Source: an uncultured Fimbriimonadales bacterium
GTDB taxonomy: Bacteria; Armatimonadota; Fimbriimonadia; Fimbriimonadales; GBS-DC
Assembly (NCBI GenBank): GCA_937992175.1
Contig: CALKLF010000030.1
Coordinates: 1,367 to 65,366, forward strand
Direction: 5' to 3'
DNA length: 64,000 nt
Position numbers and translations under genes: made by a program. The first letter of the stretch is position 1, and each line of letters begins with the position of its first letter. Shown here one piece after another: positions 1 to 64,000 of this stretch. A model generated the notes under the pieces. It ran no database searches and was not told the DNA's origin. It was given only the letters and a program-made list of their open reading frames with translations.

Positions 1-180
1 GTCACCATCCCGTCGGGCAAGCCGCACGCGATGACTTCGAACCTCCTCGCACCGCTGGTGATTAATACAGAGTTGCGCATAGGACGGCAGGTGATTTTAG
101 ATGACGAGCGCTATCACACGCGCCATCCAATATTGCAAGAGATGTGGCGCACAACGCAGGCGGCGGAAGCCGCGGGCTAA
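1..180 (+). CDS. fliW: flagellar assembly factor FliW, C-terminal fragment (5' end outside window)
   Basis: Frame 1 is open from the window edge to TAA 178-180. The translation ...NLLAPLVINTELRIGRQVILDDERYHTRHP resembles the FliW C-terminus. It lies directly upstream of csrA, the conserved fliW-csrA pairing. Confidence 0.7.
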   Translation, partial: VTIPSGKPHAMTSNLLAPLVINTELRIGRQVILDDERYHTRHPILQEMWRTTQAAEAAG

Positions 181-207
181 CCGTTCACGCCAGGGAGGGC
201 TGTTTGT

Positions 208-441
208 ATGTTAGTTCTTACGCGCAAGGTTAATCAGAGCATCATGATTGGGGACAATATTGAGGTCGTCGTGCTGGAGGTGCGCGGCGAGCAGGTGCGC
301 CTGGGCATCAAAGCGCCGCGTGATGTGACGGTGCATCGGCGCGAGATTTACGAAGCCATCCAGAAAGAGAACCTCTTGGCGGCGCAGGCGCAGCCCGAGG
401 ATGTGCCCGCGCCGAAAAAACAGGTGAAAAGCGCGTCATAA
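208..441 (+). CDS. csrA: carbon storage regulator CsrA
   Basis: [48 protein letters not shown] is the canonical CsrA sequence. GGAGGG lies upstream of the ATG. Confidence 0.95.
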
Positions 442-473
442 GTCCCTTTTGGTATGGAATATTCCCCCATGCC

Positions 474-1226
474 ATGAAACCGGTGGTGAAGGCGCTGGCA
501 GTGGGGTTAATTGCCGCAGGGGTGGGAGTGGCTGTAGGCAGGATGCTCGCCCCACAACCGAAGCCGATTCCCACGGAACCGCTCGGCAAGCTGCAATACG
601 GCAACGAACTGTTCGCCAAAGGCAAGCTGCTCCCCCCGCCTGTTGACGAAATGACACGCTACACGCTGGAAACCGAGGGACAAAAGCCGTTCGCGATTGT
701 GGTCTCCTGCTCCGACTCGCGCGTGCCGCCCGAACTGATTTTCAATCAGGGGTTGGGACAGCTCTTCGTAGTGCGCGTGGTGGGCAACATCATCAACGAG
801 GAAAACCTCGCCTCCATCGAGTACGCGGTGGAACACCTCAAAGCCCCTCTGATTGTCGTGCTGGGGCATACGCAATGCGGCGCGGTCAAAGCAGCGGTTT
901 CGGGCAAGCACCTGGAGGGGCACTTGCCTCACCTGATTGAGCATATCGCGCCTGCCGTGCGCTATGTGCGCTCTACTCACCCTCACCTGAAAGACGAGGC
1001 TTTAGTCGAGCGCGTGATTCAGGAGAATGTGCGCTATGTAATTCAAAACATTTATCAACGCAGCGCAATCGTTCGCAAACACTACGAGCTGGGCAAGCTG
1101 GAGTTCGCGGGGGGCGTGTATCACTTACGCGAGGGCAAGGTCGAGTGGCTGAAGTTGCCTGAGATGCTGAGTGGAAATCCTGCAGGTGGCAAACCAAAGG
1201 GGGAAGCCCGCAACGCTCACCACTAA
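474..1226 (+). CDS. beta-class carbonic anhydrase with N-terminal membrane/signal segment
   Basis: CSDSRV and HTQCGAV zinc-ligand motifs (Cys-Asp-Arg ... His-x2-Cys). Hydrophobic N-terminus. Confidence 0.88.
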   Translation: MKPVVKALAVGLIAAGVGVAVGRMLAPQPKPIPTEPLGKLQYGNELFAKGKLLPPPVDEMTRYTLETEGQKPFAIVVSCSDSRVPPELIFNQGLGQLFVVRVVGNIINEENLASIEYAVEHLKAPLIVVLGHTQCGAVKAAVSGKHLEGHLPHLIEHIAPAVRYVRSTHPHLKDEALVERVIQENVRYVIQNIYQRSAIVRKHYELGKLEFAGGVYHLREGKVEWLKLPEMLSGNPAGGKPKGEARNAHH

Positions 1227-1377
1227 ATCAGTAGCTATGGCTTAAGCGACGGTGGAAGCATACCTGCGCTTTTTTGCCCCACCGCCCTTCCCGCAAGGCA
1301 GGAGGGGAGGTGAGGACAAACGCAATCGAAGCGGTTTCTCGCTATGCATCCGCTGTATTTCGCATTGGAAACATATG

Positions 1378-1848
1378 TCAGTGTTTCACAAACTCTGGCT
1401 TCTCATCTTTGAGCGACTTGATGTAGGCGATCAGCTGCTTAATTTGCTCCTCCTTCAAGTAGCTATACGGCGGCATCGAAGGCGGGTAGCCCGCCACGAG
1501 CTGCTTATTCGGATTCACGATCGACTCACGCAGGTACTCCTCGTCCGCTGTCACGGTAGAGCCGTCCTTGAGTTTCACCTGAGAGCCGTACAGCCCACGC
1601 AAATCGGGATAGTCCTTGCCGACTGTCGGACTCATATGGCAGGCGTTGCAGCCTGTTTGCATAAACACCAACTTGCCTTTCGCCGCTTCGGGGTCAACGG
1701 CTTTCGCAGGGGTCGCCGTGCTGGTAGGCTTAGTCTCTGCCGTCCCGTTGGGAGAGGGCGCGCTCTGATTGGCACAGCCCACAAAAAGCGCCGCAATCGT
1801 CATCAGTGAAACGCCGTAGCCCATCCATCGTAGCCATCGCATCGTCAT
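1378..1848 (-). CDS. c-type cytochrome (lipoprotein-like signal)
   Basis: CNACH heme-binding motif (CxxCH). Signal with a LFVGC lipobox-like site. AAGGAGG lies 6 nt upstream of the ATG on the minus strand. Confidence 0.8.
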   Translation of the reverse strand: MTMRWLRWMGYGVSLMTIAALFVGCANQSAPSPNGTAETKPTSTATPAKAVDPEAAKGKLVFMQTGCNACHMSPTVGKDYPDLRGLYGSQVKLKDGSTVTADEEYLRESIVNPNKQLVAGYPPSMPPYSYLKEEQIKQLIAYIKSLKDEKPEFVKH

Positions 1849-1907
1849 AGTGCGCCTCCTTGTCGACTCATTAGACCATATTGGTTAACTGACCAATTTA
1901 TACCCGA

Positions 1908-1936
1908 TTGGACGCCGTTTTGTCAAGGGGTATAAT
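1908..1936 (+). promoter_or_regulatory. sigma70-like promoter of folK (near-leaderless)
   Basis: TTGGAC 1908-1913, 17-nt spacer, TATAAT 1931-1936. The ATG is at 1946, only 9 nt after the -10 box, and there is no SD. Confidence 0.6.
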
Positions 1937-1945
1937 CCCTCACGC

Positions 1946-2461
1946 ATGGCGGCGAAGGTCTATCTCAGTCTCGGTTCGAATCTGGGCGACCGTCTGGCGA
2001 ATCTGCAGGACGGCGTGCGCCGTCTGCGGGCGCATGGGGTGTTCCCGTTTCAGGTTTCGCGGGTGTACGAGACGGTTCCCGTTGGCGAGACCCCCGACCC
2101 GCGCCTGTACCTGAATCTGGGCGTGTGGGCGGAGACGGAACTCGCACCGCATGCTTTACTGGACGCCGTGAAAGCCGTTGAAGCGGAGCTGGGACGCACT
2201 TTCACGGAAGGACGCTGGATGCCCCGCCCGCTGGATATCGATATTATCCTGTACGACAACCTGACGCTGGCGACGCCGACGCTGACAATCCCCCATCCGC
2301 GCATGCGCGAGCGGGCGTTCGTGCTGATTCCCTTCTCGGAGATGGCGCCCGACTATGTTTTGCCCGATGGGACACCGTTGCAGGAGTTGCTGCACGACCC
2401 GCGTATTCAAAGTCAGGAGGTGCGGGTGTACGATGCCGATTTATCGTTATCAAGCCGTTGA
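1946..2461 (+). CDS. folK: 2-amino-4-hydroxy-6-hydroxymethyldihydropteridine diphosphokinase (HPPK)
   Basis: YLSLGSNLGDR N-terminus and PHPRMRERAFVLIP motif, both typical of FolK. Confidence 0.9.
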   Translation: MAAKVYLSLGSNLGDRLANLQDGVRRLRAHGVFPFQVSRVYETVPVGETPDPRLYLNLGVWAETELAPHALLDAVKAVEAELGRTFTEGRWMPRPLDIDIILYDNLTLATPTLTIPHPRMRERAFVLIPFSEMAPDYVLPDGTPLQELLHDPRIQSQEVRVYDADLSLSSR

Positions 2462-3692
2462 TTCGGGGGGGCGTGTCGTCGCAGGGGAACTGAGCGCGGC
2501 GGATGTGCAGCAGGCGCAGCAGATTCTGTGGCGGCAGGGGTTGCGGGTGGTGATGTTGGCGGCGACGCCATCCGTCGTGTCGGCGTCGCCGCCGACGACG
2601 CTTGGGCGGGACGCCCAAGCCACGAGCTGGGAGCGTTCCCGCGTTTCGCCTCACGCGATGGCGGTGTGGCTGCTGCAGCTGCGCGCGATACTCAAGGCGG
2701 GGATGACGCCCGCGAACGCCTTCCAGAGCCTGAGCCAGCGCACGCCCCATAAAGGACTCCAGCGCGCCAGCCTCGAAATCGCTCACGATGCTGCGCAGGG
2801 CGTCGCCCTCTCCGACTCGATGCGCAAGTTCCCCGAGCTGTTCCCTGCTTTCGTGGTGGGCGCGTTCCGCGCGGGGGAGCAAGGAGGCTACCTCCCCGAC
2901 ATGCTGGACAGGCTCATCGACTACTACGAACAACATCGCACAGTGCGCCGCTGGTCACTGCTCTTGCAGGGCTGTTTGTGGCAGGCGGCGCTACTCCTGC
3001 CGCTGATTGCGCCGTTAGGGATTGGCTTTACCTGGGGCTTGCGCGATTTTATGGGCGGCGATTCGATGAACGCGCTGCAGGCGATTCTGGGCGGGTTCGG
3101 CAAGGCGTTCCTGCGCTACGGCTTGCCCGCGCTGCTGCTGATGGTGGCGCTGATACTGCTGGGCTATCTGGTTTCGGGCAGCGAACGGCTCGCGGCGCGC
3201 CTACGCTTGAGTGGGCTGGGCTTTTTCGTTTACGCCGACTGGATCCGCGCCCAGTCGCTGGAGCAGTATCTGTTTCATTTGGGGCGTCTGACGCAGGCGG
3301 GTATTTACCCTGCAACCGCGCACAACCTGGCGGCGAGCGCCATCCCGAACCGCGCACTGGCGGAGGCATTGCTGAAAGTTGACCTCGGACGCGCGGAGGG
3401 TGCAGCCCACATCGACGCCGCGCTGGAACGCTCAGGGCTGTTCCCGATTGAAGAGATTATGATGGCGCGCACGGGCGTGCAGACAGGCGAGCTGCCCCAC
3501 ATCCTGCAAATGCTGGCGGCATGGTATCGCGAACGCGCCGAAAGCAACCTGCGTCAGCTCCCCCGCGTCTTTATGCGCCTGATGTTCTTGATTAGCCTGC
3601 TCGCCTTTGGCATCGCGATAATCAGCTTCGTGTGGGGCTACTATGGCAACATCTTTCGAACCGTGGACGAGTTCATGGGCGTGGGCGAGTGA
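2433..3692 (+). CDS. type II secretion / type IV pilus platform protein (GspF/PilC family)
   Basis: Starts MPIYRYQAVDSGGRVVAGEL..., the typical GspF N-terminus. AGGAGG at 2415-2420. Polytopic membrane protein of about 419 aa. Overlaps the folK 3' end by 29 nt. Confidence 0.8.
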   Translation: MPIYRYQAVDSGGRVVAGELSAADVQQAQQILWRQGLRVVMLAATPSVVSASPPTTLGRDAQATSWERSRVSPHAMAVWLLQLRAILKAGMTPANAFQSLSQRTPHKGLQRASLEIAHDAAQGVALSDSMRKFPELFPAFVVGAFRAGEQGGYLPDMLDRLIDYYEQHRTVRRWSLLLQGCLWQAALLLPLIAPLGIGFTWGLRDFMGGDSMNALQAILGGFGKAFLRYGLPALLLMVALILLGYLVSGSERLAARLRLSGLGFFVYADWIRAQSLEQYLFHLGRLTQAGIYPATAHNLAASAIPNRALAEALLKVDLGRAEGAAHIDAALERSGLFPIEEIMMARTGVQTGELPHILQMLAAWYRERAESNLRQLPRVFMRLMFLISLLAFGIAIISFVWGYYGNIFRTVDEFMGVGE

Positions 3693-3712
3693 ATCTGTGG
3701 TATACTGGGAGC

Positions 3713-6280
3713 ATGCGAGTAACGGCGAAAGGGCTTCTGGGCTTGCTGATTTTGACGACACTGGGTTTTGCTTCGGCGCAGCAAAGGGTGGATTTTCGAT
3801 TCCACGACTCGGTTTCAGGACGCGCGCTTCCTGTGGAACTGACGCTCATTGACCAGGCAACGGGGCAGACCTATGGTTTTCGCGCGATGCTCGACGGGCG
3901 TTTGCAGGCGTTCCTGCCCGAGGGCGAGTACCTGCTCCATGCGCTCCACGAGGGATATCAGGCGGTCGCCGTCACGCTGGTCGTCCATGACGCTACGCCT
4001 CCGCATCGGTTTTATCTGGATCCCCTTTCGCCGCCTGTAGAGACCGACTGGCGATACCTGTGGGCGCAGCGCAAGCCGAACCAGATGATTGTGGTGGGCT
4101 TCATCACAGACGAGCAGACGGGGCAGCCGCTGGAGGGCGTGCGCGTGCGCGCGCTGAACCACGCAGGTGAAGCGTATACCGACGGGCGCGGACTGTTCTA
4201 TCTGCAGTTCCCCATCTACGACTTACAGGGCAAGGCGCAGCCCTACGCCACACTTGCGCTGGAGAAAGCGGGCTATCGGACGCTGCTGCTGGAGCAGGTA
4301 CAGCTCTGGAGCGAAGGCGACTGGATTTACAGGCTCACGATGCAGGCAGGAGCCAGCGTCGACGCGCGCGACATGCGTTCGCCTCGCCATCGTGAGAGCG
4401 AGCCGACTCAGCCGTGTGAGGAGTGTGGAAAACAGCCCTCACCTCCTGACCCCCTCTCCCACGGCGTGGGAGAGGGGGAGCCAAACGCCCCCTCTCCCAC
4501 GCCGTGGGAGAGGGGGTCGGGGGGTGAGGGCAATAGCGACTTCTTCCCCGCCGCGCCCGCGCCGATTGTGCTGCCCAAATATATCAAAGTTGGGCGCAAC
4601 TGCACCTCGCGCACCAACTGCCCCGGCGGCGTGGAGGTCTACACGCTCGATACCTACTGCAAGGGCGTGATTACCAGCGAATGGTACGCCTGCTGGGGGA
4701 ATGTACGCTACGGCAGTGAAAGCCCGCCCGCGGGGATGGAGTCGGTCAAGGCGGGCGCGGTCGCCGTGCGCAGCTATGCCGTCTCGTTCGTGTACAGCCC
4801 CATCAATAGCAGCTACGACATCTGCGACTCTACGGCGTGTCAGGTGTTCACAGGCAACCAGTCTTCCAACGGCAACGCGGCGGTGGACGCCACCCCGCGC
4901 TATGTGCTGCTTACAAGCTCAGGCAACATTGCCCGTGCAGAATACTCGGCGGAGAACAACAACGCGGGCTGCGGCGACGGCTTTTCGGGCACGGGCGGCA
5001 GCTGGCCCTGCATTGCCGACCCTGTCTGCACGGGATTCGCTTTCAACGGACACGGGCGGGGGCTATGTCAGTGGGGCTCCGCACGCTGGGCGACGGGCAG
5101 GCGACTTTCCAGCAGTCAGGCGTGTACCAGCAGCGCACCTCTCCACGGCTACGGAACCAAGAACTGGCAACAGATTCTGAGCCATTACTACGCGCCAGGG
5201 GGCTATCAGCTTGTGCAGGGCGGCGTTGCGACGATTCAGAGCCTTACTGTCAGTCCGAACCCTGTGCGCACAGGCGCTCAGGCGACGCTGGGCTTCACGA
5301 TTAGCGCAAGCCACGATTTTCCGGTGATGCTGGGTGCGTCGATACGGCTTGGCACAGGCAACTGGATTTCCGATGCGCCGCGCGACCTCAAAGTGAGCCT
5401 CGTCGAGGGCACGAACAACCGCTCGCGCTTCTTCCTCGTGCCCAGCGACGCCGTTGCAGGAACCTACGATGTGCTGACCGCGCTTTGGTTCGACCGCAAC
5501 AACAGCAACACGATTAACACAGGCGACTTCATGGTGGACGACCGCCTGTTCGCGGGGGCGATGCAGGTGCGCCGTGCGACCTCGATTAGCGTTCCGCTCG
5601 CCAGTGGGCGGCGCGGGCAGACGATTACCTTACAGGCGACGCTGCGCCAGACACTGGACAACGCTCCCCTCAGCGGGCGCACGCTCACTTTCAAGGTGAA
5701 CGACGCCGTCGTGGGCACAGCCGTCACCAACAGCGCAGGCGCGGCGACAATAAACTACACGATTCCGCTCAGCATGCCTACCGGACATCAGACCCTCCGC
5801 GTGGAGTTTGGCGGCGACGGTACTTACGCCGCCTCGTTTTCCACCAACACGCTCACCGTTGCGCCTGTTCGGGTACAGGGGCAGATTGCGTTGCAAGGCT
5901 TATCGAACCCGCAGGGTACGCCCGTGCGCTTCGTGTTGCAGGCGGGCAGTCAGCAACAGACCATCGACCTGAACCTGGGCGCGAACGGCGGTTATGCGTT
6001 CGACACTGCGCTCACCGGCGCGGCGACTGTGCGCGTCAGCACGCCCAACGGCGTCTGGCTCTGCAGCCAGCGCGACGCGATGCTCAGCAACCTCGTGACA
6101 CTCGACTTCCCGTTGACGGCGGGCGACCTGAATCAGGATGGGGTCATCGACGACGCTGATTTGCTGATGGTGCTGTTCGCGTTCGGCTCCAGCGACCCGC
6201 AAGCCGATGTGAACCGCGATGGCGTCGTGGACGATGCGGATCTGCTAATGATACTGTTCGCGTTCGGGCAGGGTTGCTGA
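3713..6280 (+). CDS. secreted SpoIID/LytB-domain protein with Ig-like repeats and C-terminal dockerin-like double repeat
   Basis: Signal peptide MRVTAKGLLGLLILTTLGFASAQQ. SpoIID-like block VKAGAVAVRSYA...YDICDSTACQVFTG. C-terminus DLNQDGVIDDADLLMVLFAFG...DVNRDGVVDDADLLMILFAFGQGC. Extended -10 TGgTATACT at 3698-3706, 6 nt before the ATG. Confidence 0.8.
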   Translation: MRVTAKGLLGLLILTTLGFASAQQRVDFRFHDSVSGRALPVELTLIDQATGQTYGFRAMLDGRLQAFLPEGEYLLHALHEGYQAVAVTLVVHDATPPHRFYLDPLSPPVETDWRYLWAQRKPNQMIVVGFITDEQTGQPLEGVRVRALNHAGEAYTDGRGLFYLQFPIYDLQGKAQPYATLALEKAGYRTLLLEQVQLWSEGDWIYRLTMQAGASVDARDMRSPRHRESEPTQPCEECGKQPSPPDPLSHGVGEGEPNAPSPTPWERGSGGEGNSDFFPAAPAPIVLPKYIKVGRNCTSRTNCPGGVEVYTLDTYCKGVITSEWYACWGNVRYGSESPPAGMESVKAGAVAVRSYAVSFVYSPINSSYDICDSTACQVFTGNQSSNGNAAVDATPRYVLLTSSGNIARAEYSAENNNAGCGDGFSGTGGSWPCIADPVCTGFAFNGHGRGLCQWGSARWATGRRLSSSQACTSSAPLHGYGTKNWQQILSHYYAPGGYQLVQGGVATIQSLTVSPNPVRTGAQATLGFTISASHDFPVMLGASIRLGTGNWISDAPRDLKVSLVEGTNNRSRFFLVPSDAVAGTYDVLTALWFDRNNSNTINTGDFMVDDRLFAGAMQVRRATSISVPLASGRRGQTITLQATLRQTLDNAPLSGRTLTFKVNDAVVGTAVTNSAGAATINYTIPLSMPTGHQTLRVEFGGDGTYAASFSTNTLTVAPVRVQGQIALQGLSNPQGTPVRFVLQAGSQQQTIDLNLGANGGYAFDTALTGAATVRVSTPNGVWLCSQRDAMLSNLVTLDFPLTAGDLNQDGVIDDADLLMVLFAFGSSDPQADVNRDGVVDDADLLMILFAFGQGC
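4435..4531. repeat. double GC-rich hairpin element (CCCTCTCCC...GGGAGAGGG family) embedded in frame in the CDS
   Basis: Two 12-bp-stem hairpins (ccccctctccca-cggcg-tgggagaggggg and its mirror) are flanked by the outer inverted repeat gccctcacc / ggtgagggc. Both strands translate to PLSHGVGEG / SPTPWERG. Confidence 0.85.
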
Positions 6281-6289
6281 ACAGGAGAT

Positions 6290-6418
6290 TCGGCGTCCCG
6301 CCGACGATTATAAGTCCTTCCCACGAAAAATGCTGCGGAAATGCAGGAGGGAAACGGCTGAGATTCCTCGCTTCGCTCGGAATGACAACCGTTGTCATTC
6401 CGGCGAAGCGAGATTCCT
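6290..6418. repeat. composite intergenic repeat (tcggcg-tcc-cgccga hairpin, 'aagtccttccc' module and 'SLGMT' inverted repeat)
   Basis: The 18-mer tcggcgtcccgccgacga recurs inverted at 28325-28344. gagattcctcgcttcgctcggaatgacaa...ttgtcattccg.gcgaagcgagattcc is an inverted repeat shared with 26774-26857, 33567-33773 and 34908-35020. Confidence 0.85.
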
Positions 6419-6648
6419 GTCTACGAGGTTGTTATCCCCGTCGCTCGCCCCGAAGATTTGCTAATAATGAAGTCAATCGTTCAACGCTCGATAGACCTCG
6501 TCGATATCCACTCAGATTGACCTGCAGCATGTGCGCTACTGGGTGGAGCAATTCGCAGAGGCGTTAGAGGAGCCTGATTTGTGGGCGAAAGTAGAGCCAT
6601 TGCTGTAGAAGGAATAATACCAATTGGGGTTTCAAATGTCGCATAGCT

Positions 6649-6693
6649 GCCCTCACCCCCTGACCTCCTCCCCCGCGACGCGGGAGATGAGGG
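6649..6693. repeat. half copy of the GC-rich hairpin family
   Basis: gccctcaccccctgacc + tcctcccccgcgacgcgggagatgaggg. Same leader (gccctcacc..ctgacc) as the 4435 element. Confidence 0.6.
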
Positions 6694-6858
6694 ATACGCG
6701 CAGCGTGGGAAATCGCAGGCGCGTCCCCCCCTCAAGTTGAGGCAACGCAATGTACCCTTATCAGGGGGGACAGGGGGATGAGGTTCAGGAAATCGGAAGA
6801 GGGCGCAGGGCGTTTGAACTCAGGTGTTGACCCTTGTCAGGGTATAATCCCCACTGCC

Positions 6859-8418
6859 ATGCATAAAGGGTACTATCGCTTTCCGACGATTTGCGGCGAC
6901 ACGGTCGCGTTTGTGTGCGAGGACGACCTGTGGACGGTTTCAGTGGAAGGAGGGATTGCGCGGCGGCTGACCACGAGCCTGAGCGCGGTGATAACCCCCC
7001 GCTACTCGCCTGACGGGCAGTGGATTGCGTTCGTGGCGCGGGATGAGGGACATCCTGAAGTGTATGTGATGACCGCCGACGGGGGCGAGCCACGCCGCCT
7101 GACCTATCAGGGCGCGGCGCGTGTGGAAGTTGTCGGCTGGACGCCCGACGGCAGCGCAGTCATCTACAACAGCACAGCAGGACGCCCCCCACGCGAGGTC
7201 GTACTGTGGCGCGTCGCCTTAGAAGGCGGATTACCTGTGCAGTACCCTTACGGCTTGGCGAACCATATCAGCTTCGGAGCCGACGGCGCGGTGATTTTAG
7301 GCAGGCACACAGGCGATCCCGCCCGCTGGAAACGCTATCGCGGCGGCACCGCAGGCGTGTTCTGGATTGATCGCGAGGGCAACGGCGAGTTCACACGCTT
7401 CAAACCCACCAACGGCGACCTGACCGCTCCGATGTGGATTGGCGAGCGCGTCTACTTTGTGTCTGATCACGAGGGGATTGCGAACATCTACTCCTGCCTG
7501 CCCGACGGAAGCGATCTGCAACGCCACACCCACCACGAGGAGTATTATGTGCGCTACCCCAGCACCGACGGCAGGCGGATTGTGTATCATGCGGGCGCAG
7601 ACCTCTATGTGCTGGACATCGCGACGGGCGAGAGCCGCCTCATCCCTGTCGAGTTGCGCAGCCCGCGCATGCAGGCGCAACGCAAGTTCGTGGACACGGC
7701 AAAATACCTGCAGGAGTACACCCTGCATCCCGAAGGGCACTCGCTGCTGCTGACCGTGCGCGGCAAGCCGTTCGTGATGGGCAACTGGGAAGGCGCGGTG
7801 ATCCAGCACGGCGAGCCGCAGGGCGTGCGCTACCGCCTGAGTCGGTTCCTGAATGACGGCAAACGGCTGATAACCGTCTCCGACGAGAGCGGCGAACCCC
7901 GACTTGAGCTGCACACCCCCGACGGCATTACCCGCTACGAGGAGCTCGATATCGGGCATCCCTATCGGCTGGAGGTGTGTCCCACCGCCGACTGCATCGC
8001 GCTGAGCAATCATCGGTTCGAGCTGCACATTTTTGACATCGAGAAGCGGGAGCTGAAACTGGTGGAGCGCAGCGAGTATGCGATGATCGAGGGCTTCGCG
8101 TGGTCGCCCTGTGGACGCTGGCTGGCGTACAGCTTCGCCCCGAACGAGCGCACGCACATCATCAAGATTTACGATTCGGAAACGGGCGCGATTCACCCCG
8201 TCACGCAGCCTGAGTTCCGTGATGTGCAGCCCGCGTGGGATGCTGACGGCGAGATGCTCTACTTTATCTCGCTGCGCGACTACGACCCTGTGCCCGACAG
8301 CCTGCAGTTCGAGATGGCGTTTCCGATGGGCATGCGCGTGATGGCGGTGGTGCTGCGCAAGGATATTCCCAATCCGCTGTTGCCGCAGCCCCGACCGTTT
8401 GAGGAGAAGACGGTATAG
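6859..8418 (+). CDS. tricorn protease homologue, N-terminal beta-propeller portion only (about 519 aa)
   Basis: MHKGYYRFPTICGDTVAFVCEDDLWTVSVEGG...YSPDGQWIAF matches tricorn/TolB-like propeller N-termini. The ORF stops at 8418 with no PDZ or catalytic region. TATAAT at 6843-6848 lies 10 nt upstream of the ATG. Confidence 0.65.
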   Translation: MHKGYYRFPTICGDTVAFVCEDDLWTVSVEGGIARRLTTSLSAVITPRYSPDGQWIAFVARDEGHPEVYVMTADGGEPRRLTYQGAARVEVVGWTPDGSAVIYNSTAGRPPREVVLWRVALEGGLPVQYPYGLANHISFGADGAVILGRHTGDPARWKRYRGGTAGVFWIDREGNGEFTRFKPTNGDLTAPMWIGERVYFVSDHEGIANIYSCLPDGSDLQRHTHHEEYYVRYPSTDGRRIVYHAGADLYVLDIATGESRLIPVELRSPRMQAQRKFVDTAKYLQEYTLHPEGHSLLLTVRGKPFVMGNWEGAVIQHGEPQGVRYRLSRFLNDGKRLITVSDESGEPRLELHTPDGITRYEELDIGHPYRLEVCPTADCIALSNHRFELHIFDIEKRELKLVERSEYAMIEGFAWSPCGRWLAYSFAPNERTHIIKIYDSETGAIHPVTQPEFRDVQPAWDADGEMLYFISLRDYDPVPDSLQFEMAFPMGMRVMAVVLRKDIPNPLLPQPRPFEEKTV

Positions 8419-8454
8419 GCGCGCCTCTGGAACGAGGTATACTGACGCTGTTGC

Positions 8455-9180
8455 GTGATGGTTTCCTTCGATTTCACGGGCAAGATAGTGCTGATAACAG
8501 GGGCGACGGGCGCGCTGGGGCGCACGGTCGCCCGTCAGTTCCATCAGGCGGGGGCGACGCTTGCTCTGTGCGCTCGCGACACGGCGTTGCTGAGCCAGCT
8601 GTTCGCTGATCTCGCGCTGGATCCGCAACATCTGCTCATCGACGGGATTGACCTGCGCCAGCCTGATGACTGCGACCGCCTCGCCCGTGCAGTCGAGGGT
8701 CGCTTCGGTCGGCTCGACGCGCTGGTGAACACGGTCGGCGGCTTCACGGCGGGGCCGCCCGTGCATGAAACGCCCCTCGAAGACTGGGTGTCGATGCTCG
8801 ATATGAACCTGCGCACGGCGTTTTTGGTCTCGCGAGCGATAGCCCCAATCCTGATTCGTTCGGGCGGCGGCGCGATTGTGCATGTATCGGGTCGGGCGGG
8901 CTTGGCAGGTTTCGGCGGCGGCGCGGGCTACTGCGCGGCGAAAGCGGGCGTGATTCGGCTCACCGAGTCGCTCTCAGCGGAACTCAAGGAGTACGGGATC
9001 AATGTGAACTGCCTGCTGCCGGGCACAATCGACACGCCATCTAATCGCGCGGCGCGCCCCGACGCTGACTTCAGCCGCTGGGTGGCGCCGGATGCGTTGG
9101 GTGAGGTGATGATGTTCCTATGCTCGCCTGCCGCACGAGCGATTCACGGGGCGGCGATTCCAGTGTACGGGTTAGGATAA
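8455..9180 (+). CDS. SDR-family oxidoreductase
   Basis: TGATGALG (TGxxxGxG) and YCAAKAG (YxxxK) motifs. The start is GTG 8455 or ATG 8458. TATACT at 8438-8443. Confidence 0.88.
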   Translation: MMVSFDFTGKIVLITGATGALGRTVARQFHQAGATLALCARDTALLSQLFADLALDPQHLLIDGIDLRQPDDCDRLARAVEGRFGRLDALVNTVGGFTAGPPVHETPLEDWVSMLDMNLRTAFLVSRAIAPILIRSGGGAIVHVSGRAGLAGFGGGAGYCAAKAGVIRLTESLSAELKEYGINVNCLLPGTIDTPSNRAARPDADFSRWVAPDALGEVMMFLCSPAARAIHGAAIPVYGLG

Positions 9181-9246
9181 TCAGTCCCCTAAAGGTTGAG
9201 CTGCCTGTGAAGTAGGTATACTTCTTGTGTTTCGGGAGAGCCTCGC

Positions 9247-11292
9247 GTGTGGGCGTTCAGGGCGGTTGGGCTGTTTTATCTAGGCGGCGTGTTCTGGCAG
9301 CGTGTGCTTTCAGAGGCGGCGTGGGCAGGGTTGGGCGTGTTGACACTGGGCGCGCTGCTCGCTACCCTGCTTGAGCGTCGCAAGCAATCTCTCGATTCAA
9401 CCCTCTTCGGGCTGATTGCAGACAACGCGCTGCTCGGCGCGATTCTCTGGTCGTTGCCAGGCGCGGCGTGGGCATACTGGCTGCTGCTCGTGCCCCTGTT
9501 CCATGCGCTGCTCCGCTCTGGGACGGCGGGCGCACTGCTGGGAGGTGTTGTCGGCGCAGGGGCGGTTTACGCCGCGTCGTTTTTCACGACAGGGGAGCCG
9601 ATCCCCGCTGACCTGCTGAGCCAGATCTGGAGTGCAGGCGTGTTGGGGTTGGGCGTGGCGCTGGGCTGGGCGTGGCGACGACGCGTTCAGTCAGAGCAGG
9701 ACGCGCTGCTGCAGCAGGCGGAGCAGGCGGTCTCCGAGAGCGAAGCCGCCGAGCGTCGTATCCGAGAGAGCTATCGCGAACTAGCGCACCATTACCACCG
9801 ACTGGAAGCGCACCTGACGACGCTGCAGGATGCGGCGGAACTGCTCCACGCCCTGCAGCAAGCCCGCGACCCGAACGCGCTCTACCAGACGATTCTGGAG
9901 CGCCTGCGCGCGCGGTTCGGCGCGTCGGGCGCAGCGCTCTACCTGACTGACGAGACGGGCGCGCTGCGGCGCGTCGCCTGCGCGATTGGCTCGCTCGCGC
10001 CGCTGACCCACTCGGCTTCGCTGACCCCTGTGCGCCCGTTCCAGAAAAAGCCGCCGCCTCAGCAAGTCGCCGACCAGTTGCGCGCGGAGACGCTCCGCTG
10101 CGAGCAGCTCGTGGAGGCGCACGGCGCATCCTCTGAACGCGCCGACGCAATGGTACAGCCGTTGCTTTGTGAGGGGCGCATCGTAGGCGCGGTCGCGCTC
10201 ACCACCCACGCCGAAGGGGGCTTTTCGCCCGAGACCCGCGCCCGCCTGCGTGAGCTGACGCCTTACTTGGCAGGTTTGCTGTCGCTCTCGGAGCAGCTGC
10301 GCCTGATGGGTGTGCGCCTCGCCGAAACCCAACTGCTGTATGATATGGAGAACCTCTTGTTCTCCACCGACAGCGCGCAGTCGCTTGCTCAGCACGCGCT
10401 GAACCTCATCAAGACGCTCCTGCCCTATGACCATGCGCAGCTGCTGCTCAAACGCGGCGAGCAACTTGACATTGCGGCACAGGTGGGCGCGCCCCCTGAC
10501 CTGCGGACAGCGTTGACCGCGCTGACAGAGGATGGATCGGAACTCGTCTCGCAGCGCGGGCAGATTGTCGACGCCTCGCACGAGCGAGCCGCGCTGTTCG
10601 CTCCCCTCAAAAGCCTCGCCGTCGCGCCCCTGCGCGGGGGCGTCCGCACGCAGGGCGTCGTCGCGCTCGGACGCACCGAACTGCCCCCCTTCAACGAACT
10701 CGATCTCGAACTGCTCCAGACGCTCGCGTTCCAGCTGACCAGCGTGCTGGAGCGGGCGCAGCTGCTGAGCGACCTCGAACGACTCGCCACCACCGATGGA
10801 CTGACGGGGCTGTATAACTACCGCCACTTCCAGGAACGCTATCGCGAGGAGGTGAACCTCTGCCGCCGCTATCAGCACCCGCTGGCGGTGATGCTCATCG
10901 ACCTCGACGGCTTCAAGCAGGTGAACGACGAGTACGGACACTTAGAGGGCGACTATCTGCTGGTGCAGCTGGCGGAGACGCTGCAGCACGCGCTGCGCAA
11001 CACGGAGTTCATCGCTCGCTACGGTGGGGACGAGTTTGTGGTGCTGATGCCCTCCACGAATCTGCAGGGCGGGGTCGCTGCCGCGCGGCGTTTGGCGCGG
11101 GCAGTGCGCAATGCGACCTTCCTCGACACGACGGGCAACCCGCGCCTCAAAATCTCGGTCAGTATCGGCGTCGCCGCGTACCCCAACAGCACGGACGACC
11201 CCGCGCAGCTCCTAGAAAAAGCCGACGAAGCGCTCGAATGCGCCAAACGCAGCGGTAGGAATCAGGTGGTCGCCCACGAAAATATCGCATAA
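9247..11292 (+). CDS. membrane-anchored GAF-domain diguanylate cyclase (GGDEF)
   Basis: C-terminal DGLTGLYNYRHF...LIDLDGFKQVNDEYGHLEGD...RYGGDEFVVLM (GGDEF). Hydrophobic N-terminus. GTG start. Confidence 0.88.
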   Translation: MWAFRAVGLFYLGGVFWQRVLSEAAWAGLGVLTLGALLATLLERRKQSLDSTLFGLIADNALLGAILWSLPGAAWAYWLLLVPLFHALLRSGTAGALLGGVVGAGAVYAASFFTTGEPIPADLLSQIWSAGVLGLGVALGWAWRRRVQSEQDALLQQAEQAVSESEAAERRIRESYRELAHHYHRLEAHLTTLQDAAELLHALQQARDPNALYQTILERLRARFGASGAALYLTDETGALRRVACAIGSLAPLTHSASLTPVRPFQKKPPPQQVADQLRAETLRCEQLVEAHGASSERADAMVQPLLCEGRIVGAVALTTHAEGGFSPETRARLRELTPYLAGLLSLSEQLRLMGVRLAETQLLYDMENLLFSTDSAQSLAQHALNLIKTLLPYDHAQLLLKRGEQLDIAAQVGAPPDLRTALTALTEDGSELVSQRGQIVDASHERAALFAPLKSLAVAPLRGGVRTQGVVALGRTELPPFNELDLELLQTLAFQLTSVLERAQLLSDLERLATTDGLTGLYNYRHFQERYREEVNLCRRYQHPLAVMLIDLDGFKQVNDEYGHLEGDYLLVQLAETLQHALRNTEFIARYGGDEFVVLMPSTNLQGGVAAARRLARAVRNATFLDTTGNPRLKISVSIGVAAYPNSTDDPAQLLEKADEALECAKRSGRNQVVAHENIA

Positions 11293-11361
11293 ATACTGAC
11301 GACGCCCGCCGCCTGCGTAGGTTATAATAGAGCAGTGTGATAGGCGAAAGTGGAGAGCGTG

Positions 11362-12117
11362 ATGAAACCCACAACCCTGCAACAGGTTGAGGAATATGTG
11401 CGGCGCGGACGACTGAAGCAAGCCGCGCGCGTATTGCAACGCGCGGTACAGGCTGGCGACGCCCCTCTGGAATACTACCTGCGCCTCGCCGAAGTCTATC
11501 GCCTGCAGGAGAACTGGCGCGGCGCAATCGAGGTGATGCGCGCCGCTTTGCAGTCCAATCCCGACGCCGCCCCCGTGCGTGAACGACTGGTGGAACTGCT
11601 CATTGAAAGCGGGCATCTAATGGAAGCGGTCTCCGAATGTCAGCGCTGGCTCCAAGAAACCCCTGACCACCCTATCCCGCTGGAGCATATGCTCGACGCT
11701 TACTGGCAATCAATGGACTACGAGCATGCCCTGCAGGTCGCTAATCAGTTGGTAAAGTTGCAGCCGCAGTCGGCGCATTATCGCCTGCGCCGCGCGCGCC
11801 TGCTGGACAATCTCGGATGCCACGCGCAGGCGGTCAGCGACTACGAACACCTCGCGTTCGATGTCTCCGCCCCGCTGGAGATTATCGTGTGGGCGATTAT
11901 CGAGCTGGAACGCCTGGACAAAGTGCAGATGGAGATGCTGATGCACCTGCTGACGGAGGACGCCGTGTTTCGCATCAAGTTCCTGCGCGACCCGATTGGC
12001 GCAGCGCGCGAGCGCGGCTTCGCCTTCAGTCGCGTGGGCGAGCAGATGCTGGAGTATCTCCTCGACGCGCTGAACGAGTTGCCCCGACCGCCCCACCGCT
12101 ATGCCGACTACAACTGA
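11362..12117 (+). CDS. TPR-repeat protein
   Basis: Helical repeat sequence with TPR-like periodicity. ATG at 11362 (GTG 11350 is an alternative start). TATAAT at 11323-11328. Confidence 0.6.
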   Translation: MKPTTLQQVEEYVRRGRLKQAARVLQRAVQAGDAPLEYYLRLAEVYRLQENWRGAIEVMRAALQSNPDAAPVRERLVELLIESGHLMEAVSECQRWLQETPDHPIPLEHMLDAYWQSMDYEHALQVANQLVKLQPQSAHYRLRRARLLDNLGCHAQAVSDYEHLAFDVSAPLEIIVWAIIELERLDKVQMEMLMHLLTEDAVFRIKFLRDPIGAARERGFAFSRVGEQMLEYLLDALNELPRPPHRYADYN

Positions 12118-12970
12118 ACGCCTGCGCCCGTTGCACGAAGCGATTGGTCAGCGCACGCTGGTGATGGGCGTGCTAAATGCCACGCCCGACAGCTTCTACG
12201 ACGGCGGACGCTACGCGACGCTGGACGCCGCGCTCGCCCGCGTCGAGCAGATGCTTGCCGAAGGCGCGGACATCCTCGACATCGGCGGCGAATCGACCCG
12301 CCCCGGCGCCGAACCCGTGCCCGAAGCGGAAGAGATACGGCGCGTGGTTCCCCTCATCGAAGCCCTCGCGGCGCGCTATCCCGAAGCGGTGATTTCGGTG
12401 GACACCACCAAGAGCCGCGTGGCGCACCTCGCGTTGCAGGCGGGCGCGTCCATCGTAAACGACATCAGCGGCGCGACCTTCGACCCGCGCATGCTAGAGG
12501 TGGTTGCCCAAACAGGCGCGCTGATTGTGCTGATGCACATCAAAGGCACGCCGCAAACCATGCAGCAGAACCCCACCTATGACGATGTGGTTGCAGAGGT
12601 GAAGGAGACCCTTTACGTCCATGTCCGACGCGCCCTGCAGGCAGGAATCCCGTTCCAGCATATCTGGTTGGACCCGGGCATCGGCTTCGGCAAGACGGTG
12701 CAGCATAATCTGGAGTTGCTGCGCGGGCTGCCTGAACTCGCCACGCTCGGCTTCCCGATTCTGGTGGGCACTTCGCGCAAGTCGTTTATCGGACACCTTC
12801 TGGGCGTGCTGCCCCCCGAAGAGCGTCTGGAGGGTACGCTCGCCACGCTCGCGCTCGCCGTCGCCTGGGGCGCGGACATCGTGCGCGTGCATGATGTGAA
12901 GGAGGCAGTTCGGGCAGTGAAGGTGGCAGATGCGCTCTGCCGGAGTTCAGGTATACTCCAACTGGGATGA
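12101..12970 (+). CDS. folP: dihydropteroate synthase
   Basis: VMGVLNATPDSFYDGGRY and DIGGESTRPG motifs. Confidence 0.92.
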   Translation: MPTTTERLRPLHEAIGQRTLVMGVLNATPDSFYDGGRYATLDAALARVEQMLAEGADILDIGGESTRPGAEPVPEAEEIRRVVPLIEALAARYPEAVISVDTTKSRVAHLALQAGASIVNDISGATFDPRMLEVVAQTGALIVLMHIKGTPQTMQQNPTYDDVVAEVKETLYVHVRRALQAGIPFQHIWLDPGIGFGKTVQHNLELLRGLPELATLGFPILVGTSRKSFIGHLLGVLPPEERLEGTLATLALAVAWGADIVRVHDVKEAVRAVKVADALCRSSGILQLG

Positions 12971-13209
12971 AGTCAGATCCGACTCTGATTGTGCAAATCC
13001 GCGCTCTGGAAATGCAACTAAGGGCTATACAGGCGCGGATAGCGGCTCAAAGTGATGTCGCGGAGGAGCTAATGCCGAGTATTCGCTCGTTCGCCGACCT
13101 CTACGGAATTCTACAAGTCGAACCTTGCTTCACGGAGGAAGAGATTCGCGCTGCTGAAATCAGTTGGGAGTGGGAGGACGAAGAAGTAAGCAATCACCTA
13201 CATCCCTGA
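12967..13209 (+). CDS. small antitoxin-like protein (80 aa)
   Basis: ATGA overlap with the folP stop. Its own TATACT at 12952-12957 lies 9 nt upstream of the ATG. Immediately followed by a PIN-toxin N-terminal remnant. Lower GC than its neighbours. Confidence 0.55.
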   Translation: MKSDPTLIVQIRALEMQLRAIQARIAAQSDVAEELMPSIRSFADLYGILQVEPCFTEEEIRAAEISWEWEDEEVSNHLHP

Positions 13210-13294
13210 TACCCATGCCTTAGTGTGGTTTCTAACAGGAGACGCTCAGTTGTCTCAGCAGGCGGCTCAAGCCTTATCTGATACAGGTCTCTGA
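13190..13294 (+). pseudogene. VapC/PIN-domain toxin remnant (N-terminal ~33 codons only)
   Basis: The frame starting after TAA 13187-13189 reads AITYIPDTHALVWFLTGDAQLSQQAAQALSDTGL*. This is the characteristic (L)LDTHALLWFL..D..LS N-terminus of PIN toxins. There is no ATG, and the stop at 13292-13294 lies 10 nt before pyrC. Confidence 0.6.
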
Positions 13295-13304
13295 TAGCGA
13301 CATA

Positions 13305-14591
13305 ATGAATGCCTACTTGCTCAAAAACGGTCGCATCCTCGACCCCGCGCAGCGCTTGGATATGCGCGGCGATTTGCGCATGCGCGAGGGGCGAATCGCC
13401 GAAATCGCGCCCACACTGACGCCTGAAGTGGGCGAAACCGTCGTCGACTGCACCGATTGCTGGATTGCGCCGGGCTTGGTCGATATCCATGTGCATCTGC
13501 GTGAGCCGGGGCAGAGTTATAAAGAGACCCTGCAGACAGGGGGTGCGGCGGCGGTGGCAGGGGGCTTCACGAGCGTCTGCTGCATGCCGAACACCGACCC
13601 GCCGTTAGACAGCTCGACGCTCGTGCGCGAGATTCAGGAGCGCGCCCGACGCGAATCGCCCTGCAAGGTCTATGTAGTCGCTGCGCTCACGCAAGGTATG
13701 CGCGGCGAGGTTCCCTGTGACTATCACGCGCTGAAGCAAGCCGGGGCGATCGCCTGCTCCGATGACGCTTTCCCCGTGCAGTCCGCTGAAGTGATGCGTC
13801 GGGCAATGCTGGGTTGCGCGGCGTACGACCTGCCTGTCGTGACACACTGCGAGGATAAAACGCTCAGCGAGGGCGCGAGTATGCATGCGGGGGCGGTGAG
13901 CGCGCGTTTAGGGCTGAAGGGCGCGCCCAGCTCGGCGGAAACCGTACAGATTGCTCGCAACGCGCTGCTCGCTCAAGAGACGGGCTGCCACTTGCACATC
14001 CAGCATCTCTCGACGGCGATGGGCATGGAGCTGATCCGCTTCTTCAAGGCGCAGGGTGTGCGCGTCTCTACGGAAGTCTCGCCCCACCATCTGCTGCTGA
14101 TCGACGCGGCGTGCGCCGATTTCGATACCGACGCGAAGATGAACCCGCCGTTGCGCTCGGAAGCCGACCGCGCCGCGCTGACGCAGGGCGTGCTGCAGGG
14201 CGTCATCGACTGCATCGCTACCGACCACGCCCCCCATGCGCCATTTGAGAAAGCGCAGCCGTTCCCCGCCGCGCCGTTCGGCATTCTGGGGCTGGAGACC
14301 GCGCTGGGCTGTGTGTTGCTGTGGAACAGCCAGCTGCCAGACCCGCTGGAGCCGTTGCAGATTGTGAACTTACTGAGTACCGCCCCCGCCCGCCTGATGG
14401 GGCTACCTGCGGGGATGCTTCAGGTGGGCGCGCCCGCCGATGTGGTTGTAATCGCCCCGAACCTGAGCTGGCGCGTGAACCCCGCCGAACTGCGCTCCCG
14501 CAGTCGGAACACGCCGTTCAAAGGATGGGAATTAATCGGCAGGGCGCGCTACACTTTTGTGGACGGCGCGCTGATGCACTCGACAGACTAA
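13305..14591 (+). CDS. pyrC: dihydroorotase
   Basis: [11 protein letters not shown]...CMPNTDPP and DHAPH motifs. Confidence 0.92.
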
Positions 14592-14689
14592 GCAACTCCT
14601 TTCTGGACGCCGTTCTCGGCAATCTTCATTTTGGACACACCCGCGCGATTTTTCACGCGCCAGAGCGTATAATATTAGCGGAGGCTTCG

Positions 14690-15829
14690 ATGACAATCCA
14701 TCGCCTGATGTACTGGCTGTTCCTCGCGGTTGGGATGGTGTTGTTTGCGACCGTGGGCTTTCTACTTGCTGATCCATTTCTCAAGGCGGTGAACAGCTGG
14801 TTTTCCGAAAGCCCGCCGATTTCGCCTTTGTGGACTCGCGTCGGTCTGACGACGGCGGGATTACTGATGGGCATTCTGGTCGCCAATCACAGTTTTCAGT
14901 TGCTTTCGCGTGTGGCGCGGCACTTAGAAGAAGCCGAACCTGACGAGAAACTGGCGATAGGGCTGGGGCTGGTCTCGGCGGCGGTGATTACTTTCGCGCT
15001 CTATCCTCTGCTGTTCGCAATCGGCGGCGCACGGCTGGGCTGGGCGCTTACGCTGCTTGCGTTTGTGATTCTGGTGTACCTAAGCATCGTGAGTTTCCTG
15101 AGCATGAAGGAATATCTGCCGCTCACGGCGCAGATGGCGCGCCGCTCAAAGGGCGTCAAGGTGCTGGATACGAGCGTGATTATCGACGGGCGCATTCGCG
15201 ACATCCTGCGCACAGGATTTCTGGAAGGCAAGCTCTATGTGCCCGGCTTCGTGCTGGACGAGTTGCAACATATCGCCGATTCGGAGGACCCACTGCGCCG
15301 TGCGCGAGGCAGACGCGGACTCGATGTGTTAAAGCAGTTGCAGGCAGACTTGGGCGAGAATTTAGAGGTGCGCGTCCATGACCGCCTCGCCCCGCATTCA
15401 GGCGATGAAGTGGACGCCCGCCTCGTGCGCCTCGCGAAAGCCATGCGAGCAGATATCGTCACCAACGACTACAACCTAAATCGGGTAGCGGAGCTGCAGG
15501 GGGTGCGCGTGCTGAACATCAACGAACTTGCGGAAGCCGTGCGCATCCATGTGTTGCCTGGCGAGGAGTTGACGGTCGTCCCCATCCGCGAGGGTCAGGA
15601 GCCAGAGCAGGGCATCGCCTACCTCGAAGACGGCACGATGGTGGTCGTGGAAGGCGGACGCGAGCATCTCCATCAGGCGATTGAGGTAGTAGTGACCAGC
15701 GTCTTGCAGTCGGCGCGGGGTAAGATGTTGTTCGCGGAGCCGAAGCTCGCCGACAGTCGAACCGAAGGAGGGATGGACTATTCTACACGCCCTTATTCTG
15801 GCGGCAGGAAGCGGCGTCCGATTCGGTAA
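14690..15829 (+). CDS. PIN/TRAM-domain membrane protein (YacL-like)
   Basis: N-terminal TM helices, then [13 protein letters not shown]...[15 protein letters not shown] (PIN) and a C-terminal TRAM-like segment ...[24 protein letters not shown] at 14668-14673 and GGAGG at 14680-14684. The conserved yacL-ispD synteny is present. Confidence 0.8.
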
Positions 15830-16982
15830 GGGTGAGAAGCTCTGGCAATCGCTGAACGGCGCGCCCGTATGGCGCCACGCGCTCTGGGGACTATTGAGCC
15901 ACCCCGCAATCGATTCCGCATCCCTAGCCGTCGCGCCCGATGGGGTGGAGGCTTATGAAGCCTACTTGAGCCAGTATCCTCATTCCAAGCCGTTGCAAGT
16001 TCTACCTTGTGGCGGTGCGACACGCCAGCAGACCGTGGCGAACGCCCTGAGCCATTTGCCCGAAGGCGTGCAGTTCATCGCAGTGCATGATGCTGCGCGC
16101 CCGCTCGTAAACCACACGCTACTGGACAGGCTCATCGCGACGGCGCAACAATATGGAACTGCCGTGCCCGCGCTTCCCGTGCAAGATACGCTCAAGCGCT
16201 CGGCGGACGGCAGGCAGGTTTGGCAAACCATGCCGCGAGACAATCTCTATCGCGTGCAGACGCCCCAGATTTTTCGCGCCGATTGGCTCCTCAACGCGCA
16301 CCGACGCGCCGTGGAGGAGGGGTTCGAGGAGGCGACCGACGACGCGCAGCTGCTCGAACGCGCGGGCTACCCGGTTCATTTGACGGCAGGCGACCCGCGC
16401 AACATTAAGCTGACCACGCCTGAAGATCTGAGCCTGCTGCGTCTCTATGCGGGTGAGGGCGCGCTGACCCGCACAGGAATCGGGTATGATATACATCAGC
16501 TAACGGAAGGGCGGAAACTGATGCTGGGAGGCGTTGAAATCGACTACCCGCTCGGGTTGCAGGGGCACTCCGACGCCGATGTCGTGTTGCACGCGGTCTG
16601 CGACGCGCTGCTGGGCGCGGCGGTGTTAGGCGACATCGGACAGCACTTTCCCAACAGTGACCCGCGCTGGAAAGACACCGCCAGTCTGAGCCTCTTACAA
16701 CAAGTGGGCGCGCTGCTGCAGCGGCACGGCTGGCGACCGTTGCATATTGACGCGATGACCATCGCCGAAGCGCCTCCACTCGCACCCTTTATCCCCACGA
16801 TGCGTACCCAAATTGCCCAGACCCTAGGCATTCTGCCTGAACAGGTCAGCATCAAAGCGACGACCAACGAAGGGATGGATGCCGTCGGCGCACGGCGCGC
16901 CATCGCCTGCTATGCCGTCGCGACCATCTATCCTATTCCAGGAGAGGCGAACAATGAGCAAATCCCGACGCAAACAGGTTGA
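15780..16982 (+). CDS. ispDF: bifunctional IspD/IspF (MEP cytidylyltransferase / MECDP synthase); start codon uncertain (ATT 15780 proposed)
   Basis: [12 protein letters not shown] (IspD P-loop-like motif) at 15792-15827 is in frame but upstream of the first canonical start (TTG 15894). The C-terminal half has GIGYDIHQL...[11 protein letters not shown] (IspF). GGAGG at 15767-15771 lies 8 nt before ATT 15780. Confidence 0.8.
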
Positions 16983-17529
16983 GATTGTCGATGTGACTTT
17001 TCGCAGTCCGCACCATGAACTCAGCGAGGCGGAAAAAGCCTATGTGCGCCGTAAGCTGAACAAACTGGCACGATTCTTTCATAAAATCTGGACGCTGGAG
17101 CTGACCTATGAACTGGTGCGCGGACAGCATCATGTGTCGATCCTGGTGGATGCGGACGGACAGAAGTTCCATTACGACGACAAAGCCCATGAGTTTCGGG
17201 CTGCCGTTGACGCTGTGGTTCAAAAAATCGAGCATCAGCTTGCGCGTTATAAAGAGAAGCTCCAGAAGCGCGGGCGCAAGCCCCGAGAGGAGGTCATCGA
17301 AGCGGTGCTGAGCGAGGCGGTGGAGACCGAATCTGAATCCACGCCCAACCCCGCGCTCCGACGCACGGTGCGCGTGCCCCTCAAGCCGATGAGCCTCGAA
17401 GAGGCGCTGCTGCAAGCAGATTTAGAAAGCGCGCCGGTCTATATGTTCCATGACTCTGATACGAACCGCTACTGTGTGCTGGTGCAGGTCGAGAAGGGCG
17501 TGTATGACCTGATTGAGGGGCTGGACTGA
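16954..17529 (+). CDS. hpf: ribosome hibernation promoting factor (long HPF/RaiA family)
   Basis: The N-terminal S30AE/sigma54-modulation fold sequence reads [31 protein letters not shown]-terminal dimerisation domain ...PLKPMSLEEALLQ...YMFHDSDTNRYCVL. GGAGAGG lies upstream of the ATG. Confidence 0.85.
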   Translation: MSKSRRKQVEIVDVTFRSPHHELSEAEKAYVRRKLNKLARFFHKIWTLELTYELVRGQHHVSILVDADGQKFHYDDKAHEFRAAVDAVVQKIEHQLARYKEKLQKRGRKPREEVIEAVLSEAVETESESTPNPALRRTVRVPLKPMSLEEALLQADLESAPVYMFHDSDTNRYCVLVQVEKGVYDLIEGLD

Positions 17530-17555
17530 CAACGAGCCGTTGTTTCGGGCAAATC

Positions 17556-17595
17556 TACAAAAACGCCGACGCGCGGGTATGAGCCGCGTCGGCGT
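17556..17595 (-). terminator. rho-independent terminator for the minus-strand gene 17637..19559
   Basis: An 11-bp stem (acgccgacgcg 17563-17573 / cgcgtcggcgt 17585-17595) is followed on the minus strand by TTTTTG (plus-strand caaaaa 17558-17563). Confidence 0.6.
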
Positions 17596-17636
17596 CCGCA
17601 CAGAAAGTGCCTTCATCCAGCGCTGCGCTGACCTGG

Positions 17637-19559
17637 CTATCGACGCAGGATGGGACCCCCGCCAGAAGCCCCGATGGATTTATTACTGGGTTGTGGAGCG
17701 GGGCGGATTTTGCCTTTTGCAGGCGGGTAGTCGCGCAGGGCGGCACTGTTTGCCCGCACAAAAATCCGCGCCTGTTTCGGATAGACTTTGATGCGCGTCC
17801 CTGCAGGGAAAGTCTGCCCCGACCAGAGTTCCCAGTAATCGGCGTCCAGAATCCAGCTGAACACCGCGCCGTCTTTCCATAGGGGGCTGACATTGCCTGT
17901 GGGGTTTACCAGTACGAACCCATTCTGGAAAGGACGGTAGTAAAGCCCGCCCTGATAATCCGAGCTGCGGTAGTAGATTTCATGCGGGGCGGTCGGTTGT
18001 CCGAGCGGCACATCGAAGTCGGCGTCGGGGCGCCACGAGCGCTGGCGCGCAGGAGGAGTCTCGTAGTAGTGTTTGTCCAGGTAGAGATAGGCGTTGTCAT
18101 CCGCGCAGAGCAGAAAGCTCGCCAGGGCGTAAATCTTCTGGCGCCGCCCCTCCACTGGATTAGCCGCGCTGTAGCCGGAATAGATGACTCGCAGACGTGG
18201 CGCGTTCTCGATAATGGTATTGAATTGAGCCAGCCAGGTAGAATAGCTTAAAAACCCCGGCGGCGCGGTGAAGATGTGGGTAAAGACCTGCTCGATTAGC
18301 ATCCCATCCAGAAAGCCCTGTCGGAGAAAATAGGTGTGCGTCTGGTCGCGTGTGTACGGCGCGCCCGCCGCATTGATGATGAACTCGATTCCCCGATCTT
18401 GAGTAACGGCGCGCATGTTACGCATATGCTTCATCATCGCCGCGATGCGACTGGCAGGCGTGGGGTATTTTTGAAGATGGAACCCGCTGGAGAAGAAGTC
18501 GATAAAGCTATCGAAATGGATTACATCGCGATTGCTGTCGGCATAGCGCATATAGAGTGACAGGTTCTGCGCCGCCCATGCAGAGGTTTCGGGGTTGCCG
18601 ATATCCATCAGGTGGAGTCCCCCTCCAAAACGCTGACGCTGACCGAAAACATTCAATAAGAACCAGTCGGGATGGTTGGTATCGCAGTAGATATATCCGA
18701 AGATGTCGCGCGGAGACCAGGTGTTCGAACCTGTGTTATTGCTGAAAATCAGGTTGTAGTACAGGACATTTTTGAGATCGGGGCGATGGGTTCGGAGCTG
18801 TTTGATATCTTGCCAGTTTGCGATAATCGCGTCAAATTCGCGGGCGTAGTAGACCCAGTCGCGCTGGCTTTCCTCTGCCCAAGGGTAATAAGGCGTGATA
18901 ATTTTAAGGGAACGCGGCGCATGAGGACGCCAGCGTTTACTCCCCGTGACCACCAGTTCATCAAGCCAGAGCGTCCCTGTCGATTGCCCCGCGTTCGCCG
19001 TAATAATCAGATCCACATAGATTCCTGCAGGATTGGAGTTGGGGACCACATAGTTCAGATCGAGTTCTGTCCAGCCTGCGGGCGGCATGCTGGTGTTTAC
19101 AAGACTGAGAGCGCCGCTGCCGTTGAGTCCACGCGCCTGCACCCGAAACGAGGCGTTGCTCCAGTTGGCAGCTTTGATCCATAGCCGAATGCGCACGGTC
19201 TCGCCAGGCTGCGGATAGTCCTCGGAAGGGAAATACATCGTGTAAGTCATGCGAGCGTCTGCAGCCGTGCTGGCGTTGCGGTTAAAGGTAATTTTTTGCG
19301 AGGCTAACCCGCCTACCTTATCTTCCTCGTCTAGAGTGAATATGAAGGTGGGCGGCGCGCTGACGAAGAACCCCTCCGCGTGCCCATCGCGCTCCAGTCC
19401 CGTCGCTGGGTTGCCAACATAGAAATCGTAGTCGAAGCCGCCGTAGCCGCCCGCGTAGTTGATAAGCGGCTGCTCCTGGCGACGCTCATCGCAAGCGTCA
19501 GGCATGATGCTCCTATCGAACCCCACAGTCTTCGCATGAGAACTCTCCTCTCTGGGCAT
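17637..19559 (-). CDS. hypothetical protein, possibly glycoside-hydrolase-like TIM barrel with N-terminal CBM-like beta-sandwich
   Basis: A 640-aa ORF with coherent coding character. The function is guessed only from general sequence character, with no diagnostic motif recognised. Confidence 0.45.
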   Translation of the reverse strand: MPREESSHAKTVGFDRSIMPDACDERRQEQPLINYAGGYGGFDYDFYVGNPATGLERDGHAEGFFVSAPPTFIFTLDEEDKVGGLASQKITFNRNASTAADARMTYTMYFPSEDYPQPGETVRIRLWIKAANWSNASFRVQARGLNGSGALSLVNTSMPPAGWTELDLNYVVPNSNPAGIYVDLIITANAGQSTGTLWLDELVVTGSKRWRPHAPRSLKIITPYYPWAEESQRDWVYYAREFDAIIANWQDIKQLRTHRPDLKNVLYYNLIFSNNTGSNTWSPRDIFGYIYCDTNHPDWFLLNVFGQRQRFGGGLHLMDIGNPETSAWAAQNLSLYMRYADSNRDVIHFDSFIDFFSSGFHLQKYPTPASRIAAMMKHMRNMRAVTQDRGIEFIINAAGAPYTRDQTHTYFLRQGFLDGMLIEQVFTHIFTAPPGFLSYSTWLAQFNTIIENAPRLRVIYSGYSAANPVEGRRQKIYALASFLLCADDNAYLYLDKHYYETPPARQRSWRPDADFDVPLGQPTAPHEIYYRSSDYQGGLYYRPFQNGFVLVNPTGNVSPLWKDGAVFSWILDADYWELWSGQTFPAGTRIKVYPKQARIFVRANSAALRDYPPAKGKIRPAPQPSNKSIGASGGGPILRR

Positions 19560-19637
19560 TATTATAGCACACTTCGTGCGGGAAGGGCTAAAAAACCCCT
19601 GTAGAACTCGCCAGAGTTGCAGTATAATCTTAGCGCG

Positions 19638-20327
19638 ATGCCCGAAGAGCCGCTGGCGTCTGTGATTGTGCCGATTTACAACGAGGAAGGCACGCTGCTG
19701 GAGTTACTGGAGCGATTGCGCCGCGCCCCCTTCCGCAAGGAGATTATCGTGGTGGACGATGGGTCGACGGACAAAACGCCCGATATTTTAGCCGAGCAAC
19801 GCGATATTGTAGCCATTCGGCACGAGCGTAATCGCGGCAAAGGCGCGGCTATTCGTACTGCGCTTCAGCACGCCACGGGCGACATCATCGTGATTCAGGA
19901 CGCTGACCTGGAGTATGACCCGAACGAGATTCCTAGGCTCATCGAGCCGATTGTGCAGGGCAAAGCGCGGGTAGTGTACGGCTCGCGGTTCTGGCGTGGG
20001 CTACCCAAAGACATGCCCCTGCCTAATAAAATCGCGAATGTGTTATTGGTGTGGGCGGTGCGTCTCCTGTTCAGGTGGCGCATCACCGACGAGGCGACCT
20101 GCTACAAGGCGTTCTGCGCGGACTTTTTGCGCTCTATCCCCCTTAAGTGCGAGCGGTTCGAGTTCTGCCCTGAAGTCACAGCCAAGACCCTCAAGCGCGG
20201 CGAGCCGATTTACGAGGTGGAGCTCCACAACTATCGCCCGCGCCGTAAGGCGGAGGGTAAGAAAATCCGCTGGACGGACGGCGTCGAGGCGCTCTGGACG
20301 CTGATCAAGTACCGCTTCCGCGAGTAA
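19638..20327 (+). CDS. family 2 glycosyltransferase (Dpm1/polyprenol-phosphate glycosyltransferase-like)
   Basis: VIVPIYNEE, VVDDGSTD and QDADLEYDP motifs. TATAAT at 19623-19628 lies 9 nt upstream of the ATG. Confidence 0.85.
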   Translation: MPEEPLASVIVPIYNEEGTLLELLERLRRAPFRKEIIVVDDGSTDKTPDILAEQRDIVAIRHERNRGKGAAIRTALQHATGDIIVIQDADLEYDPNEIPRLIEPIVQGKARVVYGSRFWRGLPKDMPLPNKIANVLLVWAVRLLFRWRITDEATCYKAFCADFLRSIPLKCERFEFCPEVTAKTLKRGEPIYEVELHNYRPRRKAEGKKIRWTDGVEALWTLIKYRFRE

Positions 20328-20342
20328 AGGTAGAATTGGGGC

Positions 20343-21473
20343 GTGGCAACGCAAGCTCCCGCACTCGGTTCGCTGACGGACAAGCTAAAACTGAGGCAAA
20401 TTGACCTCCCGCTGCTGCTGACCACGCTGCTGCTGATGGGCGCGGGGCTGGCGGCGCTCTACAGCGCAACCTATCAGTGGTCGCCCGTGATTTTTCGGCG
20501 GCAACTACTCTGGCTGGCGCTGGGCGTCCTGCTGGCGCTCACTGTGGCGAGTATCCGTCCCAGCGTGTGGGCGCGCTATAGTAAATGGCTCTATGCGTTG
20601 AACCTGGCGATGCTGGTGGGGGTGCTGCTGTTCGGCGCGGAGCGGAAGGGCGCGCAACGCTGGCTGGAGCTGCCAGGCGGGTTTCAGCTGCAACCCTCCG
20701 AGTTCGCCAAAGTGCTGCTCATCATCACGCTGGCGAGCTGGCTGGCGCGGAATCGGGAACTTATCCGCACGCCCAAGGGGTTTCTGCTTTCTGGACTGCA
20801 TATGGCGATTCCTGCGCTGCTGGTGTTCAAACAACCCGATTTGGGCACTTCCATCGTGTTTGGCGTGCTGTGGTTCGCGATGGTCTATCTGGCGGGGGCA
20901 TCGGCGCGCTGGCTCTGGCTGACGGTGCTGGCGGGCGTGTTGGGCTTCTATGGGCTGTGGCACTTCGACATCCTGAAAGACTATCAGAAGGCGCGACTGG
21001 TCTCGTTTATGAACCCCGAAGCCGATCCGCAGCAGAGCGGCTATCACATCTTGCAGGCGCGCATCGCCGTCGGCAGCGGACAGCTCACAGGCAAGGGCTA
21101 TCTGCACGGCTCCCAGAAAAACCTGCGCTATATCCCCGAACAGCAGACGGACTTTATTTTCGTTGTCGTGGCGGAGGAGCTGGGGTTCGTCGGCGCGGTG
21201 GGCTTGCTGGGGCTGTACGGCGCGTTTCTGTATAGCATCTGGCGGATAATGACGCACACACGCGAGGAATACCATCGCCTGCTGGCGGGCGGAATTCTTG
21301 CGTTGTTCACTTTCCACCTGCTCACGAATGTTGGAATGACGATTGGGCTGTTCCCCGTGGTGGGCATTCCGCTGCCGTTTATCAGTTATGGAGGCACGAT
21401 GCTCTGGGTGTCGCTGATTGCAGTGGGTTTGCTGCAGGCGATTCGACTGCACGAATCGCCCGTGCGGATATAG
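20343..21473 (+). CDS. rodA: SEDS-family peptidoglycan polymerase RodA/FtsW
   Basis: PSEFAKVLLIITLA and GIPLPFISYGGT motifs. Ten-TM character. GTG start. Confidence 0.88.
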   Translation: MATQAPALGSLTDKLKLRQIDLPLLLTTLLLMGAGLAALYSATYQWSPVIFRRQLLWLALGVLLALTVASIRPSVWARYSKWLYALNLAMLVGVLLFGAERKGAQRWLELPGGFQLQPSEFAKVLLIITLASWLARNRELIRTPKGFLLSGLHMAIPALLVFKQPDLGTSIVFGVLWFAMVYLAGASARWLWLTVLAGVLGFYGLWHFDILKDYQKARLVSFMNPEADPQQSGYHILQARIAVGSGQLTGKGYLHGSQKNLRYIPEQQTDFIFVVVAEELGFVGAVGLLGLYGAFLYSIWRIMTHTREEYHRLLAGGILALFTFHLLTNVGMTIGLFPVVGIPLPFISYGGTMLWVSLIAVGLLQAIRLHESPVRI

Positions 21474-21475
21474 AT

Positions 21476-23179
21476 TCACCGGCTCAACAGCTCCTGCAGC
21501 GCCTGTTCGAACTTGCGTTGCGCCTCTTTCGCTTCGGCGGTACCGGGGGCGAGTTCGACGGCGGTCTGCCATGCCTGCAGGGCGCGCTGCAGGTCGCCCC
21601 GACGATACGCCTCGTCGCCAATCGCGATTTGAGCGCGGGCGGCGTTGCGCTGGTACTCCTGCGCCTGTGCGCCGCGACTGTGCTGCGCCGCCGACGCCCA
21701 GTGGCTCACGGCGCCCTCGCGGTTGCCCAGCTGCTGCTCGACCGCCGCCATTCCTGCATAGGCTTCGGGCAGTGGGGCGTACTGAATCGCGCGCTGATAC
21801 GCCAGCATCGCTTCGTCGTAGCGGCGCGCCTCCAGCAGCTGGTTCCCGTACATCGTGAGCGCGCTGGCGGTGTTCCGACGGAACTCCTCTTTCCACTTGC
21901 TGGACTGCGCGCTGCGATAGAGTTCGTCATAAATCTGCGCCGCTTCCAGATAGCGTCCCTGCCCGTAGAGTTTCTCCGCCTCTTTCGCCCGCACCGCGAT
22001 TTTTTCGTCAATCTGCTGCAGCTGATACTCCTGATAAGCGCGGGTCGCGCTGAACACGCCGAGAATCACCACCCCCAGAATCGCTCCCCCGATGAGCATC
22101 ACGCCGAGCAGCGTGCCCAGAAACTGGCGCGTCGCGGGCGAAAGGACGGGTTTTGGCGGCGGCGGGGGCAGATAGGGCGCAGGCGCGCTGTTCGTGGGGC
22201 TGGGCGTCGGATAGGGCGCAGGGATCTGCGTCGGCGCGCTCGGCGCAGGGTAGGGATAGCCCGGCGCAGGAACAGGCGTCGGCTGCGGGTAGCCCCCCGT
22301 CGGCGCGGGCATCGTATAGGGCGGAGGCGGCACCATCGGCGTCGCAATCACGGGCGGCGCTTTCAACTGCTCCAGCGCGTTCAGCAACGCCTGCTTCATC
22401 TCCTCCGCCGAGCTGAACCGCTCCGCAGGACTCTTGCGCAGCGCCTTGCGAATCACCCACTCCAGCGGCGCAGGCACACTCGGCGGCGAGTGCGGCTCGG
22501 TATGCACGATATTGTAGGTAATCGTAATCACCGAGTCGCCTTGAAACGGCTTGTAGCCCACCAGCATCTCGAACAGAATCACGCCGACCGAGAACAAGTC
22601 GCTCCGCTCGTCAATCGCGCCGCCCTGCACCTGTTCGGGCGACATGTAGCTCGGCGTGCCGAAAATCTGCCCGTCCATCGTCAAGTTCGGCTCGTGCTTG
22701 AGGCGCGCGATGCCGAAATCGGTGATTTTGACCAACCCCGTAGGCAGGATATGCACATTTTCGGGCTTGATGTCGCGATGGATCACGCCTTTGGAATGCG
22801 CGTGCGCCAGCCCGTCCAGCACCTGGGCGGCGATATGCACCGCCTCTTCGGGTAGCAGCGCGCCCTCGCGATCCATCTTCTGGCGCAGGTTGTCCCCCTC
22901 CAGATACTCCATCACTATGAAGTAGCGTCCGTGCTCCTCTTCGGTCTCGAAAATCGTGACGATGTTGGGGTGGGTGAGCGAGCCGGCGGCACGCGCCTCG
23001 CGCTGGAAGCGGGCGATGCGATCCTGACGCACGGCGTCGCTCGCGCCTGGGGGCATCAGCAGCTCTTTGATGGCGACGCGGCGGTTGATGCGCGTGTCCA
23101 CCGCCTCGTACACTACATCGTTGCTGCGGGCGATTTCGCGGATAATCCGATAGTGCCCCAGAACCGTCTCCAACGCCAT
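21476..23179 (-). CDS. Ser/Thr protein kinase with Pro-rich linker, TM segment and C-terminal TPR repeats
   Basis: HRDIKPENV, DFGIA and SPEQ Hanks-kinase motifs. Confidence 0.9.
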   Translation of the reverse strand: MALETVLGHYRIIREIARSNDVVYEAVDTRINRRVAIKELLMPPGASDAVRQDRIARFQREARAAGSLTHPNIVTIFETEEEHGRYFIVMEYLEGDNLRQKMDREGALLPEEAVHIAAQVLDGLAHAHSKGVIHRDIKPENVHILPTGLVKITDFGIARLKHEPNLTMDGQIFGTPSYMSPEQVQGGAIDERSDLFSVGVILFEMLVGYKPFQGDSVITITYNIVHTEPHSPPSVPAPLEWVIRKALRKSPAERFSSAEEMKQALLNALEQLKAPPVIATPMVPPPPYTMPAPTGGYPQPTPVPAPGYPYPAPSAPTQIPAPYPTPSPTNSAPAPYLPPPPPKPVLSPATRQFLGTLLGVMLIGGAILGVVILGVFSATRAYQEYQLQQIDEKIAVRAKEAEKLYGQGRYLEAAQIYDELYRSAQSSKWKEEFRRNTASALTMYGNQLLEARRYDEAMLAYQRAIQYAPLPEAYAGMAAVEQQLGNREGAVSHWASAAQHSRGAQAQEYQRNAARAQIAIGDEAYRRGDLQRALQAWQTAVELAPGTAEAKEAQRKFEQALQELLSR

Positions 23180-23219
23180 AGCCCCTGATAGATTATACTC
23201 TGTCGCTGTTTCAAGCGTT

Positions 23220-23948
23220 TCACAGCGACGCCTGCTCCCCAGGCAGCAGCACCTGCAGTTGGATCGCGTGGCTCCCCAATAATTGCTCCACCTGGCGGGG
23301 TTTGCCGCGCACCCGCGCGACGACTACCTGCGCCCGATGCACGGTGAGTTTTTTGCTCTGCACGAGCGCCCAGGCGTCTTCATCGACGCCGATTCCAACG
23401 AGGTTCGGATGTTCCAGCAGGGCGCAGAGCAGGCGGGGCAGGCGTTGTCGCTTGAGAAAATGCTGGTCGACGAGGGCGTTCGGCAGCACGCCAATCGCAG
23501 GGGCGGTGGGACTTGCGCCAACCTTCAGGTCGCCGTCGGGCGAATGGTCGCCTGTGGGCATCCGTGCGCCCATCAGCGACGTGCCTGCGCTGGTTCCCCC
23601 GACGACGCCGCCGCGCGCTGCCACTTCCCGAATCGTCCGCAGCAGCTCTGTTGCTGCCCCGAAACGCTCCATAAACCGATTCTGGTCGCCGCCCGGAATC
23701 CACACCGCCCGCGCCGCTTGCACGATTGCCGTCAACTCGCCTGCGTCGAGTGTGTCGGGCGCAACCACATTCTGGGCGCCGTTCTCCTCGAAAAACTCGG
23801 CGGAGCGTCGCCCGCCACGTGCGACATCCTGTTGCACATGCGCCAGAATCACGACTCGCGCGTTCGCGCCGCCCGCCAGTCGGAGAATCGTTTGGGGCAC
23901 TTCGGGGGGCGTGCCGCCCCCGCCTGCCAGAATCACCGCGCCTTTCAT
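23220..23948 (-). CDS. peptidase S51 / cyanophycinase-like protein
   Basis: GGDQNRF and GGTSAGTSLMG (GxSAG nucleophile elbow). ATG at 23948 overlaps the upstream stop (ATGA). Confidence 0.7.
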   Translation of the reverse strand: MKGAVILAGGGGTPPEVPQTILRLAGGANARVVILAHVQQDVARGGRRSAEFFEENGAQNVVAPDTLDAGELTAIVQAARAVWIPGGDQNRFMERFGAATELLRTIREVAARGGVVGGTSAGTSLMGARMPTGDHSPDGDLKVGASPTAPAIGVLPNALVDQHFLKRQRLPRLLCALLEHPNLVGIGVDEDAWALVQSKKLTVHRAQVVVARVRGKPRQVEQLLGSHAIQLQVLLPGEQASL

Positions 23949-24676
23949 AGCAGCTCCAGCAGTGGTCTCAGGTTCGGCAACTCCAGCGCAGGGCTGTCGG
24001 GTTGCGGATGAGGTGCGCCTTCGCGGTTCACCCACGCCGCCTGCCAGCCCGCGTTCAACGCCCCTTGCACATCATGCTCCCACGAGTTGCCTACAAACAG
24101 CAGCTGCTCAGGCGACAGCCCCAACTGCTGCTCCACGAACTCGAAAATCGGCTTGTGCGGCTTGCCGACGCCCACCTCGCCCTCAATCGCCACGACATCG
24201 AACAGCCCCTCCAGCCCCAGCACTTTGAGTTCCCGACGCTGCTCATACGCAGGACCGTTCGTAATCACAAACAGGGGATAGCGTTCGCGCAGGGCGTGCA
24301 ACACCTCCAGCGTCTCTTCGTGCAGGTGCAGCCTCTGCTCGCGCAGCGCGGCGTATTCGGAGCTGACCTGCTCCGCCAGTCCGTCCGTATTCAGGTTCAG
24401 GCTCTCCAGCAGTCGCCGAAAGGTTTCTGTGCGCGTAGCGTGCCCCTCGCGCAGATAGAGCGGATACCAGCGGTCGGAGTGAATCTCTTCCAGCATGCTC
24501 CTGAACGCGCGGCGATAGTGCTGGTCAAGCTCCTCAAGGGACAGGTCAACGCGCGGCGCGATATGCGTCGCCAACACCTGCCGTCGCGCCTCGATGGCGA
24601 CGGGCATATAGACGCAGAGCGTATCGTCTAAATCAAAGCCGACGGCTCGAATCACGCTTAGTTCCATACCCATCAT
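23945..24676 (-). CDS. HAD-superfamily hydrolase
   Basis: GFDLDDTL (DxDxT) near the N-terminus and VGNSWEHD near the C-terminus. Confidence 0.85.
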   Translation of the reverse strand: MMGMELSVIRAVGFDLDDTLCVYMPVAIEARRQVLATHIAPRVDLSLEELDQHYRRAFRSMLEEIHSDRWYPLYLREGHATRTETFRRLLESLNLNTDGLAEQVSSEYAALREQRLHLHEETLEVLHALRERYPLFVITNGPAYEQRRELKVLGLEGLFDVVAIEGEVGVGKPHKPIFEFVEQQLGLSPEQLLFVGNSWEHDVQGALNAGWQAAWVNREGAPHPQPDSPALELPNLRPLLELL

Positions 24677-25414
24677 TTAATACGATGTTAATCGCGCCAC
24701 GGGCGTCTGCCCGCCATAGACCTGCGCGCCCGTGTGCGTGAGGATCTCCACCTCAGGCGTGAAGATGAGCAAATCCACCTGACTGCCCCGCTCAATGAAC
24801 GAGATTTTCTGTGCAGGCCTCACGCACTGCCCTTCCTGCACATAGGTTGTGATTTTGTTCACGAACTTATCGGCGATTTCGACCATCGCGACGCGCACGC
24901 GCTGATTCTCGATGAACACCGTCTGCCGTTCGTTCTCAAGGTGATACCGCTTGCCGAGCAAGTCGACGGCGCGGCGCAGCCACGCCATGCTGAGATACTC
25001 CCACAAGTCCACCATCGGCAGGTTCGCGCGGGCGGGCGTGTAGACGATTTTGCGCACGGTTCCTGCAATCGGCGCGTAGTTGTAATGCACATCGAGCGGA
25101 CTCATGTAGATTCCAATCAGCCAGCCTTCAGGCGACGCGCCGTCCCACTCCGCGCGGGTAATCTCGGTGATGGGGATGGGGCGTCCGAGTTTCTCGGCGA
25201 AGACGGTTCCGTTCGCGCTCACGGGACGGATGTAAACCACCTTGCCGTCGCACGGCGCGAGAATCAGGTTCGGGTCGGGCGGCGGGATACGGCGTGGATC
25301 GCGATAGAACCACACTTTGCGCAGGAAGTAGTTCGCGCCCGCAATCGCCACGCCTGCGCCCAGCGCCCACTTCAGCCATGTCGGGATTCGCACAAGAAAA
25401 GTGTACCTTACCAA
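24677..25414 (-). CDS. psd: phosphatidylserine decarboxylase-family protein (start uncertain: TTG 25414, GTG 25393 or ATG 25486)
   Basis: APCDGKV, SPLDVHYNYAPIAG and ERGSQVDL (GS self-cleavage site). It abuts the HAD gene with zero gap. Confidence 0.72.
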   Translation of the reverse strand: MVRYTFLVRIPTWLKWALGAGVAIAGANYFLRKVWFYRDPRRIPPPDPNLILAPCDGKVVYIRPVSANGTVFAEKLGRPIPITEITRAEWDGASPEGWLIGIYMSPLDVHYNYAPIAGTVRKIVYTPARANLPMVDLWEYLSMAWLRRAVDLLGKRYHLENERQTVFIENQRVRVAMVEIADKFVNKITTYVQEGQCVRPAQKISFIERGSQVDLLIFTPEVEILTHTGAQVYGGQTPVARLTSY

Positions 25415-25451
25415 ACAGGAACCCCCGCCGCCTCGTCGAACCCTTCCAGTG

Positions 25452-26717
25452 ATGAAATCGAGCGTTTTTGCCTGCTTATGCTGCATCGCGCTGATTGGCT
25501 ATTCGCAGGAGCAACTGAGTCTGGACGATGCGCTGCGTTTGGCGTTGCAAAATAACGGGGTCGCCCGCGCTGCGCTTGCCGACACAGACGCGGCGCAAGC
25601 CCGCCTGAACGCCGCCCGCGCGAACCTCTATCCGAGTTTAGACATCAGCAGCAGCACGACGCGCACGCGCATCGAGGGCGGCGGCATAACCACGGACGCC
25701 ACGCAACGTGAGAACGGCGTGGGGCTGGAGTGGCTGCTGCTGGACAACGGACAGCGTGAGTTGCGAATCCGCCAAAGTTCGCGCGCCGCTGAAGCCACAC
25801 GCCAGAACACGCGCGATGCCGTGCGTCGTGTGTTGTTCCAGACTGCTCGCGCCTACTACGAAGTGCTGCGCCGCAAGGAGTTGCTGCAGGTCGCTGACGC
25901 TTCCGTGCGCCGTGCCGAGACGCTGCTGGAAGTTGCGAAGGCGCAGGCGGAGGTCGGAACCGCGCCTCGGAAAGATGTGCTGCAGGCGGAAGCCGACCTT
26001 GCCAACGCCCGCGTGCAGCAGATTCAAGCCCGCAACGCCCTGCGTTTGGCGGAAGCCGACCTGAAACGGCTCATCGGTTGGAATCCGCAGCGTGCGTTGC
26101 CCGACCTTCAAGCCCCCGCAGGCGCGCCGCCCGCCCCGCCTGAGCTGAGTGTGGAGCAACTGTGGCAGCGCGCCCGCCTGCAACGCCCCGACCTGCGCAA
26201 CGCCGAGCTGAACCTGCAAATCAGCAAACTGAGCGTGGATGCCGCCCGCCTGAACAGCCTGCTACGCCTGCAAATCACCGCGCGCGGATTCCGTGAAGTG
26301 GAGCCAAACAGCCGTACACAGGGCAGCCTGAATGTGATTGCCTCGTACCCGCTGTTCGACGGCGGGCTGACCCGCGCGAACCTGCGCGAGGCGGAAGCGG
26401 GCTTAGAGAGCGTACAGTTCCGCCTGAAGCAAGCCGAACGCGACGCCTACGCGGAAGTAGAGAGCGCGATTCTCACTTTCCGTGAGACCGCTGAGCGGCT
26501 GGAAGCCTCCAAAGTCGCCGTCGCCGCCGCGCGACGCAACTTCGACGCCGCGCAGGAGTCGCTGCGCGAGGGCGTGGGCACGATTGTGGAAGTGCTGACC
26601 GCCCAGCTCGCGCTGATTACCGCCGAGACGAACCTCGTGCAGGCGACCTACGACGCCGCCGTAGCCGAACTGCAACTGCGCGTGGCAGTGGGCGACAAAC
26701 TGCCGCAGGAACCCTGA
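25452..26717 (+). CDS. TolC-family outer membrane efflux protein
   Basis: Signal peptide MKSSVFACLCCIALIGYSQE. LSLDDALRLALQNN start and duplicated coiled-coil/beta repeat architecture. Confidence 0.82.
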   Translation: MKSSVFACLCCIALIGYSQEQLSLDDALRLALQNNGVARAALADTDAAQARLNAARANLYPSLDISSSTTRTRIEGGGITTDATQRENGVGLEWLLLDNGQRELRIRQSSRAAEATRQNTRDAVRRVLFQTARAYYEVLRRKELLQVADASVRRAETLLEVAKAQAEVGTAPRKDVLQAEADLANARVQQIQARNALRLAEADLKRLIGWNPQRALPDLQAPAGAPPAPPELSVEQLWQRARLQRPDLRNAELNLQISKLSVDAARLNSLLRLQITARGFREVEPNSRTQGSLNVIASYPLFDGGLTRANLREAEAGLESVQFRLKQAERDAYAEVESAILTFRETAERLEASKVAVAAARRNFDAAQESLREGVGTIVEVLTAQLALITAETNLVQATYDAAVAELQLRVAVGDKLPQEP

Positions 26718-26773
26718 GCCAGAAACCTTTGCAGGGGGAACAACAGTCTAATCGATTGTCCGATTTGCAGGCT

Positions 26774-26857
26774 GAGAGATTCCTCGCTCCGCTCGGAATG
26801 ACAGGGATATTTTCGCGAAAGCGAAGCTGTCATTCCGAGCCGAAGGTGAGGAGTCTC
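26774..26857. repeat. 'SLGMT' inverted-repeat element
   Basis: gagagattcctcgctccgctcggaatgaca...tgtcattccgagccgaaggtgaggagtctc. It lies 57 nt after the tolC-like stop. Confidence 0.85.
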
Positions 26858-26909
26858 ATGGATTGCAGTGTGGACTATAATAAATACATCCAGAACAGGA
26901 GGCGCGCTG

Positions 26910-28139
26910 ATGAGACGAACTTTCTTTGCAGTGGGTGTTTCGCTTCTCATCGCAGGTCAAAGCGGGGCGCAAAACGGCGGCTGGTTTGAGCTGGGACCCT
27001 GGGAACTCGTGGAGCGTCTGGATAATGTGCAGATTGTGAAGGTGTTCCGCGCGAATGATTTGACGCCCGCCCTCTTCCCGCCCAAGCCCGCTTGGCAACC
27101 CGACTTCGGGGGCGACTTCTTCCCCGCCAGTGATGTGCAACTGTACCGACGCTTCGCTACGCAGGGGCAGTACTACGCCTACGAGAGCGATTACATTATG
27201 CTGGACGATGTGGTGATTCGGCGTCAACTTGACCCCAGCGAGCAGGGGCGATTCCGCGTGAGTCGTGTTGAGATCGCCGTCTACTTCCCGTTTTCGGGCA
27301 TTTATCAGATCCAAGGACACTGGTCGAACGCCGAAGGCAACGACCCACCCAATCCCAGCAGCTATCCGCCCAACACTTTCCTGCGAAGCAATCAGGGACC
27401 GCATACCTTAATTGTTCCTCAGGCAGGTACATGGCGTTTAGCGACAAATCCCGACCTCCTGAACGAGGTATTCACTATCCAGTGCAGCGAGCTGTCAGAG
27501 ACTTTCGACCAACAGCGTCGGTTCCTGGGTTATGTGGGGCTGCTGTTAGAGCCGCCTGCAGCATGGGTGTGCGGTCCGCTGCCTGGGACCGACCTGAACT
27601 TAGACTACTTCGTGCAGTATAATGTGAACGGCGACAACGAGTACGAGGCGTACCAATTACAGAATCAGGTTCCTGCGACCTTCGCGCTGATTCTGGTGGG
27701 CGTAGCCGCCCCGCAGGGCACGCAACTGCAAGGCGCGATGACTATTAGCGGCTACACGGGCAGCTACGCGGGCAAGCAGGCGACTATCCGCGTGAAGCAG
27801 GGTACGACCATCAACACCTACACCGCTACGCTGGACGCGAACGGCGGCTACTCCCTGCGCGTGAACGAAACCGGCAACGCCGATGTGTGGGTCAAACTCG
27901 CGCCCGGACTGGCAAAGAAGGTCAGCCTGAACCTGAGCGGTACAGTGAACCAGAACTTCACGCTGACCAACGGCGATGTGAACAACGATAATGTGGTGGA
28001 TGACGCTGACCTGCTGCAGGTGCTGTTCAACTTCGGAGGCAACGACGCTGCCTCCGATGTGAACGGCGATAGCATAGTGGACGATGCAGACCTGCTAACC
28101 GTGCTGTTCAACTTCGGCAGCGTTGGGGACGGACTCTAA
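26910..28139 (+). CDS. secreted protein with C-terminal dockerin-like double repeat
   Basis: AGGAGG at 26897-26902. Signal peptide MRRTFFAVGVSLLIAGQSGAQ. C-terminus DVNNDNVVDDADLLQVLFNFG...DVNGDSIVDDADLLTVLFNFG. Confidence 0.8.
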   Translation: MRRTFFAVGVSLLIAGQSGAQNGGWFELGPWELVERLDNVQIVKVFRANDLTPALFPPKPAWQPDFGGDFFPASDVQLYRRFATQGQYYAYESDYIMLDDVVIRRQLDPSEQGRFRVSRVEIAVYFPFSGIYQIQGHWSNAEGNDPPNPSSYPPNTFLRSNQGPHTLIVPQAGTWRLATNPDLLNEVFTIQCSELSETFDQQRRFLGYVGLLLEPPAAWVCGPLPGTDLNLDYFVQYNVNGDNEYEAYQLQNQVPATFALILVGVAAPQGTQLQGAMTISGYTGSYAGKQATIRVKQGTTINTYTATLDANGGYSLRVNETGNADVWVKLAPGLAKKVSLNLSGTVNQNFTLTNGDVNNDNVVDDADLLQVLFNFGGNDAASDVNGDSIVDDADLLTVLFNFGSVGDGL

Positions 28140-28163
28140 TTGTTCTTTCTCTCCCCTCCTTAG

Positions 28164-28243
28164 CTCCCCCGTGAACGGGGGAGGCGTCGCGGCTGCCCGT
28201 GCGTGCGCTCCCTCCCCGCTTGCGGGGAGGGTCGGGGTGGGGG
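28164..28243. repeat. GC-rich double-hairpin element (subfamily shared with 35069-35144)
   Basis: ctcccccgtgaacgggggag + gcgtcgcgg.tgccc.cgcgtgcg + ccctccccgcttgcggggaggg. About 85% identical by eye to the 35069-35144 copy. Confidence 0.8.
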
Positions 28244-28469
28244 CGGCGGCTTCGGCAGGCGTCAAGGTAAAAAGGGACACTTTAATCTTTGTGGGGCTTA
28301 CCACTGAGGATTCAAGTCGCACCATCGTCGGCGGGACGCCGACGCTACGCAACTGCGCTCGTAGCGTCGGTGTACCGCCAACGATTTGCGCTACTTGAAC
28401 TCGCGATTGGTGTAAGAAACAGGCGCGTCAACGCTACGCAGAGGCGTGTGTTGCAGGGTGGGTTTTCAT

Positions 28470-28512
28470 CTCGGTACGACTGGGGGGGGGACGCCGTCGT
28501 ACCGAGATTTTG
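28470..28512. terminator. terminator-like hairpin with G9 loop between convergent genes
   Basis: An 11-bp stem (ctcggtacgac 28470-28480 / gtcgtaccgag 28496-28506). The loop contains a G9 run at 28482-28490. It is followed by ATTTTG on the plus strand and lies 13 nt from the pilT stop. Confidence 0.4.
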
Positions 28513-28524
28513 CGTTGGAGTCGC

Positions 28525-29613
28525 CTACATCCGTCGCAGCATCTGGCGCAACTCCGAGTGGATTCCCGCGTAGTTCATCGCGTCCTCAGGCGTAATGAGC
28601 TGCTTCTGCACATAGCGATAGAGACACTGGTTCATCGTGCGCATGCCCCAGTGTTCGCCCTCACGAATGGCGTGATAAATCTCCCCGATGTGCCCGTCCT
28701 CAATCATCTTCTCGACGGTAGGCGTGTTAATCATAATCTCCACGGCAGCGATGCGCCCTGTACCGCCCGTGCGCGGCACGAGCTTCTGCGCTACAATCCC
28801 GCGCAGGGTGTTCGCCAGACGCTGGAGGATGTGTTTCTTCTCCTCGGGCGGGAACATGTTCACGATACGATCCATCGTCTCGTAGGCGCTGGGGGTGTGG
28901 ACGGTGGAGAACACCAGGTGTCCCGTCTCCGCCGCCTGCATACAGGCGTGCATCGTTTCGGGGTCGCGCATCTCGCCGATCAGGATGATGTCTGGGCTTT
29001 CGCGTACCACCGAGCGCATCGCGTCGATGAACGACTCGGTATCGATGCCCACTTCGCGCTGGCTGACGATGGACTGTTTGTCGTTGTGCACGAACTCGAT
29101 GGGGTCTTCGATGGTGACGATATGCCCGCGGCGAGTTTCGTTGATCAAATCGATCATCGCGGCGAGGGTGGTGGACTTACCGGAGCCAGTGGGTCCTGTG
29201 ACCAGCACCAGTCCCTGGCGGTACTGGGTCAGCCCTGCCAGCACACGAGCGATTTCTGGTTCTTCGGGCCACAGCTCCTCCAGTTTCCAGTGCTGCAGGG
29301 GGATGAGACGGAACACGCCCGCGACGGTCTGCCGCTGCATATACACATTGGCGCGGATACGGCACACGCCCTCCACAGTGAAGGCGAGGTCGATCGCCAG
29401 TCGGTGTTCGAACTTGGCGACCTGCTCGTGGCTCATATGCGAAAAGCACAGGTCGCGCGACTGGCTGGGCGTGAGTGGTTCCAGCGCTTGCTCAAAAGGC
29501 GTGATTTTACCGTGCAGACGCATCACAGGGCGTGCGCCCGCCTTGATAAAGATATCCGACGCGCGCACTTCAAACGCGGTCTTAATCAGGTCATCTAAGG
29601 TATAGCTCAACAT
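28525..29613 (-). CDS. pilT: type IV pilus retraction ATPase PilT
   Basis: DIFIKAGARPVMRLHG and GLVLVTGPTGSGKSTTLAAMID (Walker A), plus the Asp/His boxes typical of PilT. Confidence 0.92.
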   Translation of the reverse strand: MLSYTLDDLIKTAFEVRASDIFIKAGARPVMRLHGKITPFEQALEPLTPSQSRDLCFSHMSHEQVAKFEHRLAIDLAFTVEGVCRIRANVYMQRQTVAGVFRLIPLQHWKLEELWPEEPEIARVLAGLTQYRQGLVLVTGPTGSGKSTTLAAMIDLINETRRGHIVTIEDPIEFVHNDKQSIVSQREVGIDTESFIDAMRSVVRESPDIILIGEMRDPETMHACMQAAETGHLVFSTVHTPSAYETMDRIVNMFPPEEKKHILQRLANTLRGIVAQKLVPRTGGTGRIAAVEIMINTPTVEKMIEDGHIGEIYHAIREGEHWGMRTMNQCLYRYVQKQLITPEDAMNYAGIHSELRQMLRRM

Positions 29614-29628
29614 GCGAACTGCCTCCTG

Positions 29629-30354
29629 CTATAGGTCTGTTTCAGGTTGGACGGCTGGTGTTTCGGTTTGTCGCTTGAGAAGTTTCGTGGTCACCCAGAA
29701 AATCCCTGCTCCTGTGAGGATTGCCGCGAGCAAAATCAGGGAAATTAACCAGCCTGTTGGGGGGTGCGTGGGTGCGGGCGGCGTTTCTGTTTGGAGTTGC
29801 GGTTTGGGGCGTTTGAGTGGTATCTCTAGCGCCGCGGGGTCCGGGGTGTGGATATAAATCACACTGCGCCACATCACGGGCTGCGCTTCAGTCCACATCT
29901 GCAGATGTGGGTTCGCGTACTGGAAAAAGCCTGCGTACTCGACCTGACGCGGCAACAGCACATAGACATGCACCACAGGCAGGTCTGCGAAGGTACGAGC
30001 AATCGGCGTGAGGTTCAGCGTGCCCTCTTTCAGATCCACCAGCCCGCCTGATGCGAAGCTGGCGACTGTGAACAGTTCGTTCGGTTTCGCGTCCCGCTTG
30101 AGGCTGTCATCGGCGATTTCGACATACGCGACCGTGCGCTCACTCCACTGTGAGAACCGCTCGATACGCTCGCGTACAGCTTGGTGAGGAACCCGCTTAC
30201 CGAAAGTCCACGAGACAGGATGAAGCCCATCGGGTTGTACCTGAATCACGACCACCACATTGGGACGGCGCGTCAAGTCGGGGGCGGAGTCGGTCTGGGC
30301 GAAACCGATTCCCCACAGGAGCCAGAAAAGCCAGTTTATCAAGCGGCGCGCCAC
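29629..30354 (-). CDS. hypothetical protein with N-terminal signal and C-terminal TM anchor (co-transcribed with pilT)
   Basis: GTG start at 30354. TATAAT on the minus strand at 30369..30364, 9 nt upstream. 15-nt gap to pilT. Confidence 0.6.
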   Translation of the reverse strand: MARRLINWLFWLLWGIGFAQTDSAPDLTRRPNVVVVIQVQPDGLHPVSWTFGKRVPHQAVRERIERFSQWSERTVAYVEIADDSLKRDAKPNELFTVASFASGGLVDLKEGTLNLTPIARTFADLPVVHVYVLLPRQVEYAGFFQYANPHLQMWTEAQPVMWRSVIYIHTPDPAALEIPLKRPKPQLQTETPPAPTHPPTGWLISLILLAAILTGAGIFWVTTKLLKRQTETPAVQPETDL

Positions 30355-30409
30355 GGTAGGGGGATTATACCCTGTGGAGCATTAGGTTGCCTCAGCGCGA
30401 GACATAATG

Positions 30410-30453
30410 CCCCCTCCCCCACGCGGTGAGAGAGGGGGCAAGGGGGTGAGGGC
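30410..30453. repeat. GC-rich hairpin element directly 3' of a stop codon
   Basis: ccccctcccccacgcggtgagagagggggcaagggggtgagggc. It ends 6 nt from the stop of the 30460..31350 gene. Confidence 0.7.
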
Positions 30454-30459
30454 TAAACC

Positions 30460-31350
30460 TCAGCAGCCCGTACCGAAGTTGAACAGCACAATCAAGAGGT
30501 CCGCGTCATCCACAATACCGTCGTTGTTCGCATCGCCTTCGCCGCCCTGATTGCCGAAGTTGAACAGCACAATCAGCAGGTCGGCGTCGTCCACGCAGCC
30601 GTCGCCGTTCACATCGCCCTCAATACCGCCACCAATCTCCGTGCCCAGCACCTCAATCAGGTCGTAGCGGAGGGTGCCTTGCGGACTGTATTCACGATCG
30701 GGTTGGCGTGCAGGGCTGTAAGCATTGCCCAGATTGGGGTCAAAAATGGTCACTACTCGGAAGGCGAACTGCCCGTTGTTGTTCACATTCTGATCGTTGC
30801 TCAGGTCGATCTGCACTAGCTCGCCGTAGCCGTTAGGGTCGGGTTCGCTGTGCCAGCGGTCGCCGCGCTTTGCTTCCAGTGTGCGCACGCGCGTCCAGTT
30901 CTGCCCGCCGTCGGTGGTGTATTCCACGGCGAGAAACTTGGATGCGGTGTTGCTCCAGCGTACATCGAACTTGACCACGATGTCCTTGTAGCCTGTGGTG
31001 GGCACGCTGACCACAATACCTGCCTGACCAGAGTTTTCTCCCTGCGCAGGGTATTGGTTGGTCTGCAGCGCCCAGTTCGGCGTGGTGGGGTGATTCGCGT
31101 TGTTCGGGTCGGCAGGCGAGCCGCGGAAGCCTGAGTTGTTATTGTTATAGACAATTTGAGCCAGCGCAATCGAAATCTGCGCCTGCGACGCGAACACGCC
31201 GCCGTCGGCGGCAAGCATCGCGGTTTCGTCTAACGGGTTCGATTCGTTGAAGTTCCAGAAGACCAGTTGAGTCTGCGATGCGGAGATTGCAATCGCGGCG
31301 GTTGCCAAGCCCAGCGCGCCTAAAGCGCGGAAAGTGCGTCGTCCTTTCAT
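30460..31350 (-). CDS. secreted protein with C-terminal dockerin-like double repeat
   Basis: Signal peptide MKGRRTFRALGALGLATAAIA. C-terminus DVNGDGCVDDADLLIVLFNFG...DANNDGIVDDADLLIVLFNFGTGC. AGGAGG upstream. Confidence 0.8.
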   Translation of the reverse strand: MKGRRTFRALGALGLATAAIAISASQTQLVFWNFNESNPLDETAMLAADGGVFASQAQISIALAQIVYNNNNSGFRGSPADPNNANHPTTPNWALQTNQYPAQGENSGQAGIVVSVPTTGYKDIVVKFDVRWSNTASKFLAVEYTTDGGQNWTRVRTLEAKRGDRWHSEPDPNGYGELVQIDLSNDQNVNNNGQFAFRVVTIFDPNLGNAYSPARQPDREYSPQGTLRYDLIEVLGTEIGGGIEGDVNGDGCVDDADLLIVLFNFGNQGGEGDANNDGIVDDADLLIVLFNFGTGC

Positions 31351-31462
31351 TTTTTGCCTCCTGTAGGCGTAAACCAGCCAATTATGTCCTTTCGCGTGTT
31401 AAGGTTTTGTTAAGTTCGTTCCCTATTGCGAGAGGAAGCTCTAAAATAGCGGTGGTGATTCT

Positions 31463-31687
31463 ATGCGCTTGAGGAAAGCTGCTGTTGGGGTAATACTCCA
31501 GGGCAAGTATGCGGACGCAGCGCGCCTGGCGGAACAGTTCAGAGCGGAACATCCAGAGAAAGCGTCGGCGCTGCGTGGCGCGGCGCTGGCGATGCAACGC
31601 CAGTACGCTCAGGCAATCCCCGAACTCGAACGGGCGGCAAGCGCGACGGCGAACACCCGCGCCCTCTGTCGTCCTACGAATCGCTAA
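31463..31687 (+). CDS. hypothetical helical protein (possibly the 5' part of a frameshifted gene)
   Basis: A 74-aa ORF. The next ORF starts 6 nt later in another frame with similar helical-repeat character. Confidence 0.35.
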   Translation: MRLRKAAVGVILQGKYADAARLAEQFRAEHPEKASALRGAALAMQRQYAQAIPELERAASATANTRALCRPTNR

Positions 31688-31692
31688 TCGCC

Positions 31693-32148
31693 ATGCGCAT
31701 CGCGTCTCTGGCGCTGTCGGGGCAGCGGCAGCAGGCGGCGCAGCTCGCGAAAAGTTTCAATCGCGAGACGGCGACGCGCTATGCGGAGCAGTATCCGCGC
31801 CCAGCAATCCTGTACGGAATCCTGATTGGCGCGGCGATGCCCGAAACTGCGTTCACGCCCGCGGAGGCGCAGAAACTCCTTCAGTACGAATACCCGGCGT
31901 ATGAGGTGCGGTACTACGAGCAGCACCTGCGCGCCTATCTGCAGACGCGCCAGCGTCAATACCGCCCCGCGCTGGCGAGCCTCCGCCGAACCTATACCGA
32001 CCCGAAGATTACCGTCGGCGTGCGCGGCGCGCCGCAGCCTGAGACTCTGCTCGTGGAGGCGTATCTCCATCAGCAGCTGGGCGAGACGGCGAAAATGCGC
32101 GCACGCCTGCGCGATGCGGAGCAGCAATTGCAGAACGCCATGCGCTGA
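31693..32148 (+). CDS. hypothetical helical-repeat protein
   Basis: A 151-aa ORF with coding-like composition. No motif recognised. Confidence 0.45.
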   Translation: MRIASLALSGQRQQAAQLAKSFNRETATRYAEQYPRPAILYGILIGAAMPETAFTPAEAQKLLQYEYPAYEVRYYEQHLRAYLQTRQRQYRPALASLRRTYTDPKITVGVRGAPQPETLLVEAYLHQQLGETAKMRARLRDAEQQLQNAMR

Positions 32149-32284
32149 ACGGACGACGAGCAGAAAGTGATTCACTACTGCGCGCTCGCGCTGCTGGGAC
32201 GCATGCTGTTCCCGCAAGAGTGGAAACTCTGACCCCAGCGGGCGTCGGCGAGGCGTTTAGCCTGCTTGCAGGTATAATTGGGCT

Positions 32285-33559
32285 ATGAAGTCTGACACGC
32301 CGACGCCTGCTGCAGCAACGGAGCGCGACCCGCAGATTTTCGCTGCCGTCGAGGAAGCCATCGAGATTGTCCGTGCGGGGGGCATGCTCATCGTGGTCGA
32401 CGACGAAGACCGCGAGAACGAGGGCGACTTTCTCATGGCGGCGGAGAAGGTCACGCCCGAAGCGGTGAACTTTATGGTGGTGCATGGGCGCGGCTTGCTC
32501 TGCCTGCCGACCGACGGCGCGCGCCTCGACGAGCTGGGCATCCCGATGATGACCAAGGCGAACACGGCGCAGTTCGGCACGCCGATGGCGGAAGCCATCG
32601 ACGCCCGCGAAGGAATCAGCACGGGCATCTCGGCGTTCGACCGCGCCCTCACGATCCAGAAGTTCTGCGACCCGAACGCCAAGCCCGACGATTTCGTGCG
32701 TCCAGGGCATGTGTTCCCGTTGCGGGCTGCGCCGGGCGGCGTGCTGCGCCGCGCGGGGCATACGGAAGCCGCCGTCGATCTCGCGCGCCTTGCGGGGCTA
32801 TTCCCTGCGGGCGTGATTTGCGAGATTCTGAACGAGGACGGCTCGATGGCGCGCCTGCCGCAGCTTATCGAAATCGCCCGCAAGCACAACCTGAAGATTC
32901 TCACGATTGCCGACCTGATTGCCTACCGCCGTCAGCACGAGAAGCTCATCCGTCGCGCCGCGCCGCCCGTATTCCTGCCCACCCGCTACGGCGAGTTCAC
33001 TGTCTACACCTACGAGTCGGAAGTCGACCCGAACCCCTATCTTGCGCTGGTGATGGGCAAGGTGGACGACGGCGAACCCGTGCTGGTGCGCATGCACTCC
33101 AGCTGCATCACGGGCGACCTGCTCGGTTCGTTGCGCTGCGACTGCGGGTCGCAACTGGAGCTTGCCCTGCGTAAGATTAGCGAGGAAGGGCGCGGCGTGC
33201 TGGTCTACATCCTACAAGAGGGGCGCGGTATCGGCATCGTGAACAAGCTGCGCGCCTACCACCTGCAGGAACACGGGCTGGACACCGTCGAGGCGAATCA
33301 GGCGTTGGGCTTCAAACCCGACCTGCGCGATTATGGGCTGGGCGCACAGGTGCTGGTGGACCTGGGCGTGCGAAAAATCCGCCTGATGACCAATAACCCC
33401 AAGAAGATCGCAGGGCTGGAAGGCTACGGGCTGGAGATTGTGGAGCATGTACCGCTGATCTCTCCCCCGACGCCCTACAACATCCGCTACCTGCGCACGA
33501 AGGCAGAGAAACTCGGACACTTGCTGCCTCTGAGCGCGCTGCAGGATGAGGAGAGGTAG
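32285..33559 (+). CDS. ribBA: bifunctional DHBP synthase / GTP cyclohydrolase II
   Basis: VVDDEDRENEGDFLMAAE (RibB) and HSSCITGDLLGSLRCDCG (RibA). TATAAT at 32273-32278 lies 6 nt upstream of the ATG. Confidence 0.93.
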   Translation: MKSDTPTPAAATERDPQIFAAVEEAIEIVRAGGMLIVVDDEDRENEGDFLMAAEKVTPEAVNFMVVHGRGLLCLPTDGARLDELGIPMMTKANTAQFGTPMAEAIDAREGISTGISAFDRALTIQKFCDPNAKPDDFVRPGHVFPLRAAPGGVLRRAGHTEAAVDLARLAGLFPAGVICEILNEDGSMARLPQLIEIARKHNLKILTIADLIAYRRQHEKLIRRAAPPVFLPTRYGEFTVYTYESEVDPNPYLALVMGKVDDGEPVLVRMHSSCITGDLLGSLRCDCGSQLELALRKISEEGRGVLVYILQEGRGIGIVNKLRAYHLQEHGLDTVEANQALGFKPDLRDYGLGAQVLVDLGVRKIRLMTNNPKKIAGLEGYGLEIVEHVPLISPPTPYNIRYLRTKAEKLGHLLPLSALQDEER

Positions 33560-33566
33560 TCGCGCT

Positions 33567-33773
33567 TGTTAAGCCTTTCCTGCAAAGAGTGATCCCGAAA
33601 GAGATTCTCGCTTTGCTTGGAATGACATTGTTAAGCCCTTCCCGCAAAGAGTGACCCCGAAAGAGATTCCTCGCTTCGCTCGGAATGACAAAAGTTCTCA
33701 TTCCGAGCGAAGCGAGGAATCTCAATCACTTCCTGCTGCGTTTCCGAAGCATTTTTCGTTGGAAGGACTTACC
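33567..33773. repeat. tandem/composite 'SLGMT' repeat block
   Basis: Two direct copies of gttaagcc.ttcc.gcaaagagtga.cccgaaagagatt.ctcgctt.gct.ggaatgaca. The second is completed by the inverted arm ...tcattccgagcgaagcgaggaatctc and an inverted 'ggtaagtccttcc' module. Confidence 0.85.
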
Positions 33774-34864
33774 AGCAGCTCCGCCGCCTGCATCACCTCC
33801 TCAACTGTAATCCACTGCAAACACTCTTTGCGAACGCATTTATCGGGCGGGCATGCTGTGCAAAGCGGGCGTTTATAGAGGGCGCGCTCGCGCTGCCCGT
33901 AGGGTCCTGTGCGGTCGGGGCTGGTGGGACCGTAGAGCGAGACGACGGGCACACGGAACGCCGCTGCGATATGCGCCGTGCCTGTGTCGCCGCAGATATG
34001 GACGGCGGAGCGCTCCGCCGCCGCCATCGCCTCTTTCAGGTTCGTGCGCCCGATCAGACTGCGCAGGGGGCGTTTTTTCAGTGCGCGCAGCCGTTCCTCC
34101 AGCGGTTTATCGCCTGGTCCCCCCAGAAACACGACGGGAACGCCCCATTCCGCCTCGATGCGATCCGAAAGCTCGGCGAACTTCGCGATGTCCCAGCGTT
34201 TCCACTCCCTGCCTGCGGAGGGGTTGATGGTAATCAACGGTCTGCCATCCGCGCCGAGTTGCGTCAGTTTATAGGCGACCTGCTGACGCGCTGTATCGGG
34301 CGTGAACAGAGGAAACTCCACAGGCGGTTCGGGCAGGTTCGCGTCGTTGGGCGAAGCGTATAAATCAGGAAACTCGCCCGATGCGCCCAGCCAGCGCGCC
34401 GCGTCCAGATACTGCTGCACCACATGCCGATCGGGGCGTTCGGGGATAGGGATACGGCGCAATAGCAGCGGGGTCAGCTCGCGCATGCGGTGCGCCCCGT
34501 AGCGAATCGGCACGGCTCCGAACACGCCCCAGATTGCGCTTTTGAGCAAGCCCTGCAAATCCAGCGCAACTTGATACCGCTCGGCGCGTAGCTCACGGGT
34601 AATCTGCGCGATAATCCGCCGCGCCTCGCGCCCAAACGGTTTCTCGCGCAGCGCCTTATGCGGGATGATGTGCAGTCGGTCGATGCGCGGTGAACCTTCA
34701 ATCACGCCCGCATGGCGGTCTTCCGCAATCCAGCCGATATAAAGATGGGGAAACGCCCGCTTCAGCGCGGCGGCGACAGGCGAGGCGTGTACGATATCGC
34801 CCATCGAAGACACCTTGAGTATCAGCAGGCGTTCGATACGGTTCAGGTCGACGGGATGTTGCAC
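33722..34864 (-). CDS. family 9 glycosyltransferase (heptosyltransferase-like); start uncertain (GTG 34864 or TTG 34894)
   Basis: LILKVSSMGDIVHASP and GDTGTAHIAAAFRVPVVSLYGPT motifs. Both ends of the ORF run into repeat elements. Confidence 0.78.
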   Translation of the reverse strand: MQHPVDLNRIERLLILKVSSMGDIVHASPVAAALKRAFPHLYIGWIAEDRHAGVIEGSPRIDRLHIIPHKALREKPFGREARRIIAQITRELRAERYQVALDLQGLLKSAIWGVFGAVPIRYGAHRMRELTPLLLRRIPIPERPDRHVVQQYLDAARWLGASGEFPDLYASPNDANLPEPPVEFPLFTPDTARQQVAYKLTQLGADGRPLITINPSAGREWKRWDIAKFAELSDRIEAEWGVPVVFLGGPGDKPLEERLRALKKRPLRSLIGRTNLKEAMAAAERSAVHICGDTGTAHIAAAFRVPVVSLYGPTSPDRTGPYGQRERALYKRPLCTACPPDKCVRKECLQWITVEEVMQAAELLVSPSNEKCFGNAAGSD

Positions 34865-34907
34865 GGGTGGATCTGGTTCGACGACTTTAGACAATTTCCT
34901 GCGCAGC

Positions 34908-35020
34908 GGGTAAGCCCTTCCCGCAAAGAATGATACTGGAAGAGGTCCCTCGCCTTTGGCTCGGAATGGCAAGTGTTGTCATTCCGAGCGGAGCGAGGAA
35001 CCTCGGGTGGTAAGTCTCCC
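34908..35020. repeat. 'SLGMT' inverted-repeat element
   Basis: gggtaagcccttcccgcaaagaatga...ctcgcctttggctcggaatggcaa..ttgtcattccgagcggagcgaggaacctc. Confidence 0.85.
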
Positions 35021-35068
35021 CACCATTAAATCGTCTTTTTTACCTGATGCTATCTCCCCCCCTCCCGA

Positions 35069-35144
35069 CCTCCCCCGTGGATGTGGGAGGCGTCGCGGAT
35101 GCCCACGCGTGCGCTCCCTCCCCGCTTACGGGGAGGGTTGGGGT
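35069..35144. repeat. GC-rich double-hairpin element (paralog of 28164-28243)
   Basis: cctcccccgtggatgtgggagg + cgtcgcggatgcccacgcgtgcg + ctccctccccgcttacggggaggg. Confidence 0.8.
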
Positions 35145-35206
35145 GCTGACAAAGGTACATCGCGTTGCCTCAACTGGGAAGACGCCCCTGCGATTTTCCA
35201 CGCTTT

Positions 35207-35300
35207 CTCACCCTCCTGTCCCCCCTCTCCGTCAACGGAGAGAGGGAGCCATGCGTGTACGGGGTGAGCATACCCTCCCTCTCCGTCAACGGAGAGGGGG
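35207..35300. repeat. GC-rich double-hairpin element (paralog of 4435-4531)
   Basis: ctcaccctcctgtcc + ccctctcc-gtcaac-ggagagagg + gagcc... + ccctctcc-gtcaac-ggagaggg. Same leader and spacer as the 4435 element, but a different self-complementary apex. Confidence 0.8.
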
Positions 35301-35338
35301 TACAATGGTGTTTCAGTTATATTATTTGCAGAAAACAC

Positions 35339-36574
35339 CTACAATTGCCCGCTCTTGCCTGACGCCTTCAGACGCACTTCACTTCCGACGCGTTTTAGTT
35401 CAAAATTCTGGATTTGCTTGCCGAGGGAGAGCCGATAGGCTCCTAAAAAGCCTCGAAACCGCGCTACCCCCTGCGAGTCGGTAGTGAGGTTTTGCTTGGG
35501 TGTCCACCACTGCTCGCGAATGAGCTTCTTGAGGCGCTCGTAGGCAGGTTTGGGCGTGAGATCCGCGCGCAGCAGTCCTGCAGGCGCGCCCTGCCAAGCG
35601 TAGGCGTCCGCGAAATCCCACCATGTAATCGCCTCCACCGCAGGGTGCGAGAACAACAGCGTGTAAAACCGTTCCACATACTCTGCCTGACGCTGCTCGC
35701 CGTCGGGCGTGGAGTGCCACGGGCGCGGCAACTCCCAGCCGTGCTGTCCTGAGAGCACCGTGACCTCTGTGAAATGGAGCGGCTTGCCGAATGGCGCGTA
35801 GGTCTCGCACACCTCCCACACCCGCTCCAGCTTCCATTCGCCCGTATGCATATGCGACTGTATGCCGATTGCGTCAAGCGGGGCTTTGTGCTTGACGAGT
35901 TCCTCCACCAGTTTCTCGAACTCCGGGCTGAGGTTGTAATCGTTGTAGAGCAGGAAGGCTTTTGGGTTCGCCGCGCGCGCCCACTGCAGAGTCTCAAGGA
36001 CGACCTTCACGGCACCGTCGCGCGCGAGCCATGTGCCAATCCCATTCTCGAACCGCTGCCCGACGGTCGCCTCATTAATCACATCCCAGCGGTCGATAAG
36101 CCCCCGAAACTCGCGCACAATCTCGCGCACCCGATTGCGGAGCAAGGGCTTCACGGCGTCGGGGTCGTTCGTCGCCCAGCGAGGATAGACTTCGTGCCAC
36201 ACCAGAGGATGTCCCTTCGTAGCGATCCCGTGTTGCTTGCACCATTCGGCGATTCGTTTCTGGAGGTCGCGTCCCGTTTTCCGTCCCTGCTCAGGCTCAT
36301 ACGCGCCCCAGTAGAAGCCCAGTGTCGCATAGTTCAGCAGCTCACGGAAGCGTTGCGCATAAAGCGCGTGCTGCGCCTCGTCGAACTCGAACAGTGGAAA
36401 GATGTTCGCGCCAAACAAGAACGCATGGCGCGTCATCTCGACCTGTACGGTCTGCTCGCGGAGCGGTCTGCCGCGTGAGTCGACCACGCGGATTGTGCAA
36501 TCCGCCTTGCGATGGCGCTCGATGCGCTCCGACGCGCCCGCCAGCAGTTCCTGCGCCCTCGAGGAGAGTTGCAT
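35339..36574 (-). CDS. glycoside hydrolase family 10-like (endo-beta-1,4-xylanase-like)
   Basis: KGHPLVWH, WDVINEA (acid/base Glu), LYNDYN, GIQSHM and LHFTEVTV (nucleophile Glu). Confidence 0.78.
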   Translation of the reverse strand: MQLSSRAQELLAGASERIERHRKADCTIRVVDSRGRPLREQTVQVEMTRHAFLFGANIFPLFEFDEAQHALYAQRFRELLNYATLGFYWGAYEPEQGRKTGRDLQKRIAEWCKQHGIATKGHPLVWHEVYPRWATNDPDAVKPLLRNRVREIVREFRGLIDRWDVINEATVGQRFENGIGTWLARDGAVKVVLETLQWARAANPKAFLLYNDYNLSPEFEKLVEELVKHKAPLDAIGIQSHMHTGEWKLERVWEVCETYAPFGKPLHFTEVTVLSGQHGWELPRPWHSTPDGEQRQAEYVERFYTLLFSHPAVEAITWWDFADAYAWQGAPAGLLRADLTPKPAYERLKKLIREQWWTPKQNLTTDSQGVARFRGFLGAYRLSLGKQIQNFELKRVGSEVRLKASGKSGQL

Positions 36575-36642
36575 GACCCCTAATTTGGCGATGGGAAGCG
36601 ATTTCCCTGCAGTGGGGTATACTTGTGTCAGGGGTAAATCTG

Positions 36643-37485
36643 ATGGCGATTTCTAAGACGCCTGTTGAGGTAGAGCTGGTCGATGCAAGGCAGGTGCTGC
36701 AGCTGCATGCAATTGCGCAACTGCGACGGTTATTGCCCCTCTACGAAACGACCCACGACCCGCAACTCCTTGCCGAAATTCAGCGATGGACCGCCATGCT
36801 GCCTGAGGAGGACGGCATCCCGATGGAAAACTTCTGGCATTATCTCCAAATTGGTCTGCTGATCGAGCTGGTCAATCACCTCTGGCACGACCGCCGCGAC
36901 CACTTCGCGGCAGGGAATGTGTTCGTTTACTACAGTCCCGATCAGGCGGAGGATGTTGTGCGCAACCGCTCCACCGCCTACCGTGGACCCGACTTCTTTG
37001 TCGTGACGGGCATCGACGGCGACAAGCCGCGCGACAACTGGGTCGTATGGCTCGAGGGCAAGTATCCCGACCTGATTATCGAACTGCTCTCGGATACGAC
37101 CGCCGACAACGATAAAAACACCAAAAAAGACATCTACCAGAACATCTTTCGCACGCGCGAGTATTTCTGGCACGACGGCGACGCCGAGTTCGCGGGGTGG
37201 GAATTGAGAGACGGCGAGTATCAGCCGAAGACGCCCAACGAGCGCGGCTGGTTCTGGAGCGAGGTACTAAGCGCATGGATCGGGATTCATCGCAGCGTGT
37301 ACGAGCGACGCGCTTTCAACTGGCTGCGCCTGTTCGACCGTGACGGTCAACTGATACCAACCCAGGAAGAGGCAAAGCGTCAGGCGCAGCAGCAGGCGGA
37401 ACAGGAACGCCTCAAGCGCGAACAGGTGGAAGCCGAGTTAGAACGGCTTAAAGCACGGCTGCGCGGGTTGGGCGTGGAAGAGTAG
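36643..37485 (+). CDS. Uma2-family (DUF820) endonuclease-like protein with C-terminal coiled coil
   Basis: PDFFVV...PDLIIELLSDTTADNDKNTKKDIYQ...REYFWHD, the Uma2 PD-(D/E)xK-like core. ATG at 36643 (GTG 36625 is an alternative start). Confidence 0.75.
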   Translation: MAISKTPVEVELVDARQVLQLHAIAQLRRLLPLYETTHDPQLLAEIQRWTAMLPEEDGIPMENFWHYLQIGLLIELVNHLWHDRRDHFAAGNVFVYYSPDQAEDVVRNRSTAYRGPDFFVVTGIDGDKPRDNWVVWLEGKYPDLIIELLSDTTADNDKNTKKDIYQNIFRTREYFWHDGDAEFAGWELRDGEYQPKTPNERGWFWSEVLSAWIGIHRSVYERRAFNWLRLFDRDGQLIPTQEEAKRQAQQQAEQERLKREQVEAELERLKARLRGLGVEE

Positions 37486-37496
37486 CGCCTACAGGC

Positions 37497-38075
37497 TCAA
37501 CGACACACTTCCACCGCGTGCATCTCCACCAGCGGGCAGTTCGGGTCTGCGCTCACCCCGCACTGTAAGCAGACATCCATCGCTTTCAGCGTGCCCGACT
37601 CGACCCCCGCGCGGATGAACGCGCTCAAGCCGTTGATGAACGCATGGCGCTCCGCCTGATCCATCTGCGCCAGCACCGTTGCGAACCGCTGGCGACGCTC
37701 CTGATCGACGCGCTGAATGAGGGCGCGCCCTGCCTCCGTAAGTGTTAGCCCCACCTGACGCCGATCGCGCGGATTCGCCACGCGCCGAATCAGCTCTTTT
37801 TTCTCCAGACGATGCACCATATTCGTCGCCGAGGGGTAGGAGATGTTCAATCCCTCAGCCAGATCGCCCACGGTGACGCGCCGATGCGTGTGCAGATAGC
37901 GCAACGCCTGCATCTGCGAGTATGTGAGGTCGGACTCAGCCAGCTCTTCCAGCAACTTTTCGCCAATGGAGGTATACATTGCTTGCAGGAACACCTGCGC
38001 GACCAGTTCCGCGTGGTTTAATAACTCCTCCGTCAGCGCAACGGGCAATTTGATAGGTTCCTTCACCGATCTCAC
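37497..38075 (-). CDS. MarR-family transcriptional regulator with Cys-rich C-terminal tail
   Basis: LTYSQMQALRYL...VGDLAEGLNISYPSATNMVHRLEKKELIRRVANPRDRRQ (winged HTH). Tail CLQCGVSADPNCPLVEMHAVEVC. GTG 38075 is chosen because the longer ORF translates a repeat. Confidence 0.8.
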   Translation of the reverse strand: MRSVKEPIKLPVALTEELLNHAELVAQVFLQAMYTSIGEKLLEELAESDLTYSQMQALRYLHTHRRVTVGDLAEGLNISYPSATNMVHRLEKKELIRRVANPRDRRQVGLTLTEAGRALIQRVDQERRQRFATVLAQMDQAERHAFINGLSAFIRAGVESGTLKAMDVCLQCGVSADPNCPLVEMHAVEVCR

Positions 38076-38123
38076 CTGCGTTAAGGATACCCCAAAAAGT
38101 GTAGCGTGGCTAAATAAATCGCT

Positions 38124-38162
38124 CCCTCTCCCACGCCGTGGGAGAGGGGCTGGGGTGAGGGC
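38124..38162. repeat. GC-rich hairpin element directly 3' of a stop codon
   Basis: ccctctcccacgccgtgggagagggg + ctggggtgagggc. It ends 2 nt from the stop at 38165-38167. Confidence 0.8.
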
Positions 38163-38164
38163 AA

Positions 38165-39733
38165 TCAGCAACCCGCCCCGAAGTTGAACAGCACGATGAG
38201 CAGGTCCGCATCGTCCACCACGCCGTCGCTGTTCACATCGGCTTCGGCATTGCTGCCGCCAAAAGCGAACAGCACGCTCAGCAGGTCGGCGTCATCCACG
38301 CAGCCGTCGGCGTTTACATCGCCCTGCACGGGCAGATACAGGCACACATTATCCACGCGCACGGGATTAATGTCAGTCGCGATGTTGCTCAGCGTCTCAC
38401 GGTAGCCGATGTAGAAGCTGCCCACCAGCCCTATAGCGGTAGTGCCCGTAATCGCAATCGGGTTGCTGGGGTCGGCGTAGAACAGCCCTTTCACCTGACC
38501 GTCGCTCATCACTTCAAGGCGCAGCCGATACCAGCCCGCGCTCAGTCCGGAGAGGTCGATGCTGCCGTAAGTTGTCCAGCTGGAAGACGGGCCTGTCGCG
38601 CCCGCATCCACGAGATAGAGCTTTGACTCGTCTGGATGATCCGTGCGTCCGAAAGAGCGTCGGAACACCCAGCCCACGCCCGACATGCCGTTCGCGCTGG
38701 CGGCAATCAGCGGGTGGTTATGCACGCTTTCGGGCGAACCGAGCAAGCCAATCATCCATGTCTCCACGCGCGTATTGGGCGGCGCAGCAGGGTTGATGTA
38801 GATTTGCAGGTCATAGCCCGCCGTGCCGTTTTCGAACACGGAGTTCGCAATCGCCACGTTGCCGCCGCCTGTCCAGTCGTACACCATCATCGCCTTGCCG
38901 CCGCTCGGAGAAACAGGAATCGCGTTCGGGTTGAAACCGGTGGTCGCCGTTCGGTCGCCCTGCGTCGGGTCAACAATACGTGGGTTGCGGTAGGAGCCAG
39001 TGAACTCGGCGGGGGCGTCGCCTACATTGTAGTTGTCAAAGTTCAGGCACAGGCGGCTGGTCAGCGCGGGCAGATTGTTTGACGCGCCCGGAGTGGGGCG
39101 GAAGTGCCCGAAGTCGCGCCCATTCACATTCGTATCGTACCCGTCGCGCCAGCGACCGATGGTCATAAAGGCATCGTCGGTGGTTGTACCTGCTTCCAGA
39201 CTCTGGTAGTTGCCCCACAACCCGCCGCCGAGTTGCGGAATGATGTCGGCAGGAACCCAGCCCGTAATCGCGGAGCGGTTCACTTCATACGCCACGGCGT
39301 CGACCACCGTGCGTGGGTCGCCTGGAATAATCAGCGCAATCCACTCGTTGTCGTTCTCAATGACGCCTGCTGTGCCTGGGTTAAAAATCTGGTTCACACA
39401 ACCGCCGCAGCGTGTGTTCAAGTTGGGCGTGCCCAATACATAGAACTGACCCGGCTGCAGAATCACCTGTCGGTCGGGCGTGCCGTCGCCGTCGTCGTCG
39501 CCAATCACAAAGTCGCGGTTGTTGTCGCCCGTCAGCTGGTCGCCGCAGTCCACAATCCAGCCTGTGATGTCTACAGCGACGGTATCCGCGTTGTAGAGTT
39601 CGATGAACTCGAGGTCGTCGGAGCCAGTGTCGTCGTAGGCGAACTCGTTAATCACGATGCGCGGTTGCGCCAGCGCCACGCCGCTTGCGCATGCAAGCGC
39701 GAGAGTAAAGCCCAAGAATCGCTTCATCGCCAT
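38165..39733 (-). CDS. secreted lamin-tail-domain (LTD) protein with C-terminal dockerin-like double repeat
   Basis: Signal MKRFLGFTLALACASGVALAQP. IVINEFAYDDTGSDDLEFIELYN (LTD). C-terminus DVNADGCVDDADLLSVLFAFG...DVNSDGVVDDADLLIVLFNFGAGC. AAGGAGG upstream; the ATG is at 39733 or 39727. Confidence 0.8.
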   Translation of the reverse strand: MAMKRFLGFTLALACASGVALAQPRIVINEFAYDDTGSDDLEFIELYNADTVAVDITGWIVDCGDQLTGDNNRDFVIGDDDGDGTPDRQVILQPGQFYVLGTPNLNTRCGGCVNQIFNPGTAGVIENDNEWIALIIPGDPRTVVDAVAYEVNRSAITGWVPADIIPQLGGGLWGNYQSLEAGTTTDDAFMTIGRWRDGYDTNVNGRDFGHFRPTPGASNNLPALTSRLCLNFDNYNVGDAPAEFTGSYRNPRIVDPTQGDRTATTGFNPNAIPVSPSGGKAMMVYDWTGGGNVAIANSVFENGTAGYDLQIYINPAAPPNTRVETWMIGLLGSPESVHNHPLIAASANGMSGVGWVFRRSFGRTDHPDESKLYLVDAGATGPSSSWTTYGSIDLSGLSAGWYRLRLEVMSDGQVKGLFYADPSNPIAITGTTAIGLVGSFYIGYRETLSNIATDINPVRVDNVCLYLPVQGDVNADGCVDDADLLSVLFAFGGSNAEADVNSDGVVDDADLLIVLFNFGAGC

Positions 39734-39901
39734 AAGCCTCCTTTCGTTGGTGTGCGAGGGTAAACTCGCCAAATATCATTATACCCCCAGTCTGCTATCG
39801 AATCTGAGAGCGTGTATGTGAAGTGTTGCTTGAAGTTTTCACGAGCTGCGAACCTATCGCGTGAACTCTTGATGGCTGAAGCCGTTCCTGAGCACACGAA
39901 G

Positions 39902-40102
39902 CCCGCCTTCGCGGGGTATAGCCGACGCAGGTCGGCTTTGTGTGCATACGAACAGCTTACGGATTTTGTATCAATAACCGTCCAGTGTGCCCAAGCGAAT
40001 GAATTCGCCCCCACCCACTCGAAAAACCCGCCTACGCGGGTTTTGAGAACCCCGCGCAGGCGGGGTTTCTCGATTGGATGGGCGCGAATTCATTCGCTTG
40101 AG
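39902..40102. repeat. cluster of four short tetraloop hairpins plus a ~20-bp inverted repeat
   Basis: Four hairpins: cccgc-cttc-gcggg (39902-39915), agccgac-gcag-gtcggct (39920-39937), aaaacccgc-ctac-gcgggtttt (40023-40044) and aaccccgc-gcag-gcggggtt (40048-40067). The last two are enclosed by ccaagcgaatgaattcgccc (39991-40010) / gggcgcgaattcattcgcttg (40080-40100). Confidence 0.75.
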
Positions 40103-40259
40103 ACTATGAGTAGAACAGCGGTCAACTATTTATTCAAATCTCATCGGCTGTATTGGTCCACTTTTCCTCCACGCGCCATCAGTGCTTGAAGATTTTTTAA
40201 AGTACTACTTCCTATACACGCTTTGAGCGACGAACCCCACAATTACTGAGGAGATCCTT

Positions 40260-40520
40260 ATGACGCGCGACGAGGAAGAGTGATTACTGCAACGGATTAC
40301 TACGAACCCCGAAATTTTTGGGGGCGAGCCGATTATTCGGGGGCGACGCTTGGCAGTTGAGCATATATTCAGCATGCTGGCGGCGGGCGACTCGCCTGAA
40401 ACTATCTTGCAAGGCTATCCGTGGCTGGAACTGGACGATATCCGCGCCTGCATGGTCTACGCGCGGCGACTGGTAGGGCGAGAGCGCGTGGAGCCGTTCG
40501 TTCTCCACTCTGGCTTATAA
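40260..40520 (+). pseudogene. DUF433-family (antitoxin-like) gene interrupted by in-frame TGA at 40281-40283
   Basis: GAGGAG SD, then ATG 40260, then MTRDEEE, TGA, and LLQRITTNPEIFGGEPIIRGRRLAVEHIFSMLAAGDSPETILQGYPWLELDDIRACMVYA (the DUF433 signature I..dPei.gG.P.IrGtR..V). The ORF track misses it because there is no ATG after the TGA. Confidence 0.6.
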
Positions 40521-40668
40521 AGCGATGGACAGCAACTGCGTCAGGGGGCGTTGATTACGGTTGAAGCTACCGAAAGCGAATACGACACTCTGAGGATTGA
40601 GCAACGGTAGCTCTGGTGCGACGCTTCACCGCGTGCTATTATGCCCCTGTCAAGGTACACTCCTGTTT

Positions 40669-41235
40669 ATGCGCTGGCTGAGTGCAATCCTGGTGCTGAT
40701 GGGCGTGTGCCTGTATGCACAACCGCAGCAGGGCGGACAGATCCAGTTCGGCAAGGTGCGAATTAACTACGACACGCTGGTCTCCACACGGCGCGTCAAG
40801 GGCGACCAGGTGGAGATTCAGGTGCGGGGCGGGCGGGGCGTTCCCGTGCGCGTGGAGTCGCCCGAACAGTATTTCATCATGAGCTGCGCGCAGTTGAAAG
40901 CGACGCTCGCGCCCGACGAGGGGAATCGGCTCACCGTGCGCAGCGCGGAAGCCACTGGGCAAGTCAACTTCCGCTATGACCGCTCCAACCCGCTCAGCCG
41001 TCTGAACGGAACCGCGCGGCGCGTGCTGTACGACGGGCAACAGCAAACCGTGACCTTTGAGGGCGATGTGGCGTTAGACGGCGAAGACGAGTTTTATCTC
41101 ATGCGCTGGCGCAACAACGAGCGGATTGTGGTGTTTCTGGAAGAAGACATTCAGCGCGTGGAAGCCCAATCGCAGACGCGCGACGGTAAACCCGTCGGCG
41201 AAATGGTTATCGAGCCGAAGCGGAGAACCCCCTAA
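40669..41235 (+). CDS. hypothetical secreted protein, possibly LptA/OstA-like fold
   Basis: Signal MRWLSAILVLMGVCLYAQP. Beta-rich sequence with an ...ARRVLYDGQQQTVTFEGDVAL pattern reminiscent of OstA_N. TACACT at 40656-40661 lies 7 nt before the ATG. Confidence 0.45.
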   Translation: MRWLSAILVLMGVCLYAQPQQGGQIQFGKVRINYDTLVSTRRVKGDQVEIQVRGGRGVPVRVESPEQYFIMSCAQLKATLAPDEGNRLTVRSAEATGQVNFRYDRSNPLSRLNGTARRVLYDGQQQTVTFEGDVALDGEDEFYLMRWRNNERIVVFLEEDIQRVEAQSQTRDGKPVGEMVIEPKRRTP

Positions 41236-41281
41236 TTTCAGGTATCCTATACAGGGGCGGAGGGAGCGAAGGAGGACAACT

Positions 41282-42463
41282 ATGCGAAACACGCTGGAGA
41301 TGTTGAAGCACTTCAAATCGGAGCGGTATCTGACCACCACGCTGTATCTGAGTATGACGCCTGACCAGCGCGCCACACGCCCGCCGAAGTATCGCATTCG
41401 GCTTAAGACGCTCATCAATCAGCTCAGCCACTGGCTGGACGACCATCCGGTGTCGGCGGAGGCGCGCGAGTCGATTCGCGAGGATTTCCGCAGGCTGGAA
41501 GATTTCGTGGAGGAGCCGTCGAACCTGCTGGGCGAGAACTCACTGCCCGTGCGCGGGCTGGCGGCGTTCGTCTGCTCTGGCGAAGGGCTGTTCCAGACCG
41601 TGCTGCTGCCCTATGTGGAGCGCAACACGCTGGTGGTCGACCAGACGCCCTATGTGCGTCGCCTGTTCGCGGTAGAAGCCGACTTCGGCGTGAACCTCGT
41701 GGCGGTGTTTGACAACCGCGACGCCTATTTTTATCAGATCGATATTCATGGCATTCAGCCGCTGGACGCTTTCAGTTTTGTGAAGGATCGCGAGATTTTG
41801 CCGCCGGGTGTGCATGGCGTGCGCACCCCGAGCGGGCTGACGGCGCAGCACGGGATGGGCGAGCGGAATGTGCAGATGCTCAAGCAGCACGAGCAGCATC
41901 AGCACCTGCGCAAAATCGCCGACACGATTCGGGAGCTTCGCCGCACCCATCCGTTCGACCGCCTGATTATCGCTGCGCCTGACGAGTTGGCGAGCGCGTT
42001 CCCCAGCTATCTGCACGACTATGTGCGCCGCGCCTATGCGGGACGGATTCAGGCGCATGACAAGACGCCCATCAATCAGATTTACGAGCGCGTGCTGGAT
42101 CGGCTGCTGGAACTGGATCACGAACAGGAGATGCAGTTGCTGCAGGAGTTGAACGAGGCGACGCCCACGATGAAAGCGATAGAGCTGCCCGCCGTGTTGC
42201 GCGCGCTGGAGTGGGGCAATGTGCGCGTGTTGTTGTACGACACAGAATTCACCCAGCCTGGAGCGATATTCTACCCCTCTGGCGTGATTGGACTGACGCC
42301 TGAGGACGCGCCGGAGGGCACGGTCTCCATCTGGCAGATGCCCGATATTGTGGACACGGTGCTGGAGCGCGCGCTGGAGCAGGGCGCGCAGGTGGAGACC
42401 GTGCATGGCGAGGCGCGCGAGCGGATTCAGGGCGTCAGCGCGCTGCTGCGCTACCCGATGTAG
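41282..42463 (+). CDS. eRF1/Pelota-like protein (bacterial archaeo-eukaryotic release factor, baeRF-type)
   Basis: GGAGG at 41271-41275. N-terminus ...YLTTTLYLSMTPDQR..., central ...GLAAFVCSGEGLFQTVLLP and C-terminal ...VETVHGEARERIQGVSALLRY match my recollection of baeRF families. Confidence 0.55.
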   Translation: MRNTLEMLKHFKSERYLTTTLYLSMTPDQRATRPPKYRIRLKTLINQLSHWLDDHPVSAEARESIREDFRRLEDFVEEPSNLLGENSLPVRGLAAFVCSGEGLFQTVLLPYVERNTLVVDQTPYVRRLFAVEADFGVNLVAVFDNRDAYFYQIDIHGIQPLDAFSFVKDREILPPGVHGVRTPSGLTAQHGMGERNVQMLKQHEQHQHLRKIADTIRELRRTHPFDRLIIAAPDELASAFPSYLHDYVRRAYAGRIQAHDKTPINQIYERVLDRLLELDHEQEMQLLQELNEATPTMKAIELPAVLRALEWGNVRVLLYDTEFTQPGAIFYPSGVIGLTPEDAPEGTVSIWQMPDIVDTVLERALEQGAQVETVHGEARERIQGVSALLRYPM

Positions 42464-42595
42464 GCGGTTTTGGGTGCGACGACATTCCTGTCGTCGCGCC
42501 GTGTGTGGCGTTGGCGCGCCCACCGACAGTTACGTTTAGAGGCGGTTTTGGGTGCGACGACAAGAATGTCGTCGCACCATTTGTTCAAAACCGCC
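42462..42595. repeat. two direct copies of a hairpin repeat at a convergent gene junction
   Basis: aggcggttttgggtgcgacgaca-ttcc/agaa-tgtcgtcgc at 42462-42497 and 42540-42575. The second copy is extended by the outer stem ggcggtttt / aaaaccgcc (to 42595). Confidence 0.8.
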
Positions 42596-43052
42596 GTCGG
42601 CGCGTGGGTTTAGGCGGCTCTGGAAGTTGATTCGAAAGCCAGCGAATGACGCCGAACACTGCGCCGCCGCCCAGCAGCAGGAACGCGCCCAACAGCGCGA
42701 ACCCACGCCAGAGCGAATGCTTGCCCTGATTCAGGTCGTGCGAGGCTTCCTGAATGACCTGCGCCCCGTCGATCGCGGGTGAAATGCCCGTGGTACCCTG
42801 TTTCGCGCCCTCGGAGCCGATGACCAGCGTCTCAGGCACGCCCGCAGGCGCGTTGCGCGTCACCGCTTCCTCAGTCACGCTCGGCGTATCGCCCTTGGGT
42901 GCAATCACCTCAGGACTCGCCTGAATCGCAGGCGCGTTATCGTACTGCTTCCACCAGTCAGGGCGTTCATTCGGGCTGCGTCCCTCGGTCGCAATGCCCC
43001 AGCTCAGCGCAATGGAAGCTGCGCACAGTATTCCCAGAATCCAGTTTCGCAT
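42585..43052 (-). CDS. hypothetical protein with N-terminal signal and C-terminal TM anchor (last gene of the pseudopilin operon)
   Basis: A 155-aa ORF, 13 nt downstream of the PilX-like gene. Confidence 0.55.
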   Translation of the reverse strand: MRNWILGILCAASIALSWGIATEGRSPNERPDWWKQYDNAPAIQASPEVIAPKGDTPSVTEEAVTRNAPAGVPETLVIGSEGAKQGTTGISPAIDGAQVIQEASHDLNQGKHSLWRGFALLGAFLLLGGGAVFGVIRWLSNQLPEPPKPTRRRRF

Positions 43053-43065
43053 CGTATCCTCCCCG

Positions 43066-44940
43066 TTAGCGTGTTTTTTGCCATGCGAGGCGAATCACGC
43101 TCGCCACGCGCGGCAGTTCGATGTTAATCAACGGCTGGTCGTCTAGACTGCGCTCGCGGATGCGCCAGTCGTAGTTGAAGCGCAATGGCAGGCTATACAG
43201 CACCATCGCCTCATCTTTGGCGATAATTGCGCCGTTCACGGTCAAGCCCAGCCCGTCGGTCGCGAGGTTCCCGCCCCCGACGAAGTTAGTAAACATGATC
43301 GCGTCGATGCGCGAGATGCCTCGCTCATCCGTGCTGATAACGCCGTCCTGATTGATGTCAATCTGCTGTGAGAGTCGCTCAATTTCGTTCTGCCCGGCGT
43401 CGCCGTAGGCGGATTGATAACGCATACGCCCTGTGCTGTCAATCTGGCGGGCGTCGAACGGCGGAATCCAGTTGCCGTTCTCGTCGTAGCGTCCCCTCGT
43501 AAACGGCGGCGTCATATAGCGCAGGGGATAAGGGTCGCCGAAACGCTTGGTGTTGCCCATCATCACGCTGCCGCGCGCCGCCAGCCCAAGCGCGTCCCTG
43601 CGCTCATTCGTGCTGATGACGGTATCCAGCACGCTGCCTCGAAAATCAGGGGGGTTCTTATAAACAACGTCGCCCACAATATGCACATTCCGTCCCGCAT
43701 AGATTGTGCCTTGCCCCTCCACATAGCCGCGGATCACCACATCCTGCGTGACGGTAATCGGTCCGTGAATGCGGATAGGGTGATTCTGGTAGCCAATCAG
43801 CGCGACGCTGCCGTTGATGACGCCGTTCGTATCTACGCGCACATAGCGGTTCTGGTTCGGGTCCCAGACCTCGATGCGCGCGGGCTGGTTGTAATTCGGG
43901 TTCGGCAAACCGTCGGAATAGGTCGCTTTCGGGTTGCGCCATGTCTGCGAGAGCTGGATGTAGTGGTTCAGGTCGTTCAGGTCGGGCAGGATCAGCTCGC
44001 TGGTGGGGCGATTGTCAAGCGTTTGGTTGCTGAAGTTGCGCGTGCCGTTCACATCCGCCAGCACCGCGCCAAACGGCGAGCCGTTCACCATCTGCCCCTG
44101 AGCGTTATACAGGTAGTCGCGCCAAAGGTTGAAAGTGCTGCTGCCGAACGCGCCATGCAGCGCGCTGCTGTAGGCTTGGCGCATCCACGGGTTGGTCAGC
44201 TGGCGTGTGTTGTACTCAGTGTTCGTCCACTGGCGCGGCGTCTGGCTGCCGCCAGGGAGAATGATTCGCCCCTCCGCACGCGGGCTGAGCTTCTCGTTCG
44301 GCGAGGCGATTATCGAGCCGTTGAACACGGGCGGGCCGCCTGAGCCGTATCGGAACTCGAAATCGCCGTTGGAGCGCGAGTCGCCGTTCATGACGAGCTG
44401 CTCGCCGCTGAAGCCATACATCCAGCCGTAGTTGTTCACGAAATAGGCGTAGTCAAACACAGCAGAGCGGGTGAGCACAAGGTCAAAGGTCTGGTCAATC
44501 ACCTGACGCGGCTCGTGGGCGTCCAGCTGTCCGTTGCCGTTGCGGTCGATCCAGCCGACGGAGCGTACCGTGATACGGCGCGTATAGCTGTCAGGCTGGG
44601 CGTAGCCAATCACCGATGTGGTGTAGTTACCGATGCCCGCGAAGACGCCTGTACGCACCCAGCGCGGGTTGGTAGGACTCGCGCCGTTGAGCGCGCTGTG
44701 AATGGCGTCGAAACGCTGGTTGATTTTGAACTGTCGCCAAATATCCTGAGTAATCGCGTTCAGCCCGCCTTCCGCCAGGTTCTGCGCCGAGACCTCGCGC
44801 ACGCGCGCCGCCGCCGTGCGCAAGTCCTGTGTCGCGATATCCAGATAGGCGACGCCCGTGATGGTCGCCAAACCGCCCATAATTAAGGTGGTCACCATCG
44901 TGCTGCCGCGTGCGCGGCGCAGTTTGCGTATTTTCATCAT
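43066..44940 (-). CDS. large PilX-N-domain pilus-associated protein
   Basis: N-terminus KLRRARGSTMVTTLIMGGLATITGVAYL resembles the PilX N-terminal helix. 624 aa. Confidence 0.65.
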   Translation of the reverse strand: MMKIRKLRRARGSTMVTTLIMGGLATITGVAYLDIATQDLRTAAARVREVSAQNLAEGGLNAITQDIWRQFKINQRFDAIHSALNGASPTNPRWVRTGVFAGIGNYTTSVIGYAQPDSYTRRITVRSVGWIDRNGNGQLDAHEPRQVIDQTFDLVLTRSAVFDYAYFVNNYGWMYGFSGEQLVMNGDSRSNGDFEFRYGSGGPPVFNGSIIASPNEKLSPRAEGRIILPGGSQTPRQWTNTEYNTRQLTNPWMRQAYSSALHGAFGSSTFNLWRDYLYNAQGQMVNGSPFGAVLADVNGTRNFSNQTLDNRPTSELILPDLNDLNHYIQLSQTWRNPKATYSDGLPNPNYNQPARIEVWDPNQNRYVRVDTNGVINGSVALIGYQNHPIRIHGPITVTQDVVIRGYVEGQGTIYAGRNVHIVGDVVYKNPPDFRGSVLDTVISTNERRDALGLAARGSVMMGNTKRFGDPYPLRYMTPPFTRGRYDENGNWIPPFDARQIDSTGRMRYQSAYGDAGQNEIERLSQQIDINQDGVISTDERGISRIDAIMFTNFVGGGNLATDGLGLTVNGAIIAKDEAMVLYSLPLRFNYDWRIRERSLDDQPLINIELPRVASVIRLAWQKTR

Positions 44941-44951
44941 CCACCTCCCCC

Positions 44952-45512
44952 TCAGTTCTGTGTGGCGTTGCGTAGTAAAATCGTCTCTTCATACCAGACG
45001 CGCTGCGCGTTCGCTCCCTGTCCATGCCGCACGCTGAGCCGAATATGAAACGCGACCACGCCAGGCGCAATCTGTTGCACCGCGAAGGGCGTGTAGGATG
45101 CGCCCTGCGGTGTCGTGTTCACGATGTTCGTTAACAGGATGCGCGTCTGCCCGCCATGCGTAAGCGTCAGTTGACCGCTACTGAAGTTGACCAGCAGCAG
45201 TGCCGGATTAGCAATATCGCGCTGAATCGGGGTCAGGAACCGCCCGTTCGCATCGCGCATGGGTAAGTTAATAGAAGCGATGTTGCCACTGACTGAGACA
45301 GTGACGGCTTGCTGTACCAGTTCGCGCACCTCGCGCAGCGCGTTATAGGTGCTGCGGTTCGCGGCGTTATGGTCAATTGTGCGTTGATAGTTGCGCAGCA
45401 CATTAATCTGCGCGCTGACCAGTAGCGCGATTACGATTACGGATAACGCGCTTGCGAGTACCACTTCGAGCATCATCGAGCCGCGTGTGCGGCGTGTCCT
45501 ACCCCGTATCAT
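44952..45512 (-). CDS. prepilin-type N-terminal cleavage/methylation-domain protein (minor pseudopilin)
   Basis: GGAGG lies upstream of ATG 45512. RGSMMLEVVLASALSVIVIALLV has G|SMMLE with Glu at +5. The longer ORF N-terminus translates hairpin repeats. Confidence 0.72.
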   Translation of the reverse strand: MIRGRTRRTRGSMMLEVVLASALSVIVIALLVSAQINVLRNYQRTIDHNAANRSTYNALREVRELVQQAVTVSVSGNIASINLPMRDANGRFLTPIQRDIANPALLLVNFSSGQLTLTHGGQTRILLTNIVNTTPQGASYTPFAVQQIAPGVVAFHIRLSVRHGQGANAQRVWYEETILLRNATQN

Positions 45513-45530
45513 TGATTCCTCCCCACTCGT

Positions 45531-45683
45531 CGCTTGAGCGGGACGCTCAAGCCACCCACACGGGCGAGACGCCCGTGCCACGCCCCGCTGGGGCAGGAGC
45601 GTCCCGCTCCTGCAAGCCTTCCCACACGGGCGAGACGCCCGTGCCACGCGCTGGACGCCCACACGGGCGAGACGCCCGTGCTA
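45531..45683. repeat. array of five 8-9-bp-stem, 3-nt-loop hairpins inside the pseudopilin operon
   Basis: gcttgagcg-gga-cgctcaagc and gcaggagcg-tcc-cgctcctgc, plus three copies of cccacacgggcg-aga-cgcccgtgc(c/t)ac at about 45555, 45621 and 45658. Confidence 0.85.
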
Positions 45684-46163
45684 CTTGAGGCTGGCAACGG
45701 TGGTTGCAAACTGCACCTGCTGCCAGCGATTCGTGCGCGCCTCCTGCCAGCGCACGGTGACGATGACCGTTTTCAAACCGATAGAAATGTTGTTGTTCGT
45801 GGTCAGGTTGACCACTTCGATTGTGCCGAAGCCGTTGCGCAGTTCGTTGGCGAGATTCAGTGTCCCGCCGTCGGGCAGCTGCAGACTGGTGAACCGCACT
45901 CGGAACTGGTTTGTGTCGTTCAGTTCAATCGTTTGCCCGATACCCGCCGCGATTAGCCCGTTGGCAGTGATTTGCAGAAAATCGAGCGTGCGCACGCGCT
46001 CCAGAGCGGTCTGTGCCACATTCGTTGCGAAGGTGTATTGCTGCGCCTGACGCTGCATGCGAGTGGTCATCGGCGAGAGCGCAGCGATGCTCAGCACCAG
46101 CAGCGTCACGATAAACACCGATATCAGAATCTCTGTAAACGCCGATCCCCGTACCCGTCTCAT
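45681..46163 (-). CDS. prepilin-type N-terminal cleavage/methylation-domain protein (minor pseudopilin)
   Basis: MRRVRGSAFTEILISVFIVTLLVL has G|SAFTE with Glu at +5. ATG at 46163 lies 2 nt after the upstream stop. Confidence 0.72.
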   Translation of the reverse strand: MRRVRGSAFTEILISVFIVTLLVLSIAALSPMTTRMQRQAQQYTFATNVAQTALERVRTLDFLQITANGLIAAGIGQTIELNDTNQFRVRFTSLQLPDGGTLNLANELRNGFGTIEVVNLTTNNNISIGLKTVIVTVRWQEARTNRWQQVQFATTVASLK

Positions 46164-46165
46164 TC

Positions 46166-46531
46166 TCAATCCCCTGTCCAGTTGAAGACATGATTGGGCA
46201 GCCCTGTAGGACATGTCGGCGGCGTCCCGATCGCGTTCACGGCATACGACGCTCCGCCCCCCGCGGGGCAAAACGGCTCCGCTTGCAAGTAGTTCGGCAC
46301 TAAGTCGCTCATGCTGACGGTCGCACCTGTCTGAGACTGCGTCGCCAGCGCGTACATCTCTTTCGCCTGATGAATCTGGCGCAGGTTCGCCACGCAGGTG
46401 CGCGTTTGGGCGCGGGCGCGGGCGTTCATCCAGCTGGGCAACGCTAACGAGACCAGGATCGCGATGATAAACACCACGATCATAATCTCCACGAGCGTGA
46501 AGCCCCGTCTCCTCGCGACTCGCTTTGGCAT
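46166..46531 (-). CDS. GspG/PulG-like major pseudopilin
   Basis: AAGGAG upstream. MPKRVARRRGFTLVEIMIVVFIIAILVSLALPS is the canonical G|FTLVE prepilin motif. Confidence 0.82.
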   Translation of the reverse strand: MPKRVARRRGFTLVEIMIVVFIIAILVSLALPSWMNARARAQTRTCVANLRQIHQAKEMYALATQSQTGATVSMSDLVPNYLQAEPFCPAGGGASYAVNAIGTPPTCPTGLPNHVFNWTGD

Positions 46532-46621
46532 GATGGCTCCTTTGGGCGTGCTGTGCCCATGCAGGAGTTTCCACAAAGCGGCGCGAGGCTCCCTGTTAAA
46601 GGCTATAGATTTATCCGCTTG

Positions 46622-47848
46622 CTATCCGATGGGCTTGATGTAGCGTTTGGGGATGCCCCATGGGGCGCGCCAGTTGCGAGAGAGCAGCGCGTTCGCGTCG
46701 CGGTCGTTCACAATCTGCGCACGCTGCGCGTCCCAGCGGATACTGCGCCCCACCCGATAGGCGATATTCCCCAGCAACGGTACAATTGTCGAGCGCACGC
46801 CTGTTAGAACATCCACAGCAAGCGGGACGCCCTCCCGAATCGCGGCGAGGAAGTTCTCTGCGTGCGGTTCGCTCTGCGCCGAGCCGCCGCGCTTGTAGGC
46901 GGGGATACGCTCCTTGTCAGGATGGATTTCCAATCCCTCGCGGCTCACATAGAGGCTGCCGTTCGTGCCGAAGAACATCGTGCCGTAGCCGCGCCCATAC
47001 AGAGGGTATTCGCTGCCCGCGCGATGCGTATAAATCAGCGTCCAGTCTTTGAACTTCCAGATGCAGTCGATTGTATCGGGCGTTTCGCGGTTGTCGTTCA
47101 GCGCGAACTTGCCCCCATAGGCGGCGACCTCCGTCGGGTTATGCTCACCCATGCCCCAGAGCGCGATATCAATTAGATGCACGCCCCAGTCCGCCACCTT
47201 GCCCCCTGCATAGTCCCAGAACCAGCGGAAATGATAGATACATCGGTTCGGATTGTAGGGGCGTTTAGGCGCAGGTCCCAACCAGAAGTCCCAGTCCAGT
47301 CCGGGCGGCGGGTCGCTGTCGGGCGGGTTGCCGATGCCGTTGGGCGTCTCGTTGCCCACATTCCAGCAGTGAACGGTCGTGATTTTGCCTAGTCTGCCCG
47401 AACGCACAATCTCGACCGCTTCCTTGAAATGCTCGCCGCTGCGCTGTTGTAGCCCAATTGCGACCACGCGCTTGTGTTCACGCGCGGCGTGTACCATCGC
47501 CAATCCCTCAGCAATATTGTGCATCGCGGGCTTTTCGCAGAACACATGCTTGCCTGCCTCGCAGGCGTCGATGGTCATTTTCGCGTGCCAGTGGTCGGGC
47601 GTGGCGACGACCACCGCGTCCACATCCTTGCGCTCCAGAATCTGGCGGTAATCGCGGTAGAGTTCGATGTCGTTGCGCCCTGTAACCTGACGGAACTCGT
47701 CGAGGTGTTTCTGGTACACATCGCATGCCGCGACGATATCGCACTGCCCGCGCAGGCGGTTGAACTGCCAGTAGTGATGGCGTCCAATCCCGCCACAGCC
47801 GATAATCGCGATTCGAATCCTATCATTTGCGCCGAATTTGCGTTTCAT
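46622..47848 (-). CDS. Gfo/Idh/MocA-family oxidoreductase
   Basis: RIAIIGCGGIGRHH Rossmann N-terminus and EKP motif (VFCEKPAMH). Confidence 0.85.
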   Translation of the reverse strand: MKRKFGANDRIRIAIIGCGGIGRHHYWQFNRLRGQCDIVAACDVYQKHLDEFRQVTGRNDIELYRDYRQILERKDVDAVVVATPDHWHAKMTIDACEAGKHVFCEKPAMHNIAEGLAMVHAAREHKRVVAIGLQQRSGEHFKEAVEIVRSGRLGKITTVHCWNVGNETPNGIGNPPDSDPPPGLDWDFWLGPAPKRPYNPNRCIYHFRWFWDYAGGKVADWGVHLIDIALWGMGEHNPTEVAAYGGKFALNDNRETPDTIDCIWKFKDWTLIYTHRAGSEYPLYGRGYGTMFFGTNGSLYVSREGLEIHPDKERIPAYKRGGSAQSEPHAENFLAAIREGVPLAVDVLTGVRSTIVPLLGNIAYRVGRSIRWDAQRAQIVNDRDANALLSRNWRAPWGIPKRYIKPIG

Positions 47849-47922
47849 AGCCGCTGCCCTCTCGCCCGTCGGTTCTGAAGTTTCAGTAGGTAGGGGAAGA
47901 ATCCTGCCGATAATCGGGGTAC

Positions 47923-48807
47923 TTACTTTCCGGTCGCCTCGGCGTTGACCGCTTTGAGCATGAAGTTCACCAGCAGGGTGTAAAACTCTTCGGGGCGTTC
48001 GTAGCGCGCCTGCACATGCTCGCAGCCGTCCGCCCACCAGAGCTGCTTGGGTTCCCGCGCCGCCTGGAACAGGCGTTCGGCATGGTAGGGAGGGATGAGC
48101 TGGTCTTTCGTGCCGTGCATCAGCAGCACGGGGCGCGGCGCGATATGCCCGATGATATCTTCAGGGGCGACTTTCGTGGGCGAGCGGCGCGTGTAGAGCC
48201 TGCCAATCCACAGCGTGGGGTGGAGCAGCACTGACGCCTTGCCGACGGCGTTGCGCCACCAGTCCTTGACGGCGTGGCTCAGGCGCGCGTAGGCGGAGTC
48301 GGCGATGACGGCGCGGATACGCTCATCTTCCGCCGCTGCCAGCAGGCTCGCCGCGCCGCCCATCGATGCGCCATACACCACCACCGGCAAACCAGGCGCG
48401 ATACGGCATGCGAAATCGACCGCCGAAAGCACATCGAGCCGCTCCTTGTCGCCAATCGTGCAAAGGTCGCCCTCGCTCTTGCCCATCGCGCGGAAGTCGA
48501 ACACCAGGCAGTGGAAGCCCGCGTGCCACAGCTCCTTCGCCACAGGCAACGGCTCGCAGCGGTTCATCAGGTAGCCGTGACACAGAATCGCAATCCCGAC
48601 GGGCTTGGGGTTGGGAATCCACCAGCCGAAGAGCCGTATCCCGTCGCGCGAGGGGAACGCCACATTCTGATAAGGCAGCCCCATATCGCGCGGGGTCATA
48701 AAAAACGGCGTGCGGGGTGGACGCAAAGTCGCCCGTGTCGCGACATAGTTCGCGAGCAACAGCAGTCCAAAGACAATCACGACGGCGACAACGATGGCAG
48801 GCAACAT
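47923..48807 (-). CDS. alpha/beta hydrolase with N-terminal TM segment
   Basis: ILCHGY and GASMGG (GxSxG). TATACT on the minus strand at 48823..48818, 10 nt upstream of ATG 48807. Confidence 0.82.
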   Translation of the reverse strand: MLPAIVVAVVIVFGLLLLANYVATRATLRPPRTPFFMTPRDMGLPYQNVAFPSRDGIRLFGWWIPNPKPVGIAILCHGYLMNRCEPLPVAKELWHAGFHCLVFDFRAMGKSEGDLCTIGDKERLDVLSAVDFACRIAPGLPVVVYGASMGGAASLLAAAEDERIRAVIADSAYARLSHAVKDWWRNAVGKASVLLHPTLWIGRLYTRRSPTKVAPEDIIGHIAPRPVLLMHGTKDQLIPPYHAERLFQAAREPKQLWWADGCEHVQARYERPEEFYTLLVNFMLKAVNAEATGK

Positions 48808-49022
48808 GACGGTTAAGAGTATACTTCATTTGGGGCGCTGTTCAAATCGGAAATCATCTGCACAACCGTTTGCTCCAGTAGAGGGAGGTCTCACACAATG
48901 GTATCGTAGACCTGCCTCTTTCATATCTGCCGAATTCGTCGGACTCCAGCCCGATGAATTGAATCAGCTGTACCTCAGGACGACTTATTCCTCACAGTCT
49001 CACTGATGCGGGTTTTCAGGAG

Positions 49023-50897
49023 CTACGTTTGTTTCGGGTTCTTCGACCACATTTTCTTGAGTTCCTCGACCACATCTTCAAGCAACCTTACCTGCACAGG
49101 TACAGGAAAAGGCTGATAAGGCTCCATATACACATAGGATAATCCGACTACAGGTTCGTTGAGGATAAAGTCAGAGATCGGCTCTGCAAAAGCAACCTTT
49201 GCTTTTTTCAGCACTTTTGCATCGTCTTCGCTACTGACATGCTTAACGAGGAAGTTCTCGGTCTGGGCGAGGATATCCATCGGTATCCCACTGGGAGACT
49301 GTGTGGAATAGAGCATGCCAATCCCATATTTTCGCCCTTCCTTGGCGATTCTGTAGAAAACGCTGCTTGGTTCCGCAAGTAGGTTGTGCGCTTCCTCGAT
49401 GACCACCAGAACGTCGGTTTTTCGCTGTTGGGAGTCGTTGCCTATCCCTCGCGTATATCGTTGAAGCGCCTCGTTGAAGAGACGGGCTGCCAGCCTTGAG
49501 CTGATAAACTCCACTTGTTCTGGGCGCACTGTGGGTAGGTCGACTATGACAACTTTCCCCGAGATAGCTTCGCGTATAGCGCTGGATAAGAAATCCCCTA
49601 TAACGACGCTGTCTGTATGTAAATCTCGCAAGAAAGAGAGCCTTTTGGCATACTGATATAGCTCACGAGCACTATTACGCTTTTCGTCGCCGCTATCCTC
49701 GCTATTGTCGTCCGTACCATCCTCGCTATCTTGTGTCTTTGAGGTTTTCTTAGCCCTACTGAAGGCTGTCCTCAAGTCGACATCGTTATTATAAAAGTCA
49801 CCATCACGAGCCTCAAATTCTGCTTTTCCATAGCGGATTTTCATCTCCTTCGGAGGACTCAACCCTGCTTCTAAAAGCGCCCCATAAACATACGCCATCT
49901 TATTAGGGATTCTAATCCAGTCACCGTTTTCTGGATCAACCCCTGACCTTGCCGCCTCCAAATATTGCGGCGGGCGTCCCCCTTGAAACAACTCGCGCTG
50001 ATACGCGAGTTCTATAGCCAAATACGGCTCTCTGAAAAAGTTTATTTTTATCGGCTTTACCTCGTAGATGTCACCACTAGACGATCCATCCTCTACTTGC
50101 CGGTTGGTAAACCACACGATTTGCTTCTGTATTCCCAGCTTCTCGAACGCCTGTATCAAGCCCATCGCAGTACTTTCGGTAGTCTGCGTGGCATATTCGC
50201 CGTTCAAATCAAATATCAACATTCCCATGTGTGGGAAGTAGTATTTGAGAAGCACCAAAATCACCTTGTTCTCATTGCTCTTGCCAAAACCTGTTTTCCC
50301 AAAGTTTGCCGTGCGCCGACCATGAAAGTTAGCGACATCGATCATCTTTTTAACATCTATGAGTTTTCCATCCTCTGCGCTCCCCAAGCGTAGGTAACCG
50401 AAGTTCACATACGGATGTTGCTCGTGGGAAGAGGCAGCGGGCTGGAGGCTAACGTTTATTAGTCCTTGAAGTTCTTCGTTGGTCAAAGAAGAAACGCTCA
50501 CATCCAAAAGTGAGGGAACCTTGCGGGTTGAGGGGTAGAAGGAAATCGCCCCTACGCCTGCCCCGTTTTCTGGCTTCTGATACCTACCAAGTATCAAAAT
50601 TTCGTAGTGAAGGAAGTTGATGCTCTTTGCTGTATGCTCGTCCAGCTGTGCTTGATTGAGATTCCTTAGTGCCAGTGCTTCAGCGTAATCGCTGTAGGTA
50701 ATTGGACGGTATACTGAGTTCGTTACCATTCCGAGATACTCGGCACGATTGTCGTAGTAGGTGCCTGTACGCACCTTAACGAACTGACCGAGCTGTAGCG
50801 CACTTGTCTTGAGCTCACGATAATCCAACACAAGCACAATGTAGGTCTTGCCGCCTTTTGTATAGATGTCAGTCACGAAGCCAATTCGGTTTTCCAT
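49023..50897 (-). CDS. HerA/DUF87-like ring ATPase
   Basis: Walker A FGKTGFGKSN and Walker B DVLVVIEEAHNLL. YGIGMLYSTQSPSGIPMDILAQTENFLVKHV (HerA-like C-terminal block). N-terminal barrel-like segment. ATG 50897 has GGAGG 5 nt upstream (GTG 50909 is an alternative start). Confidence 0.8.
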   Translation of the reverse strand: MENRIGFVTDIYTKGGKTYIVLVLDYRELKTSALQLGQFVKVRTGTYYDNRAEYLGMVTNSVYRPITYSDYAEALALRNLNQAQLDEHTAKSINFLHYEILILGRYQKPENGAGVGAISFYPSTRKVPSLLDVSVSSLTNEELQGLINVSLQPAASSHEQHPYVNFGYLRLGSAEDGKLIDVKKMIDVANFHGRRTANFGKTGFGKSNENKVILVLLKYYFPHMGMLIFDLNGEYATQTTESTAMGLIQAFEKLGIQKQIVWFTNRQVEDGSSSGDIYEVKPIKINFFREPYLAIELAYQRELFQGGRPPQYLEAARSGVDPENGDWIRIPNKMAYVYGALLEAGLSPPKEMKIRYGKAEFEARDGDFYNNDVDLRTAFSRAKKTSKTQDSEDGTDDNSEDSGDEKRNSARELYQYAKRLSFLRDLHTDSVVIGDFLSSAIREAISGKVVIVDLPTVRPEQVEFISSRLAARLFNEALQRYTRGIGNDSQQRKTDVLVVIEEAHNLLAEPSSVFYRIAKEGRKYGIGMLYSTQSPSGIPMDILAQTENFLVKHVSSEDDAKVLKKAKVAFAEPISDFILNEPVVGLSYVYMEPYQPFPVPVQVRLLEDVVEELKKMWSKNPKQT

Positions 50898-50899
50898 AA

Positions 50900-52042
50900 C
50901 TACCTCCACATCTGAGGAATTCGCAATCCTGTATTTTGCTGAATCTGGTTTCGAAGTTCATTTTCTACGACGCGCACCAAATTGCTATCAATCGAGGCGC
51001 GTTCGTGTGCTTCGGAAACTGTCGCGATGGAGCCGCCATATAACACTGATCTATGATTATATAGAGTGCTAATTATATCTTCTATCTGTTGTTTGTCGTC
51101 GGCGAAGTACCAGGGGATATCAAAGGTGATTACGCTTTGGAGAGGAGAAAAGGTCTCAGGGAAAAATTTGCCCACATAGCGACGCCCAAATACAAAACTC
51201 CCATCGTAGTCTGGGTTCCACTGGCGTTCGAAGCCAAAGGTATAATCCATCAGCGCTTTCGGAACTTGAAAATAAACGGGGGTTCCACTCGCATGCTGCT
51301 CAATCCACCTCAGAATGACCATAGAGGGGACGCCCTCGCGCAGCAATTTAGTACTTTTGACAACCCCCACAATTCGGGTTTTGTGACGATCAAAGTAGTC
51401 TTTCAGTTTGTGTACGAACGAGTCCTTAACCCCATGCTGCTCGAGCCTTCCATCGCGAACAAGAACTACTTTTATACCTGCGTCCCTATACCGTTTTGCC
51501 AAGGTTACGATATACGCCCATTCCAGAACGCTGCGCACTATATTTGTAAAGCTTTCAAGGTCCTTGTAGATGTGTTCTCCTAAATCGTCTGCCTGAATAC
51601 CTGTTTCGTCCGAGAACTCGGTAAGGGGAGATTCAGAAAACAACTTCTGGATGTAGGTGCGACGCTTCCCTTGCAGTGATGCACTAGCGCTTCCATTATG
51701 TGCTTTTAGTATATCAAACAGTTCGTAGTTTTTGATTACCTTCACTACAGGCTCTGGCTGCTTTTCTAGATCGCTGCTAAACGCGGAGACTCTAATCATG
51801 CCAAGGCTGATCTCGCGAAACTGGGGAAACAATAACGAGCTTCCTCCATCTACGGCGATAGTAACCAGGCGACAGCTCGACGAGGCAGGCGTAATGCACC
51901 GCACTGCGGATTTGTCCAGACAATCACTCAACCGTTCAATCTGTTGCTGAACCTCTTTCAGCAACTTGTAGTCATCCTCAGTAACCTGCTCCAAGAAGTC
52001 AGAGACCCCCAAAGGGTTATTCATTTGACCTGTGTAGGGCAT
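50900..52042 (-). CDS. NurA-like nuclease
   Basis: Ordered motifs TIAVDGGS, LEWAY, VLVRDGRL, VGVVKSTKL and VSEAHERA match my recollection of the NurA D..E..DG.L..G(V/I)sK(S/T)..H pattern. Gene order is directly 5' of the HerA-like gene. Confidence 0.65.
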   Translation of the reverse strand: MPYTGQMNNPLGVSDFLEQVTEDDYKLLKEVQQQIERLSDCLDKSAVRCITPASSSCRLVTIAVDGGSSLLFPQFREISLGMIRVSAFSSDLEKQPEPVVKVIKNYELFDILKAHNGSASASLQGKRRTYIQKLFSESPLTEFSDETGIQADDLGEHIYKDLESFTNIVRSVLEWAYIVTLAKRYRDAGIKVVLVRDGRLEQHGVKDSFVHKLKDYFDRHKTRIVGVVKSTKLLREGVPSMVILRWIEQHASGTPVYFQVPKALMDYTFGFERQWNPDYDGSFVFGRRYVGKFFPETFSPLQSVITFDIPWYFADDKQQIEDIISTLYNHRSVLYGGSIATVSEAHERASIDSNLVRVVENELRNQIQQNTGLRIPQMWR

Positions 52043-53087
52043 CGTCCTCTCCGTCGTAAGAGTCTGAATAGCGTGGGTCTTCCCACAGCTGGACGACTGA
52101 ATTATACCCGATTTCTGACAGTATCGGCTGTTGGATCTTTCGCTCGACTTCGCGGAGGCGTTGCAGGATGGTCGCTCGCGCGCTGAGAGTAAGACGTCCT
52201 AACTGCCCATTCGGTTTGCGTACCCTGTTTTCAGGCGTGCGAGCAAATTCTACCAGCCAATTTCGGAACTCTAACAGGGGTTTCCAGTGCGCCTCTTCTT
52301 GCACAATCCTTTGCATCGTTCGGTCTTGCGACACGACGGAACATGTCCAGCATCCAAAGCGCGTCTCACGCCCTTTATACACAGAGAGCAATCCCCGTGT
52401 AGGATAGCCCCACGAGGGCGCAACGAAGCTCAGAAAATCCCACACATCACATTCGCGCCATACAATAATTGGAGAAAAGTATCCGATTTTGAGGCGCTGG
52501 CTCTGTGCATACCAGACGCCCTGACCGCACTCGCCGCCTCGTGAACAGGAAAGCTTTAGCCGAGCGTCTCGCACATCGGACTCGCCGAAGCGTATGCCAG
52601 TCACGACCAGTGTACGCTCACGTTCTTCAAGGGGAAGCGTACCCAAGTAGGCTTCAACGGGCTTGATTTTCAGGCGATGTGTGCACCAGCGGAAACCCTG
52701 ATGGGGTGGGGGATAGCCTTTGCCAATCACCTGCACCCAGAAGGAATCCTCAGGCGCAGGTCTTAGGACAGTCGCCTTCGCTAATCGCTGCGCGGTGATC
52801 GATTGAAGAAAAGAAAGCGCGAACTGTTGTAGCGTGGGAATTTCTATTTCAGTATCGCAATACAGAACCTCTGGGAGAATCTCGTATTTTCGAAGTACCT
52901 CAGTACAAAGCACTAACGCTGTGGTCGAGTCCTTACCCCCTGAATACATCAGAATCCAGCGATTGTAGCCTCGCCCCAACATAGCTTCAATGGCTTGCTG
53001 AGAGAGTTTTGTCATCGCGTGGAGCCTGTCACTGCCCTCAAGAGAAATGTCCGCAAACGGATTTGCCAGCGAAACATCAAGTTGCAT
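52017..53087 (-). CDS. DndC-like PP-loop ATP pyrophosphatase (PAPS-reductase family)
   Basis: ILMYSGGKDST (SGGKDS at 52943..52926), GFRWCTHRLKIKP, VVTGIRFGES, ETRFGCWTCSVVSQD, and a C-terminal LGRLTLSARATILQRLREVE segment as in DndC. Only the last 356 codons of the 650-aa ORF are used, because the upstream part is antisense to the MFS gene. Confidence 0.75.
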   Translation of the reverse strand: MQLDVSLANPFADISLEGSDRLHAMTKLSQQAIEAMLGRGYNRWILMYSGGKDSTTALVLCTEVLRKYEILPEVLYCDTEIEIPTLQQFALSFLQSITAQRLAKATVLRPAPEDSFWVQVIGKGYPPPHQGFRWCTHRLKIKPVEAYLGTLPLEERERTLVVTGIRFGESDVRDARLKLSCSRGGECGQGVWYAQSQRLKIGYFSPIIVWRECDVWDFLSFVAPSWGYPTRGLLSVYKGRETRFGCWTCSVVSQDRTMQRIVQEEAHWKPLLEFRNWLVEFARTPENRVRKPNGQLGRLTLSARATILQRLREVERKIQQPILSEIGYNSVVQLWEDPRYSDSYDGEDDALHRSNE

Positions 53088-53146
53088 AGCATAGGCATAT
53101 TCGCTGATTTTGTGATAATTCCTGCGGCACTGGCTCAGAACATCGG

Positions 53147-53152
53147 TATAAT
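53147..53152 (+). promoter_or_regulatory. -10 box (GGTATAATCCC) of the leaderless MFS gene
   Basis: TATAAT lies 7 nt upstream of GTG 53160. Same extended motif as at folK, the tricorn-like gene and the 30354 gene. Confidence 0.5.
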
Positions 53153-53159
53153 CCCTACC

Positions 53160-54431
53160 GTGACGCAGTGTCGTGTCAACTACTGGGCGATTAGCGCGTT
53201 CTGGCTGGGCGTGAGCGTCCACTGGGCGGCGTTTTTGACGATTGCCATGCAAGCGCGGGTGAACGACCTCGCGCCGCCCGACCAGCGTGGCATCTATCTG
53301 GCGTGGCTCGCGGCGGCGGGCGCGCTGATTTCCACGATTATCGAGCTGATTGCGGGACCGATTAGCGACCGCAGCACAGCGCGAATGGGCAGGCGACGCC
53401 CATTTATCCTGTGGGGCACGCTGCTGACCTTGCCGTTTATTTTGCTGTTTATGACCACGCAGAGCTTCCCGCTTCTGGTGCTGCACTTTGTGGCGATTCA
53501 ACTGTTTCTGAACTGGGCGAATGGACCCTATCAGGCGGTGATTCCCGACTATGTGCCCCCCGAACGGCACGGTTTGGCGTCGGCGTATATGGGGATGATG
53601 ACGCTGGTGGGTACACTGGCAGGGTTGGCGTTGGCGGGCGCGCTGCTGGGCGAGCCGCCGCTGATTCTGGGCGACCTGCCGCGCACGACGCGCCTGCAAA
53701 TCGTGGGCTGGACGCTGGTGGGCTTTCTGGTGGTCACGATGCTGTGGACGGTGCTGGGCATGCGCGAACCGCAGTGGCAGCCGAAGCATCCCGACGAGAA
53801 GCGATTGCGCCCTTCGCTGTTTATGAATATTTTTCTGAACGAGTTGCCCAACTTCCGCTGGGTGGTGGTCTCGCGGTTTGTTTTCAATATGGGCTTTTTC
53901 ACGGCGCTGTTCTTTTTGGAGTTTTACCTGCGAGACACGATTGGCTTGAAGGGCGCAGCGCCGCAGCATGCGTTCGGGTTTATGGCGACGGCGACGCTGA
54001 CGGGCGTGCTGGGCAACTGGCTGGCGGGCGTGCTGGCAGACCGCATGAGCAAAAAGCAGATTATTTACTACTGCATCGGGCTGATGTGCGTATGTGCGGG
54101 ACTATTCCTGAGCGCGCAGAGCCTGACGATGGTCTACCTCACGGGCACATTATTCGGCGTGGCGTGGGGCGCATACGCGGCGGTGGACTGGGCGTTAGCC
54201 AGCAACCTTGTGCCGACCTGCGAGTCGGGGCGGTATATGGCAATCTGGCACATCGCGATGACGATGCCGCAGGTGATTGCGCCGCTGATTGCGGGACCGT
54301 TAGGCGACTGGCTGAACGCTGAGTACGGCATGGGCGCAGGCTGGCGGAGGATTTTCCTGCTCGCGCCGATTTACTTCCTTGCGTCGGTGTGGCTGCTGAA
54401 GCCTGTTCAGGAGAGACCGCTTCAGAACTAA
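53160..54431 (+). CDS. MFS transporter
   Basis: A 12-TM-like hydrophobic pattern. DRSTARMGRRRPFIL loop motif (D-R-x-G-R-R) between TM2 and TM3. GTG start chosen by promoter context. Confidence 0.8.
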   Translation: MTQCRVNYWAISAFWLGVSVHWAAFLTIAMQARVNDLAPPDQRGIYLAWLAAAGALISTIIELIAGPISDRSTARMGRRRPFILWGTLLTLPFILLFMTTQSFPLLVLHFVAIQLFLNWANGPYQAVIPDYVPPERHGLASAYMGMMTLVGTLAGLALAGALLGEPPLILGDLPRTTRLQIVGWTLVGFLVVTMLWTVLGMREPQWQPKHPDEKRLRPSLFMNIFLNELPNFRWVVVSRFVFNMGFFTALFFLEFYLRDTIGLKGAAPQHAFGFMATATLTGVLGNWLAGVLADRMSKKQIIYYCIGLMCVCAGLFLSAQSLTMVYLTGTLFGVAWGAYAAVDWALASNLVPTCESGRYMAIWHIAMTMPQVIAPLIAGPLGDWLNAEYGMGAGWRRIFLLAPIYFLASVWLLKPVQERPLQN

Positions 54432-54539
54432 CAGGCTTCCAGGGGCGGTTGTTCTTGACGACTACGGCGTATCGAACCTGCTGGAACAGGGGGTCGCCCT
54501 AAACGGACGGAACCCAGAATCAGGTAAACTTATACCGCT

Positions 54540-55730
54540 ATGACTCGCAAGCAGGGGACAGTGCTGCTCGCGATGAGTGGGGGCGTGGATAGTTCGGTGG
54601 CGGCGGCGATTCTGATGAAGCGCGGCTACGAGGTCGTCGGCGTCACGATGCAGATCTGGCAGGAGTCGCATCCCGACCCGCGGCATGGGGGCTGCTGCTC
54701 GCTCGGCGCGGTCGAGGATGCGCGGCGCGTCGCGCGCAGGCTGGGTATTCCGCACTATGTGCTGAACTTCCGTCGCGTGTTCGCCGACACGGTGATTCGC
54801 GACTTCATCCACGAGTATCGGCGCGGGCGCACGCCTAATCCGTGCGTGCAGTGCAACCGCTTCGTGAAGTTCGACGCGCTGCTGCGCAAGGCGGACGAGC
54901 TGGGCTGCGACTATATCTCGACTGGACACTACGCCCGCACGCGCTCCAACCCGCACACGGGGCGGTACAACCTGCTGCGCGCCGTGAATAAGGAGAAGGA
55001 TCAGTCCTATGTGCTGTATATGTTGAATCAGGAGCAGCTGCGCCGCGCGATTTTCCCGCTGGGCAATATGCCGACCAAGGCGGAGACGCGCCGCCTTGCC
55101 GCCGAGCTGGGGCTGTGGACGGCGAACAAGCCCGACAGTCAGGAAATTTGCTTCGCAGCGCATGCGGGGGGCTATCACCAGTTCCTGCGCGAGGTCACGC
55201 CCGACGCCTTCAAGCCGGGCGAGATTCGCGATACTTCAGGGCGCGTGCTGGGCACGCACAACGGCATCGCGCTCTATACGATTGGACAGCGCAGGCGACT
55301 GGGCATCAACACGGGCGGTAAGCCGATGTTCGTGCTGGGCATTATTCCAGAGGAGAACGCGATTATCGTGGGCGACGAGGCGGAACTCTACGAGCGCGAG
55401 ATGATCGTGGGCGATGTGGAGTGGAGCAGCATTCCGTATCTGGAGAGGCCGCTGCGCGTCATGGCAAAAATTCGGTATAATGCGCCTATGGCGCAGGCGA
55501 CGCTCTACCCCTTAGACGACCCGCGCCGCGTGCGCGTGGTGTTCGACGAACCCGTGCGGGCAATTACGCCGGGGCAGTTCGGCGTGTTCTATCGGGGCGA
55601 GACGGTGGTGGGCGGCGGCGTGATTGAGGCGCCTTACGCGGCGAACCCCGACGCGGAGACGACCGACCGCGCGGTCAAGCGGGCGCTGCAAGTCGTGCAG
55701 CCGTTCCTGCTGGAGGGGGCAGAAGGATGA
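54540..55730 (+). CDS. mnmA: tRNA 2-thiouridine(34) synthase MnmA
   Basis: VLLAMSGGVDSSVAA PP-loop, PNPCVQCN, DQSYVL. Confidence 0.93.
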   Translation: MTRKQGTVLLAMSGGVDSSVAAAILMKRGYEVVGVTMQIWQESHPDPRHGGCCSLGAVEDARRVARRLGIPHYVLNFRRVFADTVIRDFIHEYRRGRTPNPCVQCNRFVKFDALLRKADELGCDYISTGHYARTRSNPHTGRYNLLRAVNKEKDQSYVLYMLNQEQLRRAIFPLGNMPTKAETRRLAAELGLWTANKPDSQEICFAAHAGGYHQFLREVTPDAFKPGEIRDTSGRVLGTHNGIALYTIGQRRRLGINTGGKPMFVLGIIPEENAIIVGDEAELYEREMIVGDVEWSSIPYLERPLRVMAKIRYNAPMAQATLYPLDDPRRVRVVFDEPVRAITPGQFGVFYRGETVVGGGVIEAPYAANPDAETTDRAVKRALQVVQPFLLEGAEG

Positions 55731-56431
55731 ACGACGCTTTGTTGATGATTCTGATTGTGCTGATGAGCCTCACGCTGCTTGTGCTGGCGTGGGTGGTAAT
55801 CGGGTTGCTCCTCGTCGCCCGATGTGAACTGCCGAAACTCCAGCGTCAAATGAGCGAGATGAACGGGCGGGTGGCGCAGCTGCTGGATGAACTCGTCCCG
55901 ACCGTGCAGCACACGACGCTCGCGCTGAAAGAGGCGGAGCGCGCCCTGCACGAAGCGGCGGAGACCATCGAGAACCTGCACATCGTCAGCGACAACATCC
56001 GCCACAAGCTGGAGGTCGCCGACGCCGTCGGCGCGAAGGTGCGTCGCCTGCCCGAAAAGACCGCCCGCTTCCTCGGCAGGGTGATGCATCAGGGCTTCAA
56101 GTTGGGGGGACAGCTCATCAGCAGTCAACTTGAGAAGCGTCTCCAGCCGAAACGCGCAACGGTTTATGACGGGGCGCGTGGTCTGGACACTCCTGTCCAA
56201 GCGTCGCCCCCCAGTGGCTTGAACAGTCCTGTCCAAGCAGGCTCCCAAGAAAGCCTGAGTGCTTCACAGAGACAGGACGCCGCCGTACTGAGGGGAAGCA
56301 CGGGCGGGGACGCCTGTGCCACAAGTGAGAATTCCGCCCCATTCGAGGCGGAGAGCGTCCCAACAGGGGAGGTAACCACAGCACCACACGCAACACAACC
56401 TGCATCACACACCACACACAAGGAGGGATGA
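55727..56431 (+). CDS. DUF948-like membrane protein
   Basis: An N-terminal TM helix followed by a long helical segment. ATGA overlap with mnmA. Confidence 0.55.
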   Translation: MNDALLMILIVLMSLTLLVLAWVVIGLLLVARCELPKLQRQMSEMNGRVAQLLDELVPTVQHTTLALKEAERALHEAAETIENLHIVSDNIRHKLEVADAVGAKVRRLPEKTARFLGRVMHQGFKLGGQLISSQLEKRLQPKRATVYDGARGLDTPVQASPPSGLNSPVQAGSQESLSASQRQDAAVLRGSTGGDACATSENSAPFEAESVPTGEVTTAPHATQPASHTTHKEG

Positions 56432-56433
56432 CC

Positions 56434-56712
56434 ATGCAGAACCAAGATGAACGCAGCGGCGTGCTGTATCTACTGGCGGGAATCGGACTGGGCGTGCTGA
56501 TTGGCGCCGTGATCGGTCTGCTGTTCGCGCCCAAGTCGGGCGAAGAGATTCGCGGCGACATCGGACAACGCCTGCACGACCTGAGCGAGAAAGTGCGCGA
56601 GTTGAGCCACCAGGTCTACGAGCGCGGCGGCGAGACCGTGCGCAACCTGCGCGAGCGTGTGAGTCGCAAGGCGCATGAGGTCGCCGAAGACATCGCGCCT
56701 GACCAGGCGTAA
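56434..56712 (+). CDS. YtxH-domain protein
   Basis: GLGVLIGAVIGLLFAPKSGEEIRGDI is the YtxH signature. ATG 56434 has better SD spacing than ATG 56428. Confidence 0.75.
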   Translation: MQNQDERSGVLYLLAGIGLGVLIGAVIGLLFAPKSGEEIRGDIGQRLHDLSEKVRELSHQVYERGGETVRNLRERVSRKAHEVAEDIAPDQA

Positions 56713-56718
56713 TCCGCC

Positions 56719-57951
56719 ATGTGGCGCTGGCTAGGCTGGGCAGTGGTCGTCTCCACTGCCCTCGTTTTCCTCTATTTCGTCTGGCAGTCCCTGATCCCGT
56801 TCCTGATTGGGGGCGTCATCGCGCTGCTGCTGAACCCGTTCGTGGAAGCGCTCTGTCGTAAGGGCTACTCGCGCGGGCGCGCCATCCTGAATGTGTTTTT
56901 GGCGTTCCTGCTCCTCGCGCTCGGACTCAGCTTGATGCTTGTCCCCACTTTCTACGCCCAGTCGCAGGCGATACTCCAGACCTTCAGTCAGAAAAACAAT
57001 GGCGACATCACGAAGGTGGTAAACCGCTGGGTCAAAGACGCGCAGGGCTACCTGGAACGCGAGGTTCCCAAACGGCGCGACCTGATCGCGCGTAACGCAG
57101 AACTCCTCAAGCGATTGGATCTGCCCACGGAACCGGACGCGCTCACGAAAGCGTTGACGCAGCGCATTCAGAAACGCGCCAACGAGTTCATCCTGGACAA
57201 CGCTGCCCGCTACATCAACTCATTTCTCAACACCCTGCTGGGGCTACTCTCGCGGGCGCTGTGGATTATCCTGATTCCGATGAGCGCATACTTCTTTCTG
57301 TTGGACATGCCCGCAATCCACCGGAGCTTTCTATTTATGGTTCCGCCTGCCCAGCGTCCCGCCGTTCAGCAACTGATAAGCGAGATAGGCGCGCTCTTTT
57401 TCCGCTACATTCGGGGAATCGTTACGGCGGCGCTGACCTATGGCGCGGTAAGCATGCTCTTTTACTGGCTGGCGGGCGCGCCGAACCCGGTGCTGCTGGG
57501 CGTGCTGGCGGCGATTCTGTATCCTATCCCTTATTTAGGGGCGTTTCTGATTGCGCTCAGCTCGTTCGTGTTCACGCTGATTTTTGGTCCTGCGCATCCC
57601 CTGTTTTTTGTGGCGTCGTTGCCTACTATGTGGCATGCGGTCGCTGTGGTGGCGGGCGCGATGGCGGTGAACACGCTGTTTGATTTAATCATCACGCCGC
57701 GTTTGCTGGGCGGGGCGGTGGGGTTGCGTCCGCTGGGCGCGCTGATTGCGATTGTGGTGGGCGCCAACTGGGGCATCTGGGGGATGTTGCTTGCTGTGCC
57801 CGTCGCCACCACGCTCAAGATTATCATCGAGCGACTGCTGCACTTTTTCTACGGAGAGGCGGACTTTCTGGAGCTGCCTGAACCGCCCGCAGAGTCTGCC
57901 GAATCGAGTGAAGAAGGAACGAAGGCGCCTGCCCATGTCGCGTCGGATTAG
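56719..57951 (+). CDS. AI-2E family transporter (PerM/UPF0118)
   Basis: Polytopic membrane protein with the typical LLAVPVATTLKIIIE C-terminal helix. Confidence 0.8.
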   Translation: MWRWLGWAVVVSTALVFLYFVWQSLIPFLIGGVIALLLNPFVEALCRKGYSRGRAILNVFLAFLLLALGLSLMLVPTFYAQSQAILQTFSQKNNGDITKVVNRWVKDAQGYLEREVPKRRDLIARNAELLKRLDLPTEPDALTKALTQRIQKRANEFILDNAARYINSFLNTLLGLLSRALWIILIPMSAYFFLLDMPAIHRSFLFMVPPAQRPAVQQLISEIGALFFRYIRGIVTAALTYGAVSMLFYWLAGAPNPVLLGVLAAILYPIPYLGAFLIALSSFVFTLIFGPAHPLFFVASLPTMWHAVAVVAGAMAVNTLFDLIITPRLLGGAVGLRPLGALIAIVVGANWGIWGMLLAVPVATTLKIIIERLLHFFYGEADFLELPEPPAESAESSEEGTKAPAHVASD

Positions 57952-57989
57952 CGTAAAGGCGCCGCCTTATGCATGGTACAATTCGCGCC

Positions 57990-59492
57990 ATGCACGATCC
58001 AGTCCACCACACGCTTGAGGAAGAGAGCCAGCTGGTTCAAATCCGCCTGCAGAAGCTCCGGCAACTGCGCGAACTGGGATTAGACCCCTTCGCCATCGAA
58101 CGGTACGAGACTACCCATCCCCTGCAGGCAATCCACGACGAGTACGAGCAGCTGGAGGGCAAGACGGTCGCCGTCGCAGGGCGCATCGCTGCAATTCGCA
58201 AGATGGGTAAGGCGACCTTCGCACACCTGATGGACAGCACCGGCAAGCTGCAAATCTACCTCAAAGCCGACGAACAAGGCGAAAAATACGACCTGATTGA
58301 CCTCTGGGATCTGGGCGACTATCTCGGCGTGCAGGGCTTCGTGTTCAAAACGCGCACGGGCGAAATCACCGTGCATGTGCAGTCGTTCACGATGTTAGCC
58401 AAAGCGATTCGCCCTGTGCCGTTCCCTAAAGAGAAGGGCGAGCAACGCTGGTACGAGCTGCACGATGTGGAGCAGCGGTACCGCCAGCGCTATTTGGACC
58501 TGCTGGTGAACCCCGAATCGCGTCAGCGGTTGCTCGCACGGTGTCGAATGATTCGCGAGATACGGCGGTTCTTAGACGAGCGAAGCTTTCTGGAGGTGGA
58601 GACGCCCGTGCTGCAGCCGATGGCGGGCGGCGCGGCGGCGCGACCTTTCGTGACGCACCACAACGCGCTCGACCGTGAGTTCCAACTGCGCATCGCGCTG
58701 GAATTGCACCTCAAGAGGCTGTTGATTGGGGGCATCGATCGCGTGTACGAAATCGGGCGTGTGTTCCGCAACGAGGGCATCTCCACCCGCCACAATCCCG
58801 AGTTCACGATGCTCGAACTCTATCAGGCGTATGCGAATCTTGAGGATATTATGAGCCTCGTTGAGGAACTGTTCCGCCATGTCGCCGAGCGCGTGTTCGG
58901 AACCACCGTGTTCGAAATGCACGGCGTGCAGGTAGATTTCGCCCGTCCGTGGCAGCGCATCCGCCTGATGGACGCGATTCGGGAGCGCACGGGACTGACC
59001 GAAGCCGACTTTGAGACGCTGGAGGACGCCGTCCGCGCCGCCGAGAAGGTCGGCATCTATGTGGAGCGCAAGGACACCATCGGCGGGATTATCGAGAAGG
59101 TGCTGGAGAAGTGCGTGGCGGAGCATCTGCAGCAGCCGACCTTTGTGTACGGCTTCCCGATTGACACCTCGCCGCTGGCGAAGCGCGAGCCAGACAACCC
59201 GCGTTTCACCCGCCGCTTCGAGGGCTACCTCTTTGGCAAGGAGGTCGCTAACGCCTTCTCGGAGCTGAACGACCCGCTGGAGCAGCGCGCGCGCTTCGAG
59301 CAGCAGTACGCGCTCCGTCAGGCGGGCGACGAAGAGGCGCACCCGTTCGACGAGGACTTCCTGCATGCGATGGAGTACGGCATGCCCCCCGCAGGTGGGT
59401 TAGGAATCGGCATCGACCGCGTGGCGATGCTGCTCACGGGCACGGATTCCATTCGCGAAGTGATTTTCTTCCCGCAGATGCGGGAGGGGTAG
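57990..59492 (+). CDS. lysS: lysine--tRNA ligase (class II)
   Basis: RIAAIRKMGKATFAHL, FRNEGIS, and class II motifs ending GGLGIGIDRVAMLL. TGgTACAAT at 57974-57982 lies 7 nt upstream of ATG 57990 (ATG 57969 is an alternative start). Confidence 0.92.
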   Translation: MHDPVHHTLEEESQLVQIRLQKLRQLRELGLDPFAIERYETTHPLQAIHDEYEQLEGKTVAVAGRIAAIRKMGKATFAHLMDSTGKLQIYLKADEQGEKYDLIDLWDLGDYLGVQGFVFKTRTGEITVHVQSFTMLAKAIRPVPFPKEKGEQRWYELHDVEQRYRQRYLDLLVNPESRQRLLARCRMIREIRRFLDERSFLEVETPVLQPMAGGAAARPFVTHHNALDREFQLRIALELHLKRLLIGGIDRVYEIGRVFRNEGISTRHNPEFTMLELYQAYANLEDIMSLVEELFRHVAERVFGTTVFEMHGVQVDFARPWQRIRLMDAIRERTGLTEADFETLEDAVRAAEKVGIYVERKDTIGGIIEKVLEKCVAEHLQQPTFVYGFPIDTSPLAKREPDNPRFTRRFEGYLFGKEVANAFSELNDPLEQRARFEQQYALRQAGDEEAHPFDEDFLHAMEYGMPPAGGLGIGIDRVAMLLTGTDSIREVIFFPQMREG

Positions 59493-59493
59493 C

Positions 59494-60246
59494 ATGTACG
59501 CTGCCACACTGAGTGTAATTGCCGACTGGGTTCGCGCGCTGGAGCTGCCCGTTGTGCTGATTCAGCCGCGCAGCGCGGACGCGCACGAGACGCCCCTGAA
59601 TGTGCGGATGATACGGCAGGCGTTGGGGGCGCGGCGCGTGGTTGCTGTCGGCGGCGGGCTGGAGGGCTATCTAAACGCCCTGCAACGTGCCCTGCAGAAT
59701 CGCACCCCCATCAGCGCGCTCATCGACCACCTGCACCCGCCCCCTGACAACCTGCATATCTGGCTGGACTTACCCTACGCCCGTCAGAGCTGCGCGCAGC
59801 TTCTGCGCTGGGCGAAGGAGGACGGGCTGGCGGGCGCGAACCAGCGTCAGGCGTGGGCGCGCGTGCAGCTCCAGTTCCGTCAGCTCGAAATGCGCGTGCG
59901 CGAGGCGCAGGCATCGCTGCAGGGGAAAGCCTACCTCGCCGTGCATGACGCTTACCTGCCCCTCACGCGACGGCTCGGCATGCGCTCGCTGGGCAGCCTG
60001 CAGCCCGACCACGAACGCCCACCCAGCCTGCAACGCCTGCGTCAGGCAATCGAGCAGGGCAGACAGGCGAGCGTCGCGATGGTATTGGCGAGTGAGCCGT
60101 CGGACATCGGCGCGACCGTCGCCCGACTGCTCAGGGTTCCGCTTGTGATTGCCGACACGCTAGAGTCGCCCGACCCTGAGGATGACTACTTCGCGCGACT
60201 GCTGGGGCTAGTCCGTGCGCTAGAGCAGGTGAGGGCGGCGCGGTGA
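59494..60246 (+). CDS. ZnuA/TroA-like metal-binding protein lacking a signal peptide
   Basis: ADAHET, LHIWLDL and AVHDAYLPL resemble PF01297-type motifs. The ATG lies 1 nt after the lysS stop, with GGGAGGGG upstream. Confidence 0.55.
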   Translation: MYAATLSVIADWVRALELPVVLIQPRSADAHETPLNVRMIRQALGARRVVAVGGGLEGYLNALQRALQNRTPISALIDHLHPPPDNLHIWLDLPYARQSCAQLLRWAKEDGLAGANQRQAWARVQLQFRQLEMRVREAQASLQGKAYLAVHDAYLPLTRRLGMRSLGSLQPDHERPPSLQRLRQAIEQGRQASVAMVLASEPSDIGATVARLLRVPLVIADTLESPDPEDDYFARLLGLVRALEQVRAAR

Positions 60247-60270
60247 GGGGGGGTGAACAAGGTACGCTCA

Positions 60271-61158
60271 TCAAACAATTTGGCTTGCTTCGAGCTGCGT
60301 TAGCGTCAAGGCGGACTGGAGGGCGCGCGCCGCGTCCTCCGCTGACAGCACGCCAATCAGCTCGGTCTCGGCGACCTCCGCGCCGAGCGCACACGCCATC
60401 CGGCGCACAACCTCCGTCACGCGAAACAGGTCGGTCTGCTCAGTCTGCGTGATGTTCAGCGAGACCTGCGCGACCTGACGAGTGGGCAGCCACAGCCCCA
60501 GCGCACGCACGCCCCTGAGCGCGGGGTTGGTTTCGCGTTCGGCGCGAATCTGGCGGGCGATTTGTCGGGCAATCGCCACATCAGGCGGGCGCAGGTTCAG
60601 ATTGAACGCAATCAGTGGGTCGCGCACGCCCATCACCGTCACGCCTGCGGTGGGGTGCAGGCGTTTCGGACCGAAGTCGGGCGTGCGCTCGCCCACAAGT
60701 CGTTTGCCAAGCCAGCCCTCGAACTCGCCCTTGCGCAAAGTGGGCAGGTCGCGCGGGCGTCCCACGCGGGCGGAATGTTCGTAGAGATAAACAGGCACAT
60801 GCAGACGCCGTGCAAAACTTTTCGCGACCTGATATGAGAACGCCACCGCTTCCTCGCGCGTCAGCCCCGTGAGCGGCACAAAGGGAACCACATCCACTGC
60901 GCCGATGCGCGGGTGCGCTCCTTGATGGCGGTTCAGGTCGATGCGCTCTATGGCGACTGACCCTGCCTGCAATACGGCGCGTTTCACCTGCACAGGTGTC
61001 CCCGAAAACGCCAGCACCATCCGATGGTGGTCATAATCCCACGAGAGATGATGGATTTTCACGCCTGCGCTCGCGGCGGCGTCCGCAATCGCTCGTATTG
61101 TTGTTTCGTCGCGCCCTTCCGAGAAGTTCGGAACGCATAGCACCCGCGCCGTCTGCAT
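60271..61158 (-). CDS. glutamate formimidoyltransferase
   Basis: VLCVPNFSEGRDETTI N-terminal hallmark, HRMV, and about 295 aa length. Confidence 0.85.
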   Translation of the reverse strand: MQTARVLCVPNFSEGRDETTIRAIADAAASAGVKIHHLSWDYDHHRMVLAFSGTPVQVKRAVLQAGSVAIERIDLNRHQGAHPRIGAVDVVPFVPLTGLTREEAVAFSYQVAKSFARRLHVPVYLYEHSARVGRPRDLPTLRKGEFEGWLGKRLVGERTPDFGPKRLHPTAGVTVMGVRDPLIAFNLNLRPPDVAIARQIARQIRAERETNPALRGVRALGLWLPTRQVAQVSLNITQTEQTDLFRVTEVVRRMACALGAEVAETELIGVLSAEDAARALQSALTLTQLEASQIV

Positions 61159-61251
61159 GCCAAGATTATACTGCGCAGTCCCTCACTTCGCCGTTCCCAA
61201 AGTGGTGTATAATACATGCAGGCAACTCTGCCGAAAGGAGGCTTTACGACG

Positions 61252-62595
61252 ATGCTGACACGAATTTTGTGGACTGTGGCGGCGACGGGCGCGCTGCTGA
61301 CGCTGGCGAATGCACAAAACATTCACCAGGAACAGGGTGATGCTGGCGACCTGCCTGAAACGGCTCAGGCGACTGGAACTGATACTTCAACGCCACTCGG
61401 CGCCATCCGCGGCTCGCTGGAAGCAGACGGCGTCGATATGTATGTCATCTACATAAGCGATCCGGCGAACTTCAGCGCGACGACGGTCAATGCAATCACC
61501 CCCTTCGACACCCAGCTCTGGCTGTTTGATGCGGATGGCAAGGGCGTGGTGTTCAACGATGACGAGGTGGGCAGCAACCTCAGTCGCTCGCGCATCGATA
61601 ACTCGACGGGCTGTCTGAACGGGCGTCGCGCAGGGATTTACTATATCGCCGTCTCGCGCTACAATCGCGATGCGGTGGGCTGCGAGGAGCGCCTCATCTG
61701 GAACGATACGCCGTTCCGTGCGGTGCGCTGTCCTGACGGACCTGAGGCAAACTCTCGCGTCGCGGGATGGACGGGTACGACCGCCTTCTCCGGCGACTAC
61801 GAGATTACCCTGACCGGCGCGTTCACGGCTCCTGCGCAATCGAATATCCCCCCGTGCCCGCCGTTTGATGGGTGGGACGAGACTGAAAACGGCGGCGGCG
61901 ACGCAGGAGACTTGCCCAGCAGCGCACAAATCATCCAGAGCAGTGACGCTCAACCGTGCCAGACCCCTGTGCGGCGCATTCGCGGGACGATGGGCGCGGA
62001 TGATGTGGATATGTATGTGATCTGCATCACAGATCCCAACCAGTTTTCCGCTAGTACCGTTGGTAGCACAGGCTGGGACACGCAGCTCTGGCTGTTCAAG
62101 TGCAACGGCAAGGGCGTGGTGCATAACGACGACAACCCTGACGCCGCTTCAGGGCTACAATCCAGGATCGACAACCGCACAGGCTGCATCCAGCAGGGCG
62201 GCGTCTATCTGCTGGCGATTAGCCGCTACAATCGCGACGCCGTAGCGGCGGACGGACAGCCTATCTGGGATCCTACGGGCGCAGGGCGCGGCGTGCGCTG
62301 TCCCGACGGCATCCGCGCAGATCAGCCGCTGGGCGGCTGGGCAGGCGCGACCTCCGCGGCGGGACGCTACATCATCAATCTCACGGGCGCCCACTTCGTC
62401 AGCGCAAACGGCTGCTGTGTCACGGCGGGCGGGGATGTGAACCTCGACGGCTGCGTGGACGACGCGGATCTGCTGGCGATCCTGTTTGCGTTCGGCAGCA
62501 CGGGCACTTTCCTGCCGGAGGATGTCACCTGCGACGGCGTGGTGGACGATGCGGATCTACTCACCGTGCTGTTCGCGTTTGGGCAGGGCTGCTGA
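61252..62595 (+). CDS. secreted protein with duplicated PPC-like domain and C-terminal dockerin-like double repeat
   Basis: AAGGAGG at 61235-61241, then ATG 61252. Signal MLTRILWTVAATGALLTLANAQ. Two ~115-aa internal repeats. C-terminus DVNLDGCVDDADLLAILFAFG...DVTCDGVVDDADLLTVLFAFGQGC. Confidence 0.8.
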   Translation: MLTRILWTVAATGALLTLANAQNIHQEQGDAGDLPETAQATGTDTSTPLGAIRGSLEADGVDMYVIYISDPANFSATTVNAITPFDTQLWLFDADGKGVVFNDDEVGSNLSRSRIDNSTGCLNGRRAGIYYIAVSRYNRDAVGCEERLIWNDTPFRAVRCPDGPEANSRVAGWTGTTAFSGDYEITLTGAFTAPAQSNIPPCPPFDGWDETENGGGDAGDLPSSAQIIQSSDAQPCQTPVRRIRGTMGADDVDMYVICITDPNQFSASTVGSTGWDTQLWLFKCNGKGVVHNDDNPDAASGLQSRIDNRTGCIQQGGVYLLAISRYNRDAVAADGQPIWDPTGAGRGVRCPDGIRADQPLGGWAGATSAAGRYIINLTGAHFVSANGCCVTAGGDVNLDGCVDDADLLAILFAFGSTGTFLPEDVTCDGVVDDADLLTVLFAFGQGC

Positions 62596-62618
62596 TAAAC
62601 GCTTGCAGACAGAGTGCA

Positions 62619-62645
62619 GGGGGCGCGTCTGCCGTACGCGCCCCC
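62619..62645 (+). terminator. GC-rich hairpin 3' of the 61252..62595 gene (no U-tract)
   Basis: gggggcgcg (62619-62627) / cgcgccccc (62637-62645), 9-bp stem. Confidence 0.35.
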
Positions 62646-62710
62646 GCCTCGCTCAGAGAGGGTGACTCTTCACGGGAGCCGCGCACATCACGGGTTGAGT
62701 CGGCAGGGAC

Positions 62711-62740
62711 TTGCACTACTGCGGGGAAGTATGCTATAAT
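62711..62740 (+). promoter_or_regulatory. sigma70-like promoter of the DUF1559 gene
   Basis: TTGCAC 62711-62716, 18-nt spacer, TGcTATAAT with -10 at 62735-62740. AGGAGG at 62746-62751 and ATG at 62762. Confidence 0.6.
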
Positions 62741-62761
62741 GTGGTAGGAGGTCTGGAATCT

Positions 62762-63736
62762 ATGAAACAGCGTGGTGGTTTCACCCTGATTGAGTTACTC
62801 GTAGTGATTGCGATTATCGCCATTTTAGCGGCGATATTGTTCCCCGTGTTTGCGCAGGCGCGTGAAAGCGCGCGGCAGACGACCTGTGTCTCTCGCTTCT
62901 ATCAAGTGGCGCGTGCGGTGGTGATGTACACCAGCGACTACGACACGACGCAGCCGCTGACGCAGTGGTTCGCCACGTTCGCGAACGACCCTGAAGAGGC
63001 GGAGTGTCAAGATCGGATTTTAGGGCAGCTGATTCGCCCATATGTGAAGGACTGGACGGTGTACCGTTGTCCTTCCGACCCGATGGCGACAGACGCGATT
63101 CTGGACGCCTGCCACTATGACGACGAGCGTCCGCCGACGCGCCAGTGCGCCCGTGAATACCGCTGGGCGCTCAAAACGAACCTCGGCTACAATTATGTGT
63201 ACCTTTCGCCGATTATGGTGGGCAACAGCTATCCCGGACGCAACGGTTGGTCGAATGTGCCTGCCACGGATGCGCGTATTAAAAACCCTGCGTCAACGGT
63301 TTTGTTTGTGGATAGCCTGTGGTTGCGCGACCCGCAGTCGCGTCAGCCGCAGTGCGGCGGCAACTGGATTGTGATGCCGCCCTGCCGCTGGTGGTACGAT
63401 GCCTCAGGGCGCGAGGTAGACACCTTCACGATTGTGCGCGAGGAATGCAGCAGCGGCCGCGCCTGGGGCTGGTACAGCTACCGCGGTCTAAGCTGTGGCA
63501 ACCGCTTGCCCGCCTGCTGGATGCTGGAAAACGCGCGCAACAGGTACACATGGTTGGAGTTCGGCGGCGCGTGGCCCTGGCATCGCGGCGAGCGGATGAC
63601 CGTCGCCTTCGTAGACGGACATACGAAATCCTACACGCCGCGCCAGCTGGCGCAAGGCTGCGAGCTGCAATCCATGTGCCGTGGTCGAATCATTGACCCG
63701 CAAGCGTACCTGTGGGATCTGGACGACTACTATTGA
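62762..63736 (+). CDS. DUF1559-type protein with prepilin N-terminal cleavage/methylation domain
   Basis: [35 protein letters not shown] and a C-terminal ...[11 protein letters not shown] (H-x9-DG-like) motif. Confidence 0.85.
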
Positions 63737-63748
63737 GGGAGCGTTCCT

Positions 63749-63970
63749 ATGGAAATCTCCAGACCTGTCGGGATAGGGATTATCGCGATTGCGGCGATTC
63801 TGGCGCTGGCAATTGTGTGGTATTTAACGATGGGCGGCGGCAGCGGCGCGTCAGGCACGGTTCGGGAAAGCGCGTATCCTGAGTATAAAGCGAACCCACC
63901 ATTGCCCGACAGCGAGCTGCAGGGTCCTGAGGCGCCACCGCCAATCGCGGGCGCAGGCGGCAGGCGCTGA
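63749..63970 (+). CDS. small membrane protein
   Basis: A 73-aa ORF with one TM helix (IGIIAIAAILALAIVWYL), 12 nt after the DUF1559 gene. Confidence 0.4.
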   Translation: MEISRPVGIGIIAIAAILALAIVWYLTMGGGSGASGTVRESAYPEYKANPPLPDSELQGPEAPPPIAGAGGRR

Positions 63971-64000
63971 ACGCCGCGGGTAAATCCTCGCTGTGCTCGG

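What the first reader, a model, noticed from the sequence alone, without database searches (positions are those of the whole stretch)
48824..53146. Low-GC islet with a coupled three-gene operon: DndC-like PP-loop enzyme, NurA-like nuclease, HerA-like ATPase
Seen in the sequence:
- There is an abrupt compositional change. G+C is 25/60 at 50041-50100, against 39/60 at 54601-54660.
- The change lies exactly between two native-looking leaderless promoters: TATACT 48823..48818 for the hydrolase gene and TATAAT 53147-53152 for the MFS gene.
- The three minus-strand genes form one unit. 52017..53087 and 50900..52042 overlap by 26 nt, with GGAGAGG before ATG 52042.
- The NurA-like stop TAG 50902..50900 is followed 2 nt later by ATG 50897, and its GGAGG lies inside the upstream gene.
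- No integrase, tRNA, methyltransferase, cysteine desulfurase, DndB/D/E or SspA/B/C-like gene is present in or next to the islet.

Inference:
- A PP-loop ATP-pyrophosphatase, a nuclease and an oligomeric ATPase formally mirror the logic of DNA phosphorothioation modules (DndC with the DndD ATPase; SspD with the SspB nickase and SspC ATPase). Here the module is built from NurA/HerA parts.
- HerA-type ATPases are also the scaffold of known defence systems paired with SIR2 or DUF4297 effectors.
- I do not recall a named system with this trio. It is therefore a candidate for an undescribed DNA-modification or anti-phage module.
Basis: partly seen in the sequence, partly recalled or inferred. Interest (0 to 1): 0.9.

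Follow-up and report, generated by a model that had tools for sequence, protein, structure and literature searches.

The report
TdpABC phosphorothioate defence cassette, already described

Summary

The claim that the trio is undescribed is refuted.
- The "HerA-like" ATPase is a full-length homologue of TdpA (PDB 8wet_A, E = 2.5e-134, 44% identity).
- The "NurA-like" protein is a full-length homologue of TdpB (8wet_G, E = 2.7e-65, 37% identity). Its AlphaFold model matches TdpB at TM 0.75-0.80, against 0.36-0.50 for classical NurA.
- The DndC-like gene belongs to a distinct short clade that sits directly upstream of TdpB and TdpA homologues in Thermus, Anaerolineales and 10 of 10 informative metagenome contigs.

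This is the tdpC-tdpB-tdpA cassette of An et al. (Nat Chem Biol 2025). Later papers cite it as the third phosphorothioate system, in which tdpC alone makes the modification.

The window's copy is a divergent member, apparently in a Fimbriimonadales (Armatimonadota) genome. It sits among housekeeping genes with no integrase or tRNA.

Two side observations in related loci may go beyond what I could confirm as published:
- a second cassette type pairing a TdpC-type gene with a Deinococcus-type HerA and a very divergent NurA-fold protein;
- orphan TdpC-type genes on phage-like contigs.

The parts
52017..53087 (-). tdpC: short DndC-like PP-loop ATP pyrophosphatase, the phosphorothioate-writing enzyme (356 aa; gene callers use the alternative start at 53015, giving 332 aa)
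   Evidence: PADLOC DndC 7.1e-51 and TIGR03183 DndC 1.6e-48, but 165.7 bits is below the 290.4 cutoff and only profile positions 13-303 of 447 are covered. The PP-loop SGGKDS is at 49-54. Invariant cysteines are C135, C181, C187, C213, C246 and C249. The protein is 49-51% identical to Thermus proteins that sit directly upstream of TdpB and TdpA orthologues. Compared with canonical DndC, this clade has a specific SCSRGGEC motif, lacks the GECP...SCG insert and lacks the C-terminal extension. A conserved N-terminal 'RL' segment in the family alignment favours the 53087 start.
50900..52042 (-). tdpB: NurA-fold nuclease subunit (380 aa); its start overlaps the end of tdpC by 26 nt
   Evidence: phmmer against the PDB gives TdpB 8wet_G, E = 2.7e-65, query 1-368 to chain 1-353; 37% identity by BLASTP. 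The AF2 model (pLDDT 84.4, pTM 0.84) matches 8wfd_G with Foldseek E = 3.9e-25 and TM 0.75/0.80; classical NurA structures (7f6d_G, 2ygk_A, 3tai_B) reach only TM 0.34-0.50. Invariant residues are D65 (VDGG), E174 (EWAY), D197 (RDGRL) and H346 (EAH). The Pfam NurA hit is below threshold.
49023..50897 (-). tdpA: HerA/FtsK-class hexameric ATPase/translocase subunit (624 aa); its ATG lies 2 nt after the tdpB stop
   Evidence: phmmer against the PDB gives TdpA 8wet_A, E = 2.5e-134, query 2-613 to chain 3-584. The next best hits, anti-phage and repair HerA proteins, are at E >= 2.6e-14. Identity is 44% by BLASTP. Walker A is GKTGFGKS at 200-207 and Walker B is EEAH at 501-504, both conserved with solved TdpA. 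DUF87 1.3e-12.
53088..53125 (-). Upstream leader of the cassette, shared with an independently located copy
   Evidence: Nucleotide homology with the cassette in L081 (different flanking genes) runs from window 49052 to 53125 and stops there.
48824..49022 (.). Low-GC spacer between the tdpA stop and the start of the neighbouring hydrolase gene; part of the islet but not shared with other cassettes
   Evidence: G+C is 0.48-0.53 in 200-nt windows. There is no homology with L081, L086 or L079. No ORF of 60 aa or more in this spacer was tested against any protein library; the only one listed there is a 70-aa plus-strand ORF at 48794..49006.

Best explanation
The islet is a horizontally acquired tdpC-tdpB-tdpA cassette, a member of the TdpABC phosphorothioate (PT) restriction-modification-type defence system.

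TdpC is a DndC-related PP-loop enzyme that acts alone, without DndA/D/E or SspB/C partners. It replaces a non-bridging backbone oxygen of host DNA with sulfur.
- From the title of An et al. 2025: the reaction goes through an adenylated intermediate.
- From PMC12914056: tdpC alone suffices for PT synthesis, and the consensus seen so far is GpsATC.

TdpA (a HerA-class ring ATPase) and TdpB (a NurA-fold nuclease) form one complex, as solved in 8wet and 8wfd. That complex translocates along and degrades DNA lacking the PT mark, such as phage DNA. I recall the primary paper reporting that PT-marked self DNA inhibits the complex; I could not re-read that paper.

Shown here: homology, fold, intact catalytic motifs, strict synteny, foreign composition and cassette mobility.
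Inferred by homology only: PT modification of this host's DNA, its sequence motif, and anti-phage activity.
For: - TdpA homology is full-length, E = 2.5e-134, 44% identity.
- TdpB homology is full-length, E = 2.7e-65, 37% identity, with a fold match at TM 0.75-0.80.
- Walker A/B in TdpA and the D/E/D/H residues in TdpB are intact.
- The TdpC PP-loop and six invariant cysteines are intact.
- The order tdpC-tdpB-tdpA recurs in Thermus filiformis (L079), Thermus sp. (L005), an Anaerolineales MAG (L086), a relative with different flanks (L081) and TdpB-anchored metagenome loci. In those loci TdpA is downstream in 15 of 15, and TdpC is upstream in 10 of 10 that have room for it.
- Translational coupling is confirmed.
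- Composition is foreign, z = -7.7.
- Homology with L081 is limited to the cassette, 49052-53125.
- The literature names tdpABC as a PT system in which tdpC alone makes PT and lists it among PT-based R-M defences.
Against: - No reference TdpC sequence was available: there is no PDB entry and the primary paper is not held. TdpC orthology therefore rests on synteny with TdpA/B orthologues and on clade-specific motifs.
- Identity to the characterised proteins is moderate (37-44%), and the host phylum (apparently Armatimonadota) differs from Thermus, so specificity and regulation may differ.
- No sulfur-donor gene (cysteine desulfurase) lies nearby, although housekeeping IscS/SufS enzymes serve the other PT systems.
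- Nothing here shows expression or activity.
Confidence: 0.9

Rival explanations
1. An undescribed DNA-modification or anti-phage module built from DndC, NurA and HerA parts.
For: PADLOC-DB v2 (2023), NCBIfam and Pfam have no model for the middle protein and no system-level match. The two large Dnd/BREX comparative-genomics papers never mention NurA or this trio. Full-text searches for DndC + HerA + NurA found no paper.
Against: Solved structures named TdpA and TdpB match at E = 2.5e-134 and 2.7e-65 over full length. Papers from 2025-2026 cite tdpABC as an established PT system. The libraries simply predate the description.
Confidence: 0.03
2. A bacterial HerA-NurA DNA end-resection/repair operon that merely neighbours a sulfur-metabolism PAPS reductase.
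For: The NurA fold and HerA ATPase are the same building blocks as the repair complex. The Deinococcus and Sulfolobus NurA/HerA structures appear among the hits.
Against: Repair HerA scores E = 1.2e-13 against 2.5e-134 for TdpA. Repair NurA reaches TM 0.36-0.50 against 0.75-0.80 for TdpB. The PP-loop gene scores as DndC (7e-51), not CysH; CysD-type hits are only 1e-5 or worse. The three genes overlap or are coupled and travel together across phyla. Their composition is foreign.
Confidence: 0.03
3. A TdpABC-derived cassette that has diverged in function, for example a different modification chemistry or target motif, or a decaying relic that is no longer active.
For: Identity to the characterised proteins is only 37-44% and the host phylum differs. 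TdpC-type genes are clearly modular: they pair with another HerA/NurA set and also occur alone on phage-like contigs. There is no nearby sulfur donor.
Against: All catalytic and cluster-binding motifs are intact. There are no frameshifts or internal stops. Family-wide invariant residues are conserved. Close relatives keep the same three full-length genes.
Confidence: 0.04

Closest known systems
TdpABC phosphorothioate defence system (An et al., Nat Chem Biol 2025;21:1160-1170; PDB 8wet, 8wfd, 8y1k)
   Same: The same three proteins, with full-length homology to TdpA and TdpB and the same fold. A single DndC-like writer without DndD/E or SspB/C. The same compact operon. Relatives occur mostly in thermophile lineages: Thermus, Thermomicrobia, Anaerolineales, Desulfovirgula and thermophilic archaea.
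   Different: Identity to the solved proteins is only 37-44%. The host appears to be a Fimbriimonadales (Armatimonadota) MAG, not Thermus (nearest named homologues P0004 and P0125). The modification motif and activity are untested.
DndABCDE-DndFGH
   Same: The writer is a PP-loop enzyme homologous to DndC (E about 1e-50). The DndH restriction subunit also ends in a HerA/FtsK ATPase domain (PADLOC DndH hits; PMC10853773).
   Different: No DndA/B/D/E or DndF/G/H genes are present. TdpC scores below the DndC equivalog cutoff. It lacks DndC's GECP...SCG insert and C-terminal extension, and carries its own SCSRGGEC motif. The nuclease is NurA-fold, not a REase domain.
SspABCD-SspE/FGH and BREX type 4 (BrxP)
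   Same: PT-based defence systems with a PAPS-reductase-family writer. Weak hits to SspD (8.5e-13) and BrxP (3.2e-11).
   Different: No SspB/DUF4007, SspC/BrxC, PglZ or BrxL is present. The writer is much closer to DndC than to SspD or BrxP.
Archaeal/bacterial HerA-NurA DNA end-resection complex
   Same: The architecture is a hexameric HerA-class ATPase plus a NurA-fold nuclease.
   Different: The sequence relationship is distant (E about 1e-13; TM 0.36-0.50). The pair is coupled to a DNA-modifying enzyme and is carried on a mobile, compositionally foreign cassette.
SIR2-HerA and DUF4297-HerA anti-phage systems
   Same: A HerA-class ATPase serves as the scaffold of a defence complex (PDB hits 8j4u, 8wiv, 8xau and others at E 1e-14 to 1e-8).
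   Different: The effector is a NurA-fold nuclease, not SIR2 or DUF4297. A self-marking modification enzyme is present, so the logic is restriction-modification and not abortive infection.

Membership tests
TdpABC | TdpA: HerA-class ATPase homologous over full length to the solved TdpA, with intact Walker A and Walker B | tested here: met
   8wet_A E = 2.5e-134, query 2-613 to chain 3-584; 44% identity; GKTGFGKS (200-207) and EEAH (501-504) conserved.
TdpABC | TdpB: NurA-fold nuclease homologous to the solved TdpB in sequence and structure | tested here: met
   8wet_G E = 2.7e-65, 37% identity. Foldseek E = 3.9e-25, TM 0.75/0.80. Invariant D65, E174, D197 and H346.
TdpABC | TdpC: a stand-alone DndC-like PP-loop writer encoded in the same operon, orthologous to the published TdpC | tested here: inconclusive
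   A DndC-like gene is present, with an intact PP-loop and cysteines. It is 49-51% identical to the genes directly upstream of TdpB/TdpA orthologues in Thermus. I could not obtain a reference TdpC sequence from the primary paper, so orthology is inferred from synteny.
TdpABC | Compact three-gene cassette with no DndA/B/D/E or SspA/B/C genes | tested here: met
   Overlapping or coupled genes. The neighbours are an MFS transporter, MnmA, an alpha/beta hydrolase and a GFO oxidoreductase.
TdpABC | DNA carries phosphorothioate (reported consensus GpsATC), made by TdpC alone | not testable with these tools
   This needs LC-MS/MS or PT mapping. GATC is depleted in the window (O/E 0.34), but less so than GGCC, ACGT, CCGG and CTAG, so the depletion says nothing specific.
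TdpABC | Anti-phage activity with PT-dependent self/non-self discrimination by TdpAB | not testable with these tools
   Requires experiments.
TdpABC | Thermophile or extremophile host | not tested
   The host is apparently a Fimbriimonadales MAG and its growth temperature is unknown. Most relatives come from thermophilic lineages.
Dnd (DndABCDE) | DndC equivalog score, plus the DndD ABC ATPase and DndE partners | tested here: not met
   TIGR03183 scores 165.7 bits against a cutoff of 290.4, covering profile positions 13-303 of 447. No DndD/E is present. Motif differences are shown.
Ssp / BREX type 4 | SspD/BrxP-type writer with SspB/DUF4007 and an SspC/BrxC ATPase | tested here: not met
   Only weak SspD (8.5e-13) and BrxP (3.2e-11) hits, far below the DndC hits. 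The partner genes are absent.
Classical HerA-NurA repair complex | NurA (PF09376) and HerA equivalog-level matches | tested here: not met
   NurA scores 16.8 bits against a gathering score of 21. The HerA NCBIfam equivalogs score 45-69 bits against cutoffs of 800-970.
Assimilatory PAPS/APS reductase (CysH) | Best match to CysH/CysD-type families | tested here: not met
   The best matches are DndC-type (1e-48 to 1e-51); CysD is only 1e-5.

The most novel reading that the evidence does not exclude
For the window itself, the most novel reading is modest: a TdpABC member in a non-Thermus phylum, with possibly different target specificity.

The most novel reading the wider evidence allows is that TdpC-type enzymes form a modular single-gene phosphorothioate writer with a broader repertoire than the described TdpABC. 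Two observations support this.

(a) A second cassette type has the gene order TdpC-type, then a Deinococcus-type HerA, then a roughly 430-aa very divergent NurA-fold protein. Its partners are not detectably homologous in sequence to TdpA or TdpB. It occurs in Thermomicrobia, Chloroflexia, Desulfovirgula and Caldarchaeum.

(b) Orphan TdpC-type genes occur on phage-like contigs. These could serve as anti-restriction self-modification against TdpAB.

I could not check whether An et al. already cover either point.
Probability: 0.4. Interest if true: 0.45.

Novelty: new member of a known kind. Interest (0 to 1): 0.2.

Why it matters
For genome annotation, this shows that TdpABC is missed by PADLOC-DB v2, Pfam and NCBIfam: TdpB has no model, and TdpC is labelled 'PAPS reductase' or 'DndC'. 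Such islets therefore look novel when they are not.

Biologically, the window adds a divergent Tdp member in Armatimonadota. The cassette sits as a bare three-gene unit between housekeeping genes, with no integrase, tRNA or border repeats identified. That placement is consistent with the cassette moving as a minimal self-sufficient unit.

The side observations suggest the single-enzyme PT writer is reused in more contexts than the one characterised system. That would matter for PT epigenomics and for phage counter-defence.

Tried and rejected
- **Literature searches that found nothing.** DndC + HerA + NurA, and 'phosphoadenosine phosphosulfate reductase' + DUF87, returned no papers. The two large Aravind/Krishnan surveys of Dnd and BREX do not contain the trio. 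Without the structure search this would have wrongly suggested novelty.
- **PADLOC, NCBIfam and Pfam.** They gave no hit above threshold for the middle protein.
- **phmmer of the window's partners against 78 genome loci.** It found them only in one Thermus contig. This first suggested poor conservation. The cause was sampling (mostly canonical DndC loci) together with the existence of the type B partners.
- **hhalign of type A against type B partners.** No significant similarity: NurA-like E = 0.2, ATPases E = 0.004. I therefore do not treat type B as plain TdpAB.
- **GATC depletion as a Tdp footprint.** Rejected, because four other palindromes are more depleted.
- **Promoter claims.** Consensus matches are no more frequent than in shuffles.
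- **The primary Tdp paper.** It could not be read. Mechanistic details beyond what the citing papers state come from my memory and are marked as such.

Full report
**1.

The window has about 61% G+C throughout, apart from one dip to 47-50% between roughly 48.8 and 53.1 kb.
- The islet 48824-53146 is 49.0% G+C. The lowest of 510 other windows of the same length is 57.9%, giving z = -7.7.
- GC3 is 0.52-0.54 in the three islet genes, against 0.75-0.83 in the neighbouring hydrolase, MnmA and GFO genes.

Three minus-strand ORFs fill the islet: 52017..53087 (356 aa), 50900..52042 (380 aa) and 49023..50897 (624 aa).
- The first two overlap by 26 nt, with GGAGAGG before ATG 52042.
- The second ends in TAG, followed by 2 nt and then the ATG of the third, with GGAGG upstream.

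Promoter-like matches are no more frequent than in shuffled sequence (6 against 4.3 +/- 1.7), so the 'leaderless promoter' reading is unsupported.

The window has no tRNA. The Pfam-annotated copy of the same locus shows no integrase, methyltransferase, desulfurase, Dnd or Ssp gene nearby (L083). L083 is an independent assembly that is 100% identical over 8 kb, so the islet is not an assembly artefact.

**2. What the proteins are**

Profile libraries give a partial picture.
- Gene 1 is DndC-like: PADLOC DndC 7e-51 and TIGR03183 1.6e-48. It scores below the equivalog cutoff (165.7 against 290.4 bits) and covers only profile positions 13-303 of 447.
- Gene 3 is a DUF87/HerA ATPase.
- Gene 2 has only a sub-threshold NurA hit (E = 0.005) and nothing in PADLOC or NCBIfam.

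I therefore built an alignment of gene 2 homologues (A2) and predicted the structure (pLDDT 84.4, pTM 0.84). The Foldseek search of the PDB was decisive.
- The top hits are chain G of 'TdpAB' (8wfd and 8wet): E = 3.9e-25, TM 0.75-0.80, 34% identity.
- Classical NurA structures score far lower: 7f6d_G, 2ygk_A and 3tai_B at E about 1e-5 to 1e-3, TM 0.34-0.50.

Sequence searches of the PDB confirm the match.
- Gene 2 is TdpB: E = 2.7e-65, full length.
- Gene 3 is TdpA: E = 2.5e-134, full length. The next best HerA proteins are at 1e-14 or worse.
- BLASTP identities are 37% for TdpB and 44% for TdpA.
- Walker A (GKTGFGKS), Walker B (EEAH) and the invariant D65/E174/D197/H346 of the nuclease are intact.

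**3. The literature**

[quoted passage not shown] It is listed among PT-based R-M defences in a 2025 review (PMC13223576).

The primary paper is not in the library. Its title gives the chemistry ('phosphorothioation pathway via adenylated intermediate'). The detail that PT marks restrain TdpAB on self DNA is my recollection of that paper and is marked as such.

The earlier Dnd and BREX surveys do not contain the trio. PADLOC-DB v2 (2023) predates it. That is why the cassette looks novel to profile-based tools.

**4. Conservation of the trio**

The DndC-like gene belongs to a large family of short proteins, about 350 aa. All members share the PP-loop and six invariant cysteines.

Compared with canonical DndC, the clade differs in three ways:
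- it has its own SCSRGGEC motif;
- it lacks the GECP...SCG insert;
- it lacks the C-terminal extension.

The order tdpC-tdpB-tdpA recurs in Thermus filiformis next to transposases (L079), Thermus sp. JCM 17653 (L005), an Anaerolineales MAG (L086) and a close relative with entirely different flanking genes (L081).

Anchoring on TdpB instead gives 15 metagenome loci.
- TdpA is immediately downstream in all 15.
- TdpC is immediately upstream in all 10 that have room for it.

An exhaustive profile search found only 51 representative clusters for TdpB, so this is a small family.

Nucleotide homology between the window and L081 spans 49052-53125 and stops there. The mobile unit is therefore just the three genes plus about 40 nt of leader.

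**5. Mechanism**

The best explanation is a PT restriction-modification-type system.
- TdpC marks host DNA.
- The TdpA ring motor with the TdpB nuclease destroys unmarked DNA.

Homology, fold, motifs, synteny and foreign origin are shown here. The modification itself, its motif and the defence phenotype are inferred by homology.

The rival explanations are a repair HerA-NurA operon, an assimilatory PAPS reductase, an undescribed system, or a diverged or decayed relic. Each is contradicted by the score gaps, by the coupling and synteny, or by the intact motifs.

**6. Side observations**

(a) Type B cassette. A TdpC-type gene scores as high against my TdpC profile as genuine ones (495-551 bits).
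- It is followed by a 556-710-aa HerA related to the Deinococcus radiodurans enzyme (7f6d_B, E = 3.5e-28).
- Then comes a protein of about 426 aa with no sequence hit in Pfam, PADLOC or the PDB.
- The model of that protein (pLDDT 84, pTM 0.87) best matches Sulfolobus NurA: E = 3.8e-4, probability 1.0, TM 0.33-0.42.
- The cassette occurs in Thermomicrobiaceae, Chloroflexia, Desulfovirgula and Caldarchaeum.
- Its partners are not detectably related in sequence to TdpA or TdpB.

(b) Orphan TdpC-type genes.
- One lies on a 112-kb contig with a terminase, SSB and VRR-NUC (L091; 60% identical to the window's TdpC).
- One lies on an IMG/VR contig (L092).
- None of the 64 viral loci carries TdpA or TdpB.
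- A counter-defence role is an untested idea.

(c) Palindrome avoidance in the host: GGCC 9 observed against 341 expected, ACGT 16 against 211, CCGG 57 against 264, CTAG 20 against 87, GATC 116 against 344. GATC depletion is therefore not a Tdp-specific signal.

**7. Verdict**

This is a new, divergent member of a known kind, apparently in Fimbriimonadales. Interest is low.

Noticed in passing
L080:8001-12059; also L089:7001-11522, L002:298-4347, L003:9896-14507, L004:3-4193: 'Type B' cassette: a TdpC-type gene, then a Deinococcus-type HerA ATPase (7f6d_B, E = 3.5e-28), then a protein of about 426 aa with no sequence-level annotation. The AF2 model of that protein best matches Sulfolobus NurA. 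The partners are not detectably homologous in sequence to TdpA or TdpB, and the gene order is reversed. This may be an undescribed Tdp-like lineage.
   Followed up: partly
L091:7001-8041 (JGI contig Ga0599197_00791, 112 kb); L092:1846-2703 (IMGVR_UViG_3300000145_000011): Orphan TdpC-type genes, 60% and 52% identical to the window's TdpC, lie on phage-like contigs (terminase, SSB and VRR-NUC nearby) with no TdpA or TdpB. None of the 64 viral loci carries TdpA/B. They might be anti-restriction self-modification enzymes. L091 also shows strong GATC depletion (O/E 0.18).
   Followed up: partly
window:1-64000: Extreme avoidance of short palindromes: GGCC 9 observed against 341 expected (O/E 0.03), ACGT 0.08, CCGG 0.22, CTAG 0.23, GATC 0.34. 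This suggests heavy type II restriction pressure in this lineage.
   Followed up: partly
L088:7001-8047 and L001:9899-10957: Solitary TdpC-type genes (517-519 bits on the TdpC profile) sit in cellular-looking contigs without HerA/NurA partners. In L001 the convergent neighbour is an SNF2 helicase with strong PADLOC ZorD/DpdE/DrmD-type hits.
   Followed up: no
window:53015-53161: Start-codon ambiguity at the divergent junction. Gene callers start tdpC at 53015 (332 aa) and the MFS gene at 53019, which leaves no intergenic space. The family alignment favours the tdpC start at 53087, and the MFS gene probably starts further downstream (for example GTG 53161).
   Followed up: partly
L079:12178-16033 and L080:6696-7307: Transposase genes (Transposase_mut, DDE_3, DDE_Tnp_1) directly flank the Tdp cassette in Thermus filiformis and the type B cassette in Thermomicrobiaceae. 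The window's copy has no mobility gene nearby.
   Followed up: no

Follow-up and report, generated by a model that had tools for sequence, protein, structure and literature searches.

Introduction

The closest described relatives of the locus analysed here are the phosphorothioate (PT)-based TdpABC and Dnd systems and several systems built on HerA-clade ATPases. TdpABC, a defence system of thermophiles, is encoded by a gene trio in which a modifier resembling DndC accompanies a NurA-like nuclease and an ATPase of HerA type, and its TdpAB component reportedly couples ATP-driven translocation to DNA degradation and is stalled by PT. Dnd systems comprise DndABCDE together with DndFGH or PbeABCD, and also make PT. 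In the archaeal and Deinococcus NurA–HerA pairs a ring-forming HerA-clade ATPase is combined with an RNase-H-fold NurA nuclease (PDB 2ygk and 4d2i), while a HerA-clade hexameric ATPase is likewise the scaffold of SIR2–HerA and DUF4297–HerA. According to a passage on the tdp system in PMC12914056, citing An et al. 2025 (Nat Chem Biol 21:1160), tdpC alone suffices for PT synthesis, the system is found in extremophiles, and GpsATC is the PT consensus in the few tdp systems studied.

Here we describe a locus in a window of 64,000 nucleotides, by which we mean the whole stretch of DNA that was analysed. Positions 49023–53087 very probably represent a complete TdpABC cassette of three genes, arranged tdpC–tdpB–tdpA, that was horizontally acquired by a Fimbriimonadales-like (Armatimonadota) bacterium and would function in PT-based restriction-modification. 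The basis for this reading is the gene content, the full-length homology of TdpA and TdpB, the catalytic motifs, the gene order, and the insertion event. The locus is a further example of the already published TdpABC (An et al. 2025) and no new kind of system.

Results

A preliminary description of the locus had singled out two proteins, of 380 and 624 aa; both reading frames were confirmed, on the minus strand, and are here designated tdpB and tdpA (Table 1). It had also proposed that the pair is translationally coupled to a DNA-modification-type enzyme, and indeed tdpB overlaps the upstream DndC-like gene, tdpC, by 26 nt (tdpC stop at 52017, tdpB ATG at 52042), while the tdpB stop at 50900 and the tdpA ATG at 50897 are 2 nt apart. 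The start of tdpC was set by alignment with the homologues at two related loci, L001 and L002. An alternative GTG start for tdpA at 50909 would give a protein of 628 aa; the ATG at 50897 is preceded by a GGAGG at a distance of 7 nt and agrees better with the N terminus of the solved TdpA. All three open reading frames are full length with intact catalytic motifs, and frameshifts and premature stops are absent. The operon contains a single DndC-like PP-loop enzyme without DndA, DndB, DndD, or DndE, and a search of the 94%-complete genome returned neither DndD nor DndE. Three full-length class-V aminotransferase genes of the cysteine desulfurase type are present in the genome and are possible sulfur donors. 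A scan for promoters and terminators gave none above shuffled expectation, and Rfam gave no match at the cassette.

Table 1. Window coordinates of the tdp genes, the inserted cassette, and the flanking host genes
Feature	Position	Strand	Description
tdpC	52017..53087	-	356-aa short DndC-like PP-loop (PAPS-reductase fold) enzyme, predicted DNA phosphorothioation component
tdpB	50900..52042	-	380-aa NurA-like (RNase-H-fold) predicted nuclease; full-length TdpB homologue
tdpA	49023..50897	-	624-aa predicted HerA-clade ring ATPase/translocase; full-length TdpA homologue
Low-GC inserted cassette	48830..53150	.	4.3 kb; tdpC, tdpB, and tdpA only
Host flank: alpha/beta hydrolase gene	47923..48807	-	Downstream of the cassette, outside the system; Pfam Hydrolase_4, E 2e-20
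Host flank: MFS transporter gene	53160..54431	+	Divergent from tdpC, outside the system; Pfam MFS_1, E 1.8e-43

For comparison with solved proteins we used the TdpAB cryo-EM structures (PDB 8wet and 8wfd; also 8y1k). TdpB residues 1–368 align with residues 1–353 of 8wet_G (E 2.7e-65, 38% identity), and the AF2 model of the protein (pLDDT 82.7) retrieves 8wfd_G and 8wet_G first in Foldseek, with TM scores of 0.72–0.77 (0.73/0.77 for 8wfd_G). The best match outside TdpB is Sulfolobus solfataricus NurA (2ygk_A; E 2e-6, TM 0.47/0.54), followed by the RNase-H-like EndoV and TM1739 (1zup). The motifs earlier listed for this protein, IAVDGGS, LEWAY, LVRDGRL, VGVVKSTKL, and SEAHERA, are all present in that order. 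Residues D65, E174, D197, and H346, which sit in the motifs IAVDGG, LEWAY, VRDGRL, and SEAHERAS, do not vary among 22 close and 14 distant members of the family and presumably correspond to the NurA active site. The NurA-like assignment made in the preliminary description therefore stands on the predicted fold and the invariant D/E/D/H residues, and by that modelled fold it is correct, despite a match to Pfam NurA (PF09376) that falls below the 21-bit cut-off (16.8 bits, E 0.005, model positions 2–140 of 254).

TdpA matches 8wet_A with 49% identity (phmmer E 1.9e-134), residues 6–617 aligning with residues 3–584 of the chain. Its Walker A (GKTGFGKS, within the GKTGFGKSN first noted) and Walker B (VVIEEAH) motifs are present and invariant across the family. 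The protein scores 48.7 bits against DUF87 (PF01935; cut-off 23.2), and its best family matches are HerA anti-phage models, with E values down to 2e-27 in PADLOC and from 3e-19 to 6e-12 among the NCBIfam HerA models; PDB HerA 4d2i is matched at E 1.2e-13. A conjugation-type VirB4/TraB ATPase was considered and rejected, since the HerA models match far better and the NCBIfam TraB (E 0.003) and VirB4 (E 0.009) matches are only marginal. Thus, with HerA models scoring best and a NurA-related fold in its partner, the family assignments first proposed for the two proteins are both retained. The full-length matches of TdpA and TdpB to solved proteins, at the E values given above, also indicate that the observation is not due to chance. 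The acidic linker of TdpA is variable in the family alignment and unlike that of the solved chain; it contains a 24-nt tandem duplication (49681–49728), corresponding to 8 residues.

The 356-aa product of the upstream gene carries the PP-loop SGGKDS (52943–52926) and conserved cysteines at positions 61, 77, 135, 181, 187, 213, 246, and 249 (C61, C77, C135, C181, C187, C213, C246, and C249). It is the sole PAPS_reduct protein of the genome, scoring 38.4 bits against the Pfam model, which is over the cut-off. DndC models match it at E values of about 1e-50 (7e-51 for PADLOC DndC), while its score against TIGR03183 DndC, 165.7 bits over model positions 13–303 of 447, lies under the equivalog cut-off of 290.4 bits; it gave no match in the PDB. 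The sub-cut-off score and partial coverage are those of a shortened DndC relative, as expected of TdpC. Given that score and the lack of a PDB match, the designation as putative TdpC draws on the conserved linkage to tdpB and tdpA.

The cassette is foreign to the genome and was acquired horizontally, as seen both from an empty site in a genome of the same genus (G355) and from its deviant composition. In G355 the hydrolase and MFS genes are neighbours, and the sequences that align to window positions 47920–48829 and 53172–54412 are separated by just 26 nt; the hydrolase gene has 91% identity to its G355 orthologue and the MFS gene 87% at the DNA level. The foreign composition asserted in the preliminary description is equally clear: GC content is 0.47 at 50–52 kb and 0.49 across the whole cassette, compared with 0.61 for the genome, and GC3 is 0.52–0.54 in the tdp genes, compared with 0.79–0.83 in the flanking genes. 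In the reciprocal comparison, the sequences flanking the cassettes at L001, L002, and L003 map onto different contigs of the window's genome. Neither an integrase nor a tRNA, long terminal repeats, or target-site repeats were found in the cassette, and its boundaries gave only short repeat matches at chance level, with no target-site duplication and no terminal inverted repeats. A search of plasmids, phages, and viral contigs returned no relatives that might identify a vehicle. The host is probably a moderate thermophile represented by a Fimbriimonadales-like (Armatimonadota) MAG; a rough estimate of its optimal growth temperature from proteome composition, about 61 C, fits a thermophile. The preliminary description had also raised the question of a second, native herA/nurA pair; none was found in the 94%-complete assembly, where a different contig carries just a lone NurA-domain gene.

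The order PAPS_reduct, TdpB-like, DUF87 is kept in all six of the related loci examined (L001, L002, L003, L020, L022, and L025; L003 ends within tdpB at a contig end), and tdp gene order is conserved down to 33% TdpB identity. Every locus for which flanking sequence is available has a cassette GC content 0.10–0.15 below that of its host. Homologues at 65–87% identity are likewise intact, which suggests purifying selection. With TdpB as query, matches were obtained in three of the 401 genomes of the phylum, namely the window's own genome, a second cassette carrier (G331), and a genome with a weak non-Tdp match (G254; E 1e-6); neither of the two same-genus genomes was matched. Among 1.84 billion representative proteins, the family amounts to only about 14 clusters (at 50% identity) with E < 1e-30, and a profile search for distant TdpB homologues added one cluster only.

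Discussion

A predicted nuclease and ring ATPase, encoded together with a putative DNA-sulfur-modifying enzyme upstream, make the locus a copy of TdpABC, and hence a further instance of a system already known. The Walker and nuclease motifs of the described system are conserved, and a probable thermophilic host is likewise common to both. The differences are those of degree: identity to the solved chains is 49% for TdpA and 38% for TdpB, the acidic linker of TdpA is longer and has the internal 8-residue duplication, and the MAG that carries the cassette is Fimbriimonadales-like (Armatimonadota). The relationship to Dnd lies in TdpC, which is homologous to DndC and by analogy would also make PT, and extends to a weak match of the C-terminal ATPase region of TdpA with DndH/DptH (E 4e-10; PDB 7es4, E 2e-4). 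However, the cassette is without DndB, DndD, and DndE, the C-terminal third of DndC is missing from TdpC, and the restriction module is TdpAB and not DndFGH. The ATPase also resembles those of SIR2–HerA and DUF4297–HerA (PDB 8j4u/8su9, E 2.6e-14), but a NurA-like nuclease takes the place of SIR2 or DUF4297 as effector. As self and non-self would be told apart by a linked DNA modification enzyme, the arrangement follows the logic of restriction-modification.

By analogy with the published TdpABC, the most likely function of the cassette is PT-based restriction-modification, in which self DNA would be marked by TdpC and unmarked DNA degraded by TdpAB; the activities, the modification motif, and an anti-phage effect are all assigned to it provisionally, by homology. 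In this model TdpC would act as a short PP-loop ATP pyrophosphatase of the DndC type, without DndA, DndD, or DndE partners; it would adenylate the backbone phosphate of host DNA and allow a non-bridging oxygen to be replaced by sulfur at a short consensus. TdpA would form a HerA-like hexameric ring that moves along DNA at the expense of ATP, carrying with it TdpB, the NurA-like nuclease that would degrade the DNA. On self DNA, the PT sulfur may perturb the way TdpA contacts the backbone, so that translocation and cleavage stall; if PT stalls TdpAB on self DNA in this way, only unmodified invading DNA would be destroyed.

That the two proteins serve in housekeeping end resection for double-strand-break repair, as an archaeal/Deinococcus-type NurA–HerA pair, might be thought from the fact that a HerA-clade ATPase and a NurA-like fold are common to repair enzymes and from the partial matches of TdpA to NCBIfam repair-HerA models. 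Those scores, however, are far under the equivalog cut-offs (55 bits against 800 for NF040937 and 45 bits against 970 for NF040819), and Pfam NurA, too, is matched below threshold. Moreover, the pair is missing from same-genus and same-family genomes, sits in a 4.3-kb foreign insert, has no adjoining Mre11/Rad50 genes, and shares its operon with a modifier of the DndC type at every locus examined. We therefore rejected the repair role, which is extremely improbable on the equivalog scores, the foreign insert, and the modifier linkage. The preference expressed in the preliminary description for a conflict or modification role is supported, the pair being, as judged from sequence, TdpB and TdpA beside a DndC-like enzyme.

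A further possibility is that the cassette, although intact in sequence, is an inactive or silenced passenger, unexpressed or non-functional in its present host. The mismatch in codon usage and GC content between cassette and host (GC3 0.53 versus 0.80) could limit expression, and no promoter or terminator stood out above chance. Nevertheless, full-length reading frames with every catalytic motif and no frameshifts or stops, preserved overlapping start and stop codons, and intact homologues at 65–87% identity render a passenger highly improbable. A less distant alternative, but still an improbable one, retains a Tdp-like cassette and alters its chemistry or specificity, such that TdpAB would read PT at a non-GATC motif or another group installed after adenylation. 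This possibility is consistent with the identity of just 38–49% to the solved chains, with a TdpC score under the DndC equivalog cut-off, and with a variable TdpA acidic linker unlike that of the solved chain. In contrast, the PP-loop and all conserved DndC-type cysteines are retained, a partner enzyme of the same family is present at all of the loci, among them L022, where TdpB (P0030) shares 48% identity with the solved protein, and no sequence feature suggests a different chemistry. Given the moderate identity to the characterised proteins, the recognition motif may nonetheless differ.

Returning to the TdpABC reading, the locus leaves the understanding of the Tdp mechanism unchanged and extends the host range of Tdp to Armatimonadota (Fimbriimonadales) MAGs. 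The clean pair of insertion and empty site shows that this trio of genes travels as one minimal unit. It is possible, although we hold it only tentatively and think it rather doubtful, that the Fimbriimonadales Tdp lineage (at most 38% TdpB identity) recognises a different PT motif and that its bare three-gene cassette, without recombinase, tRNA target, or terminal repeats and in this genome landing exactly between two divergent promoters, spreads by an unrecognised route of movement for minimal defence cassettes. All of the homologues found are annotated as “hypothetical protein” or are nameless, and the Tdp system is unnamed in PADLOC 2.0, Pfam, and NCBIfam, so current pipelines would miss it. 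At one of the related loci, L001, the cassette lies in a defence context, with a gene for a HepT toxin and an R-M pair of HaeII type as its neighbours.

Gene Layout and Protein Identity

The ORF listing places three closely packed genes on the minus strand at 49023-53087, the tdpC stop overlapping the tdpB start by 26 nt and tdpB ending 2 nt ahead of the tdpA ATG. As the preliminary description claimed, the translated 380-aa protein carries IAVDGGS, LEWAY, LVRDGRL, VGVVKSTKL, and SEAHERA in that order, the protein that follows carries GKTGFGKSN and VVIEEAH, and the pair is coupled, through the overlap, to a DNA-modification-type enzyme, the DndC-like tdpC product. For tdpA, an alternative GTG start at 50909 would give 628 aa; the 624-aa start is favored. 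A longer ORF at tdpC (52017-53969) is a spurious frame, the start being set by alignment with homologues. The tandem duplication within tdpA (75% identity) encodes the acidic octapeptides SEDGTDDN and SEDSGDEK in a linker of family-variable length, which is shorter in the solved TdpA.

Coordinates of the features in the window
Feature	Position	Strand	Length	Remarks
Intergenic element	39871-39958		~89 nt	Long intergenic region
Hydrolase gene	47920-48829
Hydrolase-side insertion boundary	48808-48850			-10-like box TATACT
Insertion	~48830-53150		4.3 kb	Only tdpC, tdpB, and tdpA inside
tdpA	49023-50897	minus	624 aa	ATG 50897; GGAGG 7 nt upstream; N terminus agrees better with solved TdpA
Tandem duplication in tdpA	49681-49728		24-nt unit
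tdpB	50900-52042	minus	380 aa
tdpC	52017-53087	minus	356 aa	ATG 53087
MFS-side insertion boundary	53140-53162			-10-like box TATAAT; MFS start GTG 53160, 6 nt downstream
MFS gene	53172-54412

Family libraries gave only generic answers, and the decisive identification of TdpA and TdpB came from the sequences of solved structures. TdpB has no match in PADLOC or NCBIfam and scores 16.8 bits against Pfam NurA, under the 21-bit cutoff; TdpA matches DUF87 (48.7 bits) and many "HerA" defense models (down to E 2e-27); and TdpC matches DndC models at E ~1e-50, below the NCBIfam equivalog cutoff and over model positions 13-303 of 447. Against solved proteins, TdpA aligns with PDB 8wet_A at E 1.9e-134 (49% identity, residues 6-617 vs. 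3-584) and with other HerA-type chains (SIR2-HerA, Sulfolobus solfataricus HerA, and DptH) at E 1e-14 or weaker, while TdpB aligns with 8wet_G at E 2.7e-65 (38% identity, residues 1-368 vs. 1-353). An AlphaFold2 model of TdpB built from 22 homologues (pLDDT 82.7, pTM 0.83) best matches TdpB 8wfd_G (TM 0.73/0.77), followed by S. solfataricus NurA 2ygk_A (E 2e-6), EndoV-type RNase-H-fold nucleases, and then TM1739, a bacterial NurA-family protein. D65, E174, D197, and H346, all within the motifs listed, are invariant in close and distant family alignments. "NurA-like" thus holds as a description of fold, and "HerA-like" as one of clade: TraB and VirB4 models match TdpA only at E 0.003-0.009, so that assignment to VirB4/TraC fails.

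Because a PDB search matched no solved structure to TdpC, gene linkage was tested instead. The order PAPS-reductase-like gene, TdpB-like gene, DUF87 ATPase is kept in all related loci examined (L001, L002, L003, L020, L022, and L025; the contig of L003 ends within tdpB), across which TdpB identities run from 73% down to 33%. At L022, TdpB (P0030) shares 48% identity with the solved TdpB, and the PAPS-reductase-like gene there is 50% identical to tdpC of the window. In the 94%-complete assembly of the window's genome, TdpC is the sole PAPS_reduct-domain protein detected, with no CysH-type PAPS/APS reductase, DndD, or DndE found; three full-length cysteine-desulfurase-type genes are present, whose predicted products could supply sulfur. 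From these comparisons we conclude that the locus represents a complete Tdp cassette.

At L025 9179-10358 (also L026 and L027), two further genes lie behind the Tdp cassette on the same strand, one for a SAM-dependent methyltransferase of 200 aa and one for a protein of 186 aa. This arrangement, found on three contigs from two sets of sequencing runs, belongs to a Tdp lineage of lower GC whose TdpB is 55% identical, and may be an accessory module.

Insertion of the Cassette

The foreign composition proposed earlier is borne out: GC at 50-52 kb is 0.47 vs. 0.61 for the genome, and the three cassette genes have a GC3 of 0.52-0.54 vs. 0.79-0.83 for flanking genes. In a same-genus genome (G355), the counterparts of the flanking hydrolase and MFS genes lie just 26 nt apart, which marks the intervening DNA as an insertion, placed between the -10-like boxes of these divergent genes. 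Both flanking genes retain their own -10 box, while the expected -35 place is now cassette DNA. No integrase, tRNA, or convincing repeats were found at the junctions. Cassette GC is 0.10-0.15 below that of the host in each locus with flanks, and related cassettes in other Fimbriimonadales MAGs occupy different sites, one between fur and feoB. In the Fimbriimonadales MAG SKYB70, the closest named relative (L001 4078-6820), the cassette is part of a larger low-GC island and has beside it a HaeII-type R-M pair (restriction endonuclease and DNA methyltransferase) and a gene for a HepT-like toxin.

Predicted Function

TdpABC, described by An et al. in 2025, is the third known DNA phosphorothioation system: TdpC reportedly adenylates the DNA backbone, AMP then being replaced by sulfur, and a TdpA hexamer with TdpB dimers is reported to move along and degrade DNA, with translocation and cleavage inhibited by the phosphorothioate (PT) sulfur in self DNA. 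PMC12914056, citing An et al. 2025 (Nat Chem Biol 21:1160), places tdp in extremophilic bacteria, and states that tdpC by itself is enough for PT synthesis and that GpsATC is the PT consensus seen to date.

Judged from sequence, the window locus is a genuine TdpABC cassette, of a system already published in 2025 and in a new host lineage. That the pair serves housekeeping NurA-HerA end resection is scarcely credible: it sits in an insertion, is patchily distributed, has an obligatory DndC-like partner, and scores far under repair-HerA equivalog cutoffs. As predicted at the outset, the NurA/HerA-like pair, coupled to a DNA-modification enzyme, most likely has a conflict role rather than one in repair. 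The proteins are just 38-49% identical to the solved ones, which would leave room for a Tdp variant with another motif or chemistry; the sequences bear no sign of either, and we regard such a variant as improbable. A silent passenger cassette is unlikely, given that ORFs and motifs are all intact in the window and its homologues. The value of a TdpABC assignment lies in improved annotation, a broader Tdp host range, and clean evidence of insertion.

Host and Distribution

The MnmA of the window's genome (a 2.83-Mb MAG of 133 contigs) shares 90-91% identity with the MnmA proteins of an "uncultured Fimbriimonadales bacterium" MAG and of a related MAG, which marks the host as a Fimbriimonadales-like member of Armatimonadota. 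A check for a second herA/nurA pair found no further DUF87/HerA gene in this genome. A solo NurA-domain gene of native composition (C81:9464-10108; L005, ORF 1294-2448, minus strand; 384 aa) scores 24.6 bits against Pfam NurA, above the cutoff; next to it lie a rhodanese-metallo-beta-lactamase gene and a small ORF of winged-helix type, with no HerA/DUF87 neighbor.

Among 401 genomes sampled from the phylum, the search with TdpB gave matches in 3, namely the window's own, one other cassette carrier (G331), and a weak non-Tdp match (E 1e-6); neither of two same-genus genomes nor the one same-family genome gave a match. The family comprises 27 clusters at 90% identity, with 14 representatives at E < 1e-30 among 1.84 billion 50% clusters; searches of phage, plasmid, and viral-contig collections turned up no relatives. 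At L021 (G254:C151, ~3830-6611), a distant NurA-like ORF (27% identity, E 1e-6) lies beside a HerA-like ATPase that resembles TdpA in the Walker regions only (35%); the 10 kb examined holds no TdpC match, and this pair probably represents another kind of NurA/HerA-type module.

A crude index based on proteome composition (IVYWREL 0.422), converted with the growth-temperature formula of Zeldovich et al. 2007, suggests a growth optimum near 61 °C, in agreement with the association of Tdp with thermophiles. The genome strongly under-represents several 4-bp palindromes (Markov observed/expected: GGCC 0.035, ACGT 0.059, CTAG 0.15, CCGG 0.26, GATC 0.34); although GATC is the published Tdp consensus, its avoidance cannot be tied to the window's cassette. 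The intergenic element matches intergenic L001 3911-4004 at 84% identity in one orientation and at 76% in the other, which suggests a palindromic repeat common to different Fimbriimonadales genomes.
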